Assembly: GCA_963739245.1 (NCBI GenBank)
Contig: CAVTZP010000007.1
Span: forward strand, 119,845 to 183,844
From: an uncultured delta proteobacterium
GTDB lineage: Bacteria > Chloroflexota > Dehalococcoidia > Dehalococcoidales > BS750m-G39
Length of the DNA: 64,000 nucleotides
Direction of reading: 5' to 3'
Shown in pieces: positions 1-64,000 of the stretch; position 1 is the stretch's first letter, and the number at the start of each line of letters is the position of its first letter. The notes beneath the pieces were generated by a model. It worked only from the letters and a program-made list of their open reading frames with translations. It was not told the DNA's origin and did no database searches. Position numbers and translations under genes: made by a program.

Positions 1-693
1 TAGCTTATTGCCAGCGGCATCAAAGAGTTCAATCCTATCTGGTGTTAGCATTGCCACCTCAGTATCATCCAAGGGTATCAATTTACTGGTGTGCCCGGAG
101 AAAGCGAGGGCATCGCTTGCAACAAAATAGCCATGGTCACTGGTGCCAATAGCCAAAGGGCTACCTTTTCTAGTGCTGACAATCTTACCTGGGTCTTGAG
201 AGGATATAGCCAGAAAGGCGTAGGAGCCATCAAGCTTCGGCGCTATGGCTAAGACCGCTGCCTCAAGGGAACAGCCTCGTTTCATCTCATCCTCGATAAG
301 ATGTGGGAGCACCTCGCTATCAGTCTCCGAAGTGAAGCGATGCCCGCTATCGACAAGCTGCTGGCGAAGCGCTTGGTAGTTATCAATTATGCCATTGTGA
401 ACCACAGCTACTGTACCGCTACAATCGCAATGGGGGTGGGCATTGGCCGGGGTGACACCACCATGGGTTGCCCAGCGGGTATGCCCGATGGCTATATTAC
501 CCGGGGTCGTCTCCAGCCCATGCTTATTATTGACCTCATCAAGCCTACCTATGTCCTTCTTCACTACTAATTTGCCATCGGCCAGGGCAGCTAAGCCGGC
601 TGAATCATAGCCACGGTATTCAACCCGCTTTAGAGCCTCAAAGACGATTGGGGCGGCTGCTTCCTTACCACAATAGCCAACAATACCACACAT
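1..693 (-). CDS. glmS: glutamine--fructose-6-phosphate aminotransferase, N-terminal part (gene runs off the window start)
   Basis: Reverse translation from ATG (693-691) gives MCGIVGYCGKEAAAPIVFEALKRVEYRGYDSAGLAALADGKLVVKKDIGRLDEVNNKHGLETTPGNIAIGHTRWATHGGVT, the Cys2 class-II glutaminase N-terminus typical of GlmS. The frame stays open to position 1. It is absent from the ORF track because it is truncated. Confidence 0.85.
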   Translation of the reverse strand, partial: MCGIVGYCGKEAAAPIVFEALKRVEYRGYDSAGLAALADGKLVVKKDIGRLDEVNNKHGLETTPGNIAIGHTRWATHGGVTPANAHPHCDCSGTVAVVHNGIIDNYQALRQQLVDSGHRFTSETDSEVLPHLIEDEMKRGCSLEAAVLAIAPKLDGSYAFLAISSQDPGKIVSTRKGSPLAIGTSDHGYFVASDALAFSGHTSKLIPLDDTEVAMLTPDRIELFDAAGNKL

Positions 694-694
694 C

Positions 695-2033
695 TCAGTT
701 CTCCAACTTTCTTAATGCTTGCTGCCTTTTCCCCGGCACTGGCTTGGTTTCATTGGGTAAGACTCGATAGTGGGGCTCAGCGATGACCTTTTTCCCCGCC
801 CCAAGGTCGTGAGCTAGACACACATGAGCGCCAACAAAGGAATCAGGACCGACCCTGACACCGGGCATGAGGCTGGCATTTATCCCCGTTCGGCAGCCCC
901 TGCCGACAATAGCCCCCAATTTATCATATCCCGTATCTATGTTATCGCTGCCAATCTCGATAGCAATCTTAGCCTCATCAAGGCGCAAATTGGCGAGCAC
1001 TGTGCCGGCACCAAAGGAGCAATCATCATCTATCACCGAGTCACCAATATAATTAGAATGGAACCAGCATCGGTCACCAACATAGGAATGCTTTACCTCA
1101 GTGCCATAGCCGATAACACAGTCGTCACCAATCATCGAGTTTCTCAACAGCACATTATTGCCGATAACCGAATTCCGCCCGATATAGCTCGGGCCTCGGA
1201 GCACTGCCCCTTCAAATACTCTGGCATTATCCTCTATGGTCACATTGCCATCAACTACCGCCTTATCTGAAATATGAGCCAGGGGTGATATCTGGCGTGT
1301 CGCCCGGTTTAAAAAATAATCCATGGCACCCAGAATATGCCATGGGTACTTGATAGTCTGCCATGGCCCAGCGTAGACCACGGCTTTCATGCCCAAGCCG
1401 TCCCGAATCATTTGGTCAAGGGCTTTCTCATAAACGTCATCGGCAGCCGATGTGGTTTTAGCTAGATAATCTAGTAGCCTCTTTGGCTCATTGTGAAGAT
1501 GGATAACGATATTTACCAGATTTGAAGGCTCCTCTCTCACTAGTGGTTTCTCAATGATACGGGATATTTCATTATCTTTGTTCACGACTAAATAGCCGCC
1601 GGGAAAGTAGTCCTGGGTATGATAGGCAACAATGATAACCGGAATAACCGCTATTTTTATTGTATTCACTAAGGAGACTAATATAGGCTGAAGCATCAAA
1701 GATGTCATTGGGATTTACCACAATGACGGGTTCACGCCGCAGTGAAGCTGAGGCAGCCATAATGGCATCAGCCATACCCAATGGCTTTTCTTGGACCGCG
1801 AAATCCGCATCTATATCCGGGATGTCGACTATGGCTGATTTAAGGTCAGTAATATTATCCGGATTGGCGACAATGACAAAATGGTTAAGCCCGGCTTCCT
1901 TTGCTCTGTCGATTTGATGAGCAATAAGAGGCTTGCCCGCGAACTTCAGTAGCGACTTGTGCCTGATTATCGGGGACATCCTCTTATTGATGCCACCACA
2001 AAGCAGGATTACCCTCATGTTACTATTTGACAT
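695..2033 (-). pseudogene. GlmU-like bifunctional sugar-1-phosphate nucleotidyltransferase / hexapeptide-repeat acetyltransferase, split by one frameshift
   Basis: ORF 1572-2033 has the nucleotidyltransferase N-terminus (MRVILLCGGINKRM...). ORF 695-1708 continues with the same fold and then left-handed beta-helix hexapeptide repeats (IGRNSVIGNNVLLRNSMIGDDCVIGYGTEV...). The two frames overlap near a T5/A5 run at 1654-1658. The gene is adjacent to glmS. Confidence 0.7.
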
Positions 2034-2141
2034 CTAATCACCAAGCTAAGTAAATTTCTGTCTTATTTTACCACAACATGGCTCAACCTGAAAAATGGTA
2101 TAATTAGCCCAGAAGCGATAAGGATTAGGAACCAGGCTAAA

Positions 2142-2675
2142 GTGCTTGAAGACCTCATCAGTTCCGGTATTGCTAAGGAGCTTATAGTTATCATTATATC
2201 AGCTCTACCAGTGACAGAGCTTCGTGGTGCCTTGCCGGTAGCCATAAACCTATTTGGCATGCCGTGGTACTGGGCTTTGTGCCTGGCTGTTATCGGCAAC
2301 CTGCTGCCGGTGCCTGTCCTGTTATTGGGCTTGGAATCGCTGGCTAAAGCTATTAGCCGTGTAGATACCGGCAAGAGGCTGGTCAACTGGGTCTTCGAGC
2401 GTACCCGGCGCCACGGAACAGTTGTTAAAAAATATGAGCGCATTGGGCTGATGCTATTCGTGGCTATCCCACTCCCACTGACTGGCGCCTGGACAGGGTC
2501 GGTGGCTGCCTTCCTCTTCGGGCTCAAATTCAAACATGCCTTCCTTTCTATCCTCGGTGGGGTAATAATTGCCGGAGTTATTGTTACCTGCCTATGCCTC
2601 CTCGGCTGGCTTGGAGGAGTCATTGCTGGTGTCGGGCTTGCCAGTTTGGCCGTACTCGGACTATGGAGGATATAG
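2142..2675 (+). CDS. small multidrug export-like membrane protein (COG2426/Sm_multidrug_ex type)
   Basis: 177-aa hydrophobic ORF with a GTG start and the LPVTELRGALPVAI motif plus multiple transmembrane segments. The antisense ORF 2063-2743 is judged a shadow ORF. Confidence 0.55.
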   Translation: MLEDLISSGIAKELIVIIISALPVTELRGALPVAINLFGMPWYWALCLAVIGNLLPVPVLLLGLESLAKAISRVDTGKRLVNWVFERTRRHGTVVKKYERIGLMLFVAIPLPLTGAWTGSVAAFLFGLKFKHAFLSILGGVIIAGVIVTCLCLLGWLGGVIAGVGLASLAVLGLWRI

Positions 2676-3832
2676 AGAAAGGGGCCAGGTTGCACAACAT
2701 TATAATTATTGGCGCCGGACCTTCTGGGAGCCGCATTGCCCAAAGGTTAAGCCACCTCGGCTATAGGGTTCTTGTTGTGGAGAAGAATGCCCGCCCTGGT
2801 GATGACATCTGTTGTACTGGTATCCTCAGTCAAGAGTGCCTCAGAGCCTTTGCCCTTGATAACAGCCTCGTCCTGAGACAAGCCAGCTCGGCCAAGTTCT
2901 TTTCCCCATCAGGGAAATGCCTCAGGCTGTGCCGAGAAGCTCCGGTGGCTGCCATTGTCGACCGGGTTCGCCTTGACACTAGCCTAGCAATGAAAGCCCG
3001 GCAAAGTGGTGCCGATTATCTTTTCGGAGCGAGAGTGACCGATATTCTGCCTGAACCTGATGCAGTTAAGGTGAGAATTAATGCTCAGAGACATAAGACA
3101 ACCCTCAAAGCCGAAGCAGTCATCATCGCTACTGGCTTTGGTTCAGCATTCCCCAGAAAGTTAGGCTTGGGGGAGATAAAGCACTTTATCATTGGCGCTC
3201 AGGCTGAAGTAGATATAAACGGAGTCGATGAGGTAGAGGTTTATTTTGACCAGAACTTGGCTCCCGGCGGTTTTGCCTGGCTTGTGCCCACCGCAAACGG
3301 TAAGGGTCTAGCTGGCCTACTCACTCAGCATCAAGCTGATTTCCATCTCAAAGGTTTGCTTGATACTCTATATTGTAAAGGTAAGATAGCCTCCAGTGAG
3401 GCGGCTTTTCGCTATGGTATTATCCCCCTAAGACCTCTGCCCAAAACTTACGCTGACCGAGTTTTGGTGGTTGGTGAGGCGGCTGGGCAGGTAAAGCCAA
3501 CCACCGGCGGGGGCATCTATTATGGGCTTCTATGTGCTGACTTAGCTGCCGAGGTACTTCATCAGGCATTTCTGGCTGGTAATCTCTCAGCTGCAGTCCT
3601 TTCCGCCTATCAAAAGAAATGGCGGGCTAGGTTAAACCGAGAGCTGACCATTGACTATTGGGCACGGGCTTTACTGGCAAAGCTAAGCAACAACCATATA
3701 GACTACCTGTTCCACCTTGCTAGCAAAAAGGGGGTAGCAGAACTTATCGCCACTACCGAAAATTTCTCCTTTGATTGGCACAGCCGGCTCCTTCTCCAGA
3801 TGGCATACTACCTGATGCCCTTTCTAAGTTAG
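2663..3832 (+). CDS. FAD-dependent oxidoreductase, geranylgeranyl reductase family
   Basis: From ATG 2663: MEDIEKGARLHNIIIIGAGPSGSRIAQRLSHLGYRVLVVEK (GxGxxG dinucleotide fold), later VGEAAGQVKPTTGGGIYYG. The start overlaps the stop of the upstream gene. Confidence 0.7.
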   Translation: MEDIEKGARLHNIIIIGAGPSGSRIAQRLSHLGYRVLVVEKNARPGDDICCTGILSQECLRAFALDNSLVLRQASSAKFFSPSGKCLRLCREAPVAAIVDRVRLDTSLAMKARQSGADYLFGARVTDILPEPDAVKVRINAQRHKTTLKAEAVIIATGFGSAFPRKLGLGEIKHFIIGAQAEVDINGVDEVEVYFDQNLAPGGFAWLVPTANGKGLAGLLTQHQADFHLKGLLDTLYCKGKIASSEAAFRYGIIPLRPLPKTYADRVLVVGEAAGQVKPTTGGGIYYGLLCADLAAEVLHQAFLAGNLSAAVLSAYQKKWRARLNRELTIDYWARALLAKLSNNHIDYLFHLASKKGVAELIATTENFSFDWHSRLLLQMAYYLMPFLS

Positions 3833-4191
3833 TCGTGCCATCATCCAGCGCTGCACTAGTTACAGCGACAGGGATTACCCGCCACTGGGTTGACTTCGAT
3901 TTGTAATGTGTTATTGTTCTCGTCGAGCTCCCGAATTGCTTTCAGATAGTCTACTTCAAAGGTATATACCCCTTGGTGCAGAATCACTGGCTCCCAGACA
4001 TAAATATACGCCTGCCCCGGGTCTAATCAGGCTGCTTATTTTCTGATAAGAGCTTGAAAGGAACAGCATATAGCTTGAACGAGCCACTCGTTAATTTTGA
4101 TTAATGTTGGTGAAGTTTGACGCCGACACAATTAAAAATATAGAATATAAATTTAGGCGAGAGCACTATTGCTCGTAAGCCAGATAACGAT

Positions 4192-4401
4192 ATGAAGGGA
4201 TACATCGAAATAGATCAGGAACTATGCAAGGGTTGTGAACTCTGCATGGCGTTTTGCCCCAAGAAGGTCATCTCTGCAGCCACCAAGCTTAACGCTGCTG
4301 GTTATGCGCCGGCGTCTTTTAACAGTAACGGCGAATGCACTGGCTGCGCGGTGTGTGCCGTTGTCTGTCCTGAAGTAGCGATTGAGGTGTACCGTGACTA
4401 A
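4192..4401 (+). CDS. 2-oxoacid:ferredoxin oxidoreductase delta subunit (2x[4Fe-4S] ferredoxin)
   Basis: 69 aa with two CxxCxxCxxxCP motifs (CKGCELCMAFCP, CTGCAVCAVVCP). First gene of the delta-alpha-beta-gamma operon. Confidence 0.8.
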   Translation: MKGYIEIDQELCKGCELCMAFCPKKVISAATKLNAAGYAPASFNSNGECTGCAVCAVVCPEVAIEVYRD

Positions 4402-5464
4402 AGTCCTGATGAATGGCAACAGCGCTATCGGGGAAGCAGCCATCAGGGCGGGCTGTCAATGTTACTTCGGCTACCCTATCACTCCTCAGAATGAACTCAC
4501 TGAGTATATGGCAACCCACCTCAGCCGTCGCAAAGGATGCACCTTTATTCAAGCGGAGAGTGAAATCTCGGCCATCAACATGGTATTTGGCGCCAGTGTG
4601 GCCGGTGCGCGGGCAATGACCTCTTCCTCTAGTCCAGGAATTAGTCTAAAACAGGAGGGCATCTCTTACCTGGCTGCCTGTGAGCTCCCGGCTGTCATCG
4701 TAAATATGTCTCGTGGCGGGCCCGGGCTGGGTAGCATCTCTGCCGCCCAGTCTGATTATTTTCAGGCAACACGTGGTGGCGGTCACGGTGACTATCGCAC
4801 CATTGTTCTGGCGCCTTCGTCAGTGCAGGAGCTTGCTGACCTTACCCACCGCGCCCTTGACCTGGCCGATAAATACCGTATTCCCGTCATTATTCTTGGT
4901 GACGGCATGCTGGGACAGATGATGGAGCCGGTGGAATTCAAGCATGAAGCTCCCGAGGTACCACCAGTCAGGAGCGACGCCCTGAGAGGCGCAAAAGGCA
5001 GACCAAGCAGATTTATTAGGACCTTTACCTCAAACCCGGCAGAGCTGGAAGAGCTCAACTGGAGCCTATTCCGAAGATACCAGCTCATTAAAAAGGAGGA
5101 GACTACCTACGAAACCTTCCTCACCGACGATGCCCGGCTGATTGTTGTCGCCTTCGGTATTGCGGCTCGGATTGCCAAGGGAGCCATAAAGACCTTACGG
5201 GACAGCGGCTTGAAAGTAGGGTTGATGCGGCCAATTACCCTCTGGCCCTTCCCTGATGGGAAAATCCAAGAACTGGCAAAAGCGACAAAGTACTTCCTCG
5301 ACTTTGAAATGAACATGGGCCAGATGCTAGAAGATGTGCAGCTTGCCCTCAAGGGAGAAGGTGAGGTCTCATTTTATGGCAGGCCGGGTGGTGTTATTCC
5401 AACGCCCAGCGAGGTCGCCCGCGTCATCTCACGCCATTACTATCAGAAGGGCTTGAACAGGTAA
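4394..5464 (+). CDS. 2-oxoacid:ferredoxin oxidoreductase alpha subunit (POR/KOR/VOR family)
   Basis: VTKVLMNGNSAIGEAAIRAGCQCYFGYPITPQNE...FIQAESEISAINMVFGASVAGARAMTSSSSPG is a typical OFOR alpha subunit. GTG at 4394 is preceded by GAGGTG; the ORF track alternative is TTG at 4382. Confidence 0.85.
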   Translation: MTKVLMNGNSAIGEAAIRAGCQCYFGYPITPQNELTEYMATHLSRRKGCTFIQAESEISAINMVFGASVAGARAMTSSSSPGISLKQEGISYLAACELPAVIVNMSRGGPGLGSISAAQSDYFQATRGGGHGDYRTIVLAPSSVQELADLTHRALDLADKYRIPVIILGDGMLGQMMEPVEFKHEAPEVPPVRSDALRGAKGRPSRFIRTFTSNPAELEELNWSLFRRYQLIKKEETTYETFLTDDARLIVVAFGIAARIAKGAIKTLRDSGLKVGLMRPITLWPFPDGKIQELAKATKYFLDFEMNMGQMLEDVQLALKGEGEVSFYGRPGGVIPTPSEVARVISRHYYQKGLNR

Positions 5465-6220
5465 ATGAAAAAGGTATACACTCGTCCTAAATCACTGAAA
5501 AGAGCCCCTTTCCATTATTGCCCGGGTTGCGGCCACTCCGTCACTCACCGGCTTATTTGTGAAGTCGTTGACGAATTGGGTATCCAGGAGCGTGTCATTG
5601 GTATACCGCCACCGGGATGCTCCGTGTTTGCCTATTACTATTTTGATGTTGATATGACAGAATCAGCGCACGGGAGGGGGCTGGCCGTCGCCACCGGCAT
5701 CAAACGAGCCTACCCCGAGGCAATTGTATTTACCTACCAGGGCGATGGTGATCTAGCGGCTATCGGCACCGCGGAGACAATCCATGCCGCCAATCGGGGG
5801 GAACGCATCACCGCCATTTTCATCAATAACGCCGTGTACGGAATGACCGGTGGGCAAATGGCACCAACCACACTAACCAACCAGATAACCAGCACCACCC
5901 CCTATGGTCGTGACATCAGGCTGGAGGGCTACCCTATTAAGATCAGCGAAATGCTGGCGCTCACCAAGGGTGCCGTCTATATAGAGCGGGTCGCCGTCAA
6001 TTCTCCAGCAAATATCAGAAAGGCGAAGAAGGCAATCCGTAAAGCCTTCCAAACACAGATTGACGACCTGGGGTTTTCGCTGGTGGAGATACTCTCACCC
6101 TGTCCCACCAACTGGAAAATGACCCCGCTGGAGGCGTGGCAGTGGGTTGACCGAGAAATGGCAAAGGAGTTTCCTCTCGGCGTCATTAAGGACATTACCG
6201 GAGGGGAGAATGCTGATTAA
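5465..6220 (+). CDS. 2-oxoacid:ferredoxin oxidoreductase beta subunit (TPP-binding)
   Basis: FHYCPGCGHSVTHRL... and GDGDLAAIGTAETIHAANRGERITAIFINNAVYGMTGGQ (TPP/Mg motif). Confidence 0.85.
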   Translation: MKKVYTRPKSLKRAPFHYCPGCGHSVTHRLICEVVDELGIQERVIGIPPPGCSVFAYYYFDVDMTESAHGRGLAVATGIKRAYPEAIVFTYQGDGDLAAIGTAETIHAANRGERITAIFINNAVYGMTGGQMAPTTLTNQITSTTPYGRDIRLEGYPIKISEMLALTKGAVYIERVAVNSPANIRKAKKAIRKAFQTQIDDLGFSLVEILSPCPTNWKMTPLEAWQWVDREMAKEFPLGVIKDITGGENAD

Positions 6221-6740
6221 GACTATCTTTGCTGGCTTTGGTGGCCAGGGCGTCCTCTCAATGGGTCTCAACCTGGCGCAGGCAGCAATGGTGGAAGGAA
6301 AGAATGTAACCTATCTACCATCGTATGGCGCCGAGGTCCGCGGCGGTACAGCGAACTGTACGGTAGCCATCTCCGATGAAGATATCGCCTCACCGGTCGC
6401 TTCATCCCCTGAGTTCATCGTGGTAATGAATAAGCCTTCCCTGGTCAAGTTCCAAAACCTTCTGCAATCCGGTGGGGTTCTGTTCATTAATTCCTCGCTG
6501 GTGGACGCTGAAATTACGCGCGGGGATATTGAAGTTATCAGGGTTCCGGCAAACACCATCGCCGAAGAATTGGGAAGCCCGAAGTCAGCGAATATGGTAA
6601 TGCTGGGAGCCTTCATCAAGAAGAGCAATCTCGTTTCTCTAGAGACCGTGATTGAGGAACTCAAGAATGTCCTGAAGAAGAAAAAGAACCTGATTGACAT
6701 CAATACAAAGGCATTGAAAACAGGATATGACCTGTTCTAG
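6210..6740 (+). CDS. 2-oxoacid:ferredoxin oxidoreductase gamma subunit
   Basis: From ATG 6210: MLIKTIFAGFGGQGVLSMGLNLAQAAM...SYGAEVRGGTANCTV. The start overlaps the beta subunit stop (ATGCTGATTAA). Confidence 0.8.
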   Translation: MLIKTIFAGFGGQGVLSMGLNLAQAAMVEGKNVTYLPSYGAEVRGGTANCTVAISDEDIASPVASSPEFIVVMNKPSLVKFQNLLQSGGVLFINSSLVDAEITRGDIEVIRVPANTIAEELGSPKSANMVMLGAFIKKSNLVSLETVIEELKNVLKKKKNLIDINTKALKTGYDLF

Positions 6741-6758
6741 CCGGATGAGGAGCACAAT

Positions 6759-7190
6759 ATGTTTGTCAAACAGATTTCGGTGAGTCTGGAAAATGTACCA
6801 GGAAAACTGCTGGCAATAAGCGAACGCCTGGGGATTGAAGGGATCAATATCAGGGCAATCTCTGTGGCAGATACGTCGGACATCAGTACCGTTAGATTTG
6901 TCACGGATGACGCGAAAAAGACCATTAACGTGTTAAAAAGCCACGGCTACTCCGTCAAAGAGACCGATGTTATTGCCGTAGAAGTACCCGACCATCCTGG
7001 TGGACTACAGGCGATGCTCAAAGCCCTGAAAGCCGCCAATATCAATGTGCTCTACCTCTACCCCTATCTGGGTAGAGGAGAAAGCGGCCAGCCCATTGTT
7101 ATCGTGGGCGTGGACAAGACAGAAGAAGCAATTGAAGTCCTGAAGAGGAACTGGGTTCACACCTTCGGCGAAGAAATATATTCTCTGTGA
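6759..7190 (+). CDS. ACT domain-containing protein (tandem ACT)
   Basis: 143 aa. The sequences MFVKQISVSLENVPGKLLAISERL and VIAVEVPDHPGGLQAMLKALKAANINV fit two ACT-like beta-alpha-beta-beta-alpha-beta units. Confidence 0.6.
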   Translation: MFVKQISVSLENVPGKLLAISERLGIEGINIRAISVADTSDISTVRFVTDDAKKTINVLKSHGYSVKETDVIAVEVPDHPGGLQAMLKALKAANINVLYLYPYLGRGESGQPIVIVGVDKTEEAIEVLKRNWVHTFGEEIYSL

Positions 7191-7345
7191 TGTGGAACAA
7201 TCCTTCATAGCAGATATCGGCCAAAGACCGAACTTGATTAACTAGCTACTTTTCTGCAACTGGTCAAAGTTAACACTATGGCTTTTTGTGCAGTATACGG
7301 TTCTTCTCGCCTGGCGTAATTCCCAATATGTTATAATAGGCAACA

Positions 7346-8503
7346 ATGGACAAAGCAACAATGAAACGCCATGTCAAGATAGTATGCACCCTGGGTCCGG
7401 CCAGCAGTTCTCCCGAAGTTATTGAAAGTATGTTAAAAGGTGGCATGGACATCGCACGCTTTAACTTGGCGTATGGGACACTTCAGGAGCACAGCCAGCT
7501 CATTTCCGAAGTTCGGTCAATCAGTCAAAAGTTAAAACTCCCTGTAGGCATCCTCCTCGATCTTCCCGGACTGAAACGTAGCGGTGGGGATATCAAAGCC
7601 GTTTTCGGTCAGCATCTCGATTTTGCTTTTACGGAGAACGCTGACTTTGTTGCTCTATCCTTCATCTCCTCAGTGCGACAGGTACAAGAGGTTAAGCAGT
7701 TGCTCAGAAAAATGAAGGCTGACATACCGGTCATTGTCAAGATAGAGGAAAGACGGGCTCTAGAAGAAAGTGGAGCCATACTCGAGGCTGGGGAAGGCAT
7801 CATGGTGGCCAGAGGAGACCTAGCCCTCGACATAAGCATCGAGAAGGTGCCAACGGCCCAGAAACATCTGATAACTGAGGCCAATCGCCAGGGAAAGCCG
7901 GTAATTACCGCCACTCAGATGCTTGAGTCGATGGTCCGCTCAGCTACGCCGACGAGGGCAGAGGCCGCTGATGTAGCCAACGCTGTTCTTGATGGCAGTG
8001 ACGCTATAATGCTCTCCGAGGAAACGGCCATTGGTAGTTATCCCGTCAAAACTCTGGAGACAATGGTAAGAATAGTCTTGGAGGCTGAGGCAATGTTCCC
8101 ATATGAGGAAACACTCCGCAGCCGGTGGCAGGATGTTTTACCTGAGGTCAATGACGCTGCCGCCAGAGCCGCCTGCCAGATGGCTTACCAAGTGCAAGCT
8201 AAAGCCATCATAGCGTTTACCAGCAGTGGGATTACGGCCTCAAGGGTATCGAAATATAGACCGTATCATCCTATTCTGGCGGTGACCCCCTCCGCATCAG
8301 TGGTGAGCCGCCTCTCGTTAGCTTGGGGGGTACTACCACTTAAAGAACCTGAGCCAGCAAACCTGGAGGAAGTCTTCGAGTTGGCAAGCAACGCCGCTCT
8401 GGAGACAAATCTCGCTCAGAGAGGCGACCTGATAGTAATTATTGCCGGAATTCCCCTAGCTGTTCCAGGAAGCACTAACTTAGTTAAAATCCACAGTATC
8501 TAA
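7346..8503 (+). CDS. pyk: pyruvate kinase homolog lacking the B (lid) domain
   Basis: KIVCTLGPAS, MDIARFNLAYG, MVARGDLALDISIEKVP, KPVITATQMLESM and PTRAEAADVANAVLDGSDAIMLSEETA match PK A-domain motifs, and the C-domain is present. Only about 35 aa separate LLDLPG from DFVALSF, where about 100 aa of B domain normally sit. Confidence 0.75.
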   Translation: MDKATMKRHVKIVCTLGPASSSPEVIESMLKGGMDIARFNLAYGTLQEHSQLISEVRSISQKLKLPVGILLDLPGLKRSGGDIKAVFGQHLDFAFTENADFVALSFISSVRQVQEVKQLLRKMKADIPVIVKIEERRALEESGAILEAGEGIMVARGDLALDISIEKVPTAQKHLITEANRQGKPVITATQMLESMVRSATPTRAEAADVANAVLDGSDAIMLSEETAIGSYPVKTLETMVRIVLEAEAMFPYEETLRSRWQDVLPEVNDAAARAACQMAYQVQAKAIIAFTSSGITASRVSKYRPYHPILAVTPSASVVSRLSLAWGVLPLKEPEPANLEEVFELASNAALETNLAQRGDLIVIIAGIPLAVPGSTNLVKIHSI

Positions 8504-8545
8504 TTTACACAGTGAACTCAAGCTGCTCAGTTGGAGTACTACGGC

Positions 8546-9637
8546 TTAAGTGGGCACCTCCGCTATCAAGGTTGTCCCCTTATCTGGTGTTGACTTCACT
8601 TCAAGAGTGCCACCCAATAGCCGTGCCCGCTCCTGCATTCCGGCGAGGCCAAGCTTCCCGTTGCGGGGGAGGCCATCTACTCCTTCCGATAAACTAAACC
8701 CCCGACCGTTGTCACTGATGGTCACCTTAACCTTATCTTCGGCGAACTCAACCACCACTTGGGCCTCCGAGGCTTGAGCATGCCTTCGAATATTGTTAAG
8801 TGCCTCTTGAACTATGCGGAACAGCAGCAGTTCAACCTCCGGCGAGAAGCGCCTTCCTCCGCCAAGCACCTTTAGGGCGGTAGCGATGCCATCGGACTCT
8901 TGCAGTCCTTTCAATAATGACCTTACTGCCGGGATTAAACCTAAATCGTCTAGCAGAGATGGGCGCAGATTCTGGATAAAGCGCTGCACACCCAGTACTC
9001 CACGATTGAGCTGGGCCTGCAGGTCCTTAAGAAACAAGACCTCATTGGGAGTAAAACCGTGCTTCTTACGAACGAAATTATCCAGTTGCCGGGAAAGAGA
9101 ACCCAGGATTTGGGCCGTATCATCGTGAAGCTCACGGGCAATGCGCTTGCGTTCCTCTTCTTGAGCTCGAGTAATCTCCTTCAAATATTGGCGTAGATTG
9201 CCCTCGGCACGCTTGCGCTCAGTGATATCTTCTAAGGTCTCTATTGCCCCTATTATTTCCCCATCGTTATCCCTGATAGGACTAGCGGTAAAATAAAGCC
9301 ATTTTCCGTTTTCCCCCAGGGCTTGAAAATAGTCCTCAGCCCCATAGGCACCATCAATCAGGTGGGATTTTTCACATTTACCCTGATAGTATGTTTCAAT
9401 CTCAGCGGCTGAGGCTTCATCCACTATCAAGTCAGCCATAACTGGTCTTTTTTCCGTGTAAAATGCCCGCCATTGCTCGTCGGTTCCGATTATTTCCCCT
9501 CTTTCTATACCGGTAAGGGCTTCAATAGCCGTGTTCCAATAAGTGACTTCATGGTCGTTGTTAATTACAAATGACGCAATAGAAGAGCCGTCAATAATCT
9601 TGGCGAGCATCTCTGAACCTAACAAACCTTGAGCCAT
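8546..9637 (-). CDS. PAS-domain sensor histidine kinase (HisKA_3/NarL-partner type)
   Basis: N-terminal PAS (VTYWNTAIEALTGIERGEIIG), a coiled linker, the H-box ARELHDDTAQIL, and HATPase_c (DNGRGF, GLAGMQERARLLGGTLEV). Confidence 0.8.
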   Translation of the reverse strand: MAQGLLGSEMLAKIIDGSSIASFVINNDHEVTYWNTAIEALTGIERGEIIGTDEQWRAFYTEKRPVMADLIVDEASAAEIETYYQGKCEKSHLIDGAYGAEDYFQALGENGKWLYFTASPIRDNDGEIIGAIETLEDITERKRAEGNLRQYLKEITRAQEEERKRIARELHDDTAQILGSLSRQLDNFVRKKHGFTPNEVLFLKDLQAQLNRGVLGVQRFIQNLRPSLLDDLGLIPAVRSLLKGLQESDGIATALKVLGGGRRFSPEVELLLFRIVQEALNNIRRHAQASEAQVVVEFAEDKVKVTISDNGRGFSLSEGVDGLPRNGKLGLAGMQERARLLGGTLEVKSTPDKGTTLIAEVPT

Positions 9638-9642
9638 AGGTG

Positions 9643-10308
9643 TTAAGACAGTTCCTCCAGTGTAAGCCAGCCTTTTCTTAAGCCGTGTAGCACTGCCTCA
9701 GTGCGGGAGCCGACTCCCAGCTTATTGAAGATACTCCTCAGGTTACCTTCAACCGTGCGCCGGCTGAGGTGAAGCTTATCCGCGATTTCCTTATTGGTCA
9801 TGCCCCTCGCTGCCAGCTTGATGATGTCTATCTCGCGGTCGCTGAGGTGCTCGGAGGGCTTTGCCGCCCGGCGAATCTTATCGGGGAACCTAAAGCGATT
9901 TATAACCTTGCGGGTAATCATAGGATCAAGCACCGGCTCACCCTTATGGACCGCCCGAATAGCCCTGGTCAGCTCATCGCCACTGGCAGTCTTTAGCAGA
10001 TAACCAGCCGCCCCGGCCTCCAGCAGTCCAAAAACATACTCATCATCATCGTAAGCACTTAGTATCAGCACCGCAGTAGACGGGCGAATCAGCTTAATCT
10101 GCCTTGTCGCCTCAATCCCATTAAGCTTAGGCATGGCGACATCCATGATGACCACATCCGGTTGTAGGTCAGCGACCATCTGCACCGCTTCCTCACCATC
10201 GCTAGCCTCACCTATTACCGTAAAGTTGCCCTCATCCTCTAAGAGTTTGCAGATACCCTGCCGGGTTATGGGATGGTCTTCAGCCACGAGAACCTTCATA
10301 ACGCTCAT
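9643..10308 (-). CDS. response regulator, NarL/LuxR family
   Basis: Receiver domain (KVLVAEDHP...DVVIMDVAMPKLNG) followed by a LuxR HTH (LSDREIDIIKLAARGMTNKEIADKLHLSRRTVEGNLRSIFNKLGV). Confidence 0.85.
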   Translation of the reverse strand: MSVMKVLVAEDHPITRQGICKLLEDEGNFTVIGEASDGEEAVQMVADLQPDVVIMDVAMPKLNGIEATRQIKLIRPSTAVLILSAYDDDEYVFGLLEAGAAGYLLKTASGDELTRAIRAVHKGEPVLDPMITRKVINRFRFPDKIRRAAKPSEHLSDREIDIIKLAARGMTNKEIADKLHLSRRTVEGNLRSIFNKLGVGSRTEAVLHGLRKGWLTLEELS

Positions 10309-10497
10309 AAATTCACCTTCCCCGCACTATTATACCTGAATGCAATATCAGCCTCAAGCGTAAAAATACCTAAGGCGATATACCTGCCCAATTAAATTTA
10401 ATAGGTGAAATTTGTAACAAAAGCGGGGGTAATAACCGATGGCGGGGGGCTTGAAAGATAGTATTCTAAAGTTGGTAATTAAACCAGGAGGTTAACC

Positions 10498-10995
10498 GTG
10501 GATCTTGTTCTTGATTTCCCCAAAGTGAGAGCTATCGTCGAGAGCTATTCGGAGAAGGTCGATTCTCTCATTGACAGCTACACCGATAAGAAGGAACAAC
10601 TAATATCTTTACTGCAGGATGTTGAGGCTGAGTTTAATTACCTTCCACAGGATGTTCTGGTAAGGATCAGCCAGAAACTGGATATTCCCATAAGCCAGGT
10701 TTTCAGTGTGGCCACCTTCTTCCGAGCCTTTAGTTTAAAGCCGAGAGGACGCCATATAGTAACTGTTTGCCTTGGCACTGCCTGTCATGTAAGAGCCGCC
10801 CACAGACTAGTCGACAAGCTGGAGAGGGACTACGCATTAAAACCTGGTGAAACCACCGAGGATATGAGATTCACCCTGGAAACGGTTAACTGCCTAGGTT
10901 GTTGTGCTCTTGGTCCGGTGGTAGTTATAGATGGGGAATATGAAAGTCAGATGAACCCGGAAAAGCTTGACCGCGTTCTAAATAGATATAAGTAA
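10498..10995 (+). CDS. NuoE/HoxE-like [2Fe-2S] thioredoxin-fold subunit
   Basis: GTG start after AGGAGG. LISLLQDVEAEFNYLPQ and the VCLGTACHV...CLGCCALGPVVVIDGE cysteine pattern are those of the NuoE/HydC family. Confidence 0.75.
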   Translation: MDLVLDFPKVRAIVESYSEKVDSLIDSYTDKKEQLISLLQDVEAEFNYLPQDVLVRISQKLDIPISQVFSVATFFRAFSLKPRGRHIVTVCLGTACHVRAAHRLVDKLERDYALKPGETTEDMRFTLETVNCLGCCALGPVVVIDGEYESQMNPEKLDRVLNRYK

Positions 10996-11013
10996 ATGGT
11001 AAAGGAGCATAGC

Positions 11014-12888
11014 ATGGGAGAGCTATCCCAGAAGCTAGTGCAAATCAAGAGCCCGGCTGAACTGGAGAACCTGCGCCAATCAATACTTAGCCAAAGGGAC
11101 ACCAGCCGAATCTGTATATCGGTATGCGGTGGTACTGGTTGCCTCGCCTCCGGGGCTGAGGCGGTCGTTGACGCTTTTATAGATGAAATCGAAAGACGAG
11201 AGCTCCAGATAACTGTGGAACTAAAGCAAACAGGCTGTCATGGTTTCTGCGAACAAGGGCCGGTGGTGGTCATCCGACCAAAGAAGGTCTTCTATCGGCG
11301 GGTTAAGCCGGAGGATGTCCCAGAGATAATCGAGGAAACTGTGCTCCATGGCAACGTCATTGAACGTTTGCTCTATGTGGACCCGGTAACAAGTGAGAAA
11401 ATCGTCCACGAAGCTGATGTTCCATTCTATAAGAGACAAACCCGGACTATTTTTGGCGCCAACGGGGAAATTGACCCCACCGAGATTAACGATTATATCG
11501 CTAAGGGCGGTTATTCAGCTTTGAGCAAGGCACTCCTCCAGATGTCTTCCCAAGAAATCATTGAGGAGATAAAAAGGTCTGGCCTGCGGGGCAGGGGTGG
11601 CGGTGGCTTCCCTACGGGCAGAAAGTGGGAGTCCTGCTATCATGTTCAAAGTGATAATAAATATGTGATTTGTAACGCCGATGAGGGCGACCCTGGCGCT
11701 TATCAGGATAGAAGCCTTCTTGAAGGCAACCCCCACAGCGTCCTGGAAGGGATGATTATCGGCGCTTATGCTATTGGTTCTCATCAGGGCTATATCTACG
11801 TCCGCAACGAATACCCTTTAGCCGTAAGGCACGCCCGGATAGCCATTGAACAGGCGATGGATTACGGGTTGCTGGGAGAAGACATTCTAGGTTCTGGCTT
11901 TGATTTCACGGTAACGATAAACAAAGGAGGCGGTGCCTTTGTCTGTGGCGAGTCCAGCGCCCTAATGGCCTCCCTTGAGGGGAAGATAGGAGAACCAAGA
12001 GCAAAGTATACCCACATGGCGGAGAAAGGCCTATGGGATAGCCCTAGCCTGTTAAATAATGTCAAGACCTGGGCCAATGTACCGATGATAATCAATAAAG
12101 GGGCGGACTGGTATTCCCAGATTGGAACCGCTGGCAGCAAGGGGACGATGATATTCTCTCTAGTGGGGAAGATAAATAACACCGGCCTGGTGGAAGTGCC
12201 CATGGGGATAACCCTGAGAGAGATGATTTATGACATCGGGGGAGGAATCCCTAAGGGCAAGAAGTTTAAGGCAGTGCAAACCGGCGGTCCCTCTGGCGGT
12301 TGCATCCCCGAGCAACACCTTGATACACCGGTGGATTTTGATGAACTCACCAAGCTTGGCTCAATGATGGGCTCCGGGGGCATGATAATAATGGACGAGG
12401 ACACCTGCATGGTTGATGTCGCCAAGTACTTTATTGAATTTCTCAAGGGGGAGTCGTGCGGCAAATGCGTCCCCTGCCGAGAAGGACTAACCAGGATGAG
12501 CGAAGTCCTGGACAGAATCACTCGAGGAAAGGGCAAGCGAGAAGACATCAATATACTGGAGGACTTGGCTGGAGTTCTCAGCAGTGGTGCCCTGTGCGCC
12601 TTGGGTCAAACCGCCGCCAATCCGACCCTGACCACTCTCCGCTACTTTGGGGATGAGTATATCGCTCACATCGATGAGAAAAGATGCCCGGCCGGTGTTT
12701 GTCGAGAGTTGATCCGTTATTCTATTGACCCCGAGAAGTGCGAAGGCTGTCTCAGATGCCTGAGGGCATGTCCCACAAGTGCCATTATCGGGGAGAAAAG
12801 AAAGCCCCACACGCTTAACCAGGGGATGTGTATCAAGTGTGGTGCCTGCTATGACGTTTGTAAGTTTGGTGCGGTAATAAAACGGTGA
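11014..12888 (+). CDS. NuoF/HydB/HndC-like NAD(P)H-binding flavoprotein subunit with N-terminal [2Fe-2S] and C-terminal 2x[4Fe-4S] domains
   Basis: GLRGRGGGGFPTGRKW (FMN/NADH site), ESCGKCVPCREG (N3 cluster), and C-terminal CEGCLRCLRACP / CIKCGACYDVC. ATG 11014 follows AAGGAG; the ORF track start at 10996 is also possible. Confidence 0.8.
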   Translation: MGELSQKLVQIKSPAELENLRQSILSQRDTSRICISVCGGTGCLASGAEAVVDAFIDEIERRELQITVELKQTGCHGFCEQGPVVVIRPKKVFYRRVKPEDVPEIIEETVLHGNVIERLLYVDPVTSEKIVHEADVPFYKRQTRTIFGANGEIDPTEINDYIAKGGYSALSKALLQMSSQEIIEEIKRSGLRGRGGGGFPTGRKWESCYHVQSDNKYVICNADEGDPGAYQDRSLLEGNPHSVLEGMIIGAYAIGSHQGYIYVRNEYPLAVRHARIAIEQAMDYGLLGEDILGSGFDFTVTINKGGGAFVCGESSALMASLEGKIGEPRAKYTHMAEKGLWDSPSLLNNVKTWANVPMIINKGADWYSQIGTAGSKGTMIFSLVGKINNTGLVEVPMGITLREMIYDIGGGIPKGKKFKAVQTGGPSGGCIPEQHLDTPVDFDELTKLGSMMGSGGMIIMDEDTCMVDVAKYFIEFLKGESCGKCVPCREGLTRMSEVLDRITRGKGKREDINILEDLAGVLSSGALCALGQTAANPTLTTLRYFGDEYIAHIDEKRCPAGVCRELIRYSIDPEKCEGCLRCLRACPTSAIIGEKRKPHTLNQGMCIKCGACYDVCKFGAVIKR

Positions 12889-12900
12889 AAGGAGTAACCA

Positions 12901-13617
12901 GTGGCGAGATATTGGATTAATGGTGAAAAATGGGTCGACGTGAAGGAGGCTGAAGGGGTTAACGCCGTCCACCTTACCGTCGACGATAAGGAGATCGCAG
13001 TATCGAGTGGTCAGACGATCCTAGAGGCTGTGGCGCGCATGCCTGGAATCGGAAATATCCCAGCTCTTTGCTATCATCCCGCAGTTAAACCCTACGGGGC
13101 TTGCCGGATATGCACCGTTGAGGTAAGCGAGGACGGAAGCTCCAAGTTTAAGTTTGTCGCTGCCTGCCTTTACCCGGTGAAAGAGGGTCTGGTGGTAAAG
13201 ACAAACACGGAAAGGGTAAGGAAGCTGCGTAAAGGGATAATCGAGCTCCTCCTAGCCAGATGCCCCAACGTAAAGAAGATACAGGAATTGGCTGAGGAAT
13301 ATGGAATTGAGAAGCCGAGGTTTGTTCTGGGGGACCAAGACTGTATCCTCTGCGGCTTGTGTGTCAGGGCCTGTCAAGAGATAATAGGCAAGTCGGCGAT
13401 AAGTCTGGTTAACCGAGGTATCTATAGGCAGGTTGCTGCTCCCTTCTACGCCTATGAGCTAAGTGAGGAGTGCATTGGCTGTGGGGACTGTGCCTTCGTT
13501 TGTCCTACTGGTGCTATCGAGATGGGACCCGATGGGAAACCTATGCTTCCCAAGGTAAAGATACCCTATGCCGAGATTAAAGCTATGATGCAAAGGGAAA
13601 CAGTAACTACCCCCTAA
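12901..13617 (+). CDS. NuoG/HydA N-terminal-like FeS protein ([2Fe-2S] plus [4Fe-4S] clusters) with no catalytic domain
   Basis: 238 aa. CYHPAVKPYGACRICTVEV is a plant-type 2Fe-2S motif as in the NuoG N-terminus. CILCGLCVRACQE and CIGCGDCAFVCPTGAI are 4Fe-4S motifs. The ORF stops where hydrogenase, formate dehydrogenase or NuoG catalytic domains would begin. Confidence 0.7.
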   Translation: MARYWINGEKWVDVKEAEGVNAVHLTVDDKEIAVSSGQTILEAVARMPGIGNIPALCYHPAVKPYGACRICTVEVSEDGSSKFKFVAACLYPVKEGLVVKTNTERVRKLRKGIIELLLARCPNVKKIQELAEEYGIEKPRFVLGDQDCILCGLCVRACQEIIGKSAISLVNRGIYRQVAAPFYAYELSEECIGCGDCAFVCPTGAIEMGPDGKPMLPKVKIPYAEIKAMMQRETVTTP

Positions 13618-13628
13618 AAGGACAATAT

Positions 13629-14069
13629 TTACATAGCAGCTATGGTAAACCAGAGCCAAGCAACTAAGATACCTAATACCGCTCCGACAATGACTTGAAA
13701 GGGCGTATGTCCGATGAGCTCCCATAGCTCACGCTCCAATACAGCTTCAGGACGCCGGGACCTGATTTCCTGAACAATACGATTTAGAACAACAGATTGT
13801 TTGCCCACCGAACGCCGCACACCAGTGGCATCATACATAACGATTAGAGCCAGGATAACGGCAATGGCAAAGGTTACTGACTCAAAACCCTGGACCATAG
13901 CGACCGATGTGGCCAAGGCACTGACTGTCGCCGAATGCACACTAGGCATACCACCACCAGTAGTAAAATAGCGCAAATCGACTCGCTTCCTTCGTATTAG
14001 CGCAATCAGTATCTTCGTCGCCTGTGCCACTGCCCAGGCACAAATAGAAACTAACAATACCTTGCTCAT
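13629..14069 (-). CDS. divergent PAP2-family membrane protein (DUF212)
   Basis: From ATG 14069: MSKVLLVSICAWAVAQATKILI...GGMPSVHSATVSALATSV...MYDATGVRR, typical DUF212 motifs. Confidence 0.7.
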   Translation of the reverse strand: MSKVLLVSICAWAVAQATKILIALIRRKRVDLRYFTTGGGMPSVHSATVSALATSVAMVQGFESVTFAIAVILALIVMYDATGVRRSVGKQSVVLNRIVQEIRSRRPEAVLERELWELIGHTPFQVIVGAVLGILVAWLWFTIAAM

Positions 14070-14154
14070 AATTATTTCACACCGTCCCCGCAATATTACT
14101 TGTTATAACAGAGGGTTGACAAATAGTACACAAACGCAAAAAGTTAGCACTTCA

Positions 14155-14229
<75 letters not shown>

Positions 14230-14287
14230 CAAAATCACAACTATTTTAGTCCAAAAATCCCAAGCTGTAAAGGAACAATATTATGCT

Positions 14288-15328
14288 TCAGGCTGGCATC
14301 TTCAAGACCTTAGACCCCCGGATTTTCCCACTTTTTAACTCCACTAGGGCTTTGTTGGCTTCTTCCAGCCTGAATTCTTGAATCTCAGGCTCAATTTGCA
14401 TCCGGGCGGCCAAAGCCAGAAACTCCTCCGCATCTTTTCTGGTCACATTGGCGACCGTTTTTATTTCCTTTTCCAGCCAGAGATGCTCGGGATAGTCCAG
14501 CTTCAGCAGGAATTCTTTGTCTGCCTCCTCTTTCCTGATGAGATTGATGACCAGCCTTCCCCCTTTTCCAGGTTCTCCAGAGCTTAGACGACCGGTTTCC
14601 AGGCAGGGGTGGTATCAATGGCACAATCCAGCTTTTCGGGAGTCTTGTCGTCAATATCACCTACCCAGTCAGCGCCTAATCTCTTGGCCAGTTCTCTTTC
14701 CGCCGGATTTCGGCTGATAACAAACTTTTTGGAATTGGGGAACTGATAATTTGCCATCTGGATTACCAGATGGTGGGCAGACCCAAAGCCATAAAGCCCC
14801 AGGGTCTTGCCATCCTCCATTCCGGTAAGCTTTAAGGAGCGATACCCGACTACTCCCGAGCACATCAGCGGGGCCGCCTTGGTCAGGTCGGTAAATCTTC
14901 GGGGAATTTTATAGGCGAAGTCCTCGGAAATTACCATATACTCGGCATAACCCCCATCAGCGTGGCAGCCAGTCCCCTTGAAATTGGTCGCACAGGTTTT
15001 CCTCCCCCTCCGGCAAAACTTGCATTGTCCGCAGCTGGAATATATCCAGGCGGCTCCAACCCGATCCCCAATTTTGAATTTGGTTACCTCTGACCCCAGA
15101 GCCGTCAATTATCCCTACCGGCTGATGTCCCGGAATTACCGGTAATTTCGGCGGCGCAATTCTGCCTTCTATCTGGTCAAGCTCGGTACGGCAAACACCG
15201 CAGGCTAAAACCTTAATCAGAATCTCTTTCGGTCCGGGCTTAGGAACTGGCAAATCAACCAGTTCCAGTGGCTTCGCCCCTCCCTCAACCTTAATCTCGC
15301 AAATTTCCTTCAGCACCATTGCCTTCAT
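14288..15328 (-). pseudogene. zinc-dependent alcohol dehydrogenase (MDR family), disrupted by two frameshifts and one in-frame stop
   Basis: N-terminus is MKAMVLKE...ACGVCRTELDQIEGRIAPPKLPVIPGHQPVG (ORF 14957-15328). The middle part, TALGSEVTKFKIGDRVGAAWIYSSCGQCKFC...GLYGFGSAHH, is in another frame (14584-15108). A TAA at 14584-14586 interrupts ...AWKPVV*ALENLEKG. The C-terminus, GRLVINLIRKEEADKEF...KSGKIRGSKVLKMPA*, is readable only after a shift at the C5/G5 run at 14559-14563. Confidence 0.75.
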
Positions 15329-15398
15329 TTTTCAGCTCCTCTCAAAGCCTTTCCCTCCCGCTTCGCTGGCGCTTAGATATAGCCACCGGTGGCAAGAA

Positions 15399-15624
15399 TC
15401 AGTAGCCGAAGCCCGTCTCTTTCCTCAGTTCGGCTTCATCAATATAAGCGATGAGCCCGCGAAGAAACGGAGTAGATGCCTCACTGTAAAGCCACTCGCC
15501 GAACTGAAAGCCTTCCCTTTCCAGCCGGTCAGCGCTCAGCCCGGCGTTTCCTCAAGGATAAGACGCATCTGCCGCCCGCATGGCTACTGGCTATTCTATA
15601 CCTGATTTCCTTTTCCTGTTCCAT
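15399..15624 (-). pseudogene. small hypothetical gene, apparently frameshifted
   Basis: MEQEKEIRYRIASSHAGGR... terminates early. A downstream frame reads LSADRLEREGFQFGEWLYSEASTPFLRGLIAYIDEAELRKETGFGY*. No family was recognised. Confidence 0.25.
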
Positions 15625-15740
15625 CAAGACACCTAGAATAAAGCCTTTATATTAGTTTATCACAGAGGCATGCAAGCAATAAACAAGCAAATAAGAGGTT
15701 TTGCCCTTCCCGGCCGTGCTAAAATCGTCAAGGAAATTTC

Positions 15741-16021
15741 ATGCGCAAAACTAGGCGCCGCGCCACACTAACCAACGAGATACGTCTCCGCCGGCTGACT
15801 GTGGATGAGGCGCTGCTCAAGCTTGACCGGTACCTGAACGACGCCTTTGTGGCCGGGCTATCGCCAGGTAAGCGTAATCCACGGCAAGGGACTGGGACCC
15901 TGCGCCAGGCAGTCCGCGAGCAGCTTGCCAACATCCCCTGGTCAAATCCCATCGTCCGGGCGGTTACGGCGAGGGAGATAACGGGGTTACCATCGTCGAA
16001 CTGTCCCAAGAAGAGCATTGA
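15741..16021 (+). pseudogene. Smr domain protein, about three frameshifts in 280 bp
   Basis: Frame 1 reads LRRLTVDEALLKLDRYLNDAFVAGLS, frame 2 reads QVSVIHGKG, frame 1 again reads TGTLRQAVREQLAN, and frame 3 reads HPLVKSHRPGGYGEGDNGVTIVELSQEEH*. Together they rebuild a canonical Smr domain. The ORF track version runs on into tRNA-His. Confidence 0.7.
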
Positions 16022-16058
16022 AAGGGAGTGGTTTTTAGCTATAATACTATACTGCCGT

Positions 16059-16136
16059 GGTGAGTGTCGCCTAGTGGTTTAAGGCGCCAGGTTGTGGCCC
16101 TGGAGAACGAGGGTTCGAATCCCTCCACTCACCCCA
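16059..16136 (+). tRNA. tRNA-His (anticodon GTG) with encoded G-1 and CCA
   Basis: G-GTGAGTG-TC-GCCT-AGTGGTTTA-AGGC-G-CCAGG-TTGTGGC-CCTGG-AGAAC-GAGGG-TTCGAAT-CCCTC-CACTCAC-C-CCA. The extra 5-prime G opposite discriminator C is the tRNA-His hallmark. Confidence 0.9.
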
Positions 16137-16213
16137 ATATTTCCCCTGAATATAACCCGCCATGAGTGATGCCCATTCCCTATCGCTAGTTTATAATTGA
16201 AGATGGCTTATGC

Positions 16214-16289
16214 GCGCCTATAGCTCAGCGGATAGAGCATCGGTCTTCGGAACCGAGGGTCGTGGGTTCGAATCCCTCTAGGCGCGCCA
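16214..16289 (+). tRNA. tRNA-Arg (anticodon TCG), CCA encoded
   Basis: GCGCCTA-TA-GCTC-AGCGGATA-GAGC-A-TCGGT-CTTCGGA-ACCGA-GGGTC-GTGGG-TTCGAAT-CCCTC-TAGGCGC-G-CCA. There is one T:T mismatch in the T-stem. Confidence 0.85.
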
Positions 16290-16296
16290 CCTTGCA

Positions 16297-16344
<48 letters not shown>

Positions 16345-16346
16345 TC

Positions 16347-16718
16347 TCATTCCTTTTCAATTTGATCTAATCGGGCGTCGCTAATGCCAAAATGATGGGC
16401 AATTTCATGCTTAACCACCCTGGCTATTTCTGCGGCTATCTCGGTGCCACGTTGGCTACATTCCGCTTCAATTGGCTTCTGAAATATGGTTATCTTATCT
16501 GGCGGTACCAGCCCATAGCCTTGCCCTCGTTTTGTCAAGGGTACACCCTCATAGAGACCAAGCAGCATCTGACCATGCCTCAGCCCTGCCTGACGTAATT
16601 GGTCAACAGTCGGCCAATCTTGCACCACTATATCAATATTCTCCAGCTTAGCGGTGAATTCATCAGGCAAAACGCCAACTGCCGTTGAAACGAGCTGCTC
16701 AAATTCTGCCCTATTCAT
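16347..16718 (-). CDS. small zinc metallopeptidase-like protein (Zincin_1/DUF1025 type)
   Basis: 123 aa ending ...VKHEIAHHFGISDARLDQIEKE (HExxH). The N-terminus MNRAEFEQLV...LENIDIVVQDWP is typical of this family. Confidence 0.65.
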   Translation of the reverse strand: MNRAEFEQLVSTAVGVLPDEFTAKLENIDIVVQDWPTVDQLRQAGLRHGQMLLGLYEGVPLTKRGQGYGLVPPDKITIFQKPIEAECSQRGTEIAAEIARVVKHEIAHHFGISDARLDQIEKE

Positions 16719-16730
16719 AGCTCAGCAGGG

Positions 16731-17999
16731 CTAGGGATATACCCCCCACACCCCATCCCCATCAAGCTCCATCAGCTTTACCGGTAATAGCTTATTGGTT
16801 AAATCCTCATCGCTTTTAGTATATACCCTTATATAGTTATCGGTAAGACCAGACCAGACGCCATCAGACTGCTTTTCCCACAATACCGTCATGGTCTTAC
16901 CCAAGAATTTCTGCCTGAAGTTCTGAGCGCTCTCTCTGGCTAAAGCCAGCATCCTCTGGCTTCGTTCTCGCTTGACCCTATCCCCCACCTGGTCTGGCAT
17001 CCGGGCGGCCTGAGTCCCCTGGCGCGGCGAGTAGGGAAAGACATGAATCCGGGCAAACTCCATCTGCCGGCAAAGCTCATAGCTCTCTTCAAACTCCGCC
17101 TCAGTCTCACCGGGGAAGCCAACAATAATATCGGTGGTGATAGCCACCTCAGGCACCATATCCCTGATTAAGGCTACTGCCTGCTGATAGTCGCCGACGG
17201 TATAGCCCCGCCTCATCCGGCTGAGCACGCCGTCGCTGCCGCTCTGTAGTGAGAGGTGAAAATGCCGGCACAGCCTCTCGTCACGCCACAGCCCGATAAG
17301 CTCAGGGGATATCTCCCTGGGCTGGAGGGAGGAAAGCCTTAACCTCTCTACATCAGTCTCGGCCAGGATACGCTGCAGCAGCCCCCTCAGATTAACCCCA
17401 TCATGGTTATATGAGCCAATCTTGGTCCCGGTCAGCACCACCTCTTTATAGCCGTCAGCCACCCTGTGCCTGACCTCGCCAACAACCTGGTCAACGGGGA
17501 TGCTTTTCTCCCTGCCCCGCACCAGGGGCACAATGCAATAGGAGCAAAAGCTATTGCAACCATCCTGAACCTTAATAAAGGCGCGAGTCCGGAAATCGGC
17601 TGTAGCTGAATCCTCCCTGACTATAGGTGGGGCGGCTCAGATACCCCGACTCCTCCAGCAGCCATACTAGATTTGATTTTTCACTGTTGCCCAGGACAAG
17701 GTCAACCCCTTCAATCTGAGCCAGCTCCTGAGGGGCCCGCTCCGCATAGCAGCCGATAGCCACTACCACAGCGTCAGGGTTCCGGCGATGAGCCAGTCTG
17801 AGCCGGTGGCGGCATTTGCGGTCGGCAACATGGGTAACCGTGCAGGTATTGAGTATATAGACATCAGCCTCATCATCCGGGGATACCAGCCTATACCCCG
17901 CCTGGGCAAACTGCCGGGCTAAAAGCTGGGTCTCCGCTTGATTGAGCTTACAGCCACAGTGTCTAAGGCAACCCTTGGAATTTCTAAGTTTCTAGTCAT
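16731..17999 (-). pseudogene. mtaB: MiaB-like tRNA methylthiotransferase (MtaB type), two frameshifts
   Basis: MTRNLEIPRVALDT shifts to CGCKLNQAETQLLARQFAQAGYRLV...VVAIGCYAE...LLEESG. A second shift leads to IVREDSATADFRTRAFIKVQDGCNSFCSYCIVPLVRGREKS (radical SAM CxxxCxxC), and a TRAM-like C-terminus follows. Confidence 0.75.
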
Positions 18000-18114
18000 A
18001 GTGCACAAAGTATTATATTTTTAATATTCTCCACCGGTCAAATAAAAGCCGTCCTTGCAGATAATCGAAATTATGGTAAAAATATCTAACTAAAGTTTAC
18101 TTGGCTAGAATGTT

Positions 18115-19366
18115 ATGTCAAATTTAAATAATAGAGTAGTGGTTACCGGCATTGGTATTCTGTCACCACTTGGTCTGGACGTCCGCTACCATTGGGAAGG
18201 TCTTATTGCCGGCAAGTCTGGCATTGACTATATTACCCTGTTTGACCCCGAGCTATTTGAGACCAAGATTGCTGGTGAGGTAAAGGGATTTGAGCCTACC
18301 GACTACATCAACCGCAAGGATGCCCGCCGCATGGACCGCTTTGCTCAACTGGCAGTAGCTGCCAGCCTGCAGGCGGTGGAGCAGTCGGGAATTAAAATCA
18401 ACTCCAATAACCAGGATAATATCGGCATCATAATTGGCAGTGGCATTGGCGGTCTAACTACCCTATTTGAACAAACCAAAGTGCTAATGGAGAAGGGGCC
18501 GGACAGGGTAAGCCCGTTCCTGGCACCGATGATGATGGCTGATATGGCTGCCGCCCAGGTATCAATTGCGCTGGGGGCTAAAGGGCCGAATCTCTGCACC
18601 ACATCAGCCTGCTCCAGCGGCTCCGATGCTATCGGCGTTGCTTATGAAATTATCAAGCGTGGCGATGCCCAGGTAATGATAGCCGGCGGCAGCGAGGCAA
18701 TAATCAACCCGATAGGTATCACCGCTTTCAATGCCATGAAAGCCATCTCACCCGAAATAGTGAGCCGCAACTGGCCTCCCGCCCCTTTGATGCCGAACGT
18801 GATGGCTTTGTCATCGGCGAGGGGGCCGGCTCCTTATCCTGGAAAGCCTTGCCTTTGCCCAAACGCGAGGGGCTAACATCCTGGCTGAAATTATCGGCTA
18901 CGGGGCCACCGGCGATGCCTATCACATCACCCAGCCAGTTGAGAATGGGGAGGGTGCTGCCAGGGCCATGCAGATGGCACTGGATAAAGCCGGGGTCGCG
19001 CCCACCGAAATTGATTATATCAATGCCCACGGCACATCCACACCGCTAAATGACAAAATGGAGACCATGGCCATAAAGACGGTATTCGGCGACTATGCCT
19101 ACAAAATTCCGATAAGCTCCACCAAGTCAATGATGGGGCATCTTATCGGGGGTGCCGGTGCCGTTGAGGCAGCAATAGGCATTATGGTCATCCAGCACGG
19201 GATAATACCGCCGACGATAAACCTTACCCACCCCGACCCCGAATGTGATTTGGATTATGTGCCCAACGTCGCCCGCCAGGCTAAGGTTACCACCGCCCTG
19301 TCCAACTCCTTTGGCTTTGGCGGTCATAATTCGGTCCTGGTCTTCCGAAAATATTCTGAGGCATAA
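18115..19366 (+). pseudogene. fabF: 3-oxoacyl-[ACP] synthase II, at least two frameshifts
   Basis: N-terminus is NRVVVTGIGILSPLG...LCTTSACSSGSDAIG (active-site Cys). C-terminus is [16 protein letters not shown]...[19 protein letters not shown]...[14 protein letters not shown]. The segment 18740-18970 is only readable by switching frames ([19 protein letters not shown] in another frame). Confidence 0.8.
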
Positions 19367-19368
19367 GC

Positions 19369-21052
19369 TTGAACCATTACCGCTGGAATCTGCTGCCACC
19401 AGCTCCAGACCAGTATCTGGCAAATATTCCAGGGTTTCCCCCGCTAATAGCCCAGCTCCTCTATAATCGTGGTGTCACCGAACCATCCCAGTTAGAGCCA
19501 TTCATTACTGCCGATAAACGCCTTTCCGGCGACCCCTTGCTGCTGCCCGATATGCACCGGGCGGTAGCCAGGATTTACCAGGCTCTGCTTTCCGGGGAAA
19601 ACATTGCCGTCTATGGCGACTTTGATGCTGATGGCATCACCGGCACTGCCCTGCTCGTCCAGGGGCTATCAACCCTTGGCGGCAGGGTCATCCCCTATAT
19701 ACCCCACCGCCTGACCGAAGGCTACGGGCTGAAAACCGCCGCCCTGGAGAACCTCCGCCAGCAGGGCATCAGCCTGGTTATCACCGTTGACTGCGGCATT
19801 ACCGCCCTGGCTGAGGTCAAGCGGGCAAAAAGGCTGGGGCTGGATATAGTTATCACCGACCACCACACCCCCCTGCCCGAAATCCCGCCCGCCATCGCCA
19901 TCGTTAACCCCAAGCGAGCCGACTCCGCCTATCCCTTCTCCGAACTGACCGGCGCCGGCGTCGCCTTCAAGCTGCTTCAGGCCCTATTTCGAAGGCATCG
20001 GCAAAAAGGAGCAACTGGATGAAATGCTGGACCTGGTGGCTCTGGGAACAGTAGCCGATATGGCGCCGCTGGTGGGGGAAAACCGATACTTGGTCAAGCA
20101 GGGACTAAAGCTAATCAATACCAACCCCCGCCTCGGCATCAGGGAGATGATGGCCCAGGCCGGGCTGACCTGGCAGCCTTGATGCCGAGAGCATCTCCTG
20201 GGTTATGCCCCGCGGCTAAATGCCGCCGGCAGACTGGCCCACGCCATGACCAGCTATAAACTGCTGATGACCGACTCGCCACAGGAGGCACAGGGAACTG
20301 GCCATATGGCTGGAGCAGAAAAATGCGGAACGGCAGAAGCTGACCGCCAAGACGCTTAGACAAGGCCAGAGAGCAGGTACTGGCTCAGGGAATTTCGCCC
20401 CTGCTGATTGCCAGCGATAAGGACTATCCGGTTGGAATCGCCGGGCTGGTAGCCAGCAGGCTCGCCGAGGAATTCTACCGCCCGGCGATTGTCATCAGAA
20501 CCGGAGAGCAGATAAGCAGCGGCAGCTGCCGCAGCATCCCCGAATTCAATATTATCCTCGCCCTGAACCAGTGCCGCCACTGCTGTCCCAGTTCGGCGGG
20601 CACTCCCAGGCCGCCGGTTTTACCCTGCCCACCAGGAACCTGCCCCGCCTCAAGCAGCACCTCTCCGAGACTGGCCACCGCTCAGCTGGCCGGGGTTGAC
20701 CTTCGCCCCCAGCTGGATATTGATGCCGAGGTCACACTCCCTGAACTCGGCGGGAATACCTTCCAACCTGATGCAACAGCTGGCCCCCTTTGGTCGGGGC
20801 AACCCGGCACCTACCTTCCTCAGCCGCGGGGTGGAGGTGGTTGACTGCCAGACCATGGGCAATAATGGCGAGCACCTGAGGCTGAAGCTAAAGCAGGGTG
20901 GCACGGTCTGGGACGGGGTCGGCTTCAGACTGGGTAGCTATCTGGCTGAGGTATCCCCCCGCCTTGACATCGTCTATAACCTGGAAATAGACCGCTGGCG
21001 CGGGGAGGAGAGGCTGAGGCTCAATATCCTGGACTTTGCCCCGGCTAGGTAG
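19369..21052 (+). pseudogene. recJ: single-stranded-DNA-specific exonuclease RecJ, multiple frameshifts
   Basis: N-terminus has DHH motifs (VYGDFDADGITGTALL, ITVDCGI, VITDHH). The C-terminal OB region is FGRGNPAPTFLSRGVEVV...GEHLRLKL (20696-21052). No ORF of 60 aa or more on the + strand covers 20022-20696, although RecJ-like peptides (LVALGTVADMAPLVGENRYLVKQGL) are visible in shifting frames. Confidence 0.75.
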
Positions 21053-21831
21053 TTTCTGCCCTCACCCACCGTGTCCTTAAAGCCAGTATGGGGATGGCGA
21101 TAACTAATACGATTATGCCTATAATCTGAGCCTGATGTAAGCCAAAGAGTAACGGTGTCCCCTCCCGGATAAAGTCGATGCCAAGCCGCCACAGTGAGTA
21201 TAGACTAAGGTAGATGAGAAATAGCGAGCCATCGGGCTTAAACCGCCCCCTTAACTTGAACAATACCCCAAAAATTATCAAGTAGATATATAATCTCATA
21301 AACCTGGGTGGGGTGAACAGCTACCCCCAGGGGGCCATAGCTCTCAGGATTAGTATAGACAATCCCCCAGGGCAACGAGGTTTCGGCAGTCCATAGCAGC
21401 AGCCGTTTAGGGTGCAGCCCACCCTGCCTATAGCCTGAGCCAGTATAACCCCCGGTGCCACCAAATCAGCCAAAGTAACCAAAATAAATTTGCTGAACCG
21501 GCTGTAAATCCAGATACCCAGGGTAGCCCCCAGAACGGCACCCCAGATGGTCAGCCGCAACCACCAATAATCTGCCCCGGGTGCTGGCATAGTACTCCCA
21601 CCGGTCAATAACATGGAGCAACCTTGAAAATATTACCCCGGAGGGAATACCCACCAGGGCCGCGGTAAAAACGGTATCGTAAGAGAGCTTAGCCCCCCGC
21701 CTTACCTCCCACACCATCCACAATACCACCACCAGCACCGCCAGGGCAACCATAATGCCATACCACCTGACACTATCCCGATGGTAAAGGCTATCGGACT
21801 TATACTTATGGTAATCAATGTCTACCTCCAA
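21045..21831 (-). pseudogene. lgt: prolipoprotein diacylglyceryl transferase, frameshifted
   Basis: Three overlapping minus-strand ORFs (21466-21831, 21321-21614, 21045-21299) jointly give Lgt-like transmembrane segments (RWYGIMVALAVLV, LAQAIGRVGCTLNGCCYG, FLIYLSLYSLWRLGIDFIRE). Confidence 0.7.
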
Positions 21832-21834
21832 AAA

Positions 21835-22731
21835 TCAGGAACATAGCGCCTCAACAAAGGCCTCAGCATCAAAAGGCGCCATATCCTCCAGCCCATCGCC
21901 AATACCGATGAACTGGATTGGTATCTTCAGCTCATCACAGATAGCCAGCACGATGCCCCCCTTAGCCGTGCCATCCAGCTTAGCCAGAAAAATGCCGGTT
22001 ACCCCCACCGCCTCGGTGAAATATCTGGCCTGGGTCAAGCCATTCTGACCGGTGGTGGCATCAAGCACCAGAATCACCTCATGCGGGGCGGTGGCGTCAA
22101 TCTTGGCTGCCACCCGCTTAATCTTTTTAAGCTCCTCCATCAGGTTAAACTTGGTGTGCAGCCTGCCGGCAGTATCAATGATTACCTCATGAGCGCTGTC
22201 GGCTGCGTGCCGCCTGCAGGGCATCAAAGACCACCGCCCCGGCGTCAGCCCCGGGCTGATGGGCAATGACATCCACCCCAATCTCTCCCCCAGGCTTCTT
22301 AAGCTGGTCAATAGCCGCCGCCCTGAAGGTATCCGCCGCCGCCAGTATAACCCGCTTTCCCTCTTTTTTCGCCCTATAGGCAAGCTTGGCGATAGAGTGG
22401 TCTTACCGCCGCCATTAACACCGACCACCAGGATAACCCTGGGCACGGATACGGGAACCTGCTTCCGGAGCGTCAATCTTCAGGATGTTGACCATTTCTG
22501 CCTTAAGTGCCGAGCGCACCGATGAGCCCTGCTGAGCTTCTCTTCGGCGACCCTCTGCTTCACCCTCTCAATGAGCTTTTCCGTGGTGCTGACGCCGACA
22601 TCAGCCGAGATAAGCAGCTCCTCCAGCTCCGCCCAGACCGCCTCATCCACCGCGGTGCGGTCAAACAGGCGCATCGCCCGCTTAAACCAGCTATCCCGGC
22701 TGGGCTTCAGCGCTTGCTTAATATCTTTCAA
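21835..22731 (-). pseudogene. ftsY: signal recognition particle receptor FtsY, frameshifted
   Basis: N domain is ELLISADVGVSTTEKLIERVKQRV. G domain is VILVVGVNGGGKTT ... IIDTAGRLHTKFNLMEEL ... LVLDATTGQNGLTQA ... GIFLAKLDGTAKGG. The stretch between GKTT and IIDTAGR is out of frame (nonsense peptide LSPSLPIGRKKRES...). Confidence 0.8.
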
Positions 22732-22746
22732 CTACCTTACCCCTTT

Positions 22747-25034
22747 CTATGGATTATACAACAACCCTTCCAGCAATATCTGCGCTGCCTTTTTATCCAG
22801 CGGCTTATTATTATTGCCACACTTCGGCGACTGAATGCAACTGGGGCAGCCATCCTGGCACGGGCATTCGCTAATTGCCTTCAGTGTAGTCTGCCATAAT
22901 TGCTCCACCAAGTCAAAGCCCTTCTCGGCAATGCCAATGCCACCGGGGTAGGCATCATAGATAAATATCTGCGCCCTTCCCGTATCAGGGTGGAGAGGGG
23001 TGGATACCCCGCCAATATCATTGCGGTCGCAGAGGGCAAACAGGGGAAGGATAGCAATAGCCGCATGCTCAGCAGCATGCAGCCCGCCGGCAAAGTCCAG
23101 CTGCGCTCTAGCCACCCGAGCTACCACCTCAGGTGGCAGGTCAAACCAGAGGGCAACGGTAGGGAAAACCTGCGGTGGCAGGTCAAGAGGTTCCTCCCCG
23201 ATTACCTCCTCAGTGAATTGCGCCTTCTTCATGAAACCGACTACAGTAGTGGTAACCTCAACCTCACCCAGATATACCCTGGTCTTTCGGCAGGTCTTAT
23301 CACGGAGCTACCCTGATAATATGAAGGTCGGTGATTTCTTTATCCTGAGTGTAGTAAGTGGCGGTGGTAGGCTTGGCATAGGCAGTGCGACCAGTCAGGT
23401 CAAGCTCATTGACTAAATAGGATTCCCCCTGATGGAGGTAGATAGCACCGGGATGGATTTGAAAAAGGGCGACGCTAGCCTCAATGGTTTCCAATAGTGA
23501 GCCGGTTGAGGTATCAATAATGGCGAAGTTTTCCCCGGAGGTGGAGCGAATATTTATGCCCTGAGCCGGGTAGGCAATTGCCGGTGAAAGATACCATTTG
23601 CCCCTGCGCTCCCTAAGCAGCCCCTCCCCCTCCAGCTCCACCCTTTCCCGGTCAAAGGCGGAGCCAAAGACCTCCTCATCATCTGGTTAAGGGCAGCTCC
23701 CAGGCGGCACACAGGAGGTGAGCTCTCAGAATATAGGGGTTAGCCGGATTAACCAGGGCATTCTCAAAGCTTTTACCAAAAAATGAATCGGGGTGACGCA
23801 TAAAATACTGGTCAAGGGGATTATCCAGCCCGATAAGAAAACTTATCGATTTACCCCTTCTCCGCCCGCTCCTGCCCGCCTGCTGCCAGGTGCTGGCAAT
23901 GCTCCCCGGATAGCCGGTAAGCACCGTAGCCTCCAGGTCACCGATGTCTATCCCCAGCTCTAAAGCCGTGGTAGCCACCACGCCGGTAAGCTCGCCGCCA
24001 AACAGCTCCTGCTCTATCTGGCGGCGCTCCTCGGGAAGATAGCCCGCCCGGTAAGGCTTGATTCTCTTAGCCTGGGTGGAGCTAGTCTCAGCCAGCCTCT
24101 GCCTGGTGTAGTTATAAATAAGCTCGGTCAGCCGACGGGTGCGGGCAAAGGTCAGGGTACGGATGTCACTATTCACCAGCTCGGTAAACAGGCTTGCCGC
24201 CTCACTGTTAGCGCTGCGCCGGACGCTCTTTGCCTCATCTATAATCGGGGGATTCCAGAAGACAAATTCCTTCCCTCCGTAAGGAGAGCCATCGTTATCA
24301 ACCACCTTAAATGGTAAACCCACCAGCCTTTCGGCATGCTCGCCAGGGTTAGCTATAGTCGCCGAGCAGCAGATGAACCGGGGATTTGACCCATAGAACT
24401 GGCAAAGACGGCGCAGGCGGCGGAGCACACAAGCCACATGGGAGCCAAAAACACCACGATAGATATGGGCTTCATCCACCACCACATACCTCAAGTAGCG
24501 AAACAGCCTTGACCAGGACTCGTGATTGGGCAGTATCCCGACATGGAGCATATCGGGATTGGTAAGCACCACCCTGGCTCGCTTCCTTATCTCAGCCCGC
24601 TCCGCCTGAGGGGTATCACCATCAAAGGTGGCAGCATCCCGGGATAGAAGGGGGGGAAATAGCTCCCGTAAACCACGGAGCTGGTCTTGAGCCAGGGCTT
24701 TGGTCGGGAAAAGGTAAAGGGCACAACTACCCGGCTCAGTTAGGATTGACTCCATAACCGGGATGTTATAGCACAGGGTCTTACCGCTAGCCGATGAGGT
24801 AGCCACCATCACATTCATGCCCTTCCGGGCATAATTTATGGCTTCAGCCTGATGGGTGTAGAGGGGCAACACCTTGTGTTCCCTGAGACAATGGTGAAGG
24901 CTTTCGTCCAGGGGTTGCTCTAGCTCAGCATATTCAGCTTCACGGTAGGGAATATGCTCTATATGAACTATCTGATCGCGGTAATTGGGCTGAGTTGAAA
25001 GATAATCAAGAAAGGCCGAGGTATCCATCATCAC
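22747..25034 (-). pseudogene. YprA/MrfA-type DEAD/DEAH-box helicase with C-terminal DUF1998 zinc domain, two frame breaks
   Basis: ORF 23679-25034 has helicase motifs (TSSASGKTLCY, VVDEAH, SAT, and the C-terminal RecA lobe QQAGRSGRR). ORF 23300-23641 covers the middle region. ORF 22747-23232 ends with CPCQDGCPSCIQSPKCGNNNKPLDK (DUF1998 four-Cys motif). Confidence 0.75.
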
Positions 25035-25039
25035 TCCCG

Positions 25040-25333
25040 TTACGAAACAGGTAGGACCTCAATCTCACAGTCCAGTATCTCTAAATCAAAGCGGCCGTTA
25101 ACAATGAAGTCAACCACCTTGGACAGAACTTCATTGGTAAAACGGCTATCATTACTAACACAGCAAATTCCGAGGGTAGCTAACTGCCATAATTCATGGT
25201 CATCAACCTCAGCTACGGAGACATTAAACCTGTTTCTGAGGCGAGTGGTGATGGATTTTAGTATCTGCCGCTTCCCCTTAAGCGATAGGTTTTCCGGGAA
25301 GCGAAGCTTCACCCGACAGACCCCGACATTCAT
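25040..25333 (-). CDS. DUF503 family protein (YlxP-like)
   Basis: From ATG 25333: MNVGVCRVKLRFPENLSLKGKRQILKSITTRLRNRFNVSVAEVDDHELWQLATLGI, the typical DUF503 pattern. Confidence 0.7.
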   Translation of the reverse strand: MNVGVCRVKLRFPENLSLKGKRQILKSITTRLRNRFNVSVAEVDDHELWQLATLGICCVSNDSRFTNEVLSKVVDFIVNGRFDLEILDCEIEVLPVS

Positions 25334-25362
25334 GCTCTTTGGCAACCAGATGAACCAGAACC

Positions 25363-25656
25363 TTAGCCAGACTTTCTTTGCTTAGCGTAGCACTCTTTGC
25401 AATAGACTGGGCGCCCTTCCTTGGGCTCAAAAGGTACCGTGGTTTCTATCCCGCAGTCAGCACATGTCACAGTAAACATCTGCCGCGGCTGATTATAGCC
25501 ACCCGAGCGCTCTCTCCGCCGAGAAGCCCGACACTCAGGGCATCGCCGAGGCTCATTCTGTAAGCCATGGGATTGATAGAATTCCTGCTCGTCAGCGGTA
25601 AACGCAAACTCCTTCCCGCAATCAAGGCATACCAGGGTTTTGTCTGCCAGAGCCAC
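25363..25656 (-). CDS. double zinc-ribbon protein (zf-trcl / CxxC-x17-CxxC type)
   Basis: GTG at 25656 lies 5 nt after GAAGGAGGTG. The sequence is ALADKTLVCLDCGKEFAFTADEQEFYQSHGLQNEPRRCPECR...VTCADCGIETTVPFEPKEGRPVYCKECY. The longer ORF track start has no ribosome-binding site. Confidence 0.7.
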   Translation of the reverse strand: MALADKTLVCLDCGKEFAFTADEQEFYQSHGLQNEPRRCPECRASRRRERSGGYNQPRQMFTVTCADCGIETTVPFEPKEGRPVYCKECYAKQRKSG

Positions 25657-25848
25657 TGCTGCACCTCCTTCTATATTTTCTGTTATCCCCTTTGTCTTGG
25701 ATGCAGTCTCTTGGCTCCACAAAACCCCTCCCCTGATTACCGTACAGGGTCCCCCGCCTATGCAGGGGGCAAGCTTAGAAACGACACCAAACCAGGGTAT
25801 CAACTACAATCGAAACTATACCCCCCCTGGCTAACAAAGTCAAGCCGA

Positions 25849-25877
25849 TTTACAGCTGCAGCCACTTGTGCTATAAT
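25849..25877 (+). promoter_or_regulatory. sigma-70-type promoter for rpsO-pnp (TTTACA-17-TATAAT with TG extended -10)
   Basis: TTTACA at 25849-25854, 17-nt spacer ending in TGC, TATAAT at 25872-25877, about 58 nt upstream of the rpsO start. Confidence 0.55.
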
Positions 25878-25935
25878 CTGTTAATTTACAGTATAGTTGA
25901 TGTTGGCTAAAATAACCGGGAGATAAAGGATTAAC

Positions 25936-26199
25936 TTGGACAAAGAGAAAAAGGGAGAAAGCACAACCAAATCTAGGCAAAGCACAAAGGACACCGGCTC
26001 GACCGAGGTCCAAGTAACCGCGCTCACCGAGAGGATAAACCAATTGACCGAGCATATGATGGCTAATCGGCACGATTACCACTCACAGCGCGGGCTAGTT
26101 AAGCTGGTAGGACAAAGAAGAAGGTTGCTAGCCTACCTGAGCCGAGAGGATACTAAACGATATCGCAGCCTGATTACTAAGCTTGGGTTACGCAAGTAA
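25936..26199 (+). CDS. rpsO: 30S ribosomal protein S15
   Basis: [69 protein letters not shown], with a TTG start. Confidence 0.9.
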
Positions 26200-26219
26200 A
26201 GCTTAAGTGGGGGAGTATA

Positions 26220-28415
26220 TTGTTATCACCAAGTTCTTTTGAGCGTGAGGTTGGCGGCAGGAAGCTCATCATAGAAACAGGAAAGCTCGCCGGACAGGCG
26301 GCGGGAGCGGTAACTGTTCATTACGGAGATAGCGTGGTTCTGGTTACCGCTTGCACCAGCACTGAACCTCGCGAGGGGATAGATTTCCTGCCCCTGACCA
26401 TTGACTATGAAGAAAGGCTCTATGCTGCCGGTAAGATCCCGGGCGGCTTTATCCGAAGGGAGGGGCGCCCCAGCCAAGAGGCCACCCTAGCCAGCCGGCT
26501 CACCGACCGACCACTACGCCCGCTCCTGCCTAAGAGATGGCGCAACGATATTCAAATTATAGTTACCGTCCTCTCCGCCGATCAAGAGAACGACCCGGAC
26601 ATCCTGTCAGTTATCGGTAGCTCAGCGGCGCTATCAATCTCACCAATACCATTTGATGGTCCGGTAGCTGCCGTTCGCATCGGCTACATTAACAATGAGC
26701 TGGTACTAAATCCAACTATGGTCCAGGTTGAAACCAGCCTCCTTGACCTCGTCGTGGTCAGCACCAGGCAAGCAGTAACAATGGTGGAGGCAGGAGCCAA
26801 AGAGGTCTCAGAGGATATTATCCTGCGGGCTATAGAATTTGGGCACCAGGCAAATCAGGATATTATCAAGCTCCAGGAGGAGCTCCAGCAGGCTTGCGGC
26901 AAACCCAAGATGGAAGCCCCGGCAAGCGAGGTTAACCCTGAGGTAATTTCAGCAATCTCACCAATCGTTGATAACAGGCTTACCCAGGCATTGAGCCAGC
27001 CAGAAAAGTCGCAGCGGGAACAGGCGCTTAGCAATCTGAAGAAAGAGCTTATCGAGGCGTTATGTGAGTCATTCCCCGAGGAAGATATAAACGCCGCCTT
27101 GGAGACAAAGGTCAGAGCCGAAATAAGAGGCAACCTCCTGGAGACAGGAAAGCGTATTGGCGGGCGCGGCCTATCCGATGTCCGAGCCATCAGCTGCGAG
27201 GTGGGAATTCTGCCCCGCACCCATGGCTCAGCCCTATTCAGCCGGGGGCAGACCCAGGTCCTGACTATTACCACCCTGGGCTCAATCAGGCAGGAGCAAC
27301 AGCTTGATGGCTTGGGCCTAGAGGAGAGTAAACGCTTTATCCATCATTACAATTTCCCTCCCTTCTCCGGTGGCGAGGTGAAACGCATCGGCTCACCAGG
27401 TCGGCGTGAAATTGGACATGGCGCTCTGGTGGAGCGAGCCATTGCCCAGGTACTGCCCAAGGCCGAGGACTTCCCCTACACCATCCGCCTTGTCTCCGAG
27501 GTTTTAAGCTCCAGCGGCAGCACCTCTATGGCTAGTGTCTGCGCCTCAAGCCTGTCCCTAATGGATGCCGGAATACCGATAAAGGCAGCAGTAGCTGGGG
27601 TAGCCATGGGATCGGTCACCAGCAACAAGGGTGACTATGTAATCTTGACTGACATTGAAGGCATAGAGGACGCCTATGGTGATATGGACTTCAAGGTAGC
27701 GGGGACAGCTAATGGTATCACGGCAATACAGCTCGATATTAAGCTCAAGGGCATAAGCACCGAGATTCTGGAAAAGGCATTAAATCAAGCCCGCCAGGCT
27801 CGCCTATCTATTCTGGAAATAATGCAGCAGACCCTAAGCTCCAGCCGGCCTGAACTCAGCCGCTACGCCCCAAGAATGTATAAGATAACCATTGACCCGA
27901 GTAAAATTGGCGCCGTCATCGGCACCGGGGGCAAAACAATCAGGTCAATTATTGATGAAACTAAAGCAAGCATTGATGTTGAGAACGATGGCACCGTGAT
28001 TATCGGCTCAGCTAACGAAGAAGCCGCCCGCAAGGCTATCCAGATTATTGAAGGCCTGACCAAGGAGGTAGAAGTCGGCGCCATCTATACGGGAAAGGTG
28101 ACCCGCCTGATGAACTTCGGGGCGATGGTAGAGATAGCCCCGGGCAAAGAGGGCTTGATTCACATTAGTGAACTGGCTGATTATCGCGTCCCCAAGGTTG
28201 AGGATGTGGTTAAGATTGGCGATGAGGTTACGGTTAAGGTAATTGGCATTGATGAACTCGGCCGGATAAACCTATCGCGACGGGCGGTGTCTGACAACTC
28301 GTCCCAAGCTTCCGGGACTCAGGTAAAGGATTCACCATCCAAAGACTACCCATTCCGGAGGCATGAAACTCGACCTCCCGGGAATAAACCGGGCTACAGA
28401 GGGACGAGGCGATGA
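26220..28415 (+). CDS. pnp: polyribonucleotide nucleotidyltransferase (PNPase)
   Basis: 731 aa with two RNase PH domains (FSRGQTQVL, REIGHGALVERA), a KH domain (IGAVIGTGGKTIRSI) and an S1 domain (GKVTRLMNFGAMVEIAPGKEGLIHISEL). Confidence 0.95.
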   Translation: MLSPSSFEREVGGRKLIIETGKLAGQAAGAVTVHYGDSVVLVTACTSTEPREGIDFLPLTIDYEERLYAAGKIPGGFIRREGRPSQEATLASRLTDRPLRPLLPKRWRNDIQIIVTVLSADQENDPDILSVIGSSAALSISPIPFDGPVAAVRIGYINNELVLNPTMVQVETSLLDLVVVSTRQAVTMVEAGAKEVSEDIILRAIEFGHQANQDIIKLQEELQQACGKPKMEAPASEVNPEVISAISPIVDNRLTQALSQPEKSQREQALSNLKKELIEALCESFPEEDINAALETKVRAEIRGNLLETGKRIGGRGLSDVRAISCEVGILPRTHGSALFSRGQTQVLTITTLGSIRQEQQLDGLGLEESKRFIHHYNFPPFSGGEVKRIGSPGRREIGHGALVERAIAQVLPKAEDFPYTIRLVSEVLSSSGSTSMASVCASSLSLMDAGIPIKAAVAGVAMGSVTSNKGDYVILTDIEGIEDAYGDMDFKVAGTANGITAIQLDIKLKGISTEILEKALNQARQARLSILEIMQQTLSSSRPELSRYAPRMYKITIDPSKIGAVIGTGGKTIRSIIDETKASIDVENDGTVIIGSANEEAARKAIQIIEGLTKEVEVGAIYTGKVTRLMNFGAMVEIAPGKEGLIHISELADYRVPKVEDVVKIGDEVTVKVIGIDELGRINLSRRAVSDNSSQASGTQVKDSPSKDYPFRRHETRPPGNKPGYRGTRR

Positions 28416-29212
28416 AGAGAGTAAGGGTAGTAGTCCATGGTGCACTGGGTAAAATGGGGCAAGAGGTAGTCAACGCCCTATGCCAGGAACCTGACCTGCA
28501 AATAGTAGGTGCTGCAGACATAAAGGCGACTCAGGAATATCTGACTTTGCCCGACGGCTCGGGCACGGTGCCCTTCTCTACCAGCTTGGAGGCAATTTTA
28601 AGTAGCTGCCCGACAGATGTCGTGGTAGATTTCACCACCGCTCAAGCGACTATGCCCGCAGTACGTCTGACAGCTAAACACGGCGTTAATATAGTAATCG
28701 GCACTACCGGGCTAACTGCCGACAATATCAAAGAGATTGAAAGCCTGGCTAAAGCTCAACAGATTGGTGTCGTGGTAGCACCAAACTTTGCTCTAGGCGC
28801 CGTGCTTATGATACACCTAGCCAAGGTAGCGGCTAAATACTTTGACTTCGCCGAGATTATAGAGCTGCACCACCACCTGAAGGCTGACTCACCCTCGGGT
28901 ACCGCCCTGGCTACGGCTAAAGCCATGGCTCAAGCCAAGGGCAAACCATTCTCCACCCCGCAAGGGAAGGCCTCAGAGAGCCGGGGAGAGCAGGTTGAAG
29001 GCGTTACCATTCATAGCGTGCGTTTGCCGGGGTTACTGGCCCACCAAGAGGTTCTCCTTGGAGGAGCAGGGCAAACATTGAGCATCCGCCACGATACCAT
29101 CAGTCGACAGTGCTATATGCCGGGCGTCATACTAGCCATTAAGGAAGTGGTTAAGCATAAGGGGCTAATCTACGGTCTAGACGCTTTACTCGGTTTACAG
29201 GAGGGGAAATGA
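28412..29212 (+). CDS. dapB: 4-hydroxy-tetrahydrodipicolinate reductase
   Basis: VVVHGALGKMGQEV..., IVIGTTGL, and EIIELHHHLKADSPSGTA (the DapB signature E(L)HHxxKxDxPSGTA). Confidence 0.9.
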   Translation: MKRVRVVVHGALGKMGQEVVNALCQEPDLQIVGAADIKATQEYLTLPDGSGTVPFSTSLEAILSSCPTDVVVDFTTAQATMPAVRLTAKHGVNIVIGTTGLTADNIKEIESLAKAQQIGVVVAPNFALGAVLMIHLAKVAAKYFDFAEIIELHHHLKADSPSGTALATAKAMAQAKGKPFSTPQGKASESRGEQVEGVTIHSVRLPGLLAHQEVLLGGAGQTLSIRHDTISRQCYMPGVILAIKEVVKHKGLIYGLDALLGLQEGK

Positions 29213-30235
29213 AGGGGTATAAAGTGGCTATCCTTGGTGCTACCGGCATGGTAGGGCAGGAATTCATCAAGGTACTGGAGCAACGTAACTTCCCGATGGA
29301 CTCAATTAGCCTTCTTGCCTCAGACCGTTCCGCGGGCAAGAGGATGTTTGTTAGCCACCGCGAGCTTTTGGTTGAGGAGGCTACCCCAAAGTCGTTTAAG
29401 GATATAGATATTGCCCTCTTCTCCGCCGGGGCTGAGATTAGCCGCTACTTCTCTCCTATAGCCGCCCAAGCCGGAGCCGTGGTTATTGATAATAGCTCAG
29501 CATTTAGAATGGACCCAAAGGTGCCACTGGTAGTACCTGAGATCAATGTTGACGACATCAAGTGGCATAAGGGGATTATCGCTAACCCCAATTGCTCCAC
29601 TATTCAGATGGTGGTGGCCCTATACCCCCTGCACAAGGTCAACCCCATCAAGCGCATTATCGCTGTTACCTACCAGTCGGTATCAGGCACTGGTGCAGCA
29701 GCAGTAGAGGAGCTAACCGAACAAGCCAAGCAGGTACTGGAGGGACAAACGACTGTCCCTCATGTCTATCCCCACCAGATAGCCTTTAACCTACTTACCC
29801 GAGATAGATGTCTTCCTGGATAATGACTATACTAAAGAAGAGTGGAAGATGGTGGAGGAAACAAGGAAGATAATGCACGCTGATGATATTGCCATCTCGG
29901 CGATGTGTGTTCGCGTGCCGGTATTTATCGGGCATAGTGAGGCAGTCCATGTTGAATTCTCCCAAGCCATGTCCCCCGATGAGGCACGGCGCATCCTTGC
30001 CCAGGCGCCGGGGGTCAAGGTACTGGATGACCCGGCTATCAGCCTTTATCCTCAGCCCTGGTCAGCCGCCGGCACCGATGATGTCTTTGTCGGACGTATC
30101 CACCGGGATGCCTCCCACCCCTATGGCCTGGTAATGTGGGTTGTCGCCGACAATGTGCGCAAGGGAGCGGCGCTGAACGCCGTCCAGATTGCCGAAGAGA
30201 TGATTAAGCGGGACTGGATACACCCAAGGAGCTAG
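29209..30235 (+). pseudogene. asd: aspartate-semialdehyde dehydrogenase, one frameshift near 29790-29830
   Basis: N-terminal part is VAILGATGMVGQEF...IANPNCSTIQMVVAL...VTYQSVSGTG (29209-29823). The C-terminal part is KMVEETRKIMH...CVRVPVFIGHSEAV...VADNVRKGAALNAVQIAE (29849-30235), in a different frame. Confidence 0.85.
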
Positions 30236-30240
30236 CAAAA

Positions 30241-31131
30241 ATGAAGAACCTGGGGCGATTACTAACAGCAATGGTAACCCCCTTTAAAGAAAACGGGGAA
30301 ATTGATTATGAGCAGGCAAAAAAGCTGGCTCAAGCCCTGCTTGACTCGGGGAGCGATGGTCTGGTGGTGGCAGCTACCACCGGGGAGGCGCCGACGCTTA
30401 GCTGGGAGGAGGAGATGCGCCTGTTTACCGAGGTGAAATCGGCAGTGGGCGGCCGGGGAACGGTTGTTGCCTACACCGGCTCAAACAGCACTAAAGAAGC
30501 AGTGGAAAACACGGAAAAAGCCGAGAAAATCGGGGTTGATGCCTGTCTATCAGTCGTCCCTTACTATAATAAACCTAATCAGGAAGGCATCTACCAGCAC
30601 TTTAAGGCTATCGCCGAGAGCACAGGGCTGCCCATTATCATGTATAACATACCATCGCGCGTGGTCGTCGAGATGTCAGCGGAGACAATCGTCAGGTTGA
30701 GCCAGATAAAAAACATCGTCGGGGTTAAAGAAGCCAGCGGTAAGATGGACCTTGTTGCTCAGACCATCAACAATGCCCGGAAGGATTTTCTTATCTGGAG
30801 CGGCAATGATAACGATACCTTTCCTATCATGGCTCTTGGTGGCTACGGTGTCATCGGCGTTACCACGCACCTGACGGGTAAACAATACAAGAAAATGATT
30901 GACCTGATTCTCTCCGACAAGATTCAAGAAGCGGCGGCAATTCACCGGAAATTGGTGCCGCTGGTTAACGCCATGTTTTCCATACCGAGTCCGGCGCCGA
31001 TTAAATATGCGCTCAATTACCTTGGCTTCAAGGTGGGCAAGCCGCGCCTGCCTCTCGTACCACCTACTGAAAAAGAAGCCGAAAAGATAATCGCGGAACT
31101 CAAAAACCATACGATTGACCTGAAGGCATAG
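30241..31131 (+). CDS. dapA: 4-hydroxy-tetrahydrodipicolinate synthase
   Basis: LLTAMVTPFKENGEIDYE..., GLVVAATTGEAPTLS, YNKPNQEGIYQHFKAIA, and IVGVKEASG (Schiff-base Lys context). Confidence 0.9.
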   Translation: MKNLGRLLTAMVTPFKENGEIDYEQAKKLAQALLDSGSDGLVVAATTGEAPTLSWEEEMRLFTEVKSAVGGRGTVVAYTGSNSTKEAVENTEKAEKIGVDACLSVVPYYNKPNQEGIYQHFKAIAESTGLPIIMYNIPSRVVVEMSAETIVRLSQIKNIVGVKEASGKMDLVAQTINNARKDFLIWSGNDNDTFPIMALGGYGVIGVTTHLTGKQYKKMIDLILSDKIQEAAAIHRKLVPLVNAMFSIPSPAPIKYALNYLGFKVGKPRLPLVPPTEKEAEKIIAELKNHTIDLKA

Positions 31132-31146
31132 AGATTTTCTCTTAAC

Positions 31147-31290
31147 CTCACCCCCTCTTAAACACCCCAGTTAAAGCGAAGGGCACGGGATACAACCTTT
31201 CCCCAACAAATCACGAGATTGAGATACGAAGCCTCAGAGGGCGGGAGGGTGGGAAGAAAGACCGCTGAAAAAAGGGGGGTAGGGGGATGG
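31147..31290 (+). repeat. intergenic repeat, copy B (G-rich core module only, double hairpin absent)
   Basis: 31147-31262 aligns with 55196-55204 plus 55267-55373 (ctcaccccc|tcttaaacaccccagtt..gggatacaacc..gagattgag..aagcctcagagggcgggagggtgggaa.aaag). A G-rich tail follows. The copy lies between the convergent genes dapA and purA. Confidence 0.8.
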
Positions 31291-31304
31291 GTTTATAAAC
31301 AATC

Positions 31305-32589
31305 CTATAAGACGGGCGTCTTCTCGATGGTCTGCTCCCGCTCCGGCCCGACACAGACAAGGTTGACCGGGCAAGAACTTAAGCTCTTCCAGTCTGGCTA
31401 CATACTGGCGAGCCTCAGCCGGCAACTGGTCGTAGTTGCGAATATCAGAAATTGGAGCTTGCCACCCCGCTAGCTCCTCATAGACTGGCTGACATCTAGC
31501 CAGGGCAGCGACGCTGGCGGGGAAGTAATCAATAGTCTTGCCATCCAGTTTATAGCCGACGCATATCTTCAGACGGGGCAAAACGTCAAGAATATCAAGG
31601 CGGGTAATTGCCGCCCCGGTAAAGCCATTAATCCTAGTGCTGAAACGAGCGGCAACGGCGTCAAACCAGCCGCAACGGCGTGGTCTACCGGTAGTGGTGC
31701 CATACTCGTGAGCCCTTTCCCGAATCAGGTCGCCGGTCTCATCATGCATTTCCGTAGGCATCGGACCACCACCCACCCTCGTGCAGTAAGCCTTGAACAC
31801 CCCCAGAATGCGGTCAACGCTGGTCGGGCTCAAGCCCGCTCCCAGGCAAGCTCCTCCCGCCAGCGGCGATGATGAGGTGGTATAGGGATAGGTGCCAAAA
31901 TCGGGGTCAAGCAAAGCCCCCTGAGCCCCCTCCAGTAAAACCAACTCCCGCCGGCTTAATAACTCCTCCAGCATTATAGTCGTCTCCCGAATGTAAGGAG
32001 CCAGACGCTCTCCATACTGGCAATACTGAGTATATACCTCATCCAGCGATAGCGGACTAACCCCATAAATCTTGGTCAAGATGGTATTCTTGTAACTAAG
32101 TATAGGACGAAGCCGCTCCAGCAACCCCTCCCTATCCAAAAGATCGCCAGCTCTGATACCCAACCTGGCTGCCTTATCGGTAAAGGCAGGACCAACGCCC
32201 TTGCGGGTTGTGCCCAGTGCCTTGCCCCCCCGCGCCTCCTCCTCCAGACCATCAAGAAGGACATGATAGGGCATAATCAGGTTAGCCCGGTCGCTGACAA
32301 ATAACCTTGAGGTATCGACACCACGCTGGTTGAGCTCGTCTATCTCGCCAATTAGCACCGCGGGGTTAATCACCACCCCATTACCGATAATACAAATAGC
32401 CTTAGGGGAAAAAATCCCCGACGGGACAAGATGCAACTTAAACTCACCAGCGGGGTTAATCACGGAATGACCGGCATTATCGCCGCCAGAAAAGCGGACT
32501 ACCACCCCCGCTTTCTGAGCCAGCAGGTCAACTACCTTGCCCTTCCCCTCATCCCCCCACTGAGCCCCAATGACAGCAATAACTGGCAT
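31305..32589 (-). pseudogene. purA: adenylosuccinate synthase, frameshift about 25 codons before the stop
   Basis: From ATG 32589 (after GAGGAGAG): MPVIAVIGAQWGDEGKGKVVDLL...GGDNAGH. The natural C-terminus SCPVNLVCVGPEREQTIEKTPVL* (stop at 31305-31307) is in another frame downstream of about 31375. The ORF track extensions at both ends translate intergenic or repeat DNA. Confidence 0.85.
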
Positions 32590-32645
32590 TATCTCTCCTC
32601 TAAGCCTTCTTCTTATAACATAAATAGCAACATAAATAAAAGCGG

Positions 32646-33269
32646 CTATTCTTTTGTTTGCTGCCAAACATAAACTAGCCTCTGACCAAAGGTGAAAAAG
32701 CTGAATACCACAATAATCGCCAGGGCAATAACCAGGGCATTGGCAATACGGCTCAGTAAAAGACCCAGCACCAGCACCACCACCCTCTCGGCACGGGTAA
32801 ATAGTCCAACCCCACATTCCAGGCCGGCTCCCTCCGCCCTGGCCCGGATGTAGCTGACTAAGAATGAGCCAATTAAAGCAAGGCAGACCAGTATAATGGG
32901 GATAAATGCCGACTCCCTAGCATACAGAACCAAAATAGCCAGCAGCACTGCCGCCTCAGACAAACGATCAAGGGTGGAGTCAAGAATGCCGCCAAACGGG
33001 GTAACCTTTTTAATACGCCGAGCCAGTGCCCCATCCAGGATATCAAAAAAACCGGCGACAAGCACCACAAACCCGGCAGTAAACGGGTGTGCGGTAATAA
33101 TAAGCGCCGCCGCGCCGAGGGCTAATACAAAACCAAACCAGCTTAGAGTGTTAGGTGTTAGCCTCATCCTGACTAAAACCCGCACCGCTGGTTCAGTAAG
33201 GCGATAGGCTATAGCGCTACGAACCCTGGATAGATTTGACTTTGAGCGATTAACTAAACTACCCCCCAC
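32646..33269 (-). CDS. CDP-alcohol phosphatidyltransferase (candidate phosphatidylinositol-phosphate synthase)
   Basis: DILDGALARRIKKVTPFGGILDSTLDRLSEA matches Dx2DGx2ARx8Gx3Dx3D. The protein has multiple transmembrane segments and sits in an operon with ino1 and a PimA-like gene. Confidence 0.7.
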   Translation of the reverse strand: MGGSLVNRSKSNLSRVRSAIAYRLTEPAVRVLVRMRLTPNTLSWFGFVLALGAAALIITAHPFTAGFVVLVAGFFDILDGALARRIKKVTPFGGILDSTLDRLSEAAVLLAILVLYARESAFIPIILVCLALIGSFLVSYIRARAEGAGLECGVGLFTRAERVVVLVLGLLLSRIANALVIALAIIVVFSFFTFGQRLVYVWQQTKE

Positions 33270-33275
33270 CTTTTC

Positions 33276-34448
33276 TTAAACTGAAACCGCCGTCGCCTTG
33301 AGTTCTGGGAATTGCTTCCTCCATGGCGGCTCACTGAGAACCCTAATATAATAATTCAAAACATCTTGGGCAATGTGCTCCCAGCTATACCTAAGAGCTT
33401 TAACCCTGCCTCTGGCTCCCATCTCACGGCGAAGTGCTCCGTCAGCCAGAAGAGAAATCAGCGCCCGGGCTAATACCTCCTTATCCGCCGGTGGCACCAG
33501 CAGCCCGTCAACATTATGAGTTACTACGCTGGCATAACCATCTATATCTGAGGCGACAATCGGCTTTCCCACCGCCATAGCCTCAAGCAAAATAATACCG
33601 AAGCTCTCCCGCCCGGTGGCCGGAGCGCAAAAAACATCGGCGGTTTTATAGTACCTAGGTAATTCCTCATAAGGTACAAAGCCGATGAAGATAACGTCCT
33701 TCAAACCACTCCTCATAACCTCTTTCTCATACTTGCGGCGTAGCCTAGTGCCGGGACCAACAATAATAAGCCGAGAATTTGGAATCTCCCGCTTAACCTG
33801 ATTAAAGGCTCCAAGCAGATAGTTCAAGCCCTTCCTTTTCTCCAGACGACTAACAAAGAGGATGTTCAGCTTGCCATCACAGAACTTTTCAATCGGAAGT
33901 ACATTAGGGGAGAAAAGGTCTATATCCACGCCATTGGGGATAATATTATAGTATCCGGGGAAGTAGTCACTGGCAAACTCCATGGCTGGTTTAGACACCG
34001 CAATCTTGCCATGGAGCCGGCGGAACCACCTCTTCAGCATCCACGTGCCAAAGGGTTTAGCGAGATTATACCCCGGGCTGCCATGACAGGCATGAAAGGT
34101 CCCTATATTAGCTGCTTGAGACAAGCGGAGCACAGTGGTACATAACATTGGCATTAACGGTTCGTGGAGGTGGATAATATCAAACTCCTCCCGGTCAAGG
34201 ACGGCTTTTACCCTTGAGGATAGCCAGGGTGAAAGAGTAACCCGAGCAATAGAGCCGCTGCTGGGAACAGGACGGGGGCTGCCTATAGCAATAAACCTAT
34301 CACCAATGCTGGAAATAACCTTGGATGCCGGGGCAATGACCTTGACCTCATGACCCATCCGGGCAAAGTGGTGCTCAAGATAAGAAATATGAACAGTCAC
34401 ACCCCCCGGATAGGCGAAATCATACGGGGATACTAATGCTACCTTCAC
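33276..34448 (-). CDS. GT4 glycosyltransferase, PimA-like (phosphatidylinositol alpha-mannosyltransferase-like)
   Basis: MKVALVSPYDFAYPGGVTVHISYLEHHFARMGHEVKVIAPAS...IHLHEPLMP...TFHA, with a C-terminal E-x7-E region (FGIILLEAMAVGKPIVASD). From memory, this closely parallels the mycobacterial PimA N-terminus. Confidence 0.65.
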   Translation of the reverse strand: MKVALVSPYDFAYPGGVTVHISYLEHHFARMGHEVKVIAPASKVISSIGDRFIAIGSPRPVPSSGSIARVTLSPWLSSRVKAVLDREEFDIIHLHEPLMPMLCTTVLRLSQAANIGTFHACHGSPGYNLAKPFGTWMLKRWFRRLHGKIAVSKPAMEFASDYFPGYYNIIPNGVDIDLFSPNVLPIEKFCDGKLNILFVSRLEKRKGLNYLLGAFNQVKREIPNSRLIIVGPGTRLRRKYEKEVMRSGLKDVIFIGFVPYEELPRYYKTADVFCAPATGRESFGIILLEAMAVGKPIVASDIDGYASVVTHNVDGLLVPPADKEVLARALISLLADGALRREMGARGRVKALRYSWEHIAQDVLNYYIRVLSEPPWRKQFPELKATAVSV

Positions 34449-34481
34449 CGCTAACTGCCAAAAACCTCCATGGAGACTCAG

Positions 34482-35576
34482 TTAGACGCTTTTACTTGCC
34501 TCTGGTGGGGCATTAGCAATAAACTCCTCCACCATTCGGCGTGCTTCATCATCGGTATACTGAACCGGTGGCGACTTCATAAAGTAGGCAGATGGAGCCA
34601 CCATAGCTCCTTTAAGTCCACGGTCTAAGGCAAGTTTACAGCACCTTATAGCATCAATAACCACCCCTGCCGAGTTAGGGCTATCCCAGACCTCAAGCTT
34701 TAGCTCCAGGTTTAGAGGAACATCGCCAAAGGTTCGTCCCTCCATCTTGATATGGCAAAACTTCCGGTCGAGTAGCCATGGGACATAATCACTAGGACCA
34801 ACGTGTATATCATCAGGGTCAAGCTTGTAATCTAGCTGAGAGGTGACAGCGGCAGTCTTGGATATCTTCTTAGACTCAAGTCTTGACCTCTCCAGCATGT
34901 TAAAGAAGTCAGTGTTACCGCCAAAGTTCAATTGATAGGTTCGCTCCAGCTTAACGCCACGGTCCACGAACAGCCGGGTGAGGACACGATGGACAATAGT
35001 AGCTCCGACCTGGGATTTTATATCATCACCAATAACCGGAAGCCCCACCTGCTCAAAACGCTGTTGCCAATACCGCTCCCGGGCAATAAAAACTGGAATG
35101 CAATTGATGAGGCCGCAACCAGCGGCTAGCACCTGCTCAACATACCATTTAGTTGCTTCCTCACTGCCAACCGGCAGGTAATTAACCACCACATCGGTGT
35201 GGGTCTCTTTGAGTATTTTAACAATATCGGCGGTCGGGCCTGGCGCCTTCTCTATTATCTGCGATAGATAAAAACCCAAGCCATCATGGGTCATACCTCG
35301 GTGGACCTTAACCCCCGCTATCGGCACTTCGCAAAATTTAAAGGTGTTATTGGGCGGAGTAAAAATAGCCTCGGCGAGGTCCTTGCCTACCTTGTTTTTA
35401 TCAATATCAAAGGCGGCCACGAAGTTAATATCGCTAATATGATACCCACCAAGATTAATATGCATCAGTCCAGGCACAAATTCGTTCTTCTTCGCTTTCC
35501 GATAGTAATAGATACCCTGAACCAGGGAAGAAGCACAGTTACCCACACCGATTATGGCTACATTTACCTTACCCAA
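34482..35576 (-). CDS. ino1: myo-inositol-1-phosphate synthase
   Basis: [25 protein letters not shown]...[17 protein letters not shown]...[12 protein letters not shown]...SDYVPWL, the bacterial/archaeal MIPS type. TTG start after GGAGGG. Confidence 0.85.
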
Positions 35577-35604
35577 GGTTTAACACCCTCCTTTTCCATT
35601 TAAA

Positions 35605-35646
35605 AGGCAACAAAAAAGACTAAAAGCCAATCTCCAAGGTTGGCTT
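35605..35646 (-). terminator. weak intrinsic-terminator-like hairpin between the small zinc-ribbon ORF and ino1
   Basis: The minus strand reads AGCCAA-CCTTGGAGA-TTGGCT followed by TTTAGTCTTTTTTG. The stem is only 6 bp. Confidence 0.35.
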
Positions 35647-35767
35647 AATAAATGAACTTTTCCCTTTGTGTAGCAACTAGGCGTCAGATCTCTTTCAGCC
35701 CACAATACTATGGAGAGGACCTACTTACCCCACTTCTAGATGATGCAATTAGTCAAAGGGTTACCGG

Positions 35768-35905
35768 TCACCGACCAATCCTGAATACCTTAGTCCCACA
35801 TGAGGGGCAAACCCCTCGCGTAGCTGGTCGCTTGTTCTTCAGGGTAACCGGCTGTGGATTCTTTATCTCTACCTTCCGCCTACACCTAAAACAATAGGCT
35901 TGCAC
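35768..35905 (-). CDS. 45-aa zinc-ribbon protein (DUF5679-like), below the ORF track size cutoff
   Basis: GTG at 35905 lies 7 nt after AAGGAGGTG. Translation is VQAYCFRCRRKVEIKNPQPVTLKNKRPATRGVCPSCGTKVFRIGR*, with a CxxC...CxxC pattern. A strong promoter sits upstream. Confidence 0.6.
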   Translation of the reverse strand: MQAYCFRCRRKVEIKNPQPVTLKNKRPATRGVCPSCGTKVFRIGR

Positions 35906-35936
35906 CTTAGTCCACCTCCTTTTTAGTATCGGTTGC

Positions 35937-35966
35937 ACTATACCCCTATTATACGCAAGCTGTCAA
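35937..35966 (-). promoter_or_regulatory. sigma-70-type promoter TTGACA-18-TATAGT overlapping the truB stop codon
   Basis: On the minus strand, TTGACA is at 35966-35961 and TATAGT at 35942-35937. It drives the small zinc-ribbon ORF and possibly ino1. Confidence 0.55.
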
Positions 35967-36862
35967 GAGCTAGTAAATACCTTCTCCGGTTGCCACTGCC
36001 CCTTCTCTGAATCAAACCGTAGCACACCCAAGAATGAGCCATCCATGGTGTAGACACGGCAGCGGTCGCCGCAAGAAGTCGGCCAACTGTCATCCCGGGC
36101 AAAAACCAAAGGGCGCCCATTCCTTATGTCACCTTCAGCAGCATTACCAACCACCACCGCCGCCCAATGTAAAAGCACCCAATCTATAGGATAGATAAGT
36201 TTTTGCCAGTAGCCATAGCGGAAGGCGTCGTCAAGCTGGGATAATGAAACTGCGTCTTCAATACCAAAGGAGCCACACCTCAAGCGGAGCAAGCTCTTTA
36301 AAGTGGCGCCGCAACCCAGAAGCTGCCCCAAATCGTGGGCCAGTGACCGGATATAGGTGCCCCGTTCACACTCCACCTCTATAGTAGCTACCGGCGGCTG
36401 CCAATCAATAAGCTCCAGATGATAAATCCACCTCAGCCGGCTTTTCCTCTCCACCTCAATACCCAAGCGCGCCAACTCATAAAGTGGCTTACCACGATGC
36501 TTCACCGCACTATACATTGGCGGAGTCTGGGATATTAAACCGCAAAAGGAATTAAGGGCTGACAGCAATTCCCTCCGGCTAATCCCAGATGGGTCTCCCC
36601 GGCTGATGATGCTACCGGTGGCATCATCAGTGTCGGTAACCACACCAAATTCAATCTCAGCCCGATAAGCCTTAGGCGCATCCAGTAAAAATTCAATAAC
36701 ACGTGTCCCCTGGCCGAGGCAGATAGGCAGAACGCCGCTAGCTGCCGGGTCTAGGGTACCAGCATGCCCCACGCGCCTTTCTCCACTCAACCGCTTGACC
36801 ACAGAGACAATACTGAAGGAAGTTTTACCCCAAGGCTTATTAATATTTAGAATGCCGTCCAC
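35963..36862 (-). CDS. truB: tRNA pseudouridine(55) synthase
   Basis: GILNINKPWGKTSFSIV...VGHAGTLDPAASGVLPICLGQGTR (catalytic Asp motif), with a PUA-like C-terminus. Confidence 0.9.
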   Translation of the reverse strand: MDGILNINKPWGKTSFSIVSVVKRLSGERRVGHAGTLDPAASGVLPICLGQGTRVIEFLLDAPKAYRAEIEFGVVTDTDDATGSIISRGDPSGISRRELLSALNSFCGLISQTPPMYSAVKHRGKPLYELARLGIEVERKSRLRWIYHLELIDWQPPVATIEVECERGTYIRSLAHDLGQLLGCGATLKSLLRLRCGSFGIEDAVSLSQLDDAFRYGYWQKLIYPIDWVLLHWAAVVVGNAAEGDIRNGRPLVFARDDSWPTSCGDRCRVYTMDGSFLGVLRFDSEKGQWQPEKVFTSS

Positions 36863-36864
36863 AG

Positions 36865-37230
36865 CTAGTCACCATGCTCGGGAGTGCTACTTGAGCTAAC
36901 CTCATCAATCAACTGCAAAAGGTGAGCCCCCCGCTCAATAGAATCATCCCAGTGAAAGCTTAGCTCAGGAATGCGGCGCAGTCGCAGACGTTTAGCCAGC
37001 TGGTTACGGAGGAAACCGGAGGCTGTAGCCAGCCCGTTCAGTGTGTCTCGTTTTACCTCCTCACTGCCAATACAACTTACAAATACCTTGGCATATCGCA
37101 GGTCGGGAGAGACAGAGACCTCGGTCACAGCAATAAAATTGCCAAGTCGTGGGTCTTTGACTTGGCGTTGAAGCAATTGGCTAATTTCCTGGCGAATAAG
37201 ATTACCTAATCGCTCAATGCGATGTGCCAT
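36865..37230 (-). CDS. rbfA: ribosome-binding factor A
   Basis: From ATG 37230: MAHRIERLGNLIRQEISQLLQRQVKDPRLGNFIAVTEVSVSPDLRYAKVFVS. Confidence 0.9.
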   Translation of the reverse strand: MAHRIERLGNLIRQEISQLLQRQVKDPRLGNFIAVTEVSVSPDLRYAKVFVSCIGSEEVKRDTLNGLATASGFLRNQLAKRLRLRRIPELSFHWDDSIERGAHLLQLIDEVSSSSTPEHGD

Positions 37231-37234
37231 AATA

Positions 37235-39004
37235 CTACCTCTTAGTCTGCTCTCTTCGGAAAAATTCCAGTATATCACCAATTTGAAAGTCGCCAAAATC
37301 TTTGATACTCACCCCACACTCAAAGCCGGCACTAACCTCATTAACACTGTCCTTGAAACGCCTCAAGCTGTTAATCTCAGATTCGCATAATATTTGCTCT
37401 CCACGCCGCACCCTAGCGGTGGCACCGCGGCTCATCTTGCCCTCGCTGACATAGACACCAGCTATCTTCCCCTTCTTGCCCGTGGAGAAGAGCGCCTTTA
37501 CTTCGGCTCTGCCTTCAATAACCTCAACATAACGGGGTTCAAGCATCCCCTTGAGTGCCTTACCCATATCATCAACGAGGTTGTAGATAACGTCATAGGT
37601 ACGGATGTCAACACCCTCCATATCAGCCAAGCGCCGTGCCCCGGCCTCAACGCCGGCGCCAAAACCGATAATCAGCCCCTTGGAGGCAATGGCAAGCATA
37701 ACATCACTCTCAGTAATGTTGCCACTGCCGCTATGAATAATCCTGACCTTAACCTCCTCAGCTGACAGCCGTTCCAGAGAATTTCTTATCGGCTCAATAC
37801 TGCCCTGAACGTCAACCTTGAGGATAACACCAAGCTCCTTTACCTCACCAGTATTTATCTGGTCATAAAGATTATCCAGACTCACTGTCCTGGCTTGTTG
37901 CTGTATCTCCTGGCGCTTTTGTATCAAAGCCCGGGCCTGTTGTTCCCCAGCCACCGCCGTCAGGGTATCACCCACCTCAGGCACACTATTTAGACCAAGG
38001 ATTCCCACTGGCATAGCTGGCTCAGCCTTCCTCACCCGCTTACCGGTGTCATTAAACATAGCCCTCACCCTACCCCAGGTAGCGCCAACCACCACGGTAT
38101 CACCGGGCTTTAGGGTCCCATTTTGAATCAGCGTTGTAGCCATTGGTCCCATAGTCTTGTCCATTTTAGCCTCAATAACCACACCTACCGCAGGACGGGA
38201 GGGGTCTGCCTTCAGCTCCTCCATCTCCGCCACCACCAGAATATTCTCCAATAGCTCGGAGATGCCTATCTTCTCCTTGGCTGAGATAGGAACACAGACC
38301 ACATCGCCCCCCCACTCCTCAATAACCAAGCCAGCCTCAGATAGCTGTTGCTTAGCCATCTCAGGGTTAGCCTCGGGCTTATCAATCTTATTAATTGCCA
38401 CCACAATCGGCACCCCGGCAGCCCGGGCATGGTCAATAGCTTCCAGGGTCTGTGGCATTACCCCATCATCAGCCGCCACCACCAAAATGGTGATGTCAGT
38501 TACCTGTGCCCCACGAGCTCGCATCGCAGTAAAGGCTTCATGACCCGGGGTATCCAGGAAGGTAATCTTTTGCCCCTTGACCTCTACCTGATAGGCACCA
38601 ATATGCTGGGTAATACCCCCAGCCTCCCTATCCATTACATTAGTCTGACGGATGGCATCCAGCAGCCTGGTCTTACCGTGGTCAACATGCCCCATAATGG
38701 TAACTACCGGCGGGCGTAGTTTCAGACCGCTGAGTTCCTCCTCCTGAGGCCGATACCGCCTACTCCCGCCAGTGGTGGCTAAAGGCTTTAGCTTGGCTTC
38801 ATAGCTAAAGGCAGCCGCTACGGCGGCAGCTACCTCATAGTCAATGATCTGATTAATATTGGCAAAAATGCCGTTTCTCATCAGTTGTTTGATAACGTCA
38901 ACGGCACTAACCTGCAACAGGTCAGCCAATTGCCTAACCCCTATAGAGTGAGGAATCTCAATCAGGTTGGCCTTTGTTTCACCTGTTTTGCTCACCTTTG
39001 CCAC
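37235..39004 (-). CDS. infB: translation initiation factor IF-2 (short N-terminus)
   Basis: [28 protein letters not shown] and NKIDK are G-domain motifs. The C-terminal domains are conserved. GTG start after GAAGGAG. Confidence 0.95.
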
Positions 39005-39308
39005 TAGATTGCTCCTTCTCCAGTCCCGTGCTATACCTAAGAAGCTGCTCCCGATTATCCTGAGTGAGGGTGGTGCGTAAGACGTACTCCAGACGACCCT
39101 TCTTCAGCCCAACCTGCCAACACTCCGGTGCCGGACACAAATAAGCACCACGCCCTGCCCTCTTCCCACCGGGGTCAACCTCAACACCCCCACCGGAAAT
39201 TCGAACTAAACGGATTAGTTGCCGCTTGGCTTCTACCGTGCCACAAGCCACGCAAGTCCGCTGGGGTATATGCCTAACCGAAATGGAATTAATACTCCTC
39301 TTCCTCAT
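38979..39308 (-). CDS. YlxR/RnpM-family RNA-binding protein (DUF448)
   Basis: From ATG 39308: ...[23 protein letters not shown]...[15 protein letters not shown]. It sits at the position between nusA and infB. Confidence 0.8.
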
Positions 39309-39551
39309 CGGGCACCTCTGGCTTTTGTCGCCGCTGCCTAACCTTGGTGCCGTCACCAGTCCCCCGCTCGCGGGTGTCCTTCTTTTTCCTCTTTGATTTA
39401 GCCACCACCTTAGTCGGTGCAAATTTCAAGACATCCTCGGCAAACCGAAGCTGAGGTGGTTCCAATCTGGTTTGAGGCTCACGCAATGCCTCGGGAGGAA
39501 CAAGCTTGGTATCAACCGGCAGCTCTGGCCCAGCGGCAACCCCAACTTCGG

Positions 39552-40673
39552 CTAAGACCGGCTCTTCAATAACTGATAATTCGCGCCACCCCTCCTCTCT
39601 ATCTCAGGTAGAGACTCAGCCTTTGCCAGCCGTTCTGCCTCGGCAGCGGAGGCGCTCTTAATATCAATGCGCCAACCGGTAAGCCTAGCTGCCAATCTAG
39701 CATTCTGCCCCTCCTTACCGATGGCTAACGAGAGCTGCTTATCAGGGACAACCACAGTGGCTATCCCCCCGTTCTCATCCAGCGTCACACTTACTACCTG
39801 TGCCGGACTAAGGGCACTAGCAATGAAGGCCTGAGGAGATGAGCTCCACACTACAACATCTAGCTTTTCTCCACTTAGCTCTTTCATAATATTTTGTATC
39901 CTGATACCACGAAGCCCAACACAACAACCAACCGGGTCAATACCTTCGTGGCGGGCTGCCACCGCTATCTTGCTGCGGTAACCAGCCTCACGGGTGATTG
40001 CTTTCACCTCCACTACTCCACTGAGAACCTCAGGAACCTCAAGCTCAAAAAGCCGCCGCACCAAATCCGGGTGAGAGCGTGACACCACCACCTGGGGTCC
40101 CCTGCCGGTCTGCGCCACCTCTAGAAGATAAAGCTTGAGCCTTTGTCCCACCCGATATCTCTCAGTGCGCATCTGCTCCGAAGCAGGGAGTATTGCCTCT
40201 GTCCTGCCTAAATCAATGAATATCTGCCTTGGCTCAATGCGCTGCACCACGCCGGTGAGAATATCGCCTTCCTTATTAGAATATTCCTCAAATATAGCGC
40301 TATGCTCCGCCTCATGAAGGCGCTGGAGGATGACCTGCTTTGCCGTTTGCGCCGCAATCCGCCCTGCGTTGTGTGGGGTCGCCTCTACCATAACAACCTC
40401 ACCAAGTTGAACATCAGGCTTAATCTTTACCGCCTCAGTTAGTGACACCTCACGGCGCGAATCTGAAGGCTGCTCAACTACGGTCTTCTCCGCCCACACC
40501 TTAACCGCACCACTATTGGTGTCAATTCTGACCGCGATATTCTGGGTAGGGGGGAAATTGTCCTTCCGATACGCTGATACCAGCGCTGACTCTACGGCGG
40601 CAAGGACTACCTCCTTAGGCAGATTCTTCTCCGCCGAGAGCTGGGTTATAGCGAGCATAAATTCGCTCTTCAT
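39552..40673 (-). CDS. nusA: transcription termination/antitermination factor NusA (a basic/acidic tail may continue to 39289 after a frameshift)
   Basis: [37 protein letters not shown], an S1 domain, and two KH domains ([42 protein letters not shown]). Confidence 0.9.
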
Positions 40674-40712
40674 CTAAGGTCACGGCCTCCAACCCGATGA
40701 TTTTCGCCACAA

Positions 40713-40738
40713 CTAAAAAAGTGGGCTCAAACCCACTT
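40713..40738 (-). terminator. intrinsic-terminator-like hairpin inside the nusA leader (candidate attenuator)
   Basis: The minus strand reads AAGTGGG-TTTGAG-CCCACTT-TTTTAG. It lies about 40 nt upstream of the nusA ATG and downstream of the predicted promoter. Confidence 0.5.
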
Positions 40739-40763
40739 ATCAAATCAAACTTTATTCAAAACA

Positions 40764-40792
40764 AGTATACCATAATCAGGTGTAAGATGCAA
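40764..40792 (-). promoter_or_regulatory. sigma-70-type promoter TTGCAT-17-TATACT for the nusA operon
   Basis: On the minus strand, TTGCAT is at 40792-40787 and TATACT at 40769-40764. Confidence 0.5.
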
Positions 40793-40839
40793 TATACGGC
40801 GCCTGGAAATTGCCTCGGCGCTAAGCTATAATAGTCAAA

Positions 40840-42021
40840 ATGGCAAAAAGTTTCGCTATAGCCGAACTGAAGGCTTCGGTCATAAAAGAAGTAGAGGCTC
40901 AACATGACCAGCTTTGCGATTTGAGCCTGAAAATCCACTCCACCCCCGAGCTTGGTTTTCAGGAGGTCAAGGCATCAAGCTGGCTAACCCAATACCTTGA
41001 AAAAAGGGGCTTCTCAATAAAGCGGGGCATCTGCGGGCTACCCACCGCCTTTAGCGGGAGCTATGGACAGGGGAAACCAGTGATTGCCCTTCTGTCCGAG
41101 TATGATGCCCTGCCCAAGCTTGGGCACGCCTGTGGTCATAACCTGATAGCCGGCAGCGCTGTTGGTGGCGCAGCAGCATCCAAACCAGCTATTGACCGAT
41201 TCGGTGGCAGTATCCTCGTTATCGGCACCCCAGCTGAGGAGCTATTCGGGGGTAAGGCAATAATGGTGGAACAGGGGGCATTTAATAATGTCGACATAGC
41301 GATGATGGTGCACCCCGGGGTTCATGACGCTGTCATCACCCAAGCCCTGGCCTGCATCAGTCTGGATATTGAGTTCTTTGGCAAGGCGGCTCACGCCTCA
41401 GCCCAGCCCGAGTCAGGCATCAATGCCCTGGAGGCAATGCTCCAGTCATTTACCGCCATTAATTCACTAAGGCAGCATATCAAGGACAAGGCCCGTATCC
41501 ACGGGATTATTACCGATGGTGGGGAGGCAGCTAATATCGTCCCGGCTCACAGCGCTGGAAGCTTTATCGTCCGTGCCGAGGATAATGCCTATCTAGATGA
41601 GCTAATGGAGAAGGTATTAAATTGCTTTGTTGGCGCCGCCACCGCTACCGGCGCCCGCCTGGAATACCGATGGGGAAAAGTGCGCTATGCCCCGCTGCAC
41701 AATAACCTGGCACTAGCCAGACTATTCCGGCAAAATATGCAGTCTCTGGGACGCAGGGTGCTCCTCTCCGACCCGAGTAAAGCCTTTGGTAGCACCGATA
41801 TGGGGAATGTCAGCCAGAGAGTGCCTGCCATCCACCCCAATGTCGCCATAGCCCCAAAAGAGGTGCTCGCCCATTCTCCTGAGTTTGCCGCAGCGGCTGC
41901 CTCTGAGGCTGGTATCAAAGGGATGCTTGATAGCGCCAAGGCTCTAGCTATGACTGTTGTTGACCTGGTGGCTAATCCAGAAATAGTCGCCAGGATTAAG
42001 CAGGAGTTTGAAAGCAAATAA
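40840..42021 (+). CDS. M20 family metallohydrolase (amidohydrolase/AbgB-like)
   Basis: IHSTPELGFQEVKAS..., ALLSEYDALPKLGHACGHNLIA, TPAEELFGGK. Confidence 0.75.
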   Translation: MAKSFAIAELKASVIKEVEAQHDQLCDLSLKIHSTPELGFQEVKASSWLTQYLEKRGFSIKRGICGLPTAFSGSYGQGKPVIALLSEYDALPKLGHACGHNLIAGSAVGGAAASKPAIDRFGGSILVIGTPAEELFGGKAIMVEQGAFNNVDIAMMVHPGVHDAVITQALACISLDIEFFGKAAHASAQPESGINALEAMLQSFTAINSLRQHIKDKARIHGIITDGGEAANIVPAHSAGSFIVRAEDNAYLDELMEKVLNCFVGAATATGARLEYRWGKVRYAPLHNNLALARLFRQNMQSLGRRVLLSDPSKAFGSTDMGNVSQRVPAIHPNVAIAPKEVLAHSPEFAAAAASEAGIKGMLDSAKALAMTVVDLVANPEIVARIKQEFESK

Positions 42022-42078
42022 TTAGCTTGTCAAACAACGCGCCGTGGTCTAAGATTATATCAGCGTTAAGGAGCGTGT

Positions 42079-43056
42079 ATGGAAGTCTATCTGGGTATTG
42101 ATGTTGGCTCGGTAACTACCAAGTTCGCCGTGCTCAATGACGCTGATGAGCTAATTGCCCATCTTTACCTGCCGACGCAGGGTAAACCTATAGAAATGGT
42201 GCAGTACGGCTTAAGCCAAATCAAGCAAAAACTACCCAAGGGTACTGACATCAGTGGTGTGGCGACTACAGGGAGCGCCCGCTATCTGGCCGGGGTTATC
42301 GTCGGTGCCGATTTAGTCAAGAATGAGATTACCAGCCACGCCATAGGCGCCCTGCACTACTTTCCCCGGGGGCAGACCGTCATTGAAATCGGCGGGCAGG
42401 ATAGCAAGATTATCATTATCAGGGACGGGATAGTTACCGACTTCGGCATGAACACGGTATGTGCCGCTGGCACCGGTAGCTTCCTTGACCACCAGGCACT
42501 ACGCCTCAATATGAGCATTGAGGAACTCAGTCAGCGGGCTCTCGAGAGCAAAAACCCGGTGCACATCGCCGGAAGATGCACCGTCTTTGCCGAATCAGAC
42601 ATGATTCACAAGCAACAGACGGGGTACCGAACTGAGGATATTTTATATGGTCTGTGCCGGGCATTGGTGCGCAACTACCTGAACAATGTTGGCCTGGGTA
42701 AGGATATACAACCCCCGATAATATTTCAGGGCGGTGTCGCCTTCAACCGGGGTATAGTGAAGGCACTTCAAGAAGAGCTTGGCACCGAGGTGATTGTCCC
42801 ACCCCACCACGAGGTGATGGGGGCAATAGGTGCCGGCTTACTGGTTCATGAAGAGATGGCAACCAGCCAAAAGAGCAACTTCAAGGGGTTTAGCATAAGT
42901 GAGATAAGGTATCATACCGCTTCATTTGAATGCCAGGCCTGCCCTCAACTATGTGAGATCGCCCAGCTTTCGGTTGACAGCCAAATTCTCGCCCGGTGGG
43001 GCGGTCGCTGCGACCTGTGGGAAAGAAGCCACGTTAGCCAAAATAAGAGGAAATAG
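42079..43056 (+). CDS. BadF/BadG/BcrA/BcrD-type ATPase (acyl-CoA dehydratase activase-like) with a Cys-rich C-terminal extension
   Basis: LGIDVGSVTTKFAVL, EIGGQDSKII, CAAGTGSFLD and FQGGVAFN are ASKHA/activase motifs. The tail is FECQACPQLCEIAQL...GGRCDLW. Confidence 0.7.
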   Translation: MEVYLGIDVGSVTTKFAVLNDADELIAHLYLPTQGKPIEMVQYGLSQIKQKLPKGTDISGVATTGSARYLAGVIVGADLVKNEITSHAIGALHYFPRGQTVIEIGGQDSKIIIIRDGIVTDFGMNTVCAAGTGSFLDHQALRLNMSIEELSQRALESKNPVHIAGRCTVFAESDMIHKQQTGYRTEDILYGLCRALVRNYLNNVGLGKDIQPPIIFQGGVAFNRGIVKALQEELGTEVIVPPHHEVMGAIGAGLLVHEEMATSQKSNFKGFSISEIRYHTASFECQACPQLCEIAQLSVDSQILARWGGRCDLWERSHVSQNKRK

Positions 43057-44067
43057 ATGATAATCGCCGTTGATGCTGCTGGTGGAGAGTACGCCCCCCG
43101 CGAAATAGTAGAAGGCGCGATAAAAGCCGCTCAGGAATATAATGTTGAGATTGCGCTGGTGGGGAATAAAGCCATACTCCATGTGCTGGCCGGTCACCAT
43201 ATAAGTAAGTCAAAAATAAGTATTATTGAAGCCAGCCAAGTTATTGATTTTCATGAGCACCCAATGAGAGCAGTCAAAAGTAAGCCAGACTCGTCAATAG
43301 TGGTTGGAATTAACCTGGTGAGAGACGGTATGGCTTCCGCCTTTGTCTCCGCAGGCAACACTGGAGCCGTAGTCTGTGCCAGCCTCCTCAACCTGAGAAG
43401 GATAGAGGGCGTCGAGCGCCCCGCCCTGGGCAGTTTCCTTGACTTCACGCCAACGACACCTACCCTGCTTATTGATGCCGGCGCCAATGCTGATTGCCGA
43501 CCAAGCCACCTCGTCCAATTTGCTCGCTTAGGCACAACCTACGTTAAATACCTCCTTGGCATCGACTACCCCACTGTTCGCCTGCTCAGCAACGGTGAAG
43601 AGGAAACAAAGGGTAATCGTCTGATTCAAGAAAGTCATAGTCTCCTCAAGAAATCCAACTTAAACTTTATCGGCAACATAGAAGGGCAGGACATATCAAA
43701 CCAAACCACCAATGTCATCGTTACCGATGGCTTCACCGGAAACATAGTGATCAAGACTATCGAAGGGCTAGGTGACACCTTCCTGAAGCTACTGCGACAA
43801 ACCGGGCACATCCTATCTGCTGCCTCTCATCTCCAGGGGCGAACCCTCCTCCAGGATATAGGGTTAAGCTCCTGGGTCAAGCGGGTAGACTATAGAGAAT
43901 ACGGCGGGGCGTGTCTATTGGGGGTAAATGGAACTATCATCGTCTCTCATGGGCGCAGTAAGGCTAAGGCGATAAAAAATGCCATCGGTTTAGCCAAACA
44001 GACAGCGGAGCGAGACATATGCCGAATAATTAAAGAGGAGAGCTATGAGCAAGCCAATAGTAGTTGA
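43057..44067 (+). CDS. plsX: phosphate acyltransferase PlsX
   Basis: [14 protein letters not shown]...[10 protein letters not shown]...NGEEETKGN...[17 protein letters not shown]. Confidence 0.9.
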
Positions 44068-44371
44068 TGACGCCACCTTCGACCAAGAAGTACTAAAGTC
44101 CAAGACGCCGGTATTGGTAGACTTCTGGGCACCATGGTGCCGACCATGCCTTATGACCGCCCCGGTGCTCGAGGAGCTGGCTGGGGAGTATGCCGGCAAG
44201 TTAATTTTTACCAAGCTGGATGTTGACCAGAATGCGAAAACCGCCGCCAAATACGGCATAATGTCAATACCCAACCTTATTATCTTTAAAAACGGCACGC
44301 CAGTATCGCAGATTGTGGGCTATAAGCCCAAAGCCGAGGTGAAACAAAAGCTGGATACTATACTAGGATAA
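44045..44371 (+). CDS. trxA: thioredoxin with variant active site WCRPC
   Basis: [27 protein letters not shown]...[29 protein letters not shown] is GAGGAGAG. Confidence 0.85.
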
Positions 44372-44376
44372 AACCC

Positions 44377-45294
44377 ATGACCAATGAATATGACGTAATC
44401 ATTATTGGTGGTGGTCCGGCCGGCCTTAGCGCCGGGCTTTATACCTCAAGAGCCAGGCTCAGGAGCCTAGTCATAGAAAAGGGGCTGATGGGGGGGCAGA
44501 TAACCAATGCCGAGCTGGTGGAGAACTACCCTGGCTTTGCCCAAGGTATTTCCGGTCTGGAGCTGGGGCAACTAATTCACCAGCAGGCAACCAAATACGG
44601 GCTGGAAACCCTGCTGGCTGAGGTAACTGGCATTGAGCTTCAGGGGGAGAAAAGGGTGGTCATGACCAGCAAGGGCAAATTTACCGCTAGGGCAGTAATT
44701 ATCGCCAGCGGCTCAGAACGGCGCAAACTGGGCACACCAGGGGAGGAGGAGTTTACCGGTAAGGGTGTGTCATATTGTGCCACCTGTGATGGCCCCTTCT
44801 TCAAAGACAGAACAGTAGCCGTAGTTGGTGGTGGTAATGCGGCAATTACTGAAGCCCTTCACCTGGCCAAGTTCGCCTCAAGGGTCAAGGTAATACACCG
44901 TCGTAACGAGCTCCGCGCCACCCGCATCCTCCAGGAGAAAGCCTTCGCTGAACCAAAAATAGAATTCCTGTGGAATACCGAGGTTGAGGGAATCGAGGGT
45001 AAGGACAAGGTTAAGCAGTTAAGCCTCAGAAACGTGATAACCGGGGAAAAATCGGCTCTGGATGTAGCCGGGATCTTCATTGCTATTGGGCTTAAGCCCA
45101 ATACCAGCTACCTCAAGGGCGTTTTGCCCCTTGACGACGCTGGTTATATTGTTACCAACGAAAAGATGGAGACCAGGATACCGGGTGTTTTTGCCGCTGG
45201 TGATGTACGCCTGAACTCAGCCCGCCAGACAATAACTGCGGCCGGGGATGGTGCTACTGCCGCCATCTATGCCGAAAAATTCATCTCCCGATAG
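44377..45294 (+). CDS. trxB: thioredoxin-disulfide reductase
   Basis: YDVIIIGGGPAGLSAG, CATCDGPFF (redox-active CxxC), VVGGGNAA, FAAGDV. Confidence 0.9.
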   Translation: MTNEYDVIIIGGGPAGLSAGLYTSRARLRSLVIEKGLMGGQITNAELVENYPGFAQGISGLELGQLIHQQATKYGLETLLAEVTGIELQGEKRVVMTSKGKFTARAVIIASGSERRKLGTPGEEEFTGKGVSYCATCDGPFFKDRTVAVVGGGNAAITEALHLAKFASRVKVIHRRNELRATRILQEKAFAEPKIEFLWNTEVEGIEGKDKVKQLSLRNVITGEKSALDVAGIFIAIGLKPNTSYLKGVLPLDDAGYIVTNEKMETRIPGVFAAGDVRLNSARQTITAAGDGATAAIYAEKFISR

Positions 45295-45351
45295 CCTACC
45301 ACTTCTCCGCCAAAGTGAAGTATAATAATAATAAAGACGAGGGAAGAAATT

Positions 45352-45927
45352 ATGAGGGTCGTTTTTCTCCAGGATGTGCCCAGGGTAGCTAAGGCCGGTG
45401 AGATAAAAGAGGTAGCCGATGGCTACGCCAGAAACTTCCTCATCCCCAAAAAACTGGCCTTGTTAGCCCAACCTCAGGCGATTAGCCAGATAGAAACAAG
45501 AGAAAGAACCAAAGCCGGGGAAGACACAGAACTAATGGCGCTGGCTCAGCAAATAGAGGGGAAGGAAATTAACCTCAAAGCCAAGGCTGGAGCCAAAGAC
45601 AGACTCTATGGTTCAATCACCAGCGCCGATATTGCCTCCGAGCTAAGCAAGAGCACCGGGCTGGTTATCGACAAGAGAAAGCTTGAACTTGAAGAGCCCA
45701 TCCGCCACCTTGGTAGCTATGAGGTGGCTATTAGACTGGCTAAAGATATTTTACCCAAGATAAGGGTTACGATAACTGAAGAAGAGACGCCGAAGGAAGA
45801 GGAAAAGCCTCCGAAGGAAAAGAAGAAGGCTCAGAAGGAAGAGAAGAAAGCACCGAAGGAGACGAAGACTCCCAAGAAAGAAAAGAAGCCTCAGAAGGAA
45901 AAGAAGCCTCAGAAGGAAAAGAGCTAA
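45352..45927 (+). CDS. rplI: 50S ribosomal protein L9 with a ~45-aa Lys/Glu/Pro-rich C-terminal extension
   Basis: MRVVFLQDVPRVAKAGEIKEVADGYARNFLIPKKLA... is canonical L9 to about residue 146. The tail is EEETPKEEEKPPKEKKKAQKEEKKAPKETKTPKKEKKPQKEKKPQKEKS. Confidence 0.9.
   Translation: MRVVFLQDVPRVAKAGEIKEVADGYARNFLIPKKLALLAQPQAISQIETRERTKAGEDTELMALAQQIEGKEINLKAKAGAKDRLYGSITSADIASELSKSTGLVIDKRKLELEEPIRHLGSYEVAIRLAKDILPKIRVTITEEETPKEEEKPPKEKKKAQKEEKKAPKETKTPKKEKKPQKEKKPQKEKS
45880..45927 (+). repeat. 18-bp tandem repeat (about 2.6 copies) encoding KKPQKE units of the L9 tail
   Basis: gaaaagaagcctcagaag at 45880-45897 and 45898-45915, followed by a partial copy. Confidence 0.85.
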
Positions 45928-47298
45928 ATGTATAACGAGAAGTTGCCGCCGCACAATATTGATGCTGAGGAAGCAGTAATCGGCTCACTGCTAATAGACG
46001 GGATGGCAATCTATAAGATTGCCACCTTTCTCCAGCCATCAGACTTTTATGGCGAACGAAACTCGCTGATATACGGGGCATGCCTGGCGCTCTACCAGCG
46101 CCCAGATGGAGTCATAAACCAGATTACTGTCGCCGAGGAGCTGGACCGGCAGGGCAAGCTGGAGACCGGTGGTGGCGCTGCCTACTTAAGTCATCTCATA
46201 TCTATATGCCCCACCTCCCTTGATATTGAGTCTCATGCTCAAATTGTCTATCGCCTGGCGATAATGCGCCACCTCATTGATGCCGCGAGGCAGATTGCCA
46301 ACATCGGCTATCAGGCTGACCCTGATGTTGATGCCAGCCTTGACCAGGCAGAAGATACCCTGTTTCGGCTGCGCCACGGCCAAAGCCCACGGGATTTTAT
46401 CCACATCCGTCAGGTGCTAGACAAGTACTTTGAAACCGCCGCCGGTGCTGAGGTAGAAGGTCATCCCAGGGAGCCAGTCCCCTATATACTATCGGGCTTC
46501 GCCGGTCTGGATGAACTCCTCGGCGGATTTCAGCGCTCCGACCTGATTATCATCGCCGGCAGACCGAGCATGGGCAAAACAAGCCTTGCCCTTACCCTTG
46601 CCCACAATGCCGCCGTGGAGCAGGGGGCTTGCGTAGCTCTGTTCAGCCTGGAGATGGCACGGGAGCCTCTGGTTTTACGCATCCTGGCTAGTGAAGCTGA
46701 GGTCGATTCCCGACGGGTGCGCCTCGGTCTCCACAGTGAAGAGCAGGAAAAAAGGGTCATGGATGCCATCGGCCGGCTCTCTGAAGCACCAATCTACATT
46801 GATGATACCCCACAACTGCGGGTAGTAGAGATGAGAAGCAAAGCCCGCCGCCTCCACTTTGAGCGTGGTATTGACCTGATTATCGTTGACTACCTGCAAC
46901 TAATGTACGGAGAGGGGAGGGATGAGGTTGAGAAGATCAGCAACATCTCCCGCTCCCTCAAGGCAATAGCCAGGGAGCTTAATGTGCCCGTGATGGCAGT
47001 ATCCCAGCTGAGCCGGGCTGCAGAAAGAAGGGAAGCACACCGACCCTATCTCTCTGACCTCAGGGGAAGCGGCAGTATTGAACAGGATGCCGATGTCGTC
47101 CTGTTTGTCTACCGCGATGATTACTACTACACCAAAGACGAATGGGAAAGGGAGCATCCCGGGGAGGGCTACCCGCCGCCGGCTAATATTATAATCGCCA
47201 AGCACCGTAATGGCCCCACCGGTGAAATTGAGCTACTTTTCCAACCAAAGATGGCAAAGTTTGCCAATATTACCCATGAAGAGCCGAGCCTACTATGA
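45928..47298 (+). CDS. dnaB: replicative DNA helicase DnaB
   Basis: LPPHNIDAEEAVIGSLL, IIIAGRPSMGKTSLAL (Walker A), IVDYLQLM, SQLSRAAE, and RNGPTG at the C-terminus. Confidence 0.95.
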   Translation: MYNEKLPPHNIDAEEAVIGSLLIDGMAIYKIATFLQPSDFYGERNSLIYGACLALYQRPDGVINQITVAEELDRQGKLETGGGAAYLSHLISICPTSLDIESHAQIVYRLAIMRHLIDAARQIANIGYQADPDVDASLDQAEDTLFRLRHGQSPRDFIHIRQVLDKYFETAAGAEVEGHPREPVPYILSGFAGLDELLGGFQRSDLIIIAGRPSMGKTSLALTLAHNAAVEQGACVALFSLEMAREPLVLRILASEAEVDSRRVRLGLHSEEQEKRVMDAIGRLSEAPIYIDDTPQLRVVEMRSKARRLHFERGIDLIIVDYLQLMYGEGRDEVEKISNISRSLKAIARELNVPVMAVSQLSRAAERREAHRPYLSDLRGSGSIEQDADVVLFVYRDDYYYTKDEWEREHPGEGYPPPANIIIAKHRNGPTGEIELLFQPKMAKFANITHEEPSLL

Positions 47299-48008
47299 TG
47301 GAGCAATTTAAGGGTTTCCCAGCCAAGACGCAGTTTACCGCCGTGCCTAATTCTTTCTTCAGCGCGCTGCTACCCCAAATCAGCGATATCGCCGAACTGA
47401 AAACAACCCTCCACATCTTCTGGGCAATTTATCAGAAACGGGGTTACCCCCGATTTACCACCTATAAAGAGCTTTTGGGCAGTAAGAGCCTGATGAGCAG
47501 CATGGTGGGGGCAACACCGCCAGAGAAGATACTGCGCCAAGCCCTGGAAATGGCGGCCAAGCGGGGCACCATCCTTCATATTGCGCTGGACAGGGATGGG
47601 ACGCCGGAGGACGTCTACTTCCTTAATACCGAACCTGATAGACAGGCTATAGCTAAGATTCAAAACGGCGAACTCGCCTTGAGCGGACTAAAGGCAAAAG
47701 AACCAGCCTATATCGACACCGAGGCGCCGCCGGACATCTTCACCCTTTATGAACAGAACATCGGCATGCTAACCCCATTGATTGCCGACCAGCTGCGTGA
47801 TGCCGAGAAACTATATCCCGAGGCATGGATAAGAGACGCCGTTAAAGAGGCAGTTTCCCATAACAAGCGAAGTTGGAGGTATATCTCGGCAATTTTGGAG
47901 CGCTGGTCAACAGAAGGTAAGAGCGATGGAGCATATCAGCGAGATTCTAAGAAGACAGGCCCAGACAAATACATCAAACAAAAATATGGACACATGGTCA
48001 GGCGCTGA
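47295..48008 (+). CDS. DnaD-domain replication initiation / helicase-loading protein
   Basis: C-terminal LYEQNIGMLTPLIADQLRDAEKLYPEAWIRDAVKEAVSHNKRSWRYISAILERW is a typical DnaD/DnaB_2 domain. Its position between dnaB and the loader ATPase supports the call. Confidence 0.65.
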   Translation: MMEQFKGFPAKTQFTAVPNSFFSALLPQISDIAELKTTLHIFWAIYQKRGYPRFTTYKELLGSKSLMSSMVGATPPEKILRQALEMAAKRGTILHIALDRDGTPEDVYFLNTEPDRQAIAKIQNGELALSGLKAKEPAYIDTEAPPDIFTLYEQNIGMLTPLIADQLRDAEKLYPEAWIRDAVKEAVSHNKRSWRYISAILERWSTEGKSDGAYQRDSKKTGPDKYIKQKYGHMVRR

Positions 48009-48777
48009 AGAACCGGAAGAGGCATCGCCAAGCTCAGCCTGTCCTATCTGCAAGGGGGCGGGGGTTGTTCACCCCCTCCTGCCATCAGGCAAGCCCGACT
48101 ATAGTCGGGTTATTCCCTGCCGTTGCGTTCAGAAAGAATTAGATAAGGAACGTAAAGTTCGCCTGCAGCGACAAAGCGGTCTTGACCTGGAGCTGCTTAA
48201 AAAGATGACCTTTGACAATTTCAAGAAGCGGGTTAACCTGCCACCGGAACTGCAGGAAAACCTGGAAGAGGCATACCGTTTGGCCCTTGACTTTGCCAAA
48301 TCACCCGAAGGCTGGCTGGTATTCCAGGGCGTTACCGGCTGCGGCAAAACCCATCTTGCCGCCGCCATTGGTAACTACCGCCTCAAAGAGGGAAAACCGG
48401 TCAAATTTGAGGTGGTATCTGACTTCCTCGACCATCTGCGCTTCACCTTCAGCCCGGAGAGCACGGTGACCTATGACCAAGTGTTTGAAGAGGTAAAGAC
48501 TGCCCCCCTCCTCATCCTGGATGACTTTGGTGAACAGTCCACCACCCCTTGGGCACAGGAAAAGCTCTATCAGGTTATCAACTATCGCTATAATGCCCGT
48601 CTAGCCACGATAATCACCACCCGCTTGACAACGGATGAGATGGACAGCCCCATAGTCTCCCGCTTCCTCGACCACCAACTCAGTATGGTATTTAATATTG
48701 CTGCTCCCGACTACCGAACTGATGCCACCGCCAGCCGAAAGAAGATAGCTCGTGATATAAAAAGGCGCCAGAGCTAA
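47926..48777 (+). CDS. DnaC/DnaI-type helicase loader ATPase (IstB-like AAA+) with an N-terminal zinc motif
   Basis: CPICKGAGVV...PCRC; LVFQGVTGCGKTHLAAAI (Walker A); LLILDDFGEQ (Walker B). The alternative start at ATG 47986 would reduce the 83-nt overlap with the upstream gene. Confidence 0.75.
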   Translation: MEHISEILRRQAQTNTSNKNMDTWSGAEEPEEASPSSACPICKGAGVVHPLLPSGKPDYSRVIPCRCVQKELDKERKVRLQRQSGLDLELLKKMTFDNFKKRVNLPPELQENLEEAYRLALDFAKSPEGWLVFQGVTGCGKTHLAAAIGNYRLKEGKPVKFEVVSDFLDHLRFTFSPESTVTYDQVFEEVKTAPLLILDDFGEQSTTPWAQEKLYQVINYRYNARLATIITTRLTTDEMDSPIVSRFLDHQLSMVFNIAAPDYRTDATASRKKIARDIKRRQS

Positions 48778-48837
48778 CCGCTAGTTTGCATAGCCTGAGG
48801 CTTTTTTAGTAAAATAAATAGGTTTTTGGTATTATTG

Positions 48838-49359
48838 ATGAATGCTCTAGAAATAATAAAGCTTCCGGTTCTGGTGCTAAATCAGAACTACGAGCCACTC
48901 AATATATGTCGAGTGCGGCGGGCGGTAGTATTGCTTTACTACGGCAAGGCGGAGATGCTGGAGAATGGCACCGGATTTATCCACTCCGCCAACCGTAGCT
49001 TTCCTGTGCCCTCGGTAATACGGCTGGCCGATATGATTAAGCGCCCCCGACCCCCAAGGAGACTAACCCGCCTTGAGGTTTTCCACCGCGACCAATATGC
49101 CTGCCAGTATTGTGGCCGGCAGACTCATCAGCTTACCCTGGACCATGTCATTCCCCGATACCGGGGTGGTGAGCACATCTGGGAGAATGTGGTTAGCGCC
49201 TGCATACCCTGCAATCGGCACAAGGCAGGTAAGACGCCTGCCGAAGCTGGAATGAAACTAATCCATCAGCCAGTACCACCGGCGGCTAATAGCTTCTTCT
49301 ATATCCCCCACAGTCACCAACAAATCCACAGCCAGTGGCAAAAATACCTGCCCCAATAA
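48838..49359 (+). CDS. HNH endonuclease family protein
   Basis: RDQYACQYCGRQTHQLTLDHVIPRYRGGEHIWENVVSACIPCNRHK (HNH with a CxxC...CxxC zinc site). Confidence 0.8.
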   Translation: MNALEIIKLPVLVLNQNYEPLNICRVRRAVVLLYYGKAEMLENGTGFIHSANRSFPVPSVIRLADMIKRPRPPRRLTRLEVFHRDQYACQYCGRQTHQLTLDHVIPRYRGGEHIWENVVSACIPCNRHKAGKTPAEAGMKLIHQPVPPAANSFFYIPHSHQQIHSQWQKYLPQ

Positions 49360-49362
49360 GAA

Positions 49363-50178
49363 CTAGCCCTTGGGCGGTGGCTCCTCAATCTTAATCTTGC
49401 TCAGAGGCAATTCCACCCTTGCCTGGCTCTCCAGCTCAACCAATACGGTTTCCTTGAGCGGATTACCCCCCACTACAATAGCCACCCCTAAGGGGGTATT
49501 TACCCGTTGACCCTCCCTAGGCAATTTACCCTTCATGAGATGGTATTGCTCATTCTCATAGGCTAAGCAGCACAATAACCGACCGCAAACACCGGATATC
49601 TTCACCGGGTTAAGGGGTAAATCCTGCTCTTTAGCCATCTTGATAGAAACTGGAGACAGCTCGGCTAAGAAATTCATGCAACAAAGCGGGCGCCCACACC
49701 GCCCAAAGCCACCAACCAACTTGGCTTCGTCCCGAGGTCCGAGCTGGCGTAGCTCAACCTTTTTCTTAAAGCGGCTATTTAACTCCCGAACCAGCTCACG
49801 GAAGTCAACCCTCTCGGTAGCGCTGAAGAAAAAGGTAAGCCGACTGCCATCAAGATTGTACTCCGCACCCAGTAGCTTCATGGGCAACCCTAGTTTAGTT
49901 ATCAGCTTGGCACACTCAGCCAGAGCCTCAGTTTCCTTGGCTTCAAGTTCCTGAGCCCGCTTAATATCCTCCGCCTCTGCCTTGCGCACTACTGATTTCA
50001 ACTTCTTATCCACCTCGGTAGCCAAAACCTGTTTAGGAACAATCATTACCCTCCCCAGTTCCAGACCGCGAGCCGTCTTGACCACAACATAGTCATTTAC
50101 CTTCAGGTCAATATCGCTGGCATCAAAGTAATAGACCTTACCAGCTCTTTTGAAGCGTACGCCAACAATCTCAGCCAT
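49363..50178 (-). CDS. PSP1 domain protein (YaaT/RicT-like)
   Basis: MAEIVGVRFKRAGKVYYFDASDIDLKVNDYVVVKTARGLELGRV... plus the Cys cluster GRCGRPLCCMNFL...CGRLLCCLAYE. Confidence 0.8.
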   Translation of the reverse strand: MAEIVGVRFKRAGKVYYFDASDIDLKVNDYVVVKTARGLELGRVMIVPKQVLATEVDKKLKSVVRKAEAEDIKRAQELEAKETEALAECAKLITKLGLPMKLLGAEYNLDGSRLTFFFSATERVDFRELVRELNSRFKKKVELRQLGPRDEAKLVGGFGRCGRPLCCMNFLAELSPVSIKMAKEQDLPLNPVKISGVCGRLLCCLAYENEQYHLMKGKLPREGQRVNTPLGVAIVVGGNPLKETVLVELESQARVELPLSKIKIEEPPPKG

Positions 50179-50181
50179 AAT

Positions 50182-51180
50182 CTAACCACCATTCCCTACC
50201 GGAATACTAAGCATCAGCACCTCAAACACGAGCCGCGGATTGGCATTCTGCCTGAGCTGTTCCCCGGTCGCCTGAATGCCATTGATAACCGCCCTTATCT
50301 GAGCCAGATGGTAACCCCTAGCCATATCAACCAGCATGGCTTCATGGTCAATATTGGTGACGCCGCCGCTGGAGCCGAGCTTGACCAGCAATAGGTCGCG
50401 CCACCAGTCAAGCCATAAATCCAATATTTCCTGAACCCGCCCCCGGCTTTGACTGAACCAGGCTACCAGTTGGGTAACATAATTAAAACGCGCTTCATAA
50501 TCACCGCTTAAAATATTAAGCAACCCCTCTACCCTTTCCGCTCGCCGCTGAAGTAAACTATCATCAAAAGCCGCCGATACTGCCCAACCCAGACAGCCAT
50601 GACAAAGCCGAGCCAGAAGCCCCGCCCTCTGCTGCTCAACACCCCAACGCTGGCTAAGAACATCCTCTACCTGGGAGGTAGGCAGGGGGGGTAACTCCAG
50701 CCGCTGACAGCGAGAAACCACAGTAGCTGGCAGCACTGCATCACTGGTGGTCAGCAGAATAAAGATTACCCCAGCCGCCGGTTCTTCCAAGGTCTTAAGC
50801 AGGCAGTTGGCGGCTTCGGTTGACATGAGCTCAGCGTGGTCAATAATAAATACCTTATACCTGCCCTCAAATGGCGGCAGGTTAGAGGAGTGCTGCATCT
50901 GCCTAATCTGGTCAATGCCAATTTCAACTGAGTCGCCGGAGTTCAAGCCTATAATCTGGACATCGGCATGCCGGCCCGCAGCTATTTTCTGACAGGAATC
51001 ACATAGACCACAGGGTGGGTCAACTGCCTGGCAGTTCAATGCCTGAGCCAGGTTTAGCGCCAAGGTCATCTTGCCCACATGGGGGGGACCAATCATAAGA
51101 TAGGCATGAGCTATAGACTCCTGCTCCAAGCTACGCTGGAGTAGGTTAACCACCCTAGATTGCCCCACTACCTGCCACAA
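50182..51180 (-). CDS. holB: DNA polymerase III delta-prime subunit
   Basis: HAYLMIGPPHVGKMTLALNLAQALNC...CGLCDSCQKI...KVFIIDHAELMSTEAANCLLKTLEEP. Confidence 0.85.
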   Translation of the reverse strand: MWQVVGQSRVVNLLQRSLEQESIAHAYLMIGPPHVGKMTLALNLAQALNCQAVDPPCGLCDSCQKIAAGRHADVQIIGLNSGDSVEIGIDQIRQMQHSSNLPPFEGRYKVFIIDHAELMSTEAANCLLKTLEEPAAGVIFILLTTSDAVLPATVVSRCQRLELPPLPTSQVEDVLSQRWGVEQQRAGLLARLCHGCLGWAVSAAFDDSLLQRRAERVEGLLNILSGDYEARFNYVTQLVAWFSQSRGRVQEILDLWLDWWRDLLLVKLGSSGGVTNIDHEAMLVDMARGYHLAQIRAVINGIQATGEQLRQNANPRLVFEVLMLSIPVGNGG

Positions 51181-51195
51181 ATATAACCTCCTGAC

Positions 51196-52500
51196 CTAAA
51201 CTAAGTCACACCTAACTAGGTCATCAAAGGTCTCCCGGCGCCGAACCAGACGCGCCTTGCCTTCCCTGACCAAAACAATGGCTGGCTTGAGCGAGGCGTT
51301 ATAGTTGCTCCCCAGCGGCAGGCAATAGGCACCACAATCAGCTACCGCGATAATATCCCCAGCCGAAACCGGAGGTAGAGCAATATTCTCGATTAGTACG
51401 TCCCCGGATTCACAAAACTTGCCAGCAATGGTAACCCTGCCCACCTCCCCCTCCGACATCTTATTGGCAACCACTGCCTCATGCTTAGCCCCATAAAGGG
51501 CAGGGCGAACATTATCCGCCATGCCCCCATCTACTGAGACATAGCACCTGACCCCGGGTATGTCCTTCACCACCCCTACCCGGTATAACGCCACCCCAGC
51601 CTGTCCCACTATCGACCTCCCCGGCTCAACCACCAGCCGTGGCAACGCCAGGCCCAGCTCCTGGCACTCACTAGTAACCCGGGACACTATCGCCTGAGCA
51701 TAGGTGGAGATGGGTGGGGCGGGAGAACCCACCGCATATTGAATGGCAAAACCACCACCAACATTTAGCTCCCTCATCTCAAAACCATTTTTTCGCTTCA
51801 TCGCCGCAGCAAAGCCAAGTATAACATCAATAGCCTGCTGATACGGCTCAATCTCAAAGATGCCGGAGCCGATGTGGAAGTGCAAACCTACCGGGTTAAG
51901 ATTGGGCGCGGCAATGGCCTGAGCCACCGCCTCATCCCCACTTAGTAGCGGGAAACCAAACTTGGTGTCAACAGCACCGGTAACATTATATTTATGAGTC
52001 TGAGCCATCACCCCGGGAGAAAGCCGTAACAGTATATCGGCTTTATTGCCCCGCTCCCCGGCGATTTCATTTAACATGGTAAGCTCGGAAAAGTTGTCCA
52101 CCACGATACGACCGATGCCCCACTCCAGAGCCAGCTTCAGTTCCTCGGCTGACTTGTTATTACCGTGGAAATAGACCCTATCCGGCGGAAAATCAACGGA
52201 GCGGGCAATACTAATCTCCCCACCAGAGACAACATCCAGCCCCAGCCCCTCCTCCTTGAAGATAATGGCTAAAGCCTTATTTATAAAGGCTTTACTGGCA
52301 TAGATAACCATGCTGTCAGCATAGCGCTGGCTAAACTCATGCTTGAATTCGCCACATCTCTGACGCAAACTACTTTCATCAAAGACATACAGCGGCGTGC
52401 CAAACTCAGCGGCTAACTCCACAGCATCACAGCCACCGATAACCAGGTGACCCTTATTACTAACCTCAGCGGTTAATGGAAAAAGAGAAATTCTGGACAT
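51196..52500 (-). CDS. lysA: diaminopimelate decarboxylase
   Basis: GTPLYVFDES..., YASKAF (PLP Lys), HFHIGSG, GGGF, and CESGD near the C-terminus. Confidence 0.9.
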   Translation of the reverse strand: MSRISLFPLTAEVSNKGHLVIGGCDAVELAAEFGTPLYVFDESSLRQRCGEFKHEFSQRYADSMVIYASKAFINKALAIIFKEEGLGLDVVSGGEISIARSVDFPPDRVYFHGNNKSAEELKLALEWGIGRIVVDNFSELTMLNEIAGERGNKADILLRLSPGVMAQTHKYNVTGAVDTKFGFPLLSGDEAVAQAIAAPNLNPVGLHFHIGSGIFEIEPYQQAIDVILGFAAAMKRKNGFEMRELNVGGGFAIQYAVGSPAPPISTYAQAIVSRVTSECQELGLALPRLVVEPGRSIVGQAGVALYRVGVVKDIPGVRCYVSVDGGMADNVRPALYGAKHEAVVANKMSEGEVGRVTIAGKFCESGDVLIENIALPPVSAGDIIAVADCGAYCLPLGSNYNASLKPAIVLVREGKARLVRRRETFDDLVRCDLV

Positions 52501-52559
52501 TACTTACCAGATACTCCTATCTAATATAGTATAGGTTGAAAGCGCTGAATTTAACACCC

Positions 52560-52733
52560 TCAGATACGATGGCTTTGCACCGCCTCCCTTACCCTCCTTA
52601 ACTCTAAGAGTATCTCCTTTAGCAGCAAAAGCTCGAGCCGTCGAGAATCTACCGTGCTTGCCAGCTTCGCCCACTTCTTACGATTACCTACGGGAATATA
52701 ATCCTCCAACAAACCTATAATATCCTCTGACAT
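52560..52733 (-). CDS. small hypothetical protein
   Basis: From ATG 52733: MSEDIIGLLEDYIPVGNRKKWAKLASTVDSRRLELLLLKEILLELRRVREAVQSHRI. No family was recognised. Confidence 0.35.
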   Translation of the reverse strand: MSEDIIGLLEDYIPVGNRKKWAKLASTVDSRRLELLLLKEILLELRRVREAVQSHRI

Positions 52734-52784
52734 AAGCAGCTCCTTTCTCTGCCTTTTCCCCACCCGCACTATAAGCCAGGGAAG

Positions 52785-53462
52785 CTAGTAGATAAAGGTA
52801 ATTCCTACTGATACCGCCGTGGGAATTGCCGCAGCGTTACAACCCCTATAAATAGGGTACATCTTCCAGCCCAGCTTCATAAACAGGTCACAGACATCAA
52901 TGCCCACCCCTTCCATTGATGGGCGAGCCCTTAATATATTTTGGCAACGTCCGCTATCCAGCATATAGCAGAGCCCGCCATTGCATAATGTATCCCGACA
53001 ACCACCAGCGCCAAAGCCCATGGCAAAGCGATAGCCATCAGCAAAGGCCAAGACTTCAATCTTAGCGGCAATCTCACCGGCTTTTCCTTGATAAGCTCTC
53101 CCATGAGGGTAGTATCGGCTAATATCAGCAAAATCTTTAACCGGACTATCAATGGCGAATAGTATTGCCCAGTTGAACCGACTAAATGCCTTACGCATAA
53201 ACTCTGGTTCAGGAGTATAGGGTGGGCAGTAGCCACACCGATTATAGTTAGGACAGGGAGGAATAGAGCATTTAAGCCTTACCCTCTCATCCACCTCCAC
53301 CCACTGAGCAGGTATAACCTCAGCGCGCGAGGCTCCGAGCTCTATAGCCTTTTGTTGATAATTTCCCAGGTCTGCTTTTAAGGTTTTCTCGGAAACCTGC
53401 GCACAAATTAGCCTTGCTGTGCCACTTCCAGCTTCCACCGTTTTACCCCTTTTCTGAAACAC
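52785..53462 (-). CDS. DUF2284 metal-binding protein
   Basis: CSIPPCPNYNRCGYCPPYTP and a later Cys cluster (GAGGCRDTLCNGGLC) are typical of DUF2284. Confidence 0.6.
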   Translation of the reverse strand: MFQKRGKTVEAGSGTARLICAQVSEKTLKADLGNYQQKAIELGASRAEVIPAQWVEVDERVRLKCSIPPCPNYNRCGYCPPYTPEPEFMRKAFSRFNWAILFAIDSPVKDFADISRYYPHGRAYQGKAGEIAAKIEVLAFADGYRFAMGFGAGGCRDTLCNGGLCYMLDSGRCQNILRARPSMEGVGIDVCDLFMKLGWKMYPIYRGCNAAAIPTAVSVGITFIY

Positions 53463-53541
53463 CTACCGGAGGCAGAATTCTGAGTCCTTATTAAAACCCC
53501 ATTCAATGTTAGCAGTGCCAGCTAGCTAAGTCAATTTGCCG

Positions 53542-55107
53542 CTAATCCCTTAGCTTGTAGCGCTCTATCTTGCCGGTGCTAGTCTTGGGAAGGTCTTTAA
53601 CGAACTCTATCCACCTGGGGTACTTATAAGCTGCTATGTTCTTCTTGACAAACGCTTGAATATCGCTGGACAGTTCCTCGGATGGCTGGTAGCCCTTTTT
53701 CAGCACTATGTACGCCTTAGGCTTAACCAGGTTATGCTCGTCTTTCTTAGCCACTACCGCCACCTCAAGCACCGCCGGATGGGAAACCAGGGCGTCTTCA
53801 ACCTCAATGGGGGAGACCCATATGCCACCCACCTTGAGCATGTCATCACCCCGCCCGCAGTAATAGTAGTAACCTTCGGCATCCCGATAATACTTATCTC
53901 CGGTGTCAAACCACTCGCCCAGCATAGAAGTTTTGGTCTTGTCGTGATGGCGATAGTAATAAGCGGCTATTGATTCCCCCTCCACCTGCAGAGTGCCAAC
54001 CTCACCATCAGGCACTTCGTTGCCCTTATCATCGACAATCCTAGCCTGATATCCCGGGACTATCTTACCCGAGCTTCCCGGTTTGACATCGCCGGGGCGA
54101 TTGGAAATAAAAATGTGCAACAGCTCTGTTGAGCCTATACCATCCAGGATTTCCAGCCCAAACCTCTCCTTCCACTCATAAAAGATTTCTTTTGGTAGAG
54201 CCTCACCGGCTGAGGTACAGATACGCAGGGAGGAAAGGTCGTACTTTTTCTCAGCGTCTTTTACCTCCAGCATATTGGCGTATAGCGTTGGTACACCAAA
54301 AAACACCGTAGGGTGATAGCGGTTAATGGTTGAGAATATGGTTTCCGGCCGAGGTCGGTCAGAGAGCAGAACTACCGACCCGCCGACAGCTAAGGGATAG
54401 AAGAAGCTGTTACCCAATCCGTAAGCAAAGAAGAACTTTGATGCCGAGAAGAGTACATCGTCCTGGTTAATGCCCAAGATACCTTTGGCATAGCTGTCAA
54501 TGCAACTGAAGACATCGTGCTGAAGGTGAACAGCCGCCTTGGGGACACCGGTACTGCCGGAGGTATAGTTCCAGAAAGCGGCATCCTCAAAGGTGGTATA
54601 AGCCACGTCAAGTTTATCGGAACAACGGTCGACGATATCATGGAAGGAGATGTGATAAGCCCTTGTTTTCTCGCCGACGATGATAGTGTTTTCCAGATAG
54701 AGAAGTTTCTCCTTAAAGCCCTCAATCTCCTCAATAAAATCGGCGTCGGCGATAAGGGTTCGTGCCCGACTGTTATTCAGCAGATAGCGATAGTCGTGCA
54801 TGGTATACATGTAGTTGACTGGCACCGGAATAGCGCCGATTTTTATGGCGCCGTAGAAGCTGACCATAGCTTCAGGGGAATCGTACATCACCAGCATTAC
54901 CCGCTCTTCCATATGCACTCCGAGAATTTTTAGCGCATTCCCCACCTTGTTTATCAGGCTCTGCATCTCAGCATAGGTATAGGTCTTATCCTGATAGTAT
55001 ACCGCCACCTTATCCCCCAACCCCTTTTCCACCATCTCATCGACAAGTTTCGTGGTTATGTTGTAATACTGGGGAATATAGCCCTGATATTTGTAAGGTC
55101 TTTCCAT
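53542..55107 (-). CDS. AMP-dependent acyl/aryl-CoA ligase (benzoate-CoA ligase-like family)
   Basis: WNYTSGSTGVPKAAVH (AMP-binding motif I), FFAYGLGNS, and GEWFDTGDKYYRDAEGYYYYCGRGDDMLKVGG; the C-terminus reads PKTSTGKIERYKLR. ATG 55107 follows AGGTGG. Confidence 0.8.
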   Translation of the reverse strand: MERPYKYQGYIPQYYNITTKLVDEMVEKGLGDKVAVYYQDKTYTYAEMQSLINKVGNALKILGVHMEERVMLVMYDSPEAMVSFYGAIKIGAIPVPVNYMYTMHDYRYLLNNSRARTLIADADFIEEIEGFKEKLLYLENTIIVGEKTRAYHISFHDIVDRCSDKLDVAYTTFEDAAFWNYTSGSTGVPKAAVHLQHDVFSCIDSYAKGILGINQDDVLFSASKFFFAYGLGNSFFYPLAVGGSVVLLSDRPRPETIFSTINRYHPTVFFGVPTLYANMLEVKDAEKKYDLSSLRICTSAGEALPKEIFYEWKERFGLEILDGIGSTELLHIFISNRPGDVKPGSSGKIVPGYQARIVDDKGNEVPDGEVGTLQVEGESIAAYYYRHHDKTKTSMLGEWFDTGDKYYRDAEGYYYYCGRGDDMLKVGGIWVSPIEVEDALVSHPAVLEVAVVAKKDEHNLVKPKAYIVLKKGYQPSEELSSDIQAFVKKNIAAYKYPRWIEFVKDLPKTSTGKIERYKLRD

Positions 55108-55195
55108 CTTGACCACCTACCCCGATGCTCTTTTTTATTTCCTTATTTAGTTTATAATATCTGCTCCTTTTTTACAAAAGAGCCAGCTCAACACC

Positions 55196-55400
55196 CTCAC
55201 CCCCTTAATCCCCCTCTCCCTTAAGGGAGAGGGGGAGGAGAATCAAAAAAAGAGGGGCGAAGCCCCTCTTAAACACCCCAGTTGAAACGAGGGGGTAGGG
55301 ATACAACCCTCCTCTAATAAAGTGAGAGATTGAGGGGCAAAGCCTCAGAGGGCGGGAGGGTGGGAAAAAGAAGTTTAGTGGGGAGGAGGTTGGGGGTAAA
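55196..55400 (+). repeat. intergenic repeat, copy A (full composite: double-hairpin module plus G-rich core module)
   Basis: Hairpin 1 is ccccctctcc-cttaag-ggagaggggg (55210-55235). Hairpin 2 is gaggggc-gaa-gcccctc (55252-55268). The core at 55269-55373 is shared with 31158-31262. Confidence 0.85.
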
Positions 55401-55411
55401 GTTCTATTAAA

Positions 55412-55441
55412 TTGACACCCCATTGGGCAGACCGTTAGAAT
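55412..55441 (+). promoter_or_regulatory. sigma-70-type promoter TTGACA-18-TAGAAT for the M16 peptidase gene
   Basis: TTGACA at 55412-55417 and TAGAAT at 55436-55441, about 30 nt upstream of the TTG start. Confidence 0.5.
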
Positions 55442-55471
55442 ATCATTCAACCCTGATTAAAGAGGCAAAAT

Positions 55472-56734
55472 TTGTATCAGAAGACCACTCTAGATAATGG
55501 ATTGCGTGTTATCACCGCCGAGATGCCCCACACCCGCTCGGTATCTATCTGCATCTTTATTGGCGGCGGCTCCAGATACGAGACTGAGCCACAGGCTGGC
55601 ATCTCACACTTTATTGAGCACCTCTGCTTTAAGGGTACTCAAAAGCGCTCCACCGCCAAGAAAATCTCCGAGGCAATAGAGGGGGTGGGGGGAATCATCA
55701 ACGGGGGCACCGATAAGGAACTGACCCTTTACTGGTGCAAGGTGGCTCAACCCCATTTCCCCCTAGCCCTGGATGTACTGGCGGACATGCTGCTCCACTC
55801 CAAGTTTAACCCCAAGGATATAGAAAGCGAGCGCAAGGTTATCTTTGAAGAGATTAATATGGAAAGGGATTCCCCGCAGCAGCTGGTTGACCTGCTCATT
55901 GATGAGCTTTTATGGCCAGGCCATCCCCTGGGAAGGGATATCGCTGGGAGCAAGCAGTCAGTGGCGGCCATTACTCGGGAGACGATGCTTGACTACCTGG
56001 CGCATCAGTATCTACCCAGCAACACTGTGGTCGCTATTGCCGGTGCTGGCCAGCACCAGGAGATATTAGCCGCTGTCGTCCAGGCCCTGGGTGACTGGGC
56101 TAACCTTACCCCTCACCCCGGATATTCACCATATAAAGAGCAAAAATTCCCGCGGCTACATATTGAGACGAAGGACACGGAGCAAGCCCACCTTTGCCTG
56201 GGACTAAGCGGGTTGTCCCTACTTCACCCCAAGCGTTTTACCCTTGACCTGCTTAATGTTATCCTCGGGGAGGGCATGAGCAGCCGCCTGTTTACGGAGA
56301 TTCGCGACCGGCTCGGGCTTGCCTATAGCATCCACAGCTTTGTCGACCACTTCCTTGACACTGGTTCAATTATCATCTACGCCGGCGTGGAACCCAAAAA
56401 CCTCCAACTAGCCATCACCGCTACCCTGGAACAACTTTCCCGACTCAAGGAGATAGTCCCCAAGGCTGAATTATCTAAGGCTAAGGAACTGTCAAAGGGT
56501 CGCTTACTGCTTCGCATGGAGGATAGCCGCAGTGTTGCCGGATGGGCGGGAGCACAGGAGATCCTTACCGGGCAAATCCTCAGCGTTGACCAGCTAATGT
56601 CCATTATTGACGGCATTAGCGCTGAAGAGCTCAGGCAATTAGCCCACGAGCTGCTCCTGTCAAGCCAGCTCCGCCTGGCAGTAGTTGGTCCGGTGGCTAA
56701 AGACGAGCCCTTAGATAAGCTGCTTAAGCTCTAG
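55472..56734 (+). CDS. M16 family zinc peptidase (pitrilysin/insulinase-like)
   Basis: GISHFIEHLCFKGT (inverted HxxEH zinc motif) with a downstream E residue region. 420 aa. Confidence 0.85.
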   Translation: MYQKTTLDNGLRVITAEMPHTRSVSICIFIGGGSRYETEPQAGISHFIEHLCFKGTQKRSTAKKISEAIEGVGGIINGGTDKELTLYWCKVAQPHFPLALDVLADMLLHSKFNPKDIESERKVIFEEINMERDSPQQLVDLLIDELLWPGHPLGRDIAGSKQSVAAITRETMLDYLAHQYLPSNTVVAIAGAGQHQEILAAVVQALGDWANLTPHPGYSPYKEQKFPRLHIETKDTEQAHLCLGLSGLSLLHPKRFTLDLLNVILGEGMSSRLFTEIRDRLGLAYSIHSFVDHFLDTGSIIIYAGVEPKNLQLAITATLEQLSRLKEIVPKAELSKAKELSKGRLLLRMEDSRSVAGWAGAQEILTGQILSVDQLMSIIDGISAEELRQLAHELLLSSQLRLAVVGPVAKDEPLDKLLKL

Positions 56735-56738
56735 CAAT

Positions 56739-56771
56739 AAAAAGCCGTGGCTTTAGAACCACGGCTTTTTT
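56739..56771. terminator. bidirectional intrinsic terminator between the M16 peptidase gene and groEL
   Basis: AAAAA-GCCGTGG-CTTTAGAA-CCACGGC-TTTTTT is a perfect 7-bp GC-rich stem flanked by A5 and T6. Confidence 0.8.
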
Positions 56772-56787
56772 AAATTAGCCCAGTGAT

Positions 56788-58416
<1,629 letters not shown>

Positions 58417-58440
58417 TTAAATCCTTAATTGTTAGCCCCC

Positions 58441-58785
58441 TTATTTCCTTGGGTATACTGTTTTCGGTCTGTCGCTCTCTGCTTTTTCATGCTTACCCTT
58501 TTTGGCTAGAATGTCACCCTCGCGCAGGATTATAACTTCCTCACCCTCAACCTTATACTCCGTGCCACCATACTTAGCATAGATTACTATATCACCTACC
58601 TGAACATCCATAGCTATCCGCTTTCCATCCTCAGATAGCCGACCCGGACCAACCGCCAATACCTCCCCCTCCTGGGGCTTCTCCTTGGCGGTATCGGGAA
58701 GGACAATCCCCCCTTTGGTCACCTCCTCCCGCTCAATAGGCTTAACTACTAGCCGGTCACCTAACGGCTGAAGCTTAAATGCCAT
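58441..58785 (-). CDS. groS: co-chaperonin GroES (the apparent ~20-aa C-terminal extension may be an indel artefact)
   Basis: [48 protein letters not shown]...[27 protein letters not shown]. One extra A in the A5 run would give ...ILAKKG*. Confidence 0.9.
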
Positions 58786-58824
58786 TTCCATCCTCCTTCT
58801 TCAATTCAATAACCTCGCTTCATT

Positions 58825-58851
58825 TTAGCACTCTCAGACGAAGAGTGCTAA
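58825..58851. promoter_or_regulatory. CIRCE operator (HrcA binding site) upstream of groES-groEL
   Basis: TTAGCACTC-tcagacgaa-GAGTGCTAA is a perfect match to the consensus TTAGCACTC-N9-GAGTGCTAA. Confidence 0.9.
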
Positions 58852-58856
58852 CGTCT

Positions 58857-58885
58857 ATCATAGCGCACATCGGCCTAAGTCGCAA
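58857..58885 (-). promoter_or_regulatory. sigma-70-type promoter TTGCGA-17-TATGAT for groES-groEL, 5 nt upstream of CIRCE
   Basis: On the minus strand, TTGCGA is at 58885-58880 and TATGAT at 58862-58857. Confidence 0.6.
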
Positions 58886-59000
58886 CTCAATAGGCAGCTA
58901 TTTGTGGTCAACCCAAGTCACTAGCAGGCATTTATAGCCAATAATTGCCCCTTTTCTTCCCAAATAGCACTACCCTATCTCTTCCTCAAGGGTATGCCCG

Positions 59001-59973
59001 CTAAGCCAGCTTGAGACTGGGAAACACATCCAGGTCCAAGCCGCTAGTCTTGCCTGCCTTGAGCCGGTAATAACCGCAGGCGGCAATCATGGCGGCGTTA
59101 TCGGTGCACAATATCGGCTTGGGAACCAGGACAGGGAGGGGGGAATTTTCCCGCCAGCCTTTTCCGAAGTAGCTCATTGGCGGCCACCCCACCCGCCAGC
59201 AGAATCTGCTTCACCCGCCGCTCCTTAGCCACCGCCACCGTTTTGGTAACCAGGACATCAATCACCGCCTCCTGAAAACTGGCCGCGCCGTCAGCCGCCG
59301 ATGAAATCTTCCCCGCCTCAACCAGCCGTAGCAGTGCCGTCTTAACCCCACTAAAGCTGAAGTCGCTGCTCCCCTTCAGCCAGGCACGGGGTAGCTGAAT
59401 AGAGACTGTACCCCCCTTTGCCGCCCGCTCAATAGCCGGACCGCCGGGATAACCCAAATCCAGTACTCTGGCGGCTTTGTCAAAGGCTTCACCGGCAGCG
59501 TCGTCCCGGGTTCGCCCCAGTACCACATAATCCCCATGCCCCCGCATCAAGACCAAATCGCTATGTCCCCCGGAAACAATAAGACAAACCACCGGGAATT
59601 CTATGCCATGGTTATCCAGCCAGTTGGCATAGATATGACCCTCAAGGTGATTAACCCCGCTAATCGGCAAGCCATGAGCCATGGCAACAGCCTTAGCCGC
59701 ATTCACCCCCACCAGCAATGAGCCAGCCAGACCCGGCCCAATAGTCACCGCAATACCAGATAGGTCTTCCCACCTAGTCTCAGCCATTGCCTGCTCTAGT
59801 ATCGGGATAATGGACAGGATATGCTGGCGGGAGGCGACCTCGGGAACGACCCCGCCATAGCGAGCATGGATTTCCACCTGAGAGGCAATCTGGTTGGACA
59901 GAATTTTTGTCCCGTCTTCCACCACCGCCGCCGCCGTTTCATCGCAAGAGGTCTCAATACCCAGGATTTTCAT
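59001..59973 (-). pseudogene. tsaD: tRNA N6-adenosine threonylcarbamoyltransferase TsaD, one frameshift near 59130-59190
   Basis: [18 protein letters not shown]...GVNHLEGHI...VSGGHS (59098-59973). The C-terminus [21 protein letters not shown] is in another frame (59001-59192). A run of six C on the minus strand (G6 on the plus strand) lies at the junction. Confidence 0.85.
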
Positions 59974-60008
59974 AGCATAGAATTATAGCATAGATTAAGT
60001 TTATTAAC

Positions 60009-60093
60009 CCCATCCCCTTTATCCCCTTCCCCTTAATAAGAGGAAGGGGAGGTAATAGAAAGAGGGGGCTAGCGCCCCCTCTAAACTCCCCTG
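60009..60093 (+). repeat. intergenic repeat, copy C (double-hairpin module, same orientation as copy A)
   Basis: Hairpins are ccccttcc-ccttaataag-aggaagggg and agagggggc-tagc-gccccctct, followed by ctaaactcccc. Stem changes relative to copy A are compensatory. Confidence 0.8.
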
Positions 60094-60103
60094 TATTTGC
60101 TTA

Positions 60104-60730
60104 CTAAACAAGTGGTTCTTCGGCTTCTATTTTTCTAGGTTGCAAAATATATAACGCTATTTCATGCATTTTCCCTAAAACCATAGCTAGTTCTTCAAAC
60201 TTTATTTCGTATTTTGAAATTACAACACCATCACCGTTTTTGGTAACAGTCAGCATTACTGGTTGACCTGGAGCTATCTCATCCTCTCGAATTAGCTTAT
60301 CCATATGCTCTATGGCATTTCGAACGTTTGAGACGGATCCACTTTTTGTTTCTACTAATTTTCTGAGTTCTCTTGGAAGGGCTAGTGATTCCTTTTCTGA
60401 TTTGATTCTCTCTAATAGCTTAAATAATCGTGAGACAGCATTAATGCAAGTCTCGATATGGTTTGTAAACGTAACGAAATACATACGCCGTCCATGTTTT
60501 TGCATTTCTTTTGCTGGGCGATTTGCTTCTGCTATGTCAGCAAGAATAGCTTTCCTCGCTTCGTGATATTCACCTAAGGCTTTATCTACAAGACGAATAA
60601 AGTTTCTTCGGTACAGCCCCGCTTTCCGCGTTAAGCCGGGTTCACCTATCATTACTTGAACAATCAGGCGGCCTATAAGAGAATCTAAACCTGACAAATC
60701 AGGCATTTTACATTCTGATGGAATTGCCAT
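60104..60730 (-). CDS. orphan hypothetical protein in a low-GC cassette; contains an R-N-x3-H motif (possible HEPN-like fold)
   Basis: GC is about 35-37% in my hand counts of 380 bp, against about 52-55% in the flanks. The ORF is open from 60772 (TTG), but a TGgTATAAT extended -10 box at 60767-60759 points to ATG 60730 (MAIPSECKMPDLSG...). The protein is predicted helix-rich and carries the motif SVSNVRNAIEHMDKLI. Confidence 0.55.
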   Translation of the reverse strand: MAIPSECKMPDLSGLDSLIGRLIVQVMIGEPGLTRKAGLYRRNFIRLVDKALGEYHEARKAILADIAEANRPAKEMQKHGRRMYFVTFTNHIETCINAVSRLFKLLERIKSEKESLALPRELRKLVETKSGSVSNVRNAIEHMDKLIREDEIAPGQPVMLTVTKNGDGVVISKYEIKFEELAMVLGKMHEIALYILQPRKIEAEEPLV

Positions 60731-60783
60731 AGCTTTGCTACAAAGTTTATATATCTTGATTATACCATGCAACTCGTTTATAA

Positions 60784-60866
60784 GGAGTGTTTAAGAGGGG
60801 CGAAAGCCCCTCTTTTATTTTCTTCCCCCTCTCCTTTGAAGGAGAGGGGGATTAAGGGGGTGAGGT
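60784..60866 (-). repeat. intergenic repeat, copy D (double-hairpin module, inverted relative to copies A and C)
   Basis: gtgtttaag-gaggggc-gaaa-gcccctc-ttttattttctt-ccccctctcc-tttgaa-ggagaggggg-attaagggggtgagg is the reverse complement of 55196-55280 with few changes. Confidence 0.85.
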
Positions 60867-60880
60867 TACAAGAATCTGCT

Positions 60881-60909
60881 TTGACACACCCACTAGCCGA
60901 TGCTATGAT
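60881..60909 (+). promoter_or_regulatory. sigma-70-type promoter TTGACA-17-TATGAT for the DUF2344 gene and tilS
   Basis: TTGACA at 60881-60886 and TATGAT at 60904-60909. AAGGAAAG then precedes ATG 60926. Confidence 0.6.
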
Positions 60910-60925
60910 GGCGAAAAGGAAAGAC

Positions 60926-61570
60926 ATGCAGCGACTACGAGTTAGATTCTGCCGAGGGGAAGAGATAAAGTTCATCTCCCATCTAGATATAATGCGCCTG
61001 TGGCAAAGAGCCCTAAATCGAGCCGGGATACCATTGGCTTACACTGAGGGATTTAGCCCCCACCCCAGAATATCGCTAGCCGCACCCCTTCAGGTGGGGA
61101 TAACCAGCCAGGCTGAGCTAATGGATATCTCTTGCACCAGATGGGTCTCTCCACACTTCTTCACTAACGCGGTAAACCAGCAATTGCCGCCCGGCATCAA
61201 GATACTACAGGTCTACCCGGTAGCCCCAACTATGCCCTCCCTGCAATCGCAGGTCAGCTACACCGAATATGAGGTTCAAATAGAAACAGAAAGGGATAAG
61301 GCGGATACAGAGTCAGTCCTTGCCTCTCTGCTATCGGCAAAGCAATTGCCCTGGCACCATGAGCGGGATACCGGAACCCACAGTTACGACCTGAGAGCAC
61401 TAATTGATGAACTGTGGCTTATTGACTGGCATAAAGGATATTGCACCATAGGCATGAGGTTACGCTGTGATAGCAGTGGTTCAGGCAGACCGGAGCAGGT
61501 GGCTGCCGCCCTGGGCTTCAGCTATCCCCATTCCATCCACCGCACCAAACTGATTCTAAAGACAAGCTAG
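60926..61570 (+). CDS. DUF2344 (TIGR03936) radical-SAM-associated protein
   Basis: MQRLRVRFCRGEEIKFISHLDIMRLWQRALNRAGIPLAYTEGFSPHPRISLAAPLQVG. The ORF track N-terminal extension translates the repeat and promoter. Confidence 0.7.
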   Translation: MQRLRVRFCRGEEIKFISHLDIMRLWQRALNRAGIPLAYTEGFSPHPRISLAAPLQVGITSQAELMDISCTRWVSPHFFTNAVNQQLPPGIKILQVYPVAPTMPSLQSQVSYTEYEVQIETERDKADTESVLASLLSAKQLPWHHERDTGTHSYDLRALIDELWLIDWHKGYCTIGMRLRCDSSGSGRPEQVAAALGFSYPHSIHRTKLILKTS

Positions 61571-61582
61571 CTGGGGGGGAGG

Positions 61583-63007
61583 ATGAACAGAGAAAGACAA
61601 CAATCACTTGAGAAGCGAGTGCTAGGCTTTATTCAGCAGCATCAGTTAACCTCAGGCAAGAAGCTGGTGGTAGCGGTGTCCGGCGGACCGGACTCGGTGT
61701 GCCTCCTGCACATCCTAGCCAAGCTTCAGAAGGAGCTAAAGGTAAGTCTACATGTGGCTCACCTCAACCACCAACTTCGGGGGATTGAATCTGAGGCTGA
61801 CGCTCAATATGTCTCCGACTTATCTCGCCAACTGGGTATCCCGGCTACTATAGAAGGGCGGGAGGTAAAAGGCTACCAAGCCAAGCACCGCCTTTCCCCA
61901 GAAGAAGCCGCTCGTGAGGTAAGATATAGCTTCCTGAGTGAGGTCGCAAAATCTATCGGCGCCGAGCGGGTGGCGGTGGGACATACCACGGATGACCACA
62001 TAGAGACAATACTGCTGCACCTCGTTAGGGGGACAGGAACCAGAGGGCTGCGGGGACTTCAGCCATATACCGAGTGGAAATCAAAGACCGGCAGCATTGT
62101 TGTTATCAGGCCCCTGCTCGAGGTAAGCCGCCGGGAGACCGAAGACTACTGCCAGAGCCATGAGCTTAAGCCCCGGATTGATGCCTCAAACATTTCTCTC
62201 TCCCCGTTAAGAAATAGGATTCGCCATCAGCTTTTGCCCCTGCTTAAGAGCTATAACCCCGGCATAGCTCAAGCCCTGCTCCGAACCGGTCGCATTGCCA
62301 GCGATGACATTGACTTCTTGGATAAAGAGGTTGCCCAACTATGGGATGAGGTTGCCCAAGAACAGCCGAACACCATTGTTTTAGACAAGAAAAAATTTGA
62401 CCGGTTGCCCCCCGCCCTGAAGCGATACCTGTTCCGGGCAGCGGCGGAAAGGCTTCTCGGCAGCGCTAAGGACATTGAAATGCGCCATATTGAAGAAATG
62501 ATGGCGGCGCTAAATAAGCCGGCGGGGAAGAGGCTCAGCCTACCCCGAGGCTTAATTTTCTCCATAGAGTACGATAGATACCTATTAGCCTCAGACCCCG
62601 CCGCCTTATCCCCCCTCCCCATTTTAAACGGCGAGCTTCAATTAAAGATTCCGGGCGAGACCCGGCTCCCGGGCTGGCACGTAAAGGCAACTATCATAAA
62701 CAGAGAAGATATGACCAAGAAGGACGAACTCACCACCTACCTCGACCTTGATAAGACGGGCGATAGGCTGCTGGTACGACCTCGCCAGCGAGGGGACAGG
62801 TTCCAGCCGCTGGGCTTAGACCAGCCCAAGAAGCTAGGGGAGTTTATGATAGACGCCAAAATCCCCCGCGCCTGGCGGCAGCAAGTTCCCCTTGTCTGCT
62901 CCCCCGAGCATATTATATGGGTGGTTGGCTGGCGGATAGACGAGCGGGTAAAGGTGAGCGAGGATACCAAAAAGGTTCTATGCTTGGAATTTAAGCGGGT
63001 AGATTGA
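61583..63007 (+). CDS. tilS: tRNA(Ile)-lysidine synthetase
   Basis: KLVVAVSGGPDSVCLLHIL (PP-loop SGGxDS), HLNHQLRG, and the C-terminal TilS domain (RPRQRGDRFQPLG...KKLGEFMIDAKIP). Confidence 0.9.
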   Translation: MNRERQQSLEKRVLGFIQQHQLTSGKKLVVAVSGGPDSVCLLHILAKLQKELKVSLHVAHLNHQLRGIESEADAQYVSDLSRQLGIPATIEGREVKGYQAKHRLSPEEAAREVRYSFLSEVAKSIGAERVAVGHTTDDHIETILLHLVRGTGTRGLRGLQPYTEWKSKTGSIVVIRPLLEVSRRETEDYCQSHELKPRIDASNISLSPLRNRIRHQLLPLLKSYNPGIAQALLRTGRIASDDIDFLDKEVAQLWDEVAQEQPNTIVLDKKKFDRLPPALKRYLFRAAAERLLGSAKDIEMRHIEEMMAALNKPAGKRLSLPRGLIFSIEYDRYLLASDPAALSPLPILNGELQLKIPGETRLPGWHVKATIINREDMTKKDELTTYLDLDKTGDRLLVRPRQRGDRFQPLGLDQPKKLGEFMIDAKIPRAWRQQVPLVCSPEHIIWVVGWRIDERVKVSEDTKKVLCLEFKRVD

Positions 63008-63013
63008 GGAGGC

Positions 63014-64000
63014 TTACATTATCCGTTTGAGTCTGGGATTGGGGGTGATGCCGGGGATTCTGCCCCGCTTGGCAATTGGCTTCCCTTCTATCTCATGCAG
63101 GTCAGCGGTAAAATCAATCGGCTTAGCCCCGCTGATATAGCTGCCGATGCCAAAGCCATCAACCGGCGCCCCCGACTCAACAAACTGCTTGATGCGCTCA
63201 ACATTAATGCCACCGCTAACAAAAATCTTGACCTTTTTGAAGCCAGCTAAATCAAGCCTGGCTCTGACCTCCCTGACCAGCCCAGGGGTAACCCCGCCCC
63301 GCTCCGGCGGGGTATCAAGACGAACCGCGTTAAGCTTCTCCCCCAGAGCCTTAGCCACCAGTATAGATTCCTCTGCCTCATCCTTAAAGGTATCAACCAA
63401 GGAAACGCGGGGAACTCCCGCCGGCGTATACTTATTAAAGGCCAAAGTCGCCTTAACTGTATCCCCAATAATCAAAATCAGGGCATGGGGTATCGTCCCC
63501 GCTGGCTCAATACCCGCCAGCTTCGCCCCGGCGATACTGGAGCAGCCAGCGCAACCGCCAATGATAGCTGAGTAATCCATTATCCCCGCCACCGAAGGGT
63601 GAACATGGCGAGCACCAAAGCTGACAACAGGTATCCCCTGGGCGGCTTCGACACACTCCCGGGCGGCAGTCGCCCAACCGCTACAGTGGGCCAAAATACC
63701 ATCTATCGCCGTTTCATATAACCCGTAGCTCTGATAGGGCGCAGTTATACGCAGCACTACTTCTTTTTCCGCCATGGCCTCACCCTCAGCCAGAGCCCAG
63801 ACCTCACACTTATCCTCAGGCAAAACACTAGAGAGCAAAGCCTTGACCTCCTCTATACCACAGAACACCCCCGCCCTGCTGGCGAATACCTCCATAGTCG
63901 CCACCGGGTTAAGCCCCTCACGGCGCAATATCTCCACAGTGCGGGCAAAGTAGATATCAGCCGTCTCCCCAGATAGTACTGCTTCAGGGGGTTCAAACTT
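63014..64000 (-). CDS. nicotinate phosphoribosyltransferase (archaeal/short type); the 5-prime end lies beyond the window
   Basis: The frame is open to position 64000 (...FEPPEAVLSGETADIYFARTVEILRREGLNPV...). FGARHVHP, GTIPHALI and VRLDTP...SGGI are type II PRTase features. Confidence 0.7.
   Translation of the reverse strand, partial: KFEPPEAVLSGETADIYFARTVEILRREGLNPVATMEVFASRAGVFCGIEEVKALLSSVLPEDKCEVWALAEGEAMAEKEVVLRITAPYQSYGLYETAIDGILAHCSGWATAARECVEAAQGIPVVSFGARHVHPSVAGIMDYSAIIGGCAGCSSIAGAKLAGIEPAGTIPHALILIIGDTVKATLAFNKYTPAGVPRVSLVDTFKDEAEESILVAKALGEKLNAVRLDTPPERGGVTPGLVREVRARLDLAGFKKVKIFVSGGINVERIKQFVESGAPVDGFGIGSYISGAKPIDFTADLHEIEGKPIAKRGRIPGITPNPRLKRIM

Follow-up and report, generated by a model that had tools for sequence, protein, structure and literature searches.

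The intergenic repeats in the 64,000-nucleotide stretch of DNA analysed here (the window) are real, non-coding elements of about 90 bases that lie between genes in many uncultured Dehalococcoidales, and they make up a new family, spread across the lineage, of the same kind as the BoxC/PIT and REP/BIME repeats. Our reading, to which we give a probability of roughly 0.65, is that these are mosaic repeats of triplex motifs, that is, triplex-capable dispensable insertions with a BoxC-like design and a likely role at boundaries. The window contains three copies of a mosaic DNA repeat of ∼90 nt, denoted X, and two half copies of a related element of ∼200–250 nt, denoted Y. These copies and their neighbouring signals are as follows.

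55191..55280, + strand: copy A, X element with its C-rich strand on +; covariance-model score 81.8 bits, model positions 1–89; −24.2 kcal/mol when folded as DNA, z = −4.98
55193..55236, − strand: hairpin-1 unit of copy A, a class II purine-motif intrastrand-triplex motif from an ITxF-like scan, TCCCCCTCTCCCT-TA-AGGGAGAGGGGGA-TTA-AGGGGGTGAGGGT, 13 triads, 0 mismatches
55250..55279, − strand: hairpin-2 unit of copy A, class I motif GGGGTGTT-T-AAGAGGGG-CTTCG-CCCCTCTT, 8 perfect triads
55263..55400, + strand: Y element, right half only, joined to copy A; middle part, G-rich arm and G-rich end (ggggaggaggttggggg)
55350..55364, + strand: putative G-quadruplex motif GGGCGGGAGGGTGGG in the Y arm of copy A
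31144..31292, + strand: copy B, Y element lacking the left arm and hairpin 2; Y profile positions 65–196
31239..31253, + strand: putative G-quadruplex motif GGGCGGGAGGGTGGG in copy B
60004..60092, + strand: copy C, X element of the CCCCTTCC/GGAAGGGG subtype; covariance-model score 81.8 bits; fold z = −4.3
60006–60050, − strand: class II motif of copy C, 13 triads, 1 mismatch
60082–60061, − strand: terminator-like hairpin of copy C
60783..60869, − strand: copy D, X element with its C-rich strand on −; covariance-model score 85.3 bits; fold z = −6.2 to −6.4
60824–60867, + strand: class II motif of copy D, 13 triads, 0 mismatches
60793–60814, + strand: terminator-like hairpin of copy D, followed by TTATTTTCTT
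55412..55441, + strand: promoter-like TTGACA-18-TAGAAT of the M16 peptidase gene, 11/12 matches (context, outside the repeat)
60881..60909, + strand: promoter-like TTGACA-17-TATGAT of the DUF2344 gene, 11/12 matches (context)

The first-pass annotation had described four copies of a two-hairpin element. The sequences that it quoted are present where it placed them and copies A, C and D do carry both hairpins, but copy B has neither hairpin 1 nor hairpin 2 (fold z = +0.19), and 55196–55400, taken there for one copy, in fact joins an X element, ending at 55280, to half a Y element. Hairpin 1 is ccccctctcc/ggagaggggg in A and D and ccccttcc/ggaagggg in C; hairpin 2 is gaggggc-gaa-gcccctc in A, agagggggc-tagc-gccccctct in C and, as read on the + strand, gaggggc-gaaa-gcccctc in D. 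All copies are intergenic, as had been claimed: the seeming overlap of copy B with purA reflects a frameshift that lets the purA ORF run on, the in-frame stop being at 31305–31307. Translating ccc ctc tcc ctt aag gga gag ggg does give the peptide PLSLKGEG.

The Y element forms a long, imperfect palindrome whose ends are inverted and whose arms, one C-rich and one G-rich, measure ∼25–45 nt. Positions 6–195 of its profile align with 55194–55400; the Y half of copy A shows no fold by itself (z = +0.18), and a 107-nt stretch of it is 81% identical to 31152–31258 in copy B. Copy B runs from a left end aacctcaccccc through tcttaaacacccc, the middle part and the G-rich arm to an inverted end ggggggtagggggatggg; what it has in common with A is limited to the left end of 10 nt, the junction tcttaaacacccc and the right-hand module of ∼107 nt. 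Between D and a 53-nt arm of A, complementarity amounts to 89%. Three motif searches of the window gave 2–3 hits each against 0–0.33 expected, and scanning with the covariance model revealed no full X copy in the window beyond A, C and D.

The family extends well outside the window. In 0.73 Mb of related loci, selected by an exact hairpin-2 pattern and taken as 8-kb blocks around the pattern matches, the covariance model gave 223 matches, with about 150 of the X copies scoring strongly; loci with X come from some 70 Dehalococcoidales/Chloroflexota MAGs. An exact 20-base pattern occurs in at least 119 DNA stretches (117 of 119 from Dehalococcoid* or Chloroflex* MAGs), which bears out the proposal of a dispersed intergenic family. 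Many matches lie at contig ends, so the repeats probably also break assemblies; they inflate the intergenic regions of Dehalococcoidales MAGs and yield spurious ORFs of the PLSLKGEG type. A gathering-threshold Rfam scan of the whole window passed only three tRNAs, and E-value scans of A, C/D and full Y gave at best sub-threshold, generic hairpin matches (19–28 bits against thresholds of 58–65). In the literature we found no paper joining Dehalococcoid* with REP or MITE, and the stem sequences appear in no relevant context.

The earlier suggestion that the stems are kept by compensatory change, and not by coding, holds for the family at large: 97.5% of stem cells are paired, compared with 89.5% in shuffles and 66–76% with slid partner columns; two-sided changes occur in 19 of 22 pairs (270 cells versus 53.5 in shuffles). 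Almost all of these changes are from C-G to U-A, so mutation via G·U intermediates alone could account for them. Folded as DNA with tools that consider Watson–Crick pairs only, either strand of the X copies reaches −21 to −24 kcal/mol, with z between −4 and −6.4. The information content goes up at aACCtCACCCCC and falls off past TTAAAC-N-CCCC; past the left end there is no conserved −35/−10 that would indicate a built-in promoter.

What sets X apart is a mirror design, and the first-pass annotation had overlooked that the conserved flanks form mirror repeats belonging with the hairpins. Both stems are strictly homopurine·homopyrimidine, and beside each lies a flank that mirrors the stem's own purine arm, the prospective third strand; conservation of X stops at the ends of the two third strands. 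The G-rich strand opens with hairpin 2 (third strand 2, purine arm 2, pyrimidine arm 2). A spacer of 8–12 nt, T-rich when read on the G-rich strand, leads on to hairpin 1 (pyrimidine arm 1, purine arm 1, third strand 1). The strand thus reads as a class I motif of 8 triads joined to a class II motif of 13 triads. With a pyrimidine arm, a purine arm and a reverse-Hoogsteen mirror segment required consecutively on one strand (stems of at least 8 nt, loops of 1–6 nt, at most 1 mismatched triad), 0.96 Mb yielded 140 class II motifs, mostly of 13 triads, and 96 perfect class I motifs at the hairpin-2 unit, mostly of 8 triads; each of three block shuffles gave 0 of either class. Within the window the class II motifs are those of A, C and D only.

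The third strands also follow their own arms. In mirror register, the hairpin-1 flank matches its own arm at 8.66 of 10 positions and arms of other types at 7.63 (type-level permutation p = 0.004). On the covariance-model alignment the mirror match is 71.0% for hairpin 1, versus 65.5% in shuffles (0 of 2000 reach it) and 44–59% in slid registers, and 63.3% for hairpin 2, versus 60.4% (15 of 2000; type-level p = 0.03). Two other registers for the hairpin-1 flank were rejected: taken as a direct repeat of the arm it scores 7.16 of 10, and in reversed register 57.6%, both below the mirror. The covariation is modest in size and comes from about 5–11 independent subtypes of low-complexity sequence. 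In single-stranded or negatively supercoiled DNA, the G-rich strand would fold into hairpins capped by purine-motif triplexes, with G·G-C, A·A-T and T·A-T as the proposed triads; such triplexes form in DNA and not in RNA, and selection or a copying machinery may act on the capped fold. Set against this, the triplex is here a prediction from the design of the sequence, its class I part depends on a 1-nt turn, G-quadruplexes are competitors of G-rich purine-motif triplexes, and with TM_ECO, a triplex-forming repeat of Escherichia coli, in vivo DMS footprinting did not demonstrate a stable triplex (Holder et al., 2015; PMC4666352).

As insertions in the DNA the copies are dispensable: a given orthologous intergenic site may hold a copy, none, a different one or one inside another, and copies accumulate in hot spots. 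The groEL–M16 interval has no copy in the window but is filled in locus L035 and holds nested copies in L010; in both loci the copies lie downstream of groEL's own terminator, and in L010 at least four precede the M16 gene. The M16 promoter, which lies just past the Y end of copy A, is conserved in L010. The third strand of copy D ends 14 nt before the DUF2344 promoter; in L102 the X copy ahead of the same promoter is of a different subtype, and the genes inserted at the tsaD–DUF2344 site differ between the window and L102. The evidence of rearrangement is anecdotal and comes from the groEL/M16 and tsaD–DUF2344 sites. Copies upstream of mfd indicate vertical inheritance at some sites. Certain orthologous copies, such as the one upstream of mfd in L054, are just in decay, a point against our reading. 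No target-site duplication was seen at the junctions compared, where the relatives are too diverged to offer a clean empty site.

Candidates for a mobilizing enzyme fared poorly. Copy C lies between the tsaD start and the stop of a 222-aa ORF that occupies the space between C and D; this ORF has no convincing match in Pfam, NCBIfam, PHROGs or PADLOC and its homologue in L111 lacks X flanks, and we treat it as cargo and not as a transposase. Seven genes bracketed by inverted X pairs in related loci were likewise rejected, as they look like ordinary housekeeping genes. All-against-all clustering of the proteins beside copies (0.87 Mb) brought out housekeeping families only and no transposase-like family. 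The largest family is an unannotated protein of ∼1155 aa from 11 loci, which by eye we take to be Mfd-like.

The orientation of X bears on its effect in the host. By crude longest-ORF gene calls, the gene on the hairpin-1 side reads away from the copy in 84 cases and towards it in 42 (p = 0.0002), its start lying a median of 69.5 nt from the hairpin-1 end; between co-directional genes the orientations split 43:14 (p = 0.00015). Orientation agrees with gene direction at 71:41 (p = 0.006) and with GC skew at 65:47 (p = 0.11); as the skew is the worse predictor, the replication strand was discarded as the source of the bias. Such figures, together with the strong covariation, could also be produced by a functional RNA element (a terminator, an mRNA 3′-end stabilizer or a leader) under selection at the RNA level. 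Hairpin 2 and its T-run are terminator-like on the G strand: in copy A the hairpin 55270–55250 is followed by TTTTTGATTC, and the hairpins 2 of A, C and D are the three best terminator-like matches in 55000–61000, and transcripts reading the G strand may be terminated there. However, about one third of the copies have the other orientation, the upstream gene reads into the copy in only 70 of 121 cases (p = 0.10), and 29 of 103 classified copies, as well as A and D, are found between divergent genes. These intervals, together with a copy beside a groEL that has its own terminator, mean that termination cannot be the general role; in the window the orthologous site has no such copy. Nor does any Rfam family match at threshold, a terminator or plain hairpin leaves the conserved mirror flanks unexplained, and RNA does not form purine-motif triplexes (PMC4666352). 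We therefore regard an RNA element as unlikely. With the G strand in the sense of a gene that starts ∼70 nt past the hairpin-1 end, the most likely host effect of X is that of a boundary or insulator between transcription units.

The remaining explanations concern how the DNA spreads or folds. The annotation had called the repeats REP-like and MITE-like. The first label draws on short GC-rich palindromes that occur alone, paired and clustered as in BIMEs, with sequence conserved across many species and, upstream of mfd for example, vertically inherited. In the classical REP/REPIN scheme the hairpins would be REPs copied by a single-copy RAYT acting on single-stranded DNA, and the defining feature is a GTAG or CGTC tetranucleotide tag (Di Nocera et al., 2013; PMC3733652). 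Neither tag stands at the hairpin feet, where hairpin 1 reads TTTA/TCCCCC...GGGGGA/A and hairpin 2 AAGAGGGGC...GCCCCTCTT/AAAC. A phmmer search with E. coli RayT against 2109 ORFs of at least 80 aa (related loci plus window, 0.87 Mb of repeat-rich DNA) gave no match (best E = 0.84), and given also the ordinary genes inside inverted X pairs and the absence of any enriched family, we judge this scheme very improbable. The second label is unproven. A MITE would be an insertion sequence that has lost internal parts and is mobilized in trans by a transposase, of the DDE type or another, recognizing terminal inverted repeats, for which speak the palindromic Y with its inverted ends, copy B ending in an inverted copy of its own left end, the presence, absence and nesting of copies, and a weak TGTTTA...TAAACA pair at the X ends. 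Against it, conservation in X ends at third strands instead of terminal inverted repeats, the compared junctions show no target-site duplication, neither a transposase-like family nor a parent insertion sequence turned up in the repeat-rich loci, and the mosaics resemble recombination between copies as much as insertion; this origin strikes us as quite unlikely. Finally, the four G-tracts of the X G-strand and the four G3 tracts of the Y arm might form quadruplexes (or i-motifs), the mirror symmetry being a by-product. G4/G5 tracts stand in each flank and each purine arm of X, and the right arm of Y keeps a motif of four G3+ tracts with loops of 1–7 nt in 10 of 13 near full-length copies, the loops varying (T/TTTT/T, A/CATT/T, C/A/T), whereas the equivalent C-tract motif of the complementary left arm is present in only 1 of 13. 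A quadruplex-forming repeat is moreover known in Xanthomonas and Nostoc (PMC4692102). In X, however, highly stable hairpins tie up two of the four G-tracts, a quadruplex has no need for the A and T positions of a flank to follow those of the arm, and TM_ECO proved by NMR to be a triplex and not a quadruplex (PMC4666352); we give this explanation little credence.

We thus favour the mosaic of triplex motifs. A bolder version, which we would call a long shot, is that X is a self-folding double-triplex device: a ∼90-nt block that, once its G strand is unwound, with each hairpin capped by its mirror third strand, would stall polymerases and helicases and would mark and insulate the boundary between a transcription unit and the next promoter, its fold instead of a sequence tag being recognized by a copying process acting on single-stranded DNA. 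If true, this would explain why the same three-block design, with T opposite A, recurs without a transposase in Proteobacteria (BoxC), Cyanobacteria and Chloroflexota, with the Y variant adding a G-quadruplex for a similar purpose.

Among known systems, X comes closest to the BoxC, PIT (potential intrastrand triplex) or TM_ECO repeats, which occur in E. coli and further Proteobacteria (Holder et al., 2015; PMC4666352; an earlier source is Hoyne & Maher, 2000, as cited there) and are a more specific kind than REP or MITE; both hairpin units share their three-block layout. In BoxC/PIT, as in X, a pyrimidine arm, a loop of 3–6 nt, a purine arm, a loop of 3–5 nt and a mirror purine segment follow one another; E. 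coli BoxC, CCCTCACCC-cga-CCCTCTCCC-aca-GGGAGAGGG, has this arrangement down to the T opposite A. Both families obey the G·G-C, A·A-T, T·A-T rule and have the odd TCA for TCT in the third strand. Both are GC-rich, multi-copy and always intergenic, with mobility genes not nearby, conserved stems, variable loops, frequent inverted pairs or clusters and, for X on anecdotal evidence, carrier loci that are rearranged between relatives. The TM_ECO pattern CCCTCNCCC-N3-6-GGGNGAGGG-N3-GGGNGAGGG occurs exactly in L111 and in the viral contig L123 only and matches none of the window copies A, C and D, so that membership is by design and not by the E. coli consensus; likewise, the whole of copy D (60780–60869) found nothing better than E = 9 in a BLAST search of 5426 E. 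coli genomes.

X differs from BoxC/PIT in its phylum, in having 13 triads where the E. coli elements have 9, and in carrying on the same strand a second, class I unit of 8 triads; the T-rich spacer between the two units gives hairpin 2 its terminator-like character. The 84:42 orientation bias has no counterpart in E. coli, where BoxC/PIT/TM elements show no strand or orientation bias relative to neighbouring genes and PIT elements have neither promoter nor terminator activity (PMC4666352), and the larger Y variant with its predicted G-quadruplex motif is likewise particular to the present family. With REP/BIME sequences X has in common short GC-rich extragenic palindromes in single units, dimers and mosaic clusters, a plausible copy number in the hundreds, long vertical persistence and possible roles in termination or mRNA stability; it is set apart by the missing tag, by the failure to find a RAYT in the repeat-rich loci, by the many copies between divergent genes and by homopurine·homopyrimidine stems with mirror flanks. 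Bacterial MITEs such as the Correia, ERIC/IRU and RU elements are also small and non-coding, can form a long stem-loop (as Y can), are present or absent at orthologous sites and insert beside promoters and terminators, but for the present family neither a target-site duplication at the junctions compared nor a cognate insertion sequence in the repeat-rich loci was seen, and X lacks real terminal inverted repeats. The Xanthomonas/Nostoc repeat resembles Y in being G-rich, capable of non-B DNA and abundant in particular lineages; it is a tandem simple-sequence repeat (PMC4692102), unlike Y, a dispersed palindromic element with a single G-quadruplex motif in one arm.

TM_ECO gives the triplex reading its experimental precedent, the element forming a triplex in vitro by CD and by NMR of imino protons (PMC4666352). 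The Dehalococcoidales family provides a larger and more diverse comparison set with the BoxC design in a distant, mostly uncultured order. To our knowledge, the E. coli BoxC/PIT/TM elements have since the 1990s remained without an established function or mode of spread. With longer motifs (13 + 8 triads), many subtypes whose third strands co-vary and an orientation bias, the family described here can be used to test both selection on the triplex fold and its role.

A sequence check finds the four repeat sites that the first-pass annotation had placed in the window, and its statement that every copy (A, B, C and D) is intergenic is upheld. They are not, however, four copies of one element: A, C and D are full copies of a two-hairpin element of ∼90 nt (X), but B is a different, hairpin-less module (Y).

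Repeat copies in the window and the ORF between C and D
31144–31292: copy B, Y module, between convergent dapA and purA
55191–55280, + strand: copy A, X, between divergent AMP-binding and M16 peptidase genes
55263–55400: right half of A, Y module
60004–60092: copy C, X, flanked by the start of tsaD and the stop of a 222-aa ORF
60104–60772, − strand: 222-aa ORF, probable start MAIPSECK..., in a stretch of lower GC flanked by inverted C and D
60783–60869, inverted: copy D, X, between the start of the 222-aa ORF and the DUF2344 gene

A repeat search of the window gave a 53-nt arm with 89% complementarity between A and D and a 107-nt direct repeat with 81% identity between A and B; short end motifs occur 2–3 times each, against 0–0.33 expected. 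Whichever strand is folded, copies A, C and D reach −21 to −24 kcal/mol (z = −4 to −6.4); the Y module (B and the right half of A), which has no hairpins, shows no fold alone (z ∼ +0.2). Copy A is an X that shares its hairpin 2 with the right half of a Y, and copy B is a Y minus the left arm and hairpin 2, a loss plausibly caused by recombination between CCCC(C)TC repeats. In related loci, full Y copies (L014, L103, L087 and others) form imperfect palindromes ∼200–250 nt long. Their left arm is C-rich (cttttCCCACCCACCACCCttttaagg) and their right arm G-rich; they also contain hairpin 2 with TTAAAC-ACCCC, small hairpins in the middle, and inverted ends, G-rich and C-rich. Among 13 near full-length copies, ten keep four G3 tracts in the right arm, separated by loops that vary, whereas one keeps the matching C motif in the left arm; this points to conservation of a G-quadruplex motif rather than of simple pairing between the arms.

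The repeat family is genuine and lineage-wide. The exact hairpin-2 pattern GAGGGGC-N3–4-GCCCCTCTTAAAC, scanned over one genome per species, matched at least 119 DNA stretches; 117 of 119 among the matches listed (∼70 MAGs) carry labels beginning Dehalococcoid or Chloroflex, the exceptions being one contig labelled 'Deltaproteobacteria' and another, of 1.5 kb, labelled 'Planctomycetota'. Proteins of the window are 63–88% identical to those encoded in matched loci, which suggests that the window belongs to an uncultured member of the same group. Ten 'viral'-labelled IMG/VR contigs (L122–L131) also contain the exact pattern; six of them have genes 78–84% identical to cellular loci L017, L033 or L091, and they may represent prophage regions or cellular DNA that was misclassified. 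A covariance model of X built from nine clean copies gave 223 matches (E < 0.001) in 0.73 Mb and, in the window, exactly A, C and D. When the whole window and the repeat copies were scanned against Rfam, no family matched the repeats, and the window's only matches above the gathering threshold were three tRNA genes [14158–14229 (−), 16060–16133 (+) and 16214–16286 (+)]. No literature on such repeats in the Dehalococcoidales/Chloroflexota group was found, and the family is apparently undescribed so far.

In the consensus of 114 oriented copies, read on the C-rich strand, X opens with (tgTTTAtctA)ACCTCACCCCC-TKTA, followed by hairpin 1 (T-CCCCCTCTCC, a loop of 3–60 nt, GGAGAGGGGG-A), a spacer of 8–12 nt of A, T and G, hairpin 2 (AAGAGGGGC-NNN(N)-GCCCCTCTT) and a right end AAAC-N-CCCC; no conservation was found outside the two ends. 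In the best 150 of 223 model matches, which share a common ancestry and whose alignment was fitted to the covariance model, 97.5% of stem cells are in standard pairs (89.5% in shuffles, 66–76% with slid partners), 19 of 22 stem pairs have changed on both sides and double-change cells number 270 (53.5 in shuffles); the core claim of the first-pass annotation, that the stems are maintained by compensatory change, therefore holds. Hairpin-1 subtypes include CCCCCTCTCC, CCCCTTCCCC, CCCCCTTCCC, CCCCCTCCC and CCCTCTCCCC, and copies outside the pattern selection have hairpin-2 variants such as GAGAGGC/GCCTCTC, GGGAGGC/GCCTCCC, GAAGGGGC/GCCCCTTC and GAGGGAC/GTCCCTC. Nearly all stem changes are C-G to U-A, which preserves all-pyrimidine versus all-purine arms yet is also an easy mutational path.

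The hairpins had been recognized, but the mirror-repeat nature of the conserved flanks had been overlooked. For hairpin 1, it is the left flank that mirrors the 5' arm (CCTCACCCCC, TTAAT, CCCCCTCTCC); the right flank mirrors hairpin 2. Flank and arm vary in partnership: CCCCTCACCC occurs with GGGGAGAGGG, CCCTCCCCC with GGGAGGGGG and CCCCATCCCC with GGGGAAGGGG at hairpin 1, and arms GAGGGAC, GAGAGGC and GAAGGGGC with flanks CTCCCT, CTCTCC and CTTCCC at hairpin 2. At hairpin 1 a flank matches its own arm at 8.66 of 10 positions, against 7.63 for flanks of other subtypes and 7.16 in direct register (permutation p = 0.004 over 11 subtypes); at hairpin 2 the match is 4.77 versus 3.99 of six positions (p = 0.03, five subtypes). 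In the covariance-model alignment, the mirror register outscores every slide and the reversed flank, and is reached by 0/2000 whole-flank shuffles for hairpin 1 and 15/2000 for hairpin 2. The flank's odd A is, on the G-rich strand, a T facing an A-T pair, and the purine triplex motif permits a T at this position. Solo hairpin 2 with a TTAAAC-N-CCCC flank and solo hairpin 1 with a GGGGGTGAGG flank also occur (L022, L040, L048, L085, L090, L112; L009 1254–1300), so that each hairpin with its own mirror flank behaves as an independent module.

A scan for intrastrand-triplex motifs with Holder-like criteria (stems 8–15, loops 1–6, at most one mismatch) found 140 class II motifs in the loci and window, most commonly with a stem of 13 triads, and none in any of three block shuffles; the window has three only, A, C and D. 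Hairpin 2 with its flank gave 96 perfect class I motifs, mostly of eight triads (for example GGGGTGTT-T-AAGAGGGG-CTTCG-CCCCTCTT), against 0 in shuffles. On its G strand, X therefore joins a class I motif to a class II motif through a T-rich spacer, and sequence conservation stops exactly at the third-strand ends, the third strand being the flanking mirror copy of a stem's purine arm. This triplex design is established at the sequence level; triplex folding and function are predicted.

The top three terminator-like hits in 55000–61000 all lie on the G strand and correspond to hairpin 2 of the three X copies. Among the 150 best of 223 model matches, the gene on the hairpin-1 side points away from X, in the G-strand sense, in 84 versus 42 cases (p = 0.0002), with its start at a median of 69.5 nt; in co-directional contexts the split is 43:14, divergent genes flank 29 copies and convergent genes 17, and gene direction predicts the orientation of X better than GC skew. 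In the window, a strong promoter-like sequence of the DUF2344 gene begins 14 nt past D's third-strand end, and that of the M16 gene begins just past the Y end of A. From these arrangements we infer that X may act as a boundary between transcription units, at which read-through would be stopped first, with a structured block next and then the following promoter. It is fully possible that X is selfish or neutral and inserts with a bias, because the E. coli relatives, BoxC/PIT/TM_ECO, lack such activity.

The copies are dispensable. The groEL–M16 interval of the window is 54 nt long and holds groEL's own canonical intrinsic terminator (56745–56775; aaaaaagccgtggttctaaagccacggcttttt), common to the convergent M16 gene, and no repeat; L035 and L010 retain this terminator with X copies added beside it, after the terminator in L035 and, in L010, as a nested cluster ending at the same old right junction. 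L010 also has at least four copies ahead of the M16 promoter. The DUF2344 promoter has a CTCTCC-type X in the window and a CTTCC-type X in L102, and the genes inserted by that site differ (the 222-aa ORF versus a ∼420-aa ORF, CorC/CBS-like by eye). Intergenic DNA at L010 2800–3420 (− strand) and 1290–1490 is crowded with nested X units. A junction of orphan ...ACCTCACCCCCTTTA followed by gNNttttattggtAACCCTATCCCC... recurs in L010, L002 and L119; new units apparently insert within or next to the loop that separates purine arm and third strand in an older unit or, alternatively, copies recombine there. Copies ∼100 nt upstream of a gene for a ∼1155-aa protein (Mfd-like by eye) are orthologous across species (L027, L054, L106, L116) and have a common extended hairpin-1 stem (ctcctgtgacacc...gtcaggag), that of L054 with unpaired substitutions in both hairpins; copies are thus inherited vertically and some decay. 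In the RAYT (REP-associated tyrosine transposase) sense, the earlier REP label fails on the tag test. No RayT homologue was found in the repeat-bearing loci and window ORFs. Neither a protein family enriched beside copies in the loci nor transposase-like cargo near copies was found, and MITE status is unproven.

The 222-aa ORF has no convincing match in Pfam, NCBIfam, PHROGs or PADLOC, is missing from the orthologous tsaD–DUF2344 site of L102 and has a 65% identical homologue in L111, within AT-rich DNA and without X flanks; it resembles accessory cargo in a hot spot of repeats. An overlap of copy B with purA was rejected as an artefact, since a one-base frameshift lets the ORF continue past the in-frame stop at 31305–31307. 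The purA 3' end [31305–31420 (−)] has an apparent +1 frameshift near cttAagt (about 31375–31385), either a sequencing error or real: the long ORF (...ARLEELKFLPGQP...) continues into repeat B, and another frame gives the canonical end ...CPVNLVCVGPEREQTIEKTPVL and the in-frame C-terminus ...VGPEREQTIEKTPVL before that stop. Elsewhere, six tandem units, 18 or 21 nt long and rich in A and G, at 45779–45922 (+) (AAGAAGAGACGCCGAAGGAAGAGG...) probably encode a Lys/Glu/Pro-rich low-complexity protein segment.

The closest known kind of these repeats is BoxC/PIT/TM_ECO of E. coli (Holder et al., 2015; PMC4666352), inside the wider REP/BIME world. The TM_ECO pattern, CCCTCNCCC-N3–6-GGGNGAGGG-N3-GGGNGAGGG, is a class II purine-motif intrastrand triplex with 23 copies in K-12, all intergenic and without mobility genes nearby; it forms a stable triplex in vitro by CD and NMR, DMS footprinting in vivo gave no stable triplex, earlier work found neither promoter nor terminator activity, and the motifs are linked with local genome variability (PMC4666352). 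Of 5426 E. coli genomes that we scanned, 5414 contain the motif, with a per-genome median of 18 places, and the exact E. coli-type pattern occurs in two related loci, one of them the 'viral' contig L123. A BLAST search with a complete X copy (D) found nothing similar in E. coli. One E. coli locus (CCCTCACCC-cga-CCCTCTCCC-aca-GGGAGAGGG ... CCCCTCGCCCC-ttt-GGGGAGAGGG-tta-GGGTGAGGGG) has the TCA/TCT detail in common with X.
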